Shown here: one piece after another, positions 1 through 21,147 of the stretch
How positions within the stretch are numbered: position 1 is the first letter of the stretch
How the letters are laid out: every line of letters begins with the position of its first letter
Origin: an uncultured Fidelibacterota bacterium
Lineage (GTDB): Bacteria; Fidelibacterota; Marinisomatia; Marinisomatales; UBA1611
Length of the DNA stretch: 21,147 nt
Direction of reading: 5' to 3'
Assembly (NCBI GenBank): GCA_913040915.1
Contig: CAJWHW010000032.1
Coordinates: 1 to 21,147 of the forward strand
Notes under the pieces: generated by a model
Databases searched by the model: none
What the model was told of the DNA's origin: nothing
What the model saw: only the letters and a program-made list of their open reading frames with translations
Translations under genes and position numbers: made by a program

Positions 1-1243
1 CTTCACCAGTAGAGTTTAAACCCCAATAATCTGTCACTTTTACTTTAAACCAGTTTTCCTGAGTCGGATCAAACTCTGTTAATAACTCAGATGTTATGGA
101 CTGGTTATTAATTGTAGAGATCCATGTGTATGCCCCGTTTTGGCTCTCAGACTTGTATAATTCATAGGAACTGAAATCATTTATTGCCGAATTTCTTGTT
201 TTACTATTCATATGATTAATACGGCTCAAATTCGGAATATATGGCTCCCAGGTAATTACCATTGTAGTGTAATCATAATTGACCATGATCACATCAACAG
301 GATCTGGACTATTATTTAATTGATTGGATATGCCAGCCCCAATAGAAGTTTGTCCCAAAGTATCTGCTACTTCAACCCAGAACCACTTCTCAATATTTGC
401 GTTAAACTCAGTAATATTATGAGAAGTAGTGTCCTGGCTTGGTATAATAATTAAAGTAGTCTTATCTCCATTTAGAGAGTTGGATGTTAATAGATTATAA
501 TGTTTGAAATCTGCATCAATTGATTTACCCCATGAAATTGTCATTTTTTCTGTATCATACTCAACCGATTCCACATTAACAGAAGTTGGCACTGGGTCCA
601 ATGTTGATGAATAGATTTCACTTTCTGCTTCATAGTTAAAGGTATCAGTAACGGTTATCCTGTAATACTGATAAACCAGTGGATTTATATCTTTGTCAAA
701 ATAAGATGTTTGTTCTAATGAGTCTGTGGAAAAGGCTAAGGAAGGGCTCTTCATCTCAGAATCTGTTGACCTTTGTAATATATATTCACTGAAATCCCCA
801 TCAGTAGATTGATCCCAAGATATGTTCAAACCACCATTTTCAAAAACTACAGATGTAATAGCTACTGGTTCTGGGACAGATAATGTATTATCAACTATTA
901 AAACAATGGGGTCACTATCGGTTTTATTTCCGCTTAGATCATAGGAACGAACAGAGATAGTGTAATTACCATCATTAATCAGATTAGTATTCCATTCGAA
1001 GGAATATGGTGCTTTCTTATCGAAATATCCAGCGGAAAAATTATTTATCCTTAATTCAACCTTTTCCACACCTTTATCATCAGAAGAATTACATTTAATT
1101 GTTACAATTTCATAAGCTTTTTCCCAGGACTTGGGTTCTGTGATGCTGGCAGTTGGTGGAGTTATATCTAAGGAAACTGGTTCGTCTTGACAACTCAAAG
1201 CTATAAATAGAGCCAAGGTAAATAAAGATATGGGACATTTCAT
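1..1243 (-). CDS. Lipoprotein with a bacterial Ig-like (Big_7-type) domain and tandem fibronectin type III-like repeats; 3' end runs off the window
   Basis: Missing from the ORF track and translated by hand. ATG at 1243, open to base 1 (414 codons). MKCPISLFTLALFIALS-C gives a lipobox. DITPPTASITEP...SDDKGVEKVEL...APYSFEWNT...DGNYTISVRSYDLSGN is an Ig-like domain. Three repeats follow the pattern PxPV...I(S/T)W...DFxxYxL...(Y/W)(Y/F)xxxVxD. Confidence 0.88.
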   Translation of the reverse strand, partial: MKCPISLFTLALFIALSCQDEPVSLDITPPTASITEPKSWEKAYEIVTIKCNSSDDKGVEKVELRINNFSAGYFDKKAPYSFEWNTNLINDGNYTISVRSYDLSGNKTDSDPIVLIVDNTLSVPEPVAITSVVFENGGLNISWDQSTDGDFSEYILQRSTDSEMKSPSLAFSTDSLEQTSYFDKDINPLVYQYYRITVTDTFNYEAESEIYSSTLDPVPTSVNVESVEYDTEKMTISWGKSIDADFKHYNLLTSNSLNGDKTTLIIIPSQDTTSHNITEFNANIEKWFWVEVADTLGQTSIGAGISNQLNNSPDPVDVIMVNYDYTTMVITWEPYIPNLSRINHMNSKTRNSAINDFSSYELYKSESQNGAYTWISTINNQSITSELLTEFDPTQENWFKVKVTDYWGLNSTGE

Positions 1244-1275
1244 AAATTAATTTACCGAATGATATTATAAACAGT

Positions 1276-1302
1276 AAACCCCACAGATCGTGGGGTTTTT
1301 TT
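1276..1302. terminator. Intrinsic terminator-like hairpin downstream of tRNA-Arg, possibly bidirectional
   Basis: AAACCCCAC-AGATC-GTGGGGTTT inverted repeat, with a T-run on the plus strand and TTTACTGTTT on the minus strand. Confidence 0.75.
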
Positions 1303-1307
1303 ATAAG

Positions 1308-1381
1308 TACGCCCGGTAGGATTCGAACCCACAACCTTCTGGTCCGTAGCCAGACACTCTATCCAGTTGAGCTACGGGCGC
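1308..1381 (-). tRNA. tRNA-Arg(ACG); CCA not encoded
   Basis: Minus strand reads GCGCCCGTAGCTCAACTGGATAGAG...TCTGG-CT-ACG-GA-CCAGA...GGTTCGAATCC...CGGGCGTA. The cloverleaf, D-loop GG and TTCGA T-loop are present. Confidence 0.96.
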
Positions 1382-1528
1382 ATAGTTTTATAAAGAGCTA
1401 AGACTTAATTAAAATTTTCTATTTATATCAATATACTAAATTTATAAAGTATAATAGAGATGAATTACGAAATTTTTGTGAATCAAGAATTTAAGATTAG
1501 TTATGTTAGTAAAAATTAGGTATCTGGC

Positions 1529-4500
1529 TTACAATTCTTTTCTTTTTATTACAACTAATGTGATATCATCATCATTCATTAATCCGGACATCCAGGAGTT
1601 ACCCAATTCAATCAAAGAATCAATAATGCCCTGCGCAGACTTATGACCATTTTCCTGAGTACATTTTTTAATTGAATCATAATCCAACATATCTCCTTTT
1701 GGATTTACGCATTCAGGTAACCCATCTGAGATTAATACAAATGCATCTCCTGGTTTCATATCAAATTTTTGATGGTCAAACTCTGCAAGTTTCATGGATC
1801 CTAGCGGCAATCCCGGGACAAGAATTTCTTCAACGGAGCTTTCTTGAGATCGATAGATATAACCTGGAGGCATTCCTGCTGATGTGAATTCAAAGGTACC
1901 ATTCTCAATTTTTGTCATATTTAGAGACATACGATTTGTGCCAAGATCAATAGTCTTAATCACTCGATTAAGACTCTGTGTAATTTCAGCGGGCGATTTA
2001 ACGGCAGTACTTACTAAGCCCGCCTTAGTAATTGACACCATCATTCCCGCATTTAAACCATGTCCTGTAGCATCACCAACCACCACATATAGTGAACCAT
2101 CTTTTTGAGGAAAGAAATCATAGTAATCTCCACCTACTTCTGTAGAAGTTTTCATATGAAATGCAAATTCGTAATCAGGGTGCTCCGGCGGTGACTGCGG
2201 AATTAATGACATTTGGAACTCTCTTGCCTGCTCTAATTCCTTCATTCTTCTCTCTTCTTCTAATTCATTTTTTTGTTTTTGCATCCTGAATTTGATAAAG
2301 ATGTAAATGCCAATAGATACAAGAAGGAAATAAATGCTAAATGCCCAATAACTTAGCAATGGGTGAGGTATAAATTTTATGCTAAGAATCTCCGGCTTAC
2401 TCCAAAGTCCATCATTATTAGAACCCTGAACCATAAACTGGTATTCTCCCCGACCCAGATTATTATAAGTTGCAAAACGAAGATCACCTGAATAAATCCA
2501 ATCTTTGTCCAGAGGGGCTAGCTTATACCTGTACTGGTTTTTAATCGTGTTGTAATAGTTAAGTGCAACAAAATCGATAGTAAATGATTTTATACCGTGG
2601 TCAATTTCAATATTACCTTCTACTTGACTTTTCTTAGCACTAATATCAAAAACTTCAATGATTTCATCATCAAAACTAGTTTTTTTAACACGAGTAATAA
2701 TACATGGGGGTTGATACTCATTATATTGAATTCCCGATGAATTCACCTTTGTTATGCCATTGGGACCACCAAAATAAAGGTTACCTAGTTCATCACTATC
2801 AAAGCAATTCCTATGATAATCTAAATTTCCAATTCCATCCATTAAACTATAGTTTACAAATGTTGTATCCTTTTGGTCAAAATAAGTAAGACCTTTTTTA
2901 GAACTGATCCATAGATTGTTATCCAAATCAATAGCAAGTGCTGTGATATAATTACTAGGCAATCCATCTTCCATGAAATAGTGAGAAAAGGTTTCATCTC
3001 TGTGTAAGTACTTATTGAGTCCACCTACTGTGCCGATCCAAACTGCCCCATTTTTATCTTCTGTAATACACGTAATTTGAGATGATGAAATACCTCCTGA
3101 TAAGGAAGGGTCAAATACATGGCCTTCTACCTCAAAATTATCTTCATTATATATATCTTTTACTAGATCTTTATCCAGAAAATAGATTCCTTCTCTTTCC
3201 GAACCTACCCAGACATTACCATTATTATCCTGAAATAAAATCCGGATAATAAGATCAGAATTAAAAAACTTAGTCTCCATTGCAAATCCATCAATAATTA
3301 AAAGACCAGTAGCAGTCCCAGCCCAGATATATTCATCATTTGAAACCATTAAGTCAAAGACTCTATTCTCCGGAATTTGCTGAGTCGCAGGCAAAGATTG
3401 ATCGTTCGAAAAACGAATCAAATCATCCGTCATTGTATTGATTCGAATGATGCCATCATCTGTTGCAACCCATATAATTTCATCATCAATTACTTCAACG
3501 TCTAAAATATGATCTATATTACCTAAGAATGATTTTTCATATTCATAGTCCCGAATACCATCCACTGACAAATATTCAAGGCCAAAACCAGTAGAAGCCC
3601 AAATCATTCCACTTTCCTGTGTAGCAATGGAATAAATCTTTTCATTCTTTAAACCCCATTCATTCTCACGATCAAATTGTATAGAATGGAATTTTGATTG
3701 AACATAAGAATGAAAGCTGATTCCATTTTGATTGGTCCCGATCCAGACATGACCAGCTTTATCTTCTATGAAACATTCAACAGTATTATCTGTAAGTGAA
3801 TTTTTATCGATAGGATCATGAGAGAAATGGTTAAATAATGTATCTAAGCCACCATGGTAAATATTTGGACTCTCATATAAACAATTGATACCCCGATTAT
3901 TTTTTGTAGTAAACCACAGATTTCCAGATTTCTCTGCAATCAAGATTTTTGATATATCATTTTCAATAATACTCTCAGCGTAGGGGGTCTCCTGATAATT
4001 GATAAAATGATTTGATTCGGGTTTGAATCGGGATATCCCATCTCTAGTTGCAATCCACAATTCTTTTCTCACCTTATCCCAGTCAAGATCTACAATAGTA
4101 TTTGATACAATAGAGTTTTTCCCGATGGTAAGTTTGTAGTGCTCTTCAACATTATTAAATTTTTTATTTATTTTATATAAACCATTACTTGTCCCCACCC
4201 AAAGGGTACCTTGTTCACCCTGTTCAATTACTTCTACCCTGCCAATATTTTCCCCATTACCAGTTTTAAATTCTTGAATATCTCCCGTTTCAGAATCAGG
4301 GTAAAATAAACCATAATCTGCCCCAATCCATATACCACGGTCTTCATCCATAAAAAGATTATAAATACTATTATTATTAAATAAGTCTGAGCGGCAAGTC
4401 TGACAAACTAAATCATTATTTTCGGGTAAAGTTTTAAATACGTGGTTTTTCCCTCCCTTACCAGATAAAATCCAAAGAGATCCATTTGCATCTTCAACAA

Positions 4501-4906
4501 TAATTTCGGGTGAAATAATTACATGACCTTCAGCGGTAGCTGAATTAAATGGACGGTCAAATTCACGCTTTGATGGATTAAATCGACTCACACCTAATTC
4601 TGTTCCAACCCATATTTTATTTTCAGAATCTTCAAAAATAGATGATACCTGATTACCAAGAAGCGATGAATTATCAAAAGACTTCATATGGTAATTCACA
4701 AAGCCATAGCCGTCAAAAATATCAAGACCATTTTCAGTTCCCAAGTAAATAAGTCCCTTTCGATCTTCATAAATTACTTTTACAGTACTTTCGGATAAAC
4801 CATCATGCACAAGAATGTTTTTAAATGAAAAATCTGGCTGGCAAAAAAGGTAGCCCGAGCATAATAAACCAATTACTTTATAAATATATAACGTGCGGAG
4901 AGCCAT
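1529..4906 (-). CDS. Membrane-anchored sensor phosphatase: periplasmic two-component-regulator beta-propeller, Y_Y_Y domain, TM helix and SpoIIE/RsbU-type PP2C phosphatase
   Basis: Many Reg_prop-type repeats (EDxxGxIWxGTxxGL). Y_Y_Y motif QYRYKL...ATYNNLGRGEYQFMVQGSNNDGLWS. TM helix WAFSIYFLLVSIGIYIFI. PP2C motifs GGDYYD, GDATGHG, SDG and DDIT. Confidence 0.92.
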   Translation of the reverse strand: MALRTLYIYKVIGLLCSGYLFCQPDFSFKNILVHDGLSESTVKVIYEDRKGLIYLGTENGLDIFDGYGFVNYHMKSFDNSSLLGNQVSSIFEDSENKIWVGTELGVSRFNPSKREFDRPFNSATAEGHVIISPEIIVEDANGSLWILSGKGGKNHVFKTLPENNDLVCQTCRSDLFNNNSIYNLFMDEDRGIWIGADYGLFYPDSETGDIQEFKTGNGENIGRVEVIEQGEQGTLWVGTSNGLYKINKKFNNVEEHYKLTIGKNSIVSNTIVDLDWDKVRKELWIATRDGISRFKPESNHFINYQETPYAESIIENDISKILIAEKSGNLWFTTKNNRGINCLYESPNIYHGGLDTLFNHFSHDPIDKNSLTDNTVECFIEDKAGHVWIGTNQNGISFHSYVQSKFHSIQFDRENEWGLKNEKIYSIATQESGMIWASTGFGLEYLSVDGIRDYEYEKSFLGNIDHILDVEVIDDEIIWVATDDGIIRINTMTDDLIRFSNDQSLPATQQIPENRVFDLMVSNDEYIWAGTATGLLIIDGFAMETKFFNSDLIIRILFQDNNGNVWVGSEREGIYFLDKDLVKDIYNEDNFEVEGHVFDPSLSGGISSSQITCITEDKNGAVWIGTVGGLNKYLHRDETFSHYFMEDGLPSNYITALAIDLDNNLWISSKKGLTYFDQKDTTFVNYSLMDGIGNLDYHRNCFDSDELGNLYFGGPNGITKVNSSGIQYNEYQPPCIITRVKKTSFDDEIIEVFDISAKKSQVEGNIEIDHGIKSFTIDFVALNYYNTIKNQYRYKLAPLDKDWIYSGDLRFATYNNLGRGEYQFMVQGSNNDGLWSKPEILSIKFIPHPLLSYWAFSIYFLLVSIGIYIFIKFRMQKQKNELEEERRMKELEQAREFQMSLIPQSPPEHPDYEFAFHMKTSTEVGGDYYDFFPQKDGSLYVVVGDATGHGLNAGMMVSITKAGLVSTAVKSPAEITQSLNRVIKTIDLGTNRMSLNMTKIENGTFEFTSAGMPPGYIYRSQESSVEEILVPGLPLGSMKLAEFDHQKFDMKPGDAFVLISDGLPECVNPKGDMLDYDSIKKCTQENGHKSAQGIIDSLIELGNSWMSGLMNDDDITLVVIKRKEL

Positions 4907-4930
4907 CAGGTAATTTAGCCTGAATAGATT

Positions 4931-4960
4931 AAAAAAAAGGTGGCGAAATTTCGCGCCACC
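4931..4960 (-). terminator. Rho-independent terminator closing the TlpA / beta-barrel / selenoprotein unit
   Basis: Minus strand reads GGTGGCG-CGAAATTT-CGCCACC followed by T8, about 30 nt after the stop at 4992. Confidence 0.88.
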
Positions 4961-4991
4961 AATATATATTGATTTTTAATGCTTTTATAAA

Positions 4992-6485
4992 TTATTTTAC
5001 TAGAAGTGCTTTTTTTGTAGCTACTTGAGCTCCAGTCTGTACTCTGATAAAATACATACCTGTAGGTTGGTCTGTAGCATCCCAAAATAATGTATGAGAG
5101 CCTGCTTCCAACACTTTCTTTGACTGTACTACATCTACCTCCTTACCAATAGTATTATACACTGTTACTTGTGTTACAGCTTCTTTAGGCAGGGCAAAAG
5201 ATATCGTTAATTTGGGGTTGAAAGGATTTGGATATAATCGCTGAATCTGGATTGAATTAGGCATAACCCCTTCTACTAATTCCTTACTTTCAGAAAAGTT
5301 GACTCTGATCTCGCCAGCATTAGCACTGGCCACTACTGTATTGGTAAAATCATCAACAGTCAGTCCTGAAATATTAAATTCAATTTTTTGACGTGAATTT
5401 TTTCCTGTCATATCGTACCCGATAATAATGATTTTATTACCATTTTTAGCAATTTTTAGTGACCACCCTTCCGGCAGTAGAATTTGATTCAAATCAGTCA
5501 CAGTCAGATCAGTATTATCTATTTCAAATTGAAATCCGCTAATCTCATCAATGCTTTCTATTTTAGCTATGTTACCATTCTCAGATTGCAGAATGTTAAA
5601 TGTTCCATTGGAAAGTGCAGAAGTGCTCTGAGGGTTATTTCCTCCTAACAACATTTGAACAAGATTAATAACATCAATAATATTCACATTGTTATCACCA
5701 TTCATATTAGCTGCCTGGTATGCACAACTTTCTTGATTATTCTCAATTACAACATCTACTAAACTTAAAATATCCAATATATCAAAAATAAAATTACCAT
5801 TTTCATCCACACTGCCATCTATATTACCTCTTACCCAGACATTTGCATTATCACAATTATCACAAGCGTCTCCTAAACCATCCAAATCAATATCGGCTTG
5901 GCTAGGATTATAATCAACCGGACAATTATCACTCGGATCGTTAATATCATCCCCATCTGCATCCATGGGAACATTTTCAACTGCGGCATTTATCGCTGCC
6001 AAAATAGCAGCTTGATTAAAGCCTGCGCTAGTATATACAACTTCCATATTGTGATCTAGAACGACGTTATGCGGAATGGACCCCGTACCAAAAAGATTCC
6101 ATGCGGTGTTGTCTGCATCTCCATTGAGGATTGGATAAGTAATACCAAAAGATGATGACCAACCCGCGCATGAATAGGATGTATATTGAAAACCATGAGC
6201 AACCACTTGGACAGGTGCACCTGCGGCTTGGTAGTCTTGCCAAATTTGTTCGGTAATCGGAGCCTCCGATTGACATGGACCTCACCAAGAAGTAAAAAGC
6301 ATTAGCCAGGTTACTTTATAACTACCACCATTTATATCACCATTGCATTCCGTATATAAATCAAAATCTCCTGCCCCATTCGCACAAATCGGTTCTGTAA
6401 AGTTAGGAGATATATCGCCAACCTGTAGCGGTAATCCAAAAATACCACTGACAATTATTGTATGTATAATTAATGTTCTTAGCAT
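4992..6485 (-). CDS. Predicted secreted selenoprotein, 497 aa with Sec68 at TGA 6284..6282: signal peptide, thioredoxin/TlpA-AhpC-TSA-like domain (WUGPC), TSP type-3 repeats, dockerin-like domain and T9SS type-A-like C-terminal sorting domain
   Basis: ORF 6282..6485 and ORF 4992..6206 share a frame and only one TGA separates them. Read-through gives FTSW-U-GPCQSEAPITEQIWQDY...VQVVAHG...YPIL...SIPHNVVLD, a complete Trx fold. Later motifs are DADGD...DNCPVDYNPSQADIDLDGLGDACD, ANMNGDNNVNIIDVINLV and YPNPFNP...GMYFIRV...KKALLVK. Confidence 0.88.
6253..6274 (-). promoter_or_regulatory. Bacterial SECIS-like stem-loop just 3' of the in-frame UGA
   Basis: mRNA reads UGA-GGUCCAU-GU(C)AAUCGGA-GGC-UCCGAUU-AC: a 7-bp perfect stem plus 2 bp beyond a bulged C. 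The small apical loop starts with G, 17 nt after the UGA. Confidence 0.75.
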
Positions 6486-6541
6486 TTTTATTTTCTTTTA
6501 CAACTAGCCATATTAATAAAGAATTAATCAATTAAACAAAT

Positions 6542-8497
6542 TTAAAAAATCATGCTATAATTGAAACGTATACCATCATTATAAGGAGGAATTTGGCGGC
6601 AAATACCATTGCTGCAGAATAAACCACCCTGAATGGAGCCGTACATGATAGTTAATCGATGGGATGAACTTATATTATAGGATAATTCTATGGAAACCCA
6701 TCTCTGTTGTCCAAATTTTGGTGTTGATGTACGCTTTCTTTCACCGGTAAAATACTTAATATCTCCATATATCAAGGCTTCAAGAGGATTATAATATGGA
6801 TCTACAGTTTTGGGGCCATCAAATGCACTGGATTGGTCATGTACCAAGGTTAATGACCACTTTGATGCTTTACTAATAGTTAATGTTACCATACGGTTGA
6901 TTTGTAATCTTTCTCGGCCTCCGTCCAAATTATATAATTGTGTTTGGTAATCAACAATAAAAGAATCAGGGTTTTCAGAATCAATCAAATTCCATTTATC
7001 ATAAGTTGAACTGTAAAATGTAGCATTGCCACGGTTCACATTTTTTTTGGTTCTTTCCTGGTATTCAAAACTGAAACCCATGGCGTATCCATTATTAAAC
7101 GTATATGAAAGTTCTAAAGGATAAGTTATTGTTTTCGTTTCCTGCCAATACTTTGCTTCTACCTTATAGGGGTCAGAAAAACTTGTATCAAACACTTCCA
7201 TAGAATCAATTATCTCAAATTCATAGCCATAGGAATTAAATGTCGTTGTATCATACAGCCAATAAGAGTTAGTCACCATATCCGACTGAAACCCATCAAA
7301 ATAATTGATCATATATAGAACATCTTTATTATTCCCTCTTCCCAATCGGTAATAGAATCTACTGTCAATTAGAAAACCACTTAATTCAAAATAATTTTCC
7401 CAGAAAGGTAAACTGGATGGATCGCTACTAGGTAAAATATTATTCAATGCATTCCGCTCCCAGTCCGTAGATGTTAAAGACATCCAAGTATCATTTCGGC
7501 TTAAATGAGCATATTGCCCTAAAATATTTAAACCTAATGGCAGGGAACCAGTTAATTCGGCTTGGACGCCGCGTTCATCATTATAATTATATAAGTGAAC
7601 AGCACGCCCCATCAAAGTCATATTGGTTTCTCGACCAAGTGTTGGCATCATTTGAAACCCAATCCTATTACCATAATCGTCAGCATTTAAATCAGTATGA
7701 CTCCAATCAAAACTGTATTGTTTATATTCTGTCGTAAGTCCCCAGTTTCCAAAATATAAATTCAAATTACTGTACATACCATATCCACGCTTTAATGTAT
7801 CGTGGGCAACATCATTGTAGAAATCAGTTTTCTCAAATGATTGTTTATCTACGTATTCAAAGAAGAAATCCCAAGCTGTAAAAGATGCTGAACCGTAAAT
7901 ACCTTTTATTTTATGATTTACAAAAGCAGTTCCTTCTTCTTTTTTTTGATGCTCTTCATTAGAGTTCAGTTGTGTTAAACCAATAGAATAAGAATCAAAA
8001 TCATATTGAAGGTGATTTCCAAACATATTATGATTGTTATTAAAATATGGTAATCTATTATCATTCTCTCCTAAATCCCAAATATCCGCATTACCATTGA
8101 TGTGACTTAAGGTAAAGTCTCCCTTTGTATATCCTAAAAATAATCCTCGGGTACCGTTATCAAAATTTGTCATTTGATCATCAATTTGATTTAATACCAA
8201 ACCTCGTCCCCAGAATTCGTATAAGTCCCCTAATTTGATATTGAAATTTTCATCAGAATATTCTAATCGAAATTTTCTGATATCATTTGTTGTAAAACCT
8301 ATTTCTGGAGGATTGGAATATTCATATTGAACCCATGCAGAAAGATTTTTATAAAACATATTTATATCGAGTCTGTTTTCAGCAAAAGAATAAAAATCAT
8401 AACTATCTCCAAAACTGGAAATAATCGAACCATTATAATTAAAATCATTTGCGAATATTTTTCCGCAAATGAGAAACAGAATTATTATTTTTTTCAT
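6542..8497 (-). CDS. Outer-membrane beta-barrel protein, DUF6029-like, with a C-terminal GGLxCxxGxC motif
   Basis: Signal peptide and alternating aromatic beta-strands. N-terminal motif LGDLYEFWGRGLVL. C-terminus GGLFCSNGICRQIPP...IRFNYSMIF ends in Phe like a BAM beta-signal. The family name comes from recalled motifs, not an HMM search. Confidence 0.75.
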   Translation of the reverse strand: MKKIIILFLICGKIFANDFNYNGSIISSFGDSYDFYSFAENRLDINMFYKNLSAWVQYEYSNPPEIGFTTNDIRKFRLEYSDENFNIKLGDLYEFWGRGLVLNQIDDQMTNFDNGTRGLFLGYTKGDFTLSHINGNADIWDLGENDNRLPYFNNNHNMFGNHLQYDFDSYSIGLTQLNSNEEHQKKEEGTAFVNHKIKGIYGSASFTAWDFFFEYVDKQSFEKTDFYNDVAHDTLKRGYGMYSNLNLYFGNWGLTTEYKQYSFDWSHTDLNADDYGNRIGFQMMPTLGRETNMTLMGRAVHLYNYNDERGVQAELTGSLPLGLNILGQYAHLSRNDTWMSLTSTDWERNALNNILPSSDPSSLPFWENYFELSGFLIDSRFYYRLGRGNNKDVLYMINYFDGFQSDMVTNSYWLYDTTTFNSYGYEFEIIDSMEVFDTSFSDPYKVEAKYWQETKTITYPLELSYTFNNGYAMGFSFEYQERTKKNVNRGNATFYSSTYDKWNLIDSENPDSFIVDYQTQLYNLDGGRERLQINRMVTLTISKASKWSLTLVHDQSSAFDGPKTVDPYYNPLEALIYGDIKYFTGERKRTSTPKFGQQRWVSIELSYNISSSHRLTIMYGSIQGGLFCSNGICRQIPPYNDGIRFNYSMIF

Positions 8498-8500
8498 GAA

Positions 8501-9022
8501 TTAGGATTCAGACGATTTTGAATCCTTGAAACCAAGTATAACCTTGATCTGATGCTCGATCTCAACTTCCTCACCGGGTGAGTACCCCTGATGCCTCCAT
8601 TTGATACTACCATCTTTATCAACAAGTATAAGAGTTGGCATTATAAGACCGTTCAGCTTTTTAGCTATTTGCTGATTTGGATCCAACCCCACATAAAATT
8701 TATGATTTTGACTATTAATATAGGATTTTACTTTTCCTATACTTCTGGGTGTATCCTGATTGATCATAAGAACCTTAAATCCATTTTCAGAATATTTTTG
8801 ATGGTACCTGTCTAAATGCTTCATAACCTTTTTGCAAGGCTTACACCATGTTGCCCAAAAATCGATAAGTAGCGGACCATCTTGAAGAAGTTCATTGATT
8901 GAAGTCTTTTTTCCATTCAATAATTTAATTTTCAAATCAGGAACAGTGCGGCCTGCTACACCTTCATTAGCAATCAGCGTGCTAAAGAGAAAAATGAATA
9001 AAATGAGTGCGTTTTTTTTCAT
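8501..9022 (-). CDS. Exported TlpA/ResA-family thiol-disulfide oxidoreductase (WCKPC)
   Basis: DFWATWCKPC, cis-Pro loop IMPTLILVDKDG and WRHQGY. The start is moved from 9067 to ATG 9022 because MKKNALILFIFLFSTLIA is a clean signal peptide. Confidence 0.9.
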   Translation of the reverse strand: MKKNALILFIFLFSTLIANEGVAGRTVPDLKIKLLNGKKTSINELLQDGPLLIDFWATWCKPCKKVMKHLDRYHQKYSENGFKVLMINQDTPRSIGKVKSYINSQNHKFYVGLDPNQQIAKKLNGLIMPTLILVDKDGSIKWRHQGYSPGEEVEIEHQIKVILGFKDSKSSES

Positions 9023-9171
9023 GATTATAAATTTTCTATATAAGGGTAAATTGGTAATCAATATCAATTATCTAACGATATACTAGATGTTTTCACTCAA
9101 CTTTTAAAGTGCTAACATTAAAGAAAAATAATCTCTTTATTGTACTTCCAAAGTTATTAGATAATGTAAAA

Positions 9172-10494
9172 TCAGAGAAGCGGATCTAAAAATGACTTCA
9201 GTTCATTTTCATTAACAAATTTCAGACTGACATTGCTCAAAAATTCAACTTCATTTACGGGAATAATAAATTCATAAACAGCCTGAATTTCAACAGTCTC
9301 CATGGCAATTTGCATCGACCATCCCCCCACTGTGAAATCTATAAGCTGTGAAAATTGATGCTGAGGAACATAAAGTACTTTATCGCTCGTTCTGGTGTGC
9401 CAATATTTTTCCGGTGTATCCGCAACTACAATTAGAGTACTTCGGTTTTGGTCAAATATACGTATGACGGGAATAGTTCTAAATGAACCAGACTTGATCG
9501 ATTCAACATGCTTTTGCGGGAAATTGAATGAATTTCTGTCAAAATAAAAAATAGTTAGTGTCCCGTTTTGCTCTAATCCCGTATAAGGCAATGTGGATAA
9601 CATATCCTTGATAATTTTATCTTTTAATTTATAAACCACTGGAAACCGGACTGTCATATATAAATCATCATCTTCATGATATTCAAATTCTGGCCTTTGC
9701 AATTCTACGTCATAAGGGTTAGTAAGCAGTTGGTCCAATACAGAAGATAACAAAGTAGTGTTACCTGCATTTTCAGGGTTATCTTCAAGTTTACGATCTA
9801 CATCAAAATCCATGGTCCATTCACCAGAATCAAATCTGGGGACTTCTTTTTTAACCCGTTTACCTTTTTCTCTGACCCTAGCACCCAAAAGAATATCCAT
9901 GGATGCTTCCAATTCTGCTATCTGATTGTCTAGACTTGAAACAACTTTATCAGTTTCTAAAGATACAGGATGGCGTTTTTTCTCAATTTTTGGTGCTGTA
10001 AAGGCTGGATAAGGGGAAACTTTTATCTTAGGAGGCTCTGGGAAATAAGGTGCTATCATCTCCTGTGTTGCTGAACCTACGGCCTTATTCAGAGCAGGAA
10101 TCTGTGAATAAACTTCGGTAATATTTCTAATAGCCAATTCGTCCCAGGTAGCAACATCTACTACCTGAATGGATACATGGATTTTATCTAATTGCCGGTT
10201 GTATTTCCCTAAAACTAGCAGATTTCGAGAACCTCGGGGCTGTTGTAACATCAAGGCACGGTCATTCATAATAATTTCAAGGTCATCTTTACTTTTTAAA
10301 CGGACACCATAATTATTTTTTAATTCACGAGATACCATGTCTGTTAATCCAGCTGCTATCCATTCTACTGCTGGATCATTTTGAATGTTATCAAAAGGCA
10401 GTAAATACACATAGGTATAGGGGTCTCGTGCCGAGATAATAGAAAGAAATAGTGAAATCGTAAGGAATTTGCGCATCCGGTGGTTTGGTTTCAT
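9172..10494 (-). CDS. Exported hypothetical protein with an N-terminal TolB-N/FlgO/CsgG-like domain
   Basis: Signal peptide MRKFLTISLFLSIISA (alternative start 10476). LLPFDN...EWIAAGLTDMVSREL...LVLGKY...IHVSIQVVDVAT is typical of this fold. The C-terminal region is not recognised. Confidence 0.6.
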   Translation of the reverse strand: MKPNHRMRKFLTISLFLSIISARDPYTYVYLLPFDNIQNDPAVEWIAAGLTDMVSRELKNNYGVRLKSKDDLEIIMNDRALMLQQPRGSRNLLVLGKYNRQLDKIHVSIQVVDVATWDELAIRNITEVYSQIPALNKAVGSATQEMIAPYFPEPPKIKVSPYPAFTAPKIEKKRHPVSLETDKVVSSLDNQIAELEASMDILLGARVREKGKRVKKEVPRFDSGEWTMDFDVDRKLEDNPENAGNTTLLSSVLDQLLTNPYDVELQRPEFEYHEDDDLYMTVRFPVVYKLKDKIIKDMLSTLPYTGLEQNGTLTIFYFDRNSFNFPQKHVESIKSGSFRTIPVIRIFDQNRSTLIVVADTPEKYWHTRTSDKVLYVPQHQFSQLIDFTVGGWSMQIAMETVEIQAVYEFIIPVNEVEFLSNVSLKFVNENELKSFLDPLL

Positions 10495-10552
10495 GAACTC
10501 AAATTAGGGGAAAACATTGAATTAAACCAACTCAAAATCGGATCGAACTAAT

Positions 10553-12226
10553 CTACACATTTTTCATCATTTTAGCCCAAGAATCACGAAGTGATACAGC
10601 ACGATTTATAACAAGCTTTTGATCTGTCGAACTCTTGGTATCCTTTACAAAATAGCCATTTCGTTCAAATTGATAGGTTATATTTTTTGGATTTGCCAGA
10701 CTAGGCTCCAGTTTAGCTTCTGGCAGTATTTTACAGGAACTCGGATTCAGATTAGGAATGAATTCGCCATCTTCTTCTGGGTTTTCTTTTACAAAAAGAC
10801 GATCATAAAGCCTTACTTCTGCTTCAACGGCACGAGTGGCCGAGACCCAGTGAATAGTTCCTCTAACCTTCCTCCCATCAGGAGATGAACCACCTTTTGT
10901 TTCAGGGTCGTATGTACAATGGATTTCAACAATGTTCCCTGAGTCATCCTTAACAATATCAGTACAGGTAATATAATAAGCATATCGAAGGCGTACTTCT
11001 CTACCAGGGCCTAATCGAAAAAATTTCCTGGGTGGATCTTCCATGAAATCAGATTGCTCAATATACAGTTCCTTTGAAAAGGGGATTTCTCTTATACCCG
11101 CATCTGGATCTTCTGGATTATTGATTGCTTCAAGCATTTCAGTTTTATTTTCAGGGTAATTTTTAATCACGACTTTCAACGGATCCAATACACCCATAAC
11201 TCGTGGCGCCCGCTTATTCAAATCTTCCCTGAGCGCATTTTCTAATCTTGTAACATCAATGATTGAATCCCTTTTTGTTACCCCCACATCTTCAGCAAAA
11301 TTTCGAATGGATTCTGGTGTGTATCCCCGTCGGCGCAAACCTGAAATAGTTGGCATTCTCGGATCGTCCCAGCCATCAACATAATTGTCATCTACCAGTT
11401 GTTTCAATTTTCGTTTGCTCATGACTGTAAAACTCAGATTAAGGCGAGCAAACTCAATTTGCTGAGGATGATATGTATCCAACTGATTTAAATACCAGTC
11501 ATATAACAGACGATGATCTTCAAACTCAAGCGTGCAAACAGAGTGAGTAATTCTTTCGATGGAATCTTCCAATCCATGGGCCCAATCATACATTGGATAG
11601 ATGCACCATTTATCTCCAGTTCTGTGGTGGCTAGCATGTAGTATTCTATACATAACGGGGTCCCGCATATTCAAATTAGGATGGGCCATATCAATCTTAG
11701 CACGAAGTACTTTTTCACCGTTTTCAAATTCACCATTTTTCATCCGGGTAAACAAATCGATGTTTTCATCAATGGATCGAGTACGGAAAGGACTTTCTTC
11801 CCCCGGTTCTGTTAGCGAGCCTCGGGTATTTCTTATTTCATCTCCCGATAATTCACAGACATAAGCCATTCCTTCTTTGACGAGTTGCATTGCAAAACTA
11901 TAAAATTGATCAAAATAATCGGATGCATAGAACAATCTTTCTTCCCAGTCAAAGCCCAGCCATTTCACATCTTCAATGATGGATTTGACATATTCTTTTT
12001 CTTCTTTCACCGGATTCGTATCATCAAATCTCAGGTTACACTTCCCCCTGTTTTTTTCCGCTATACCGAAGTTAAGACAGATGGATTTTGCATGGCCGAT
12101 ATGGAGATAGCCATTAGGCTCTGGCGGGAAACGGGTATGAACACGCCCGTCCCATTTTCCAGACACATTATCATCATCAATAATTTTTTGGATAAAATTT
12201 ATCGGTTCTTTTTGGATATCAATCAT
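10553..12226 (-). CDS. glnS: Glutamine--tRNA ligase
   Basis: [49 protein letters not shown] and QFERNGYF motifs; 557 aa. Confidence 0.98.
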
Positions 12227-12228
12227 AA

Positions 12229-13629
12229 TTAATATTGATCTAGTGCTTTATTTAATCTTTTTAAAACAGTCTCTTTTCCCAACAATCCCATCATAGCAAA
12301 AAGTGACGGGCCACTAATAGTTCCAGAAATAGAAAACCGGATTGGCTTCATTACTTTTCCAAAACCCAGACTATTGTTTTCTATAAATGATTTCAATACT
12401 ATTTCTAACTGTTCTTCATTCCAGGTGTCTAATTCTTCAAGAATATTTTTAACAGAAGTAATGATTTTACCTGTATCATCTTTCCAGATTGTTAACAATT
12501 CATTTTCATTAAAATTAATAGGATCATGAAAAAAAGAGTTAGCCTGATCCATGAGCTCCTTTAAAGATTTAGATCTGATTTTCAATAGCTCAATAACTTC
12601 CATACAAAAAGAATCTGATTCCGTATTTCCCCAATCAAAGTTGATATTATGAATTCCTGCTAAAATTTCTTCATTTCGCTGGTTCATCATATGCTGTCCA
12701 GAGATCCAATTTAACTTTTTCTCATCAAAAACAGCACTCTTCTTATGTACTTTAGTTAAATCAAATTTATCAATGATTTGGTCCAAACTCATAACTTCTT
12801 CTTCCGTACCTGGATTCCAGCCAAGTAAAGATAAGTAGTTTAGTAAAGCATCCGACTGATATCCTTCATCCCGATAGGTCTGAACACCGGTCGCACCATG
12901 CCGTTTGCTCAGAAGTTTTTTGTCCTTTCCTAAAATCATTGGTAAATGTGCAAATTCAGGGACATTCCAATCAAGGGCCTCATAAATCAAGATTTGTTTT
13001 GGTGTATTTGAAATATGGTCTTCACCACGGATAATATGAGTAATACCCATTTCATGATCATCAACGACATTGGTTAAATTATACACAGGACTTCCATCAG
13101 AACGAGCGATAATAAAATCATCCAATTCAGTATATGCTACAGTGATTTTCCCATAAACAGTATCGATAAAAGAAGTTTCTTTTCCTTCAGGAATTTTTAA
13201 TCGGATTGTAAAAGGTGTACCTCTATCTAATTCAGGTTTTATTTCATGTTCTGATCTATCTCTCCAAATGCCTGGATAGGAATAAGACCCGGTATCTTCA
13301 CGGATTTTCTCCAGCTCTTCAGGGGTTGCAAAACACTGGTAAGCATTTCCTGACTTAAGTAGCTTTGTAATGCAGCTTTGGTAAGCATCAATTCGTCTGG
13401 ATTGATAAACTAAATCTTCGTCCCAATTCAACCCTAGCCATACCATTGACTCACAAATCTGATCAATAAATTCCTGTTTAGACCTCTCAATGTCTGTGTC
13501 TTCAATTCGAATTAAAAATTGACCAGAATTCTTTCTGGCAAATAGGTAATTGAATAAAGCAGTTCGTGCACCACCAACATGAAGTTGTCCTGTGGGACTA
13601 GGGGCAAATCTGACACGCGGTTTCATCAA
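12229..13629 (-). CDS. gltX: Glutamate--tRNA ligase
   Basis: [35 protein letters not shown] and LSKRHGA motifs, with a C-terminal anticodon-binding domain. Confidence 0.97.
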
Positions 13630-13717
13630 TGTAATTTTTTAATTCTTTAGTATAATGATATTTGAAATTACTGGATGTTGCCAAGTCAAAAAAGCGCAAG
13701 AATTATCTTAAAAACAT

Positions 13718-13746
13718 AAAACCCTACTAATTATGGGGTTGGTTTT
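13718..13746. terminator. Weak hairpin after the MaoC gene
   Basis: AACCCTA-CTAATTA-TGGGGTT, an imperfect stem flanked by A and T runs. Confidence 0.45.
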
Positions 13747-13779
13747 TAATTTGAGTATAATAAAATATAGTAGAGTAAT

Positions 13780-14451
13780 TTAATAGTAGACTCTTATCAC
13801 AGTTTCAGCAATACAACCAAATCGTTTTCTTCCCTCTACTTCAATACTGACTTCATTAACTAATTCTACACAATTTTTTAATGGTGTAATATTAATTATT
13901 TTAACTCTTCCTCTTATTCTTGAACCCGATTTTACAGGGAATGGAAACCTCACTTGATTTAAACCATAGTTAACAACCATTTTTACATCCGGGTGAATAT
14001 CATTGAAATTTAACTCTGCTGTTAATTTTGGAATGAGTGCTAAGGTTAAAAAACCATGTGCAATCGTAGTTTTAAAAGGCGAATCAATTTTTGCTTTTTC
14101 CGGATTCGTATGAATCCACTGCCTGTCTCCTGTTATATCTGCAAATCCATTAATACAACTCTGGTCAATTTTTTCCCATTCACCAACATAAATTTCCTTA
14201 CCCAAAATATTATTAATTTTCTCATATACCTGTTTAATTGTAGGATTAGGTATAGATTGTTTTTGGCTAAAGAAATATGAGCTATCAATAGACTTTATAT
14301 TTGAGATCCAAGGATTATTCAAAGTGTTCTTAATGCTCAGGTTTATCTTTTGCGATAAAGATTTCAATCTAGGCTCAAGCATAAGACGATATTGTTCTGT
14401 ATTATCCTTAAAGTCGGCTCTTTTTTCTCTTATAAACTCAAATACATCCAT
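13780..14451 (-). CDS. MaoC/NodN-like hotdog-fold dehydratase with an N-terminal extension
   Basis: Hydratase-2 motif FADITGDRQWIH, plus TIAHGFLTLAL, VNYGLNQVRFPFPV and CIAETV. Confidence 0.9.
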   Translation of the reverse strand: MDVFEFIREKRADFKDNTEQYRLMLEPRLKSLSQKINLSIKNTLNNPWISNIKSIDSSYFFSQKQSIPNPTIKQVYEKINNILGKEIYVGEWEKIDQSCINGFADITGDRQWIHTNPEKAKIDSPFKTTIAHGFLTLALIPKLTAELNFNDIHPDVKMVVNYGLNQVRFPFPVKSGSRIRGRVKIINITPLKNCVELVNEVSIEVEGRKRFGCIAETVIRVYY

Positions 14452-14519
14452 TGTTGAAATAAATAATTACACCAAATTATCAAAAAATTTATTTATTCTA
14501 ATTAACATATACCATAAAC

Positions 14520-14542
14520 AAAAACCCTACAAATGTGGGGTG
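14520..14542 (-). terminator. Terminator-like hairpin downstream of the tRNA-Ser pair
   Basis: Minus strand reads ACCCCAC-ATTT-GTAGGGT followed by a T-rich tail; the stem has one mismatch. Confidence 0.55.
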
Positions 14543-14557
14543 TGATATAATCTATTG

Positions 14558-14646
14558 CGGAGGGGGAGGGATTCGAACCCCCGAAGGGCGTAAACCCTTG
14601 CTGGTTTTCAAGACCAGTGCATTCAGCCAGACTCTGCCACCCCTCC
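14558..14646 (-). tRNA. tRNA-Ser(TGA); CCA not encoded
   Basis: GGAGGGG acceptor stem, CTGGT-CT-TGA-AA-ACCAG anticodon arm, long variable arm, GGTTCGAATCC and a G discriminator. Confidence 0.96.
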
Positions 14647-14669
14647 GGATGACTTATATTTTATAGTAG

Positions 14670-14756
14670 CGGAGAGAGAGGGATTCGAACCCCCGATACG
14701 CGTAAACGTATACACGCTTTCCAAGCGTGCGCCTTCAGCCACTCGGCCACCTCTCC
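14670..14756 (-). tRNA. tRNA-Ser(GGA); CCA not encoded
   Basis: GGAGAGGTGGCCGAGTGG...CACGC-TT-GGA-AA-GCGTG, long variable arm, GGTTCGAATCC and a G discriminator. Confidence 0.96.
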
Positions 14757-14766
14757 TAAAATAAAA

Positions 14767-15177
14767 TTATTCCTCTTCATCGGTTGCAGATTCATCATCT
14801 GCTTTAGGTATCTCATTTTCAGAAGCTGCATTTTCAATTTCTTCGACTGCCTTGTTTTCTTGTTGCTCATCAGCGACAACTTCTTTTGAAGGTGCATCAT
14901 CAGCTTTCACTGCTGTATTTTCTACATCTTGCTCTTCTACCGGTTCTTGTCCTGAAACAAATTCAGACAAATCAATATCAGCAAGATTAGCAATTTCATC
15001 CATACGTTTTAAGGCAGCATCCAATTGCTCACCTTTATTTGTTCGTATCATTTGCTCATTAAAGCGCCACTGCCCTGTTTTATCAGACTTGACACTTTTT
15101 ACGTATTTTACATAAACTGCATCTTTATCTTTGTTTCCGACAGCCTTATCCGCAAAGCTTTTTTGTTTTTTAGCCAT
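14767..15177 (-). CDS. Small protein with a basic DUF4295/bL38-like N-terminal domain and a long acidic low-complexity tail
   Basis: MAKK start and [21 protein letters not shown] resemble the DUF4295 core (K..KMVKSPKTGAYTF.E, recalled). AGGAG Shine-Dalgarno at 15191..15187, 9 nt before the ATG. The tail is D/E/A-rich. Confidence 0.65.
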
Positions 15178-15207
15178 TTTTTAAATCTCCTGGGAAATAA
15201 GCCGGCA

Positions 15208-15236
15208 AATTTATCAACCAATTATTTGAATCCCAA
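15208..15236 (-). promoter_or_regulatory. Putative sigma70 promoter for the bL38-like gene and tRNA-Ser pair
   Basis: TTGGGA (15236..15231), 17-nt spacer, TAAATT (15213..15208), with an extended -10 TGn. Confidence 0.55.
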
Positions 15237-15255
15237 TGAATAAGACTCGACTATA

Positions 15256-16299
15256 CTATTGATCTTTCACCTGCTCTTTTTCCATCATTTTTGCAGTTGC
15301 TAACTTTCGCATATCTACCACGTGGTCATACTCGTCTACAATCTCTACCCCCAATAACGTTTCTATTGCATCTTCAAGGGTAATTAGTCCAGTTGTCGTA
15401 CCAAATTCATCTGTTACCATAAAAATTTGTTGTCTTCTTTTCACAAATTGATCTAGAACATCAGATACAGACTCTTTTTCTTTTACAGTGTGGATTGGTT
15501 TAATAAAATCCTTTAGTTTAACATGAAATTGATCTTCGGCCTGTTTATTCACTAAAGTATAGCGGCTAACAAAACCAATGATATGATCCAGATCTTTTTC
15601 ATAAAGTGGGATCCTTGAAAATGCAATAGGTGAATGTTTTTCTACCACTTCACCCACTGTACTGTCTCTTTCTAGAGCAAAAACTACTGATCTGGGAGTC
15701 ATCACTTCCTCAACGGGTATATCATCGAGTTTTATCAAATTTTCTATGATATCTCCTTCTTGTTCATCAATGGAGCCTTCATCTTCACTGATCTCTGCCA
15801 TGGCTAATAATTCTTCCCTGGAAGCTTTTGTCTCTATTCCATTTTCACCACGATGAATTAATCCAGACATAGATTCAGATAATAATACAAATGGATAGGC
15901 AATAACCATAAGAATCCTAATAGTAAGCGCAGTAAATGAAGCTAATGATTTGCTGTAAACTGCACCAATAGTTTTGGGGATAATTTCAGAGAAAATCAAG
16001 ATTGACAATGTTAATATACCGGAAGCAACTGCGACCCATTCATTGCCATAGATTATCATGGTTTGCGCACCAACTCCTGCAGCACCAACCGTGTTTGCAA
16101 TGGTATTAATAGTGAGGATCGCTGCCAATGGTCTATTAATATTGTCCTTCAGCTCAACCATGATTCGACCCGTCTTTTTTCCTTCCTTTTCCATAACAGA
16201 AACATGGGCAATGGAAACACTAAGTAAAACAGATTCTAAGAGAGAACAGAGGAACGACACAAGTAATGCCGCTAAAAAATAAGTTATCAGTGCTGTCAT
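15256..16299 (-). CDS. CNNM (DUF21) plus CBS-pair protein (CorB/HlyC 'hemolysin' family; Mg2+/Co2+ transport related)
   Basis: SFLCSLLESVLLS, ILTINTIANTVG, FSEIIPKT, VMTPR, FSRIPLY and DEFGTTTGLITLEDAIETLLGVEIVDEYD. No C-terminal CorC_HlyC domain. Confidence 0.92.
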   Translation of the reverse strand: MTALITYFLAALLVSFLCSLLESVLLSVSIAHVSVMEKEGKKTGRIMVELKDNINRPLAAILTINTIANTVGAAGVGAQTMIIYGNEWVAVASGILTLSILIFSEIIPKTIGAVYSKSLASFTALTIRILMVIAYPFVLLSESMSGLIHRGENGIETKASREELLAMAEISEDEGSIDEQEGDIIENLIKLDDIPVEEVMTPRSVVFALERDSTVGEVVEKHSPIAFSRIPLYEKDLDHIIGFVSRYTLVNKQAEDQFHVKLKDFIKPIHTVKEKESVSDVLDQFVKRRQQIFMVTDEFGTTTGLITLEDAIETLLGVEIVDEYDHVVDMRKLATAKMMEKEQVKDQ

Positions 16300-16308
16300 T
16301 AACGATTG

Positions 16309-16336
16309 AATTTATGAAAGAAAAGGGATATGTCGA
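16309..16336 (-). promoter_or_regulatory. Putative sigma70 promoter with a very short leader for the CNNM gene
   Basis: TCGACA (16336..16331), 16-nt spacer, TAAATT (16314..16309). The ATG lies 9 nt further on. Confidence 0.45.
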
Positions 16337-16342
16337 GGTATT

Positions 16343-17569
16343 TCAGGTGCGTACCCAGCGAATAATTTCATTTAAGGTAATTTTTTTCCCATAAAGTAAT
16401 ATGGCAGTTCTGAAAATCTTACCCGAAAGTTTTAATAATACCCAGCAGGAAAAAATCATTAAAATTGTTGCATAAATGATTTCATGTTGTTCAACTGTTC
16501 CAGTGCCAATTCGGATGATCATCATAAAGGGAGTGAGTGGTGGTATATAGCTTGCACCAATAGTGAATGCCGACCCAGGGTTTGTTATGAAATATGAGGC
16601 AAAAATTATAGGTAATATTGCCACAATACTTATAATACCACTTGATTGCTGTGCTTCCTGCTCTGATGTGAAAAATGTACCCATAGATGAGAATATTGCT
16701 GCATAAAACAAATAACCGGTGACAAAAAATATTAGAAAAAAAGGAATTTGTGAAAATTCTATGGTGGCCAAAGATTTATACTCTGTTACTGATAACCCAA
16801 TTATTAGATAAATACACATTTGAACCAAACCCAACGCACCCAAGCCCAAAATCTTCCCACGCATTAATTGATCAGGGGTAACAGAAGATAAAAGGATTTC
16901 AATAGTTCGATTTGTTCTCTCTTCCATAACAGAACGTAAAAGTAACTGCCCACTCATAAATACAGTCATGAATAAAATCATTAAGAAAAGGTACGGAACT
17001 AAAAAGCTGGATAATTCATCCCCTTCAGAAGCTTCACCGCTTTCATCTAATTCAAAAGTTTCAAATGTAATTCGTCTGCTAAGCTGACCAACTAACGATG
17101 CATCTATATTTTGTTTAACCATCCGCTGCTCAATTACAACCTGATTTAAAACTCGGTTCAGAGAAGTGTATAATTTGATATTACTTAATGAAAGACTGTA
17201 ATAATTAACCTGACCTGTATCTATCACATTTTCTGGAATAAACATATAGCTATCAATTCCTTTTGATAAAACGCTGTCCAACGCTTCCTGTTCTACCTCA
17301 AACCTAGAAAATAAAAACTGTGGACCGCCACTTTGGAGTCTGTGCATTGCTTCAGCATTCACTTTAAATCGTTCAACCAAAGATTCATTATCTTTTGAGT
17401 AAACTAATCCAATTTTAGAAACATCTTCTGGTTCTAGATCCATGAGAATTGATGGGAGATACATCATACCGCCCATAAAAAAAGGAAGTGCAAATGTGGT
17501 GATCAAAAACAACTTCGATTTCACTCGATTCATAAACTCCCATTTGACAATTTTCCAAATTTGATTCAT
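16343..17569 (-). CDS. ABC-2 type exporter permease (NatB/YhaP-like)
   Basis: N-terminal TM helix, large extracytoplasmic loop, SVMEERTNRTIEILLSSV...LMRGKILG and several C-terminal TM helices. Its start overlaps the ATPase stop (ATGA). Confidence 0.92.
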   Translation of the reverse strand: MNQIWKIVKWEFMNRVKSKLFLITTFALPFFMGGMMYLPSILMDLEPEDVSKIGLVYSKDNESLVERFKVNAEAMHRLQSGGPQFLFSRFEVEQEALDSVLSKGIDSYMFIPENVIDTGQVNYYSLSLSNIKLYTSLNRVLNQVVIEQRMVKQNIDASLVGQLSRRITFETFELDESGEASEGDELSSFLVPYLFLMILFMTVFMSGQLLLRSVMEERTNRTIEILLSSVTPDQLMRGKILGLGALGLVQMCIYLIIGLSVTEYKSLATIEFSQIPFFLIFFVTGYLFYAAIFSSMGTFFTSEQEAQQSSGIISIVAILPIIFASYFITNPGSAFTIGASYIPPLTPFMMIIRIGTGTVEQHEIIYATILMIFSCWVLLKLSGKIFRTAILLYGKKITLNEIIRWVRT

Positions 17570-18453
17570 GATGAATCTTTTACCCCCTCAATAAAAATTT
17601 GCTCAAGGCTCGGTATTTTAACCTGGAATGATTCAACATTCACATCCTGATTGATCCAGGATAAAAATTCACTGGGACTTACTTTCAAGATACCTGCAAG
17701 CTGATTATCATTGCACTCAATTTCTTTAAGAAATGAGTGTAGCTTTTTCCGATCTAGATTGCCTGAATACTTTACTTCCACGGCATCGTTAGAATGTGCT
17801 TGACGGATATTTTTCAATGTCCCATCTAAAACTATTTTCCCCTTATTGATCAAACAGATATTAGTGCATAATCGTTCAACCTGCTCCATTTGATGTGTAG
17901 AAAAAACAATGGTTTTTCCGGCTTCTCTTTTTTCCTGAATGATTTCTTTCAATAACAATTGATTAATAGGGTCTAAGCCAGTAAATGGTTCATCTAAAAT
18001 CAATAATTCTGGATCATGAATTAAAGATAAGATGAACTGAATCTTTTGCTGATTACCTTTTGATAACTCTTCAATTTTCCGATCTTCTCGATCTAAAAGA
18101 TCAAATCTTTCCAGCCATTTTATCGCTTTTATTTCAGCATCTATCCTATTTATACCCCTTAATTGCGCAAAATAAACAATCGTTTCTTTTAACCTTTGTT
18201 TTTGATATAGTCCTCTATCTTCAGGTAAGTAGCCTAGATTTTCTCTTCCCAGTGAATTAATATGCTCCCCATTCAATTTGATTGAACCTGAATCAGGTTG
18301 AATGATACCCATAATCATCCTGATAGTTGTTGTTTTCCCGGCACCGTTTGGGCCTAGGAAACCATAAATATCTCCCTTTTCAATCGTGAACGAGATTTGA
18401 TCTACTGCTTGAACTCCATCAAAGTTCTTTTCAAGGTTTGTTATTGATAGCAT
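17566..18453 (-). CDS. ABC transporter ATP-binding protein (NatA/YhaQ-like)
   Basis: Walker A GPNGAGKTT, signature LSKGNQQK, Walker B LILDEP, H-loop STH and C-terminal PSLEQIF. Confidence 0.95.
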   Translation of the reverse strand: MLSITNLEKNFDGVQAVDQISFTIEKGDIYGFLGPNGAGKTTTIRMIMGIIQPDSGSIKLNGEHINSLGRENLGYLPEDRGLYQKQRLKETIVYFAQLRGINRIDAEIKAIKWLERFDLLDREDRKIEELSKGNQQKIQFILSLIHDPELLILDEPFTGLDPINQLLLKEIIQEKREAGKTIVFSTHQMEQVERLCTNICLINKGKIVLDGTLKNIRQAHSNDAVEVKYSGNLDRKKLHSFLKEIECNDNQLAGILKVSPSEFLSWINQDVNVESFQVKIPSLEQIFIEGVKDSS

Positions 18454-18454
18454 A

Positions 18455-20065
18455 TTAAAATGGTATTACTGTTCCATCTACGAAATTTGGGATATTAATT
18501 CCCAGTATATTGGCTATGGTAGGTGCTATATCCACTGTTGCCTGATGTGACTCATAAATTTCCGGTAAAAAATAATCACGGGAAAATATTAGAGGGACAT
18601 GTGTATCATAATCATAGGGAGAGCCATGGCCAGTTCCATATGGGTTTTTATATATGTAACCAGGTGTAACTATTGGAAAAATTTCCGGCGTGTATATAGG
18701 ATGGATCATATTTTGAATTCGTCTGGTGATCTTATCATCACTAGTTGCGTTCATAATCTCATCTTTAAATATAACTTTTTCAATCCCTTCTACTTTGGTA
18801 AAATATTTTTCCACTATTTCAAAAATCTTTTTTGGGTGAGTATTTGCTTTTTCTATACGATCTTGATGAAGAAAGAAATTTCCACCCGATCGGATATATA
18901 AGTTTTTGCCATATCGCTCTTCTATCTCCTCATCTATCCAATTGAATGCTTCATTTAAATGCTTTCTATTAATACGACCTGCGGTTTCATTTTTCTCACG
19001 TAGATACTCAGGTAACGGCAACCCTCCATGATCTGCTGTGAGAACAAAAAGGACATTTTCTAACCCAACAGTTTCATTAACATCTTCAATAAAATTGCCT
19101 AACCATTTATCTAGTTTGATACATGCATCCATAATCTCCTGTGAAAAGGGACCAAAGTCATGAATCATCCAATCCATGGCTGAAAAACCAATAAACAGGA
19201 GATCAGGATTATCATCTATTCCAAGGTTTTCTTTTTCAATAGCCAAGTGAGATAATTTCAGTATTTCACGTTCAAACCAAGGCCGCCCCATAATTTGAGA
19301 TGATGGGTCTACATCAGCATCAATTCCAATGGGGAATACTGGAGAATACTCATCCTTAGCATAGTCATCCAGTTCTCCATAATAATCATCTTCACGAGAA
19401 TATTTCAAATATATATCATTATTAAGGGATTTGGTCCATATTGAATCTTTGTATGATTCAGCATTTAAACTGTTATTGAAATTATTGACCCAATCAGGGA
19501 TTTGGTCAATATAATAGTTAGACGTAATGAACTTGCCGGCATAATTAAAATAAAGAGCTAAATCCGGTTTTCTACCTCCCATCAGAACCGCAGTTCGATC
19601 CTTACCTCCTATTGAGATCACTTTGGATTTTGGAAAAGAAACTTTTAACCAATCACCCAAACCGGTTGTTTCATATCGTGAAAAGGATCGGCCTTTTCCT
19701 TTTTCTGCACCAACGACTAAAGCGTTAGGGTCTTCAACACAATTAACCTGTTTTTCTAATACTCTATCATAAAAACTATTTCCAATAATCCCAACTTTTC
19801 CCGGATATTGCCCTGTCCCAATTGAAAAATGGCCTGGACCAGTTGCCGTGTAACTATGTTCATGGTGAGTATTCGTAAACCAAAGCCCATGATCCATGAA
19901 CCAACGAAAGCCACCGGAATATAAATCATCAAATCGAGTCAATAAATCGGGCCTTAACTGGTCCACCACTAAAGTGATTACCAGTTTAGGAATTTTAGGT
20001 TTTGAATTACAAGAAAAAGTAAAAAAGGCTGCAAAAATGAGCAACCTAAGATAGTTTTGATTCAT
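18455..20065 (-). CDS. PafA-like alkaline phosphatase/nucleotide pyrophosphatase-superfamily lipoprotein
   Basis: Lipobox FTFS-C. VVDQLR, TATGPGH (Thr nucleophile), KDR, D...H (DWMIH), LTADHG and GTGHGSPYDYDTHVPL. Confidence 0.88.
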   Translation of the reverse strand: MNQNYLRLLIFAAFFTFSCNSKPKIPKLVITLVVDQLRPDLLTRFDDLYSGGFRWFMDHGLWFTNTHHEHSYTATGPGHFSIGTGQYPGKVGIIGNSFYDRVLEKQVNCVEDPNALVVGAEKGKGRSFSRYETTGLGDWLKVSFPKSKVISIGGKDRTAVLMGGRKPDLALYFNYAGKFITSNYYIDQIPDWVNNFNNSLNAESYKDSIWTKSLNNDIYLKYSREDDYYGELDDYAKDEYSPVFPIGIDADVDPSSQIMGRPWFEREILKLSHLAIEKENLGIDDNPDLLFIGFSAMDWMIHDFGPFSQEIMDACIKLDKWLGNFIEDVNETVGLENVLFVLTADHGGLPLPEYLREKNETAGRINRKHLNEAFNWIDEEIEERYGKNLYIRSGGNFFLHQDRIEKANTHPKKIFEIVEKYFTKVEGIEKVIFKDEIMNATSDDKITRRIQNMIHPIYTPEIFPIVTPGYIYKNPYGTGHGSPYDYDTHVPLIFSRDYFLPEIYESHQATVDIAPTIANILGINIPNFVDGTVIPF

Positions 20066-21147
20066 TCAACTACCTTCAAAAATCGTCTTTTGCCAACTTT
20101 TAGAATTTGTTCTCCATTCGGTTCAATAGTTGCCTGAATATCTGAAATATTTTCACTGTCTAATTTTACTGCACCCTGTTTAATCATTCGGCGGGCTTCT
20201 CCTTTGCTTTTTAGTAAACCCGCATCAAAAATTACATTCACGATTAAATCTTCTGTCTTTAAAGAAAATTCCGGTATCTGTTCAGGTACACCCTTGCTAA
20301 CAACAACTGTATTAAAATGATTTTCTGCTCGCAAGGCTATTTCTTCATCAAAATATAATTCTACAATTCTCCTAGCTAATTCTCGTTTGACCTCCATTGG
20401 ATTAACAGATGAATCAGATAAACGATCTTCTGCATTTTTCACTACTGATTCTTCTGCATCTGCAGCCAAAATGAACCATTTTAAGATCATATCATCTGAG
20501 ATGGATAATGTTTTTCCATACATATCTTCTGGTTTGTCATGCAATCCAATATGGTTATCGTATGATTTTGACATTTTTTCAACACCATCTGTACCTTCCA
20601 ATAAAGGTGTGGTGATAATGCATTGAGGCTTCTGTCCATTATCTTTTTGTAGATCCCTTCCTACTAATAAATTAAATTTTTGATCCGTCCCACCTAATTC
20701 AACATCTGCATTTAATTCTACTGAATCCTGCCCCTGGGCAAGCGGGTATAAAAGCTCGTGAATTAAAATTGGGACTTCTGATTGAAATCTTTTGGTAAAA
20801 TCATCCCTTTCTAACATACGTGCTACTGTGTATGAACTGGCCAGTTTCACTACGTCATTAAAATTTAATTTATTTAGCCATTTGGAGTTATAATATATTT
20901 TAAGTTTACTTATATCAAGTATAGCTTTAGATTGTTCAACATAGGTAGCTGCATTGACTTTTGTTTCTTCTAAGCTAATCTGAGGACGAGTTTTATTTCG
21001 TCCGGAAGGATCACCAATCATGGCAGTGAAATCTCCTATAACCAATACAGCCTGATGGCCTAAATCCTGGAAATGACGTAGCTTTCTTAAAACAACCCCG
21101 TGACCAATATGTAAATCAGGTCTACTTGGATCACATCCGAGTTTAAT
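20062..21147 (-). CDS. tyrS: Tyrosine--tRNA ligase; 5' end lies beyond the window
   Basis: The frame is open to the window edge: IKLGCDPSRPDLHIGHG (HIGH), GDFTAMIGDPSG, GGTDQKFN, KMSKS and a C-terminal S4 domain (SKGEARRMIKQGAV...VGKRRF). Confidence 0.97.
   Translation of the reverse strand: MKLGCDPSRPDLHIGHGVVLRKLRHFQDLGHQAVLVIGDFTAMIGDPSGRNKTRPQISLEETKVNAATYVEQSKAILDISKLKIYYNSKWLNKLNFNDVVKLASSYTVARMLERDDFTKRFQSEVPILIHELLYPLAQGQDSVELNADVELGGTDQKFNLLVGRDLQKDNGQKPQCIITTPLLEGTDGVEKMSKSYDNHIGLHDKPEDMYGKTLSISDDMILKWFILAADAEESVVKNAEDRLSDSSVNPMEVKRELARRIVELYFDEEIALRAENHFNTVVVSKGVPEQIPEFSLKTEDLIVNVIFDAGLLKSKGEARRMIKQGAVKLDSENISDIQATIEPNGEQILKVGKRRFLKVVE

Follow-up and report, generated by a model that had tools for sequence, protein, structure and literature searches.

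We analysed a 21,147-nucleotide stretch of DNA (the window) from a marine Marinimicrobia (SAR406) bacterium. Our findings support the view that an in-frame TGA on its minus strand is a real selenocysteine (Sec) codon, located in the gene for a 497-residue, probably exported thiol-disulfide oxidoreductase. We are highly confident that the data are best explained by one gene, whose UGA is decoded in a hairpin-dependent manner and whose product is a modular, exported Sec oxidoreductase. The core discovery of a UxxC peroxiredoxin (Prx)-like selenoprotein is not new. What we add is the lineage it belongs to (Neomarinimicrobiota), an identification of the domains fused to it, its probable export to the surface and the conservation of its neighbouring genes.

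The in-frame TGA and its decoding

The gene and the elements relevant to its translation are:

4992..6485, minus strand: complete selenoprotein coding sequence, 497 aa with U68, ATG start at 6485 and TAA stop at 4992-4994
6282..6284, minus strand: UGA codon assigned to selenocysteine (U68), occupying the first (nucleophilic) site in W-U-G-P-C; its counterpart in ResA is the leading Cys of WCKPC
6252..6275, minus strand: SECIS-like hairpin with compensatory pairs, absent in Cys forms, its start 10 nt 3' of the UGA

Gene callers split this sequence into a 67-aa reading frame (6282..6485, ATG start) and a 404-aa reading frame (4992..6206, GTG start). A preliminary description had proposed that an in-frame UGA joins the two, and this is borne out: both are in one frame, the TGA is the sole stop between them, and reading it as U gives a product of 497 residues (MLRTL...TSWUGPCQSEAP...SIPHN...ALLVK, then the stop). 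All sequence details quoted in that description are present, with the minus strand reading ACT TCT TGG TGA GGT CCA TGT CAA TCG GAG GCT CCG around the codon. The 429 codons 3' of the TGA are intact and conserved, with no frameshift and no further stop. The read-through protein contains no Lys or Arg between K57 and R229, and thus the peptide suggested for mass spectrometry (TSWUGPCQSEAP) is not tryptic. Contigs of independent assemblies keep the TGA, which speaks against the sequencing error that the description had wished to exclude: the letters at 6282..6284 are the same in public contigs from a DNA run (X1, record 4) and from two RNA-library runs (X10, record 10; X17, record 12). The comparison was made with contigs rather than raw reads, DNA may be present in RNA libraries, and X1 is possibly the sample from which the assembly came; stretches that no contig covers in some runs carry no information.

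We searched 60 relatives and the bacterium's own genome in six frames and then compared the 60 best-scoring homologous loci. Matches were found in 59 of the 61 genomes, almost all strong ones with exactly one TGA. A [W/Y]-[U/C]-x-x-C motif is present in 58 gene copies among the compared loci of relatives, and the expectation that homologues would carry either Cys or TGA at this codon was confirmed: the column holds TGA in 50 copies (the window's own included) and TGT/TGC in 8, with the first Cys/Sec absent altogether from three further copies. The TGA is not unique to this strain but occurs in at least 26 genomes, its 49 other copies (30-74% identity) coming from 26 other genomes in four GTDB families (f1, f5, f6 and f8). 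Both flanks are conserved as protein, with 31-75% identity on either side of the codon, and this includes residues 69-93, which lie between the TGA and the GTG. The commonest motif in relatives is WUPSC, not WUGPC, and most family members have WUPSC or WUGGC. A locus search with the single protein returned 8 loci, all from MAG or single-cell records; where a lineage is given in the title, it is Marinimicrobia/Neomarinimicrobiota, and the rest are titled 'uncultured bacterium'.

The SECIS-like hairpin has a core stem-loop (6255..6271), made of a 7-bp stem (AAUCGGA/UCCGAUU) and an apical GGC loop, and an outer extension beyond a bulged C; the spacing from UGA to loop is 17 nt. The bSECIS model, as set out in PMC13188914, has an apical loop of 3-9 nt with a G in the first two loop positions, a stem of 4-16 bp, a distance of 16-37 nt from the UGA and a minimum free energy (MFE) of at most -7.5 kcal/mol. 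By these values, the window hairpin falls within the bSECIS geometry in its loop (GGC, or A-GGC-U, which matches N1-G-[G/U]-N-N2), stem and spacing. Its own MFE (nt +9..+42) is -7.1 kcal/mol, slightly short of the published -7.5, although the exact stretch used by bSECISearch may differ. Over the same nucleotides, the mean MFE is -7.5 (sd 2.3) in the 50 Sec forms versus -2.7 in the 8 Cys forms. A 10-pair helix is paired at 81.7% across the 50 Sec sequences versus 72.7% in shuffled ones (0/500) and 33-46% when the helix is slid, and changes on both sides of a pair occur in 42 cells versus 14.9 expected (0/500 shuffles), values to be read knowing that conserved E-A-P codons force part of the hairpin conservation and that related sequences inflate shuffle tests. 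Pair 20-30 is found as CG 34, UA 8 and GC 3, pair 19-31 as GC 15, UA 13 and GU 3, and the RNAalifold consensus keeps four inner pairs, two of them with compensatory changes. Two of five covariation measures are not above shuffles (pairs with a double change, 55/500; further pair types, 317/500), and folding the 86-nt region as a single sequence gives a stability that does not exceed that of shuffles (z -0.28). The SECIS signal resides in the comparative data, not in the single-sequence fold. Scanned against Rfam at gathering thresholds, the window yields three tRNAs and nothing else, hence no SECIS family; this is uninformative, as Rfam would not be expected to include bacterial SECIS elements of such a type.

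The bacterium's own genome encodes most of the Sec machinery whose presence had been put forward as a check. We found selD (385.6 bits), selA (492.1 bits) and selB (323.6 bits), all above the NCBIfam cut-offs, with selA adjoining selB on one contig (C16). selD is itself a Sec gene and reads SHGSGUACK; further Sec genes encode two Prx (TPGU) and one SelW-like protein (CSMU). A search of this genome for the CMD/AhpD-like family gave no match. The exception is selC: tRNA-Sec was not found with the Rfam model or ARAGORN in this 85%-complete assembly, in which ARAGORN reports 29 tRNA genes, and the best match to the tRNA-Sec model (46.3 bits, cut-off 47) is a tRNA-Ser with anticodon UGA. A clear tRNA-Sec is present in 23 of 30 relatives (58-70 bits, 90-93 nt), and a genome of the same genus (G001) carries one at 63 bits. 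We attribute the missing gene to the incomplete assembly.

We compared this reading with explanations that dispense with selenium. If the annotation were right and the locus comprised two genes, translation of a 67-aa peptide would terminate at the TGA as a genuine stop, and a T9SS cargo protein of 404 aa would start from the GTG at 6206. Public gene calls contain the same split, and this genome does use TGA as an ordinary stop codon. The split would, however, sever the thioredoxin fold between beta1 and the active-site helix, and it leaves aside both the protein-level conservation of the residues from TGA to GTG and a TGA column that is fixed over 30-75% divergence, with Cys instead in 8 copies. 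We consider two genes very improbable. It is conceivable that the UGA is read through as Trp in a code 4-like manner, as Cys or by near-cognate suppression, which would yield a full-length non-selenoprotein. Here, the tRNA-Sec gap in the assembly is in favor, as is the Trp found at the TGA position in all six full-coverage database homologues compared (P0013, P0014, P0027, P0034, P0035 and P0038, with WWPSC or WWGSC). The most likely origin of these Trp forms is gene calling with code 4 on short contigs. In the genome itself, TGA terminates 215 of 790 ORFs of at least 300 aa (27%), and in the window 4 of 14 complete ORFs, which indicates a standard code with no genome-wide reassignment; codes 4 and 25 were rejected on stop-codon usage. 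A Trp at the catalytic Cys site would moreover kill the redox centre, and a hairpin restricted to TGA forms, together with selA, selB and selD, is what Sec decoding predicts. We thus give little credence to read-through without selenium. A pseudogene or an assembly or sequencing error would require only one base change, turning what was once a Cys codon (TGT/TGC) into the stop codon TGA, and the source is a metagenome-assembled genome. Yet the same TGA recurs in the 49 other copies and is kept in contigs from other studies' runs, and the reading frame downstream carries no sign of decay, making decay or error a negligible prospect.

Redox domain and fused modules

The read-through protein is divided as follows:

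6429..6485, minus strand: signal-peptide-like N-terminal segment, residues 1 to ~19, by inspection
5982..6428, minus strand: TlpA/ResA/DsbE-like thioredoxin-fold domain, residues ~20-168, from Pfam, PDB profile, AF2 and Foldseek
5844..5975, minus strand: Asp-rich, Cys-containing segment like TSP type-3 (Ca-binding), DNCPVDYNPSQADIDLDGLGDACDNCD; TSP_3 in homologues, invariant D/N/C columns
5643..5843, minus strand: dockerin-like helix pair with DxNxDxxxxxxD-type loops (GNIDGSVDENG...; NMNGDNNVNIIDVINLVQMLL); Dockerin_1 in homologues, helices in the model
5271..5612, minus strand: beta-sandwich domain, from the AF2 model (strands 133-246)
5007..5237, minus strand: type IX secretion (T9SS) C-terminal sorting domain, residues 417-493, Pfam PF18962

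The N-terminal segment has a basic residue followed by a hydrophobic run, as judged by eye, and precedes a QVGD motif conserved in all homologues; its pLDDT is below 70. The redox domain itself is modeled by AF2 with a pLDDT of 91.8. It features the UGPC motif, a conserved Glu74-x-Pro76, the cis-proline Pro138 and the invariant Cys34 and Cys106. In the family alignment, W67, U68, C71, E74 and A75 are at least 90% conserved and P138 is invariant, and the Glu and Pro of the window protein align with those of the ResA CEKEMP motif. With the single sequence, Pfam AhpC-TSA (PF00578) narrowly passes its cut-off (27.4 bits versus 26), and Redoxin (PF08534) stays below (22.3 bits versus 26.6), as does Thioredoxin, which matches residues 63-87 only (19.5 bits versus 23.5). 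A profile search against the PDB returned ResA (4nmu, E 7e-15). The best Foldseek matches are DsbE (3gl3, E 5e-12, TMt 0.78-0.84) and ResA, and the top 20 are all DsbE, ResA or TlpA-like.

The preliminary description had assigned the motif to a thioredoxin active site. W-U-G-P-C with Sec at the first Cys is indeed present and corresponds letter for letter to the WCGPC of classical thioredoxin with U for C, but the domain is that of a TlpA/ResA/DsbE-like ('Prx-like') extracytoplasmic oxidoreductase. Unlike classical thioredoxin, the protein has a putative signal peptide (by eye) and TlpA-type insertions, and the WUPSC and WUGGC forms prevail in its family; the genome's own cytoplasmic thioredoxin (WCGPC) is a separate gene on another contig (C31). 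With ResA, TlpA, CcmG (DsbE) and StoA, the window protein shares the fold (Foldseek E 5e-12 to 1e-9, TMt 0.78-0.85), the W-C-x-x-C-x-x-E-x-P context, the cis-Pro and, as predicted, an extracytoplasmic location. It differs from them in having Sec for the first Cys, an additional invariant Cys pair (C34, C106) and no membrane anchor, and in being ~330 residues longer at the C terminus, where the TSP3-like, dockerin-like, beta-sandwich and T9SS sorting modules are found. Known members of the ResA/TlpA type serve in cytochrome c or copper-centre maturation, whereas the window protein has no link to either. Peroxiredoxins (AhpC/TSA, Sec-Prx with TxxU) belong to the same thioredoxin-fold superfamily, and PF00578 gives a weak match just above its cut-off. 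However, the WUxxC active site is not the peroxidatic PxxxTxxC/U motif, and ResA and DsbE outrank Prx in the fold search. We rejected a peroxiredoxin function on the motif, S-W-U-G-P-C compared with TPGU in the true Sec-Prx genes of this genome.

The TSP3-like and dockerin-like modules are recognized largely through the family. TSP_3 matches 19 of 41 members, the window's own copy giving no match at E<=0.01, and the segment is modeled with low pLDDT (53-58). Dockerin_1 matches 5 of 41 members and is also precomputed on P0014 and P0058; the window's own sequence has no Pfam Dockerin or TSP_3 match at E<=0.1. The top Foldseek match of the beta-sandwich is a cohesin+FN3 construct (2w1n, E 3e-8 but TM 0.18-0.24, a two-domain match), and a structural comparison with a scaffoldin complex (VIA, 4fl4_L) is borderline (Z 8.3, rmsd 3.9, 110 aligned). 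The modeled domain may be cohesin-like.

Probable export, gene neighbourhood and proposed mechanism

The surroundings of the gene contain the following features:

4931..4960, minus strand: terminator-like GC hairpin GGTGGCG...CGCCACC, then T8, 32 nt past the stop, by eye
6542..8497, minus strand: DUF6029 protein, 651 aa, Pfam PF19494 (1.5e-20), ending 56 nt before the selenoprotein start
8501..9067, minus strand: Cys-type TlpA-like redoxin, 188 aa, FWATWCKPCKK, Pfam Redoxin 9e-23 and AhpC-TSA 2e-21, signal-like N-terminus

The signal-like N-terminus of the DUF6029 protein and its C-terminal ...NYSMIF indicate that it is probably an outer-membrane beta-barrel. Among the 19 relatives' loci with ~1.5 kb flanks, 9 also carry a DUF6029 gene on the upstream side of the homologue, and in the window the TlpA-like gene is found 3 nt further upstream.

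We propose that the UGA at 6284..6282 would be read as selenocysteine in translation, with the hairpin that starts 10 nt 3' of it recruiting SelB with Sec-tRNA(Sec). The product would carry, in this order, a cleavable signal peptide, the TlpA/ResA/DsbE-like domain, the Ca-binding TSP3-like, dockerin-like and beta-sandwich modules and the T9SS sorting domain, and its redox centre U68-G-P-C71 would form a selenylsulfide/selenol-thiol couple. The protein may be exported by the Sec translocon and then cross the outer membrane by T9SS, ending up either attached to the cell surface or shed from it; it would act there as a thiol-disulfide oxidoreductase. In oxic seawater, selenium may make it more reactive and protect it from over-oxidation that cannot be reversed.

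The location of this activity can be seen in another way. A real selenoprotein could instead be a periplasmic ResA/TlpA-type reductase fed by CcdA/DsbD, with the sorting domain vestigial or used for late export only. The nearest folds are periplasmic or extracytoplasmic reductases, the genome contains a DsbD_TM/CcdA homologue, the Cys-type TlpA-like gene belongs to the same gene string, and there is no known electron donor outside the cell. Against this stand the sorting domain (E 7.6e-11, 42.6 bits versus cut-off 27), which is present in 41/41 family members, and the SprA translocon, found above cut-off in pieces at contig ends (C14 and C25); the best PorV match (131.6 bits) is below the cut-off of 250. 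Dockerin- and TSP3-like modules are moreover typical of extracellular proteins. We consider a periplasmic reductase unlikely. Our data show that the gene is continuous, that its TGA is conserved and that the hairpin covaries, and they establish the Sec machinery, the fold and the domain content; Sec insertion itself, the export route, the substrate and the electron donor are inferred. A further-reaching reading, to which we give somewhat less than even odds, is a T9SS-exported surface Sec oxidoreductase with Ca-binding, dockerin-like and possibly cohesin-like modules. Its family would have expanded in SAR406/Neomarinimicrobiota, where single genomes have up to 6-8 copies among those listed, Sec would be the prevailing and probably ancestral state, and the gene would stand in a conserved string with the periplasmic Cys-TlpA and the DUF6029 barrel.

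Relation to known selenoproteins and significance

The UxxC Prx-like selenoprotein family and its fusion architecture were reported by Zhang & Gladyshev in 2008 from ocean metagenomes (PMC2398784, Fig. S1D, Dataset S1). The 2008 sequences have UxxC in the same context (e.g. FTSWUPSCQVEAP and FATWUGPCQSEAP) and the same fused segment, DNCP...NP.Q.D.D.DG.GDACD.CDN...NIIDV..LV (Fig. S1D), and by eye the window sequence DNCPVDYNPSQADIDLDGLGDACDNCDNANVWVRGNIDGS...NIIDVINLVQMLL matches the alignment printed there column for column (PMC2398784). Reads in Dataset S1 are near-identical to relatives' loci, JCVI_READ_1018099 opening with the same residues as our translation of one of them (L024); the window's copy, with WUGPC, is ~50-55% identical to the relatives of those reads. 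In that study the members are spread over two subfamilies, with 'Prx-like 3' listed under pfam08534 at 'e-value>0.001'. The sequences were single reads with no organism, the fused part was named 'Unknown_3' and includes the TSP3-like segment, and the C-terminal T9SS sorting domain and the gene neighbourhood were not seen (PMC2398784). The preliminary description's term 'hidden' selenoprotein is thus appropriate in that gene callers split the gene, but the selenoprotein literature has contained the family since 2008.

In a 2016 survey, SAR406 single-cell genomes stand among the 'orphan SelD' organisms, according to its table (PMC5029168). Beyond this table, nothing among the papers listed by our literature search ties Sec to Neomarinimicrobiota. 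The main texts of the BSepDB paper and of a 2026 review mention no Marinimicrobia, SAR406 or secretion; the gene may be listed in their supplements or the database.

Most of the 120 homologues among the matches listed are ORFs of ~320-430 aa with a query coverage of 63-85%, and one of them bears the name 'T9SS type A sorting domain-containing protein'. In public protein collections, nearly every entry of the family is either a truncated 'T9SS sorting domain' protein or carries Trp in the catalytic position, so that standard pipelines miss both the redox domain and the selenium use of an ocean phylum that is abundant worldwide. The lineage has the full Sec trait, comprising selA, selB, a Sec-containing selD, two Sec-Prx, a SelW-like gene and the 497-aa protein. 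With 'Unknown_3' assigned to TSP3-like, dockerin-like and T9SS modules, an anonymous metagenomic selenoprotein becomes a testable candidate for an extracellular selenoenzyme. If surface export is correct, abundant ocean bacteria would spend selenium on redox reactions outside the cell, such as the processing of disulfides, peroxides or reduced sulfur on particles, and the dockerin/cohesin-like pair might assemble selenoenzymes on the cell surface.

Reading frame and conservation of the TGA codon

On the minus strand of the window, a frame opens with ATG at 6485, runs through 67 sense codons to a TGA at 6284..6282 (context TCT TGG TGA GGT CCA TGT) and then stays open, without a further stop, until a TAA at 4992-4994. 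Translation with table 11 yields a 67-aa ORF (6282..6485) and a 404-aa ORF starting with GTG at 6206; with TGA decoded as selenocysteine (Sec, U), a single 497-residue protein results, in which U68 lies within S-W-U-G-P-C. The sequence bears out every detail of the preliminary description, and we judge its call of a split selenoprotein to be correct and well reasoned, as six lines of evidence agree: 4992..6485 is a genuine selenoprotein gene split by annotation. The genetic code is standard by its TGA stop usage, with TGA terminating 215 of the 790 genomic ORFs that are 300 aa or longer and, within the window, 4 of 14 complete ORFs. Nor is the TGA an error: the codon is covered by contigs of a public DNA run (X1, 6223-6600; possibly the source sample) and of two RNA-library runs from other studies (X10, 6131-6376; X17, 6170-6320; such libraries may contain DNA), and none reports TGT, TGC or any letter other than those of TGA.

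We searched residues 1-168 in six frames against the window's own genome and 60 relatives of the same genus, family and order. Matches were found in 59 of the 61 genomes, and nearly all strong ones (36-74% identity) contain exactly one TGA. The active-site column was located in the 60 best-scoring places. A [W/Y]-[U/C]-x-x-C motif is present in 58 gene copies, 50 (the window's own included) with TGA and 8 with TGT/TGC at the Sec column, and in three further copies (loci L053, L054 and L059) the first Cys/Sec is gone. Homologues with either codon had been anticipated, and the TGA is not strain-specific: the 49 other TGA copies come from 26 genomes in four GTDB families. Protein conservation extends to both sides of the codon, with W67, U/C68, C71, E74 and A75 at least 90% conserved and C34, G98, C106, W109 and P138 invariant. 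A maximum-likelihood tree was built from the 56 copies for which 130 or more residues could be aligned; of its rows 47 are Sec forms and 6 are Cys forms, the latter dispersed over the tree, and well-supported branches force at least three changes. Sec is thus the prevailing state rather than a recent accident.

The window's genome has one copy, and up to 6-8 matches per genome are listed in relatives. Paralogues cluster with 3-5 copies per ~10 kb in three relatives (G003:C1 ~261.8-271.6 kb, G004:C37 ~99.7-110.7 kb, G030:C8 ~14.8-25.8 kb), and Sec and Cys forms lie side by side in the first (262-272 kb). These clusters suggest local duplication with repeated Sec/Cys exchange.

Selenocysteine machinery and the SECIS-like hairpin

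The genome assembly (1.86 Mb, 71 contigs, 85% complete) encodes selD, selA and selB, all exceeding curated cut-offs, with selA adjoining selB. The gene for SelD (C6:66560-67486, minus strand) has its own in-frame TGA (SHGSGUACK) and is thus itself a selenoprotein gene. Of the four sel genes proposed for a search, selC alone was not recovered: tRNA-Sec was not found in this 85%-complete assembly, in which ARAGORN reports only 29 tRNA genes in total. A tRNA in the window (14557-14646, minus strand) comes close to the tRNA-Sec model's cut-off of 47 with 46.3 bits; we rejected it as selC, as it is a long-arm tRNA-Ser with anticodon UGA. Equivalents in several relatives reach 47-48 bits, so that the automatic tally, in which 25 of 31 genomes pass, is slightly inflated by entries that are probably tRNA-Ser. 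A 2016 survey (PMC5029168) places SAR406 single-cell genomes among those with nothing more than an 'orphan SelD'. We find the full Sec trait in this genome and its relatives, with selA, selB and, in 23 of 30 relatives including the same-genus one, a clear tRNA-Sec (58-70 bits, 90-93 nt). Further Sec genes encode two peroxiredoxins with T-P-G-U and one SelW-like protein with C-S-M-U; neighbouring Prx/SelW pairs like the one on C35 have been described for ocean metagenome (GOS) reads of unknown origin (PMC2398784).

Extra Sec genes of the genome and hairpin elements of the window
C35:9633-10290, minus strand: unannotated-looking; on C35 one peroxiredoxin gene adjoins the SelW-like gene
C28:367-750, minus strand: unannotated-looking
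6271..6255, minus strand: SECIS-like hairpin core AAUCGGA-GGC-UCCGAUU, starting ten nt after the UGA
6275..6252, minus strand: hairpin with the outer extension UGU/ACA past a bulged C, as in many relatives

RNAalifold on 50 aligned TGA forms keeps four inner pairs, two with compensatory changes. Across the helix of 10 pairs, 81.7% of cells are paired versus 72.7% in shuffles, both-side changes number 42 cells versus 14.9 expected, and the covariation score is 0.278 versus 0.141 (0/500 shuffles in each case), a signal that stems partly from conserved E-A-P codons and sequence relatedness. Sliding the partner by 1-3 columns drops pairing to 33-46%. Pair 20-30 is CG 34, UA 8 and GC 3, and pair 19-31 is GC 15, UA 13 and GU 3. 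Shuffles were not exceeded in the number of pairs with any double change (55/500) or of further pair types (317/500). The helix is kept despite peptide change, as E-S-Q forms have CUGAG-UCU-CUCAG and G-E-A-P-L forms GGGGAG...CUCCCC, and the hairpin is lost in all 8 Cys forms (mean MFE of nt +9..+42, -2.7 versus -7.5 kcal/mol in Sec forms). Its loop, stem length, loop-initial G-G and 17-nt spacing agree with published bacterial SECIS constraints (PMC13188914); the window's own MFE of -7.1 is slightly short of the -7.5 criterion, and single-sequence stability of the region is not unusual (z -0.28). Several short contigs of X1 (records 5-8) align at 90-95% identity to 6229-6298 alone, around the active site and hairpin, beyond which they diverge. 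The stretch with the UGA and the SECIS thus seems to be conserved as nucleotide sequence in co-occurring relatives or paralogues. SelB and the SECIS would direct Sec insertion at codon 68.

Fold, gene neighbourhood and likely location

Pfam gives a marginal AhpC-TSA match (27.4 bits, cut-off 26) and sub-threshold Redoxin, Thioredoxin_8 and Thioredoxin matches. A profile of 56 family members finds ResA in the PDB (7e-15), along with DipZ-C, DsbE, StoA and others of their kind. Residues 1-168, modelled with AlphaFold (pLDDT 91.8), best match Chlorobium tepidum DsbE (3gl3), ResA and other TlpA-like structures (E 5e-12 to 1e-9, target-normalised TM 0.78-0.85). U68 falls on the first Cys of the ResA WCKPC motif, E74 and P76 align with its E-x-P, and P138 is the cis-Pro. 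These matches and the aligned active site indicate that the N-terminal domain is a TlpA/ResA/DsbE-like extracytoplasmic oxidoreductase. The W-U-G-P-C site described previously stands, and it imitates the thioredoxin motif; we rejected classical thioredoxin and peroxiredoxin identities in favor of the ResA/DsbE-type matches. The proposed signal peptide is plausible by eye, the first ~19 residues looking like one.

Residues 171-281 form an Asp/Cys-rich TSP3-like segment followed by a dockerin-like helix pair (19 of 41 relatives have a TSP_3 match and 5 of 41 a Dockerin_1 match, the window's copy having neither), and residues 292-405 a beta-sandwich best matching cohesin modules at borderline scores. 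A T9SS sorting domain is clearly matched at residues 417-493 and occurs in 41 of 41 relatives.

Genes and terminator around the selenoprotein gene
8501..9067, minus strand: Cys-type TlpA-like redoxin (WCKPC), first of three co-oriented genes
6542..8497, minus strand: DUF6029 protein, signal-like N-terminus, C-terminal ...SMIF, second of three
4960..4931, minus strand: terminator-like hairpin with T8, 3' of the selenoprotein gene

The selenoprotein gene is the last of the three, and a Reg_prop/Y_Y_Y/SpoIIE regulator gene comes next. Of the relatives' loci, 19 include flanking sequence; DUF6029 precedes the homologue in 9 of them and the regulator follows it in 11. We know of no function assigned to DUF6029; its protein here is probably an outer-membrane barrel, and the three genes may form a functional unit. 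Farther along the minus strand, an ORF of 440 aa whose N-terminus looks signal-like (9172-10494) matches no Pfam family at E<=1e-5, and two adjoining class-I E/Q-type aminoacyl-tRNA synthetase genes (10553-13629) carry GlnRS-type C-terminal domains and a GluRS-type anticodon-binding domain, respectively.

The protein would be exported via the Sec translocon and then carried by the T9SS to the surface or released, and its selenol/thiol redox centre would act on disulfides outside the cell or in the periplasm. The SprA translocon is present in the genome, and the best PorV score is under the cut-off. A CcdA/DsbD-type membrane protein is encoded elsewhere in the genome. We regard a periplasmic rather than a cell-surface role as less likely but as a serious alternative.

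Relation to the known selenoprotein family

UxxC 'Prx-like' selenoproteins have been described from the Sargasso Sea (PMC1088965). PMC2398784, which catalogued the family from ocean metagenomes in 2008, prints the same Asp/Cys-rich segment in its Fig. S1D, and its Dataset S1 holds reads with FTSWUPSCQVEAP and FATWUGPCQSEAP plus fused domains, one read starting like L024, a homologous locus. A 2026 review lists a 'Prx-like thiol:disulfide oxidoreductase' predicted with high confidence. The family is thus known. Our literature search, which covered recent papers in their main text, found no assignment to Neomarinimicrobiota/SAR406, T9SS sorting domain, identity for the fused segment 'Unknown_3' or gene neighbourhood.

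Gene callers do miss the gene. Most of the 120 homologues listed are ORFs of ~320-430 aa covering 63-85% of the query, and the six full-coverage entries examined (P0013, P0014, P0027, P0034, P0035, P0038) carry W at the Sec position (WWPSC/WWGSC). This points to code-4 gene calls, most likely chosen by gene callers on short contigs, and such entries could mislead family alignments. To this already known family, the window's copy adds modestly a lineage, an architecture and a likely location.

Follow-up and report, generated by a model that had tools for sequence, protein, structure and literature searches.

How could a redox protein displayed on the bacterial surface be kept reduced, if, to our knowledge, no known reducing pathway crosses the outer membrane? 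The question is raised by three genes that lie side by side in a marine SAR406 bacterium, all on the minus strand by inspection of the open reading frames in the window (the whole stretch of 21,147 nucleotides analysed). Should the reading favoured below be true, the cassette carries reducing power across the outer membrane, the job of no system known to us. The unit and its surroundings comprise:

4931..4960, minus strand: intrinsic terminator at the unit end; 7-bp stem (6 G-C pairs, 4960..4939), 8-nt loop, T8 tail
4992..6485, minus strand: predicted T9SS-secreted selenoprotein (the cargo); 497 codons, one in-frame TGA, translated with TGA=U
5007..5237, minus strand: T9SS type A C-terminal sorting domain, residues 417-493; PF18962 7.6e-11; TIGR04183 43.3 bits against a cut-off of 23
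6255..6271, minus strand: SECIS-like hairpin; stem AAUCGGA/UCCGAUU (7 bp), loop GGC, starting 13 nt after the U of the UGA
6282..6284, minus strand: in-frame UGA, read as selenocysteine U68; W-U-G-P-C at residues 67-71
6542..8497, minus strand: DUF6029 outer-membrane beta-barrel (predicted); 651 aa; PF19494 1.5e-20, 73.8 bits against a cut-off of 27
6599..6616, minus strand: codons of C628-S-N-G-I-C633, the invariant Cys pair; small beta-hairpin in the last long loop of the barrel
8501..9022, minus strand: TlpA/ResA-type thiol:disulfide reductase, predicted periplasmic; 173 aa from ATG; W-C-K-P-C at residues 59-63
9172..10494, minus strand: exported 440-aa protein, possibly an accessory; upstream of the TlpA gene, position kept in relatives with the same order

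A sequence-only reading of this DNA had described three co-oriented genes for exported proteins, each with a redox motif, and our inspection agrees: W-C-K-P-C, C-S-N-G-I-C and W-U-G-P-C are in place in TlpA, barrel and cargo, respectively. The gaps of 3 nt between the TlpA and barrel genes (8498..8500) and 56 nt between the barrel and cargo genes (6486..6541) were confirmed, as was the strong terminator closing the unit. Export of all three proteins was judged from their N-termini, in which a hydrophobic stretch follows a basic residue, and in the AF2 models an N-terminal helix spans residues 2-16 (barrel) or 2-13 (cargo). The locations proposed earlier (periplasm, outer membrane, cell surface) also hold as predictions, with a signal peptide lacking a lipobox Cys in TlpA, a 24-strand model for the barrel and a T9SS C-terminal domain in the cargo; the surface location has its basis in a genome that encodes both PorU (563.5 bits) and a SprA match.

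The first gene product, with only two Cys in the whole protein, matched Redoxin (PF08534, 7.1e-23), AhpC-TSA (1.7e-21) and the NCBIfam ResA subfamily (2.4e-23), and its closest PDB chains include ResA 4nmu (4.5e-20) and, third-best, 2m72 (1e-17). Columns W56, C60, P62, C63 and P129 are invariant in an alignment of 48 homologues (A2). Since the other thioredoxin-like genes of the genome are only distant paralogues, at most 31% identical (the exported ones at most 28%), the cassette TlpA is a dedicated copy. The genome encodes a DsbD-type membrane protein with a different TlpA paralogue beside it, and in one relative (L097) the TlpA and barrel genes come directly after a full DsbD gene. Both the W-C-x-P-C motif of TlpA and the DsbD gene directly ahead in L097 favour a reducing direction of transfer.

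For the second product, AF2 modelling (pLDDT 89.6, pTM 0.86) predicts a plug-less pore of 24 strands, and the C-terminus reads SMIF, with Phe as the last residue. The top VIA-align rows were the usher pores FimD (3ohn_B, Z 17.8) and PapC (2vqi_A, Z 16.4), and MtrB (6r2q_B) aligned over 434 residues at Z 13.8; as many unrelated barrels reach Z 12-15 in the same listing, such large-barrel likeness is generic. The ushers share the 24 strands and an alignment over the whole barrel, whereas the DUF6029 barrel has no plug, no N- or C-terminal periplasmic domains and 11% sequence identity to them, and the cassette holds no pilin or chaperone genes. From the dimensions of usher pores, we take the lumen to be wide enough for a thioredoxin domain.

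The only cysteines of the mature barrel form the C-x4-C pair, and DSSP assigns the hairpin strands to residues 625-629 and 632-636, between strand 23 (613-622) and strand 24 (639-650). Glycine columns aside, nothing but C628 and C633 is invariant among 55 barrels, and C-x4-C was found in 60 of 62 census loci, the two misses being broken or cut genes. Among the best 150 family representatives listed, the pair occurs in all 138 C-terminally complete proteins and 70 have exactly two Cys. The idea of a Cys-pair barrel is thereby extended to the whole family. A topology rule applied to the model puts the hairpin in the last extracellular loop, not at the periplasmic face, and TlpA could reach it only via the barrel lumen.

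In the third product, a thioredoxin head of the ResA type precedes a thrombospondin-type-3 (TSP3)/dockerin-like segment, a beta-sandwich and a Por_Secre_tail (7.6e-11); the protein also matches AhpC-TSA (3.6e-6). Superposition of the head from the AF2 model (pLDDT 80.4) on ResA, DsbE and CcmG gave TM (target) values of 0.78-0.82 and rmsd of 2.4-3.2 A. Assignment as a true Omp28-related selenoprotein (NF045500) was rejected, the match reaching 105.6 bits against a cut-off of 200 and covering model positions 243-376, the C-terminal third alone. True NF045500 members (380-537 bits) occupy the same cassette slot in seven relatives and share the TSP3/dockerin-like segment, beta-sandwich and T9SS tail with the window cargo, whose head is ResA-like (W-U-G-P-C), not Omp28-like. 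The window cargo is hence a ResA-like W-U-G-P-C head on an Omp28-related selenoprotein chassis. Two cargo proteins from different genomes of one genus (L043 and L045) are 72% identical over the C-terminal 326 aa, yet one bears an Omp28-type and the other a ResA-type head; because the same chassis carries either, the redox head is an exchangeable functional part. A thioredoxin-like-fold UxxC selenoprotein, GOS_C ('hypothetical protein GOS_C', Zhang & Gladyshev 2008), is described from 74 marine sequences in PMC2398784.

The gene-neighbourhood analysis called for by the earlier reading covered 62 loci in 60 genomes, and a lack of conserved synteny, named there as a refutation, was not what we found: in all 62, the DUF6029 barrel gene is immediately preceded by a TlpA-type gene of the same strand. 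The census counts overstate independence because the loci belong to relatives in one phylum and were picked among the best-scoring matches. Recurrence of this order in all related loci indicates more than chance. Spacing between the two genes ranges from a 9-nt overlap to a few tens of nt. The downstream gene encodes a CxxC/UxxC thioredoxin-fold protein in 55 of 61 loci, and an exported one is adjacent in 57 of 61 when upstream T9SS-tailed Redoxin genes (L082, L084) are counted; it is missing from the remaining four. A UxxC selenoprotein is the neighbour in 37 of 61. Genomes with two cassettes possess an own TlpA for each barrel (G178: L051 and L074; G014: L047 and L084). DUF6029 occurs in 43 of 46 Omp28-positive genomes, whereas families f24 and f26 contain neither Omp28 nor DUF6029 (0/63), yet have SprA. 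Fusions of TlpA with barrel or of barrel with cargo were found neither among the 150 best representatives nor in a search of longer proteins.

The gene unit, the UGA as selenocysteine, the families, the synteny, the Cys pair and the barrel fold, all shown here, are best explained by three genes forming one envelope thiol/selenol-redox module; the localisations, the contacts between parts, the existence and direction of electron flow and the substrate we infer. Our leading proposal, which we consider quite possible though short of probable, is a thiol relay across the outer membrane through TlpA, the barrel Cys hairpin and the surface selenoprotein. TlpA, as the periplasmic reductase, would presumably receive its electrons from the genome's DsbD and would dock in or under the wide barrel lumen, with the barrel as the membrane-spanning link between two thioredoxin-fold proteins. 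Reducing equivalents would pass from TlpA to the barrel Cys hairpin and on to the third protein, which T9SS would export so that its ResA-like W-U-G-P-C head is displayed at the cell surface. The selenol might thereby stay reduced in oxic seawater and be able to turn over. The strict TlpA-barrel pairing, the third partner, the exchangeable heads, the invariant Cys pair, the plug-less 24-strand fold and the Omp28/DUF6029 co-occurrence all favour such a relay. In thiol relays such as that of DsbD, Cys pairs on thioredoxin folds take turns with pairs on other folds, and nDsbD carries its redox-active pair on a beta-hairpin; the barrel, with its hairpin placed between two thioredoxin-fold partners, fits this pattern. 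Against the relay stand the extracellular position of the hairpin, the usually structural nature of conserved disulfides in outer-membrane barrel loops, the lack of fusions and the four loci without cargo.

The DsbD/CcdA pathways to TlpA, ResA and CcmG, put forward earlier as the analogue, resemble the cassette in the relay of Cys pairs proposed for the latter and in its TlpA, a bona fide W-C-x-P-C member of that fold, with a DsbD-type protein in the window genome and DsbD ahead of the cassette in L097. They end in the periplasm, however, at cytochrome c, Sco/CoxB or DsbC, whereas the cassette reductase is tied to a Cys-pair outer-membrane barrel and a surface protein. Closer in architecture is the MtrA-MtrB-MtrC conduit (PDB 6r2q), which likewise combines a large plug-less barrel with one redox protein in the periplasm and another at the surface; the likeness is functional and architectural only, as the cassette has no haems and no sequence relation to it, and its proposed carriers are Cys/Sec pairs. 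Pneumococcal Etrx1 and Etrx2 are surface-exposed TlpA-like thioredoxin lipoproteins, fed by CcdA, that reduce a surface methionine sulfoxide reductase, and the Etrx2 structure 4hqz matches both the cargo head and TlpA. Their Gram-positive host, in contrast, has no outer membrane to cross, and thus no barrel is involved. HBP35 of Porphyromonas gingivalis, also a surface-displayed T9SS cargo, combines a thioredoxin motif with a C-terminal sorting domain, and the recombinant protein has thioredoxin activity (PMC2907840). Unlike the window cargo, it has Cys in place of Sec, binds haemin and, in the accessible part of that paper, is not reported beside a TlpA-barrel pair; the same part does not address its re-reduction at the surface.

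An unlikely but serious contender is that the barrel acts as a dedicated protein-export or anchoring pore, comparable to ushers, two-partner secretion transporters or Slam (surface lipoprotein assembly modulator), without transmembrane electron flow. It would move or hold the thioredoxin-fold cargo, small T9SS-tailed proteins or TlpA at the surface, and the sole part of TlpA would be to keep its neighbours' cysteines reduced in the periplasm before export. Such a role accords with the usher translocation pores FimD and PapC as best fold matches, with the plug-less barrel and with a cargo gene adjacent in most loci. In six loci, moreover, the gene before TlpA encodes a protein of about 250 aa, near the size of PorA, with little beyond a T9SS tail. 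In Bacteroidota, TlpA and DUF6029 genes may adjoin those of Omp28-like Trx-fold proteins. Locus tags of P. gingivalis in two papers (PG2172 PorA, PG2173 Omp28, PG2175 thioredoxin-domain protein) are consistent with that synteny and bring a thioredoxin-domain protein, Omp28 and a small T9SS-tailed protein together as in the cassette, although Cys replaces Sec, and Omp28 is a lipoprotein rather than a T9SS cargo; the literature found does not treat these genes as a unit. However, most cargo, including that of the window, bears a standard T9SS type A tail and SprA is present in 198 of 201 genomes, which leaves no obvious need for a second pore. Export would also leave the invariant extracellular Cys pair unexplained, and the usher match is weakened by the generic scores of large barrels.

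Less probable still, and in our view doubtful, is a TlpA that matures a structural disulfide of the barrel, perhaps also cargo cysteines, with the barrel as a channel through which some unrelated solute or polymer, such as polysaccharide, would pass. The Cys pair could indeed be a structural staple, as is common for barrel loops, and the coupling of TlpA and barrel genes is tight. A reductase is, however, an odd helper for disulfide formation, and the CxxC/UxxC surface protein in 57 of 61 loci and the co-occurrence of barrel and Omp28-like proteins would be left unexplained. PMC9603273 links DUF6029 to Wzi-like barrels (HHpred match) near polysaccharide-export genes, but no such genes lie in the window or the scanned flanks; Wzi was absent from the 50 VIA-align matches listed, though a likeness may lie beyond them.

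It is very improbable that the gene order reflects nothing but inherited synteny among relatives, the three proteins having no shared function. Every census locus does fall within one phylum, and closer relatives keep the order farther upstream as well (GluRS, GlnRS and a 430-aa gene). The TlpA-barrel-cargo core nevertheless survives entirely different flanks (DsbD, C25 peptidases, YhhN or hydrolases two genes before the barrel), second copies within one genome, and swaps of cargo head and of anchoring type.

The seleno-thioredoxin claimed earlier holds up as well, as the in-frame UGA is credibly read as selenocysteine on three lines: alignment, selenium genes and a local hairpin. In the alignment, two homologues without the interruption (L064 and L090) have Cys at the position of U68, and 12 others have U there. 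The genome encodes SelA (492 bits), SelB (324 bits) and a SelD itself with an in-frame TGA. A hairpin comparable to that at 6255..6271 follows 30 of 37 cassette-cargo UGA sites, against 128 of 1850 shuffles (6.9%), and its stem sequence varies while pairing is kept (GACGGA/UCCGUC in L051, AGGCGGA/UCCGCUU in L095). That the UGA is a real stop, dividing a 67-aa peptide gene from a separate 404-aa gene without any selenoprotein, is scarcely credible: tRNA-Sec was not found in the genome (85% complete) and the 63 nt that follow the UGA are no more stably folded than shuffled sequence (z -0.87), but the UGA takes precisely the place of the first Cys in an invariant W-C-x-x-C, Cys-containing homologues align across it, and both the selenium genes and the hairpins at SECIS distance speak for selenocysteine.

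Our literature search found no paper on the TlpA-barrel-cargo cassette. The 440-aa protein encoded upstream gave no match in Pfam or NCBIfam scans, and a gene of about 430 aa without a Pfam match sits at the same place in 13 of the other 39 genes scanned at this '-2' position. As a lead only, its atlas neighbours are FlgO/CsgG/LpoB-like clusters.

Three adjacent genes on the minus strand of the window, coding for a TlpA-like protein, a DUF6029 beta-barrel and a putatively secreted thioredoxin-fold protein (the cargo), form a compact cassette with intergenic gaps of 3 nt and 56 nt. Their positions, both gaps and the closing terminator agree with the sequence-only reading, as do the three redox motifs it had named: WCKPC in TlpA, CSNGIC in the barrel and WUGPC in the cargo, where U is a probable selenocysteine at an in-frame UGA. 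The export signals of the cassette proteins were judged by eye. The features are as follows.

9172-10494, minus strand: gene directly before TlpA (the '-2' gene, second upstream of the barrel), coding for a 440-aa exported protein without a match in Pfam or NCBIfam; 104 nt separate it from the TlpA open reading frame
8501..9022, minus strand: TlpA-like gene, 173 aa; signal-like N-terminus without Cys, W-C-K-P-C at residues 59-63
6542..8497, minus strand: DUF6029 barrel gene, 651 aa, with the PF19494 match
4992..6485, minus strand: cargo gene, a single 497-codon frame when the TGA at 6282..6284 is read through; W-U-G-P-C
4960..4931, minus strand: terminator of the unit, a 7-bp G+C-rich hairpin followed by T8

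The remaining genes of the window lie on the same strand and are of housekeeping type (GlnRS, GluRS, TyrRS, an ABC-2 transporter and two tRNA-Ser). The GlnRS-type (10553-12226) and GluRS-type (12229-13629) genes stand in tandem on the minus strand, 2 nt apart, and this order upstream of the cassette is common to many relatives of the same order. An 11-bp inverted repeat at 8445-8472 (minus strand), inside the first codons of the barrel gene and about 25 nt past its start, appeared terminator-like by scan, yet has a T-poor tail; it could affect translational coupling with TlpA. Right after the cassette terminator lies the gene of a 1125-aa sensor-like protein (1529-4906, minus strand) composed of Reg_prop beta-propellers, Y_Y_Y, a membrane segment and a SpoIIE/PP2C phosphatase. 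A protein of the same architecture directly precedes TlpA in one relative (locus L071, 1916-5338, plus strand), and its presence beside the cassette in both genomes may be a regulatory link.

The nearest public relatives were Marinimicrobia (SAR406) metagenome-assembled genomes, and a search of genome contigs with the barrel yielded only two close relatives. DUF6029 was present in 103 of 201 sampled genomes of the phylum. Our synteny census took 60 loci from the top of the DUF6029 table, from 58 of the 102 other positive genomes and with 6 kb on each side, and with the window and locus L007 came to 62; these are best-scoring rather than random loci, from mutually related genomes of one phylum. 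Within this scope the neighbourhood check proposed in the sequence-only reading revealed conserved synteny. A TlpA-type domain was located directly upstream of the barrel, on the same strand, in 62/62 loci, with a distance between domain envelopes of <200 nt in 60 of them and of 221 and 331 nt in the other two. The downstream gene was judged in 61 loci, as L069 reaches the contig end. An iterated local profile detected a thioredoxin-fold or Omp28-like domain with CxxC or UxxC (the selenocysteine form of the motif) in 54 loci, and L047, counted too for its NCBIfam ResA-like match, brings downstream cargo to 55/61. Two loci (L082, L084) carry a Redoxin gene with a type IX secretion (T9SS) tail just before TlpA instead, giving adjacent cargo in 57/61; it was absent in L040 (a broken gene), L042, L061 and L097. 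It is very probable that the three genes act together in envelope thiol chemistry.

The cargo itself was variable, being of the UxxC form in 37/61 loci. The classes comprised true Omp28-related selenoproteins (7 loci, NF045500 at 380-537 bits), T-S-T-T-U-x-x-C proteins just below the NF045500 cut-off, Omp28-type Cys lipoproteins, and the type of the window with a ResA-like W-U-x-x-C head (14 loci, and 2 more with an added propeller). Omp28 (PF11551) was found in 46 of the 201 genomes, 43 of which were also DUF6029-positive (the exceptions being G039, G002 and G120). Two families of the phylum lacked both Omp28 and DUF6029 (0/33 genomes of f24 and 0/30 of f26), with SprA in 32/33 and 30/30, respectively. 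Since the relatives are not independent, the co-occurrence describes a pattern and carries no statistical weight.

The TlpA of the window matched Redoxin (PF08534, 7.1e-23, 81.5 bits against a cut-off of 26.6) and AhpC-TSA (1.7e-21, 76.9 bits against 26) in the family scan, and its residues W56, C60, P62, C63 and P129, the conserved cis-Pro, were invariant in 48 homologues. The closest solved structures were ResA 4nmu (4.5e-20), DsbE 3gl3 and 2m72 (1e-17), the last titled 'uncharacterized thioredoxin-like protein'. Scores fell below the cut-offs of the NCBIfam equivalog TlpA (NF047696, 53.9 bits vs 230) and of the ResA subfamily (NF002854, 82.9 bits vs 170); the protein belongs to the fold family, outside both named orthologue groups. 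Its identity to other thioredoxin-like genes of the genome was at most 31%, and to the exported ones at most 28%, which marks it as a dedicated copy. The genome encodes a DsbD-type membrane protein (DsbD_TM match of 75 bits), and the TlpA-like paralogue adjoining it differs from the TlpA of the window. A complete DsbD gene (DsbD_N, DsbD_TM, Thioredoxin_7) stands directly upstream of TlpA and barrel at 8037-9965 (minus strand) of L097, one of the loci without adjacent cargo; this fits a reducing direction, gene presence alone not being electron flow.

The middle gene had been read as an outer-membrane beta-barrel, and this reading was supported by the PF19494 match (73.8 bits vs a gathering score of 27, over two stretches, the C-terminal motif included), by a confident 24-strand AF2 model (pLDDT 89.6, pTM 0.86) and by the terminal Phe, a residue shared by 89 of the best 150 of 2258 representatives. 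The C-terminus reads C-S-N-G-I-C-R-Q-I-P-P-Y-N-D-G-I-R-F-N-Y-S-M-I-F. The DSSP string of the model contains 24 long strands, the first beginning at residue 19 and the last ending the protein, with no plug and no extra domains. All 11 even-to-odd connections have 2-4 residues and the odd-to-even ones 5-44; this is typical of outer-membrane barrels, whose turns are short on the periplasmic side and whose loops are long outside. The Cys pair is carried by a two-strand hairpin (residues 625-629 and 632-636) in the final long loop, which joins strands 23 and 24; by the usual topology rule the pair would lie on the extracellular side.

This pair is conserved. Seven Gly together with C628 and C633 were the invariant columns among 55 aligned barrels, an alignment from which seven of the 62 (L040, L057, L065, L068, L069, L073, L079) were omitted as broken, cut by a contig end or near-duplicate. 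The C-x4-C motif was present in 60/62 loci; the two without it were L040, where the gene is split, and L069, where it is cut. Among 1.84 billion representatives, 2258 clusters matched the barrel profile at E <=1e-3, and 435 of them at <=1e-30. Among the best 150 of the 2258, C-x4-C occurred within the last 45 residues in 138, and the other 12 were all C-terminally truncated, as judged from a profile match that stops at or before position 515 of 588. Exactly two Cys were counted in 70 of these 150; the third Cys of the window barrel is located in the signal peptide. No fusion was seen among the same 150 (218-760 aa), and a search limited to proteins of 1141-3255 aa revealed no fused forms either, which is weak evidence.

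Structural comparison of the barrel with VIA-align ranked 24-strand usher pores first (FimD Z 17.8, PapC Z 16.4), and MtrB was matched with Z 13.8 over 434 aligned residues. Many unrelated barrels scored Z 12-15, so that only the size class of the match is secure. Searched against PDB sequences, the barrel profile retrieved nothing but spurious RecA rows, and Foldseek yielded only generic TonB-dependent barrels (TM ~0.4). The fold resembles FimD, but assignment to the chaperone-usher pores was rejected, as the barrel lacks an internal plug and periplasmic N- and C-terminal domains. Likewise, the likeness to MtrB does not extend to a porin-cytochrome conduit: the neighbours are thioredoxin-fold proteins and the window contains no cytochrome gene.

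The cargo model (pLDDT 80.4) consists of the following parts.

residues ~30-170: thioredoxin fold, with U68 at the start of helix 69-87
next: TSP3 segment, poorly ordered
residues 236-281: dockerin-like helical part
residues 292-401: beta-sandwich
residues 425-495: sorting domain

The head aligns structurally with ResA, DsbE and CcmG (TM by target 0.78-0.82), and a second Cys pair, C34/C106, as well as the cis-Pro P138 were invariant in the cargo alignment. Surface secretion, as proposed for this protein, gained support at the sequence level from a T9SS type A tail above cut-off (TIGR04183 43.3 bits vs 23; PF18962 42.6 bits vs 27) and from the secretion genes of the source genome: PorU (563.5 bits vs 420), SprA (1.6e-91) and more than 40 other tail-bearing frames. 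Assignment to the Omp28-related selenoproteins (NF045500) was rejected, since the match reached 105.6 bits of the 200 required over the full model and covers only model positions 243-376 of 377 (residues 144-280), the head being ResA-like. That region (5646-6056, minus strand) holds TSP3 calcium-binding repeats and a dockerin-like helical pair common to Omp28-related selenoproteins, and the beta-sandwich gave a weak Foldseek row to cohesin/FN3 (2w1n).

In two genomes of one genus, cargo proteins of the same slot (L043, 4157-5935, minus strand; L045, 7663-9156, plus strand) are 72% identical over the C-terminal 326 aa, and one carries an Omp28-type U-P-Y-C head, the other a ResA-type W-U-G-P-C head. 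Hence, different redox heads have been fitted to a constant chassis, and this argues for the head as the part of the cargo that counts for the cassette. The cassette thus displays redox heads swapped on a common secreted chassis and provides a genomic context for a family that ranks among the most abundant marine selenoproteins; the Omp28-type selenoprotein is, we presume, probably the 'hypothetical protein GOS_C' of Zhang and Gladyshev 2008 (PMC2398784).

Thiol- and selenol-dependent proteins are displayed on the surface of diderm bacteria, and we know of no route by which reducing power crosses the outer membrane to them. In oxic water a surface thioredoxin or selenoprotein would turn over only if re-reduced; within the unit, only TlpA would be linked to reductant, and it would lie beyond the outer membrane in the periplasm, with the barrel as the sole membrane-spanning part. 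In the DsbD cascade, Cys pairs of thioredoxin and non-thioredoxin folds alternate and the nDsbD pair sits on a beta-hairpin; a barrel hairpin placed between two proteins of thioredoxin fold would fit this logic. A thiol relay from TlpA through the barrel to the surface thioredoxin is the leading candidate reading, which we rate at somewhat less than an even chance. Usher pore dimensions suggest that a plug-less 24-strand lumen could admit a TlpA-sized domain. TlpA might thus enter the lumen and pass electrons through the C-x4-C hairpin to surface heads that are interchangeable (of Omp28 or ResA type, with Cys or Sec), so keeping surface thiol chemistry alive in oxic water. A bolder and slightly less likely proposal is that the cassette, in this form, is the first system in which thiols and selenols conduct electrons across a bacterial outer membrane, making it a 'porin-thioredoxin' equivalent of MtrCAB. 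Its job might be the reduction of disulfides in particulate protein, peroxide removal, or the repair and activation of C25-type surface cysteine peptidases, one of which adjoins the cassette in each of two relatives. With 2258 barrel clusters in the library, the cassette would offer a concrete and widespread candidate route. Our literature searches found no description of a TlpA-barrel-cargo cassette; the T9SS-displayed thioredoxin HBP35 shows that such a protein can be active in vitro (PMC2907840).

The '-2' genes were scanned in 40 of the 62 loci. A protein of ~430 aa without Pfam match was encoded in 14/40 (the window and 13 of the other 39), a Redoxin gene with T9SS tail in 4/40, with a fragment of one in a fifth (L090), the complete DsbD and an Omp28 in 1/40 each, and a C25 peptidase with dockerin in 2/40. 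The last two (L077, 861-5369; L086, 759-5276; both plus strand) are gingipain-type, ~1500 aa long with propeptide and dockerin, and in both loci a Sec and a Cys paralogue of the cargo stand in tandem. In 6/40 (L070, L075, L079, L083, L092, L093) the product is a ~250-aa protein with little beyond a T9SS tail; all six come from one family, and in length they are close to Porphyromonas gingivalis PorA (246 aa). Atlas neighbours of the 440-aa protein of the window were FlgO/CsgG/LpoB-like clusters, and the module may include it as a fourth, lineage-specific component.

The PorA-sized neighbours bear on the strongest alternative, that the barrel is an export or anchoring pore. Its usher-like fold and the adjacency of the cargo gene point the same way, and PorA (PG2172) is reported to reach the P. 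gingivalis surface without the T9SS translocon (PMC7712824). The PG2172 locus tag adjoins Omp28 (PG2173) and a thioredoxin-domain protein, PG2175 (PMC13744359). We consider this alternative unlikely, at about one chance in four; if true, it would make the barrel a new small protein-export pore, possibly the route of PorA to the surface. Less likely again is that TlpA only matures a structural disulfide of a barrel that carries something else. The one listed paper discussing DUF6029, which concerns polysaccharide export and not this cassette, likened the family to Wzi-like pores by HHpred (PMC9603273); Wzi was absent among the 50 VIA-align rows listed and no export genes were seen near the cassette, findings that count against this link but do not settle it. 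That the cassette order is mere inherited synteny of related genomes is highly improbable.

For the cargo, read from the start as a seleno-thioredoxin, the evidence favours selenocysteine at the in-frame UGA and bears out that reading. The codon occupies the first Cys of a W-C-x-x-C motif invariant in 15 homologues; at the position of U68, 12 of those aligned also have U, and the uninterrupted forms of L064 and L090 have Cys. SelA (492 bits), SelB (324 bits) and SelD (386 bits) are encoded in the genome. A SECIS-like hairpin with a 7-bp stem and GGC loop begins 13 nt past the UGA; under one fixed rule such hairpins followed 30/37 UGA sites of cassette cargo genes vs 128/1850 mononucleotide shuffles, and their stems vary in sequence between loci with pairing kept. 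That the UGA is a stop is scarcely credible against these findings, even though the whole 63-nt stretch past it folds no better than shuffles (z -0.87) and tRNA-Sec was not found in the 85%-complete genome. The best Rfam tRNA-Sec match (46.3 bits vs a cut-off of 47) is a tRNA-Ser, called Ser by ARAGORN, at 14557-14646 of the window (minus strand), with anticodon TGA and a long variable arm. The SelD gene of the genome (contig C6, 66560-67486) contains one in-frame TGA, and SelD is probably itself a selenoprotein.
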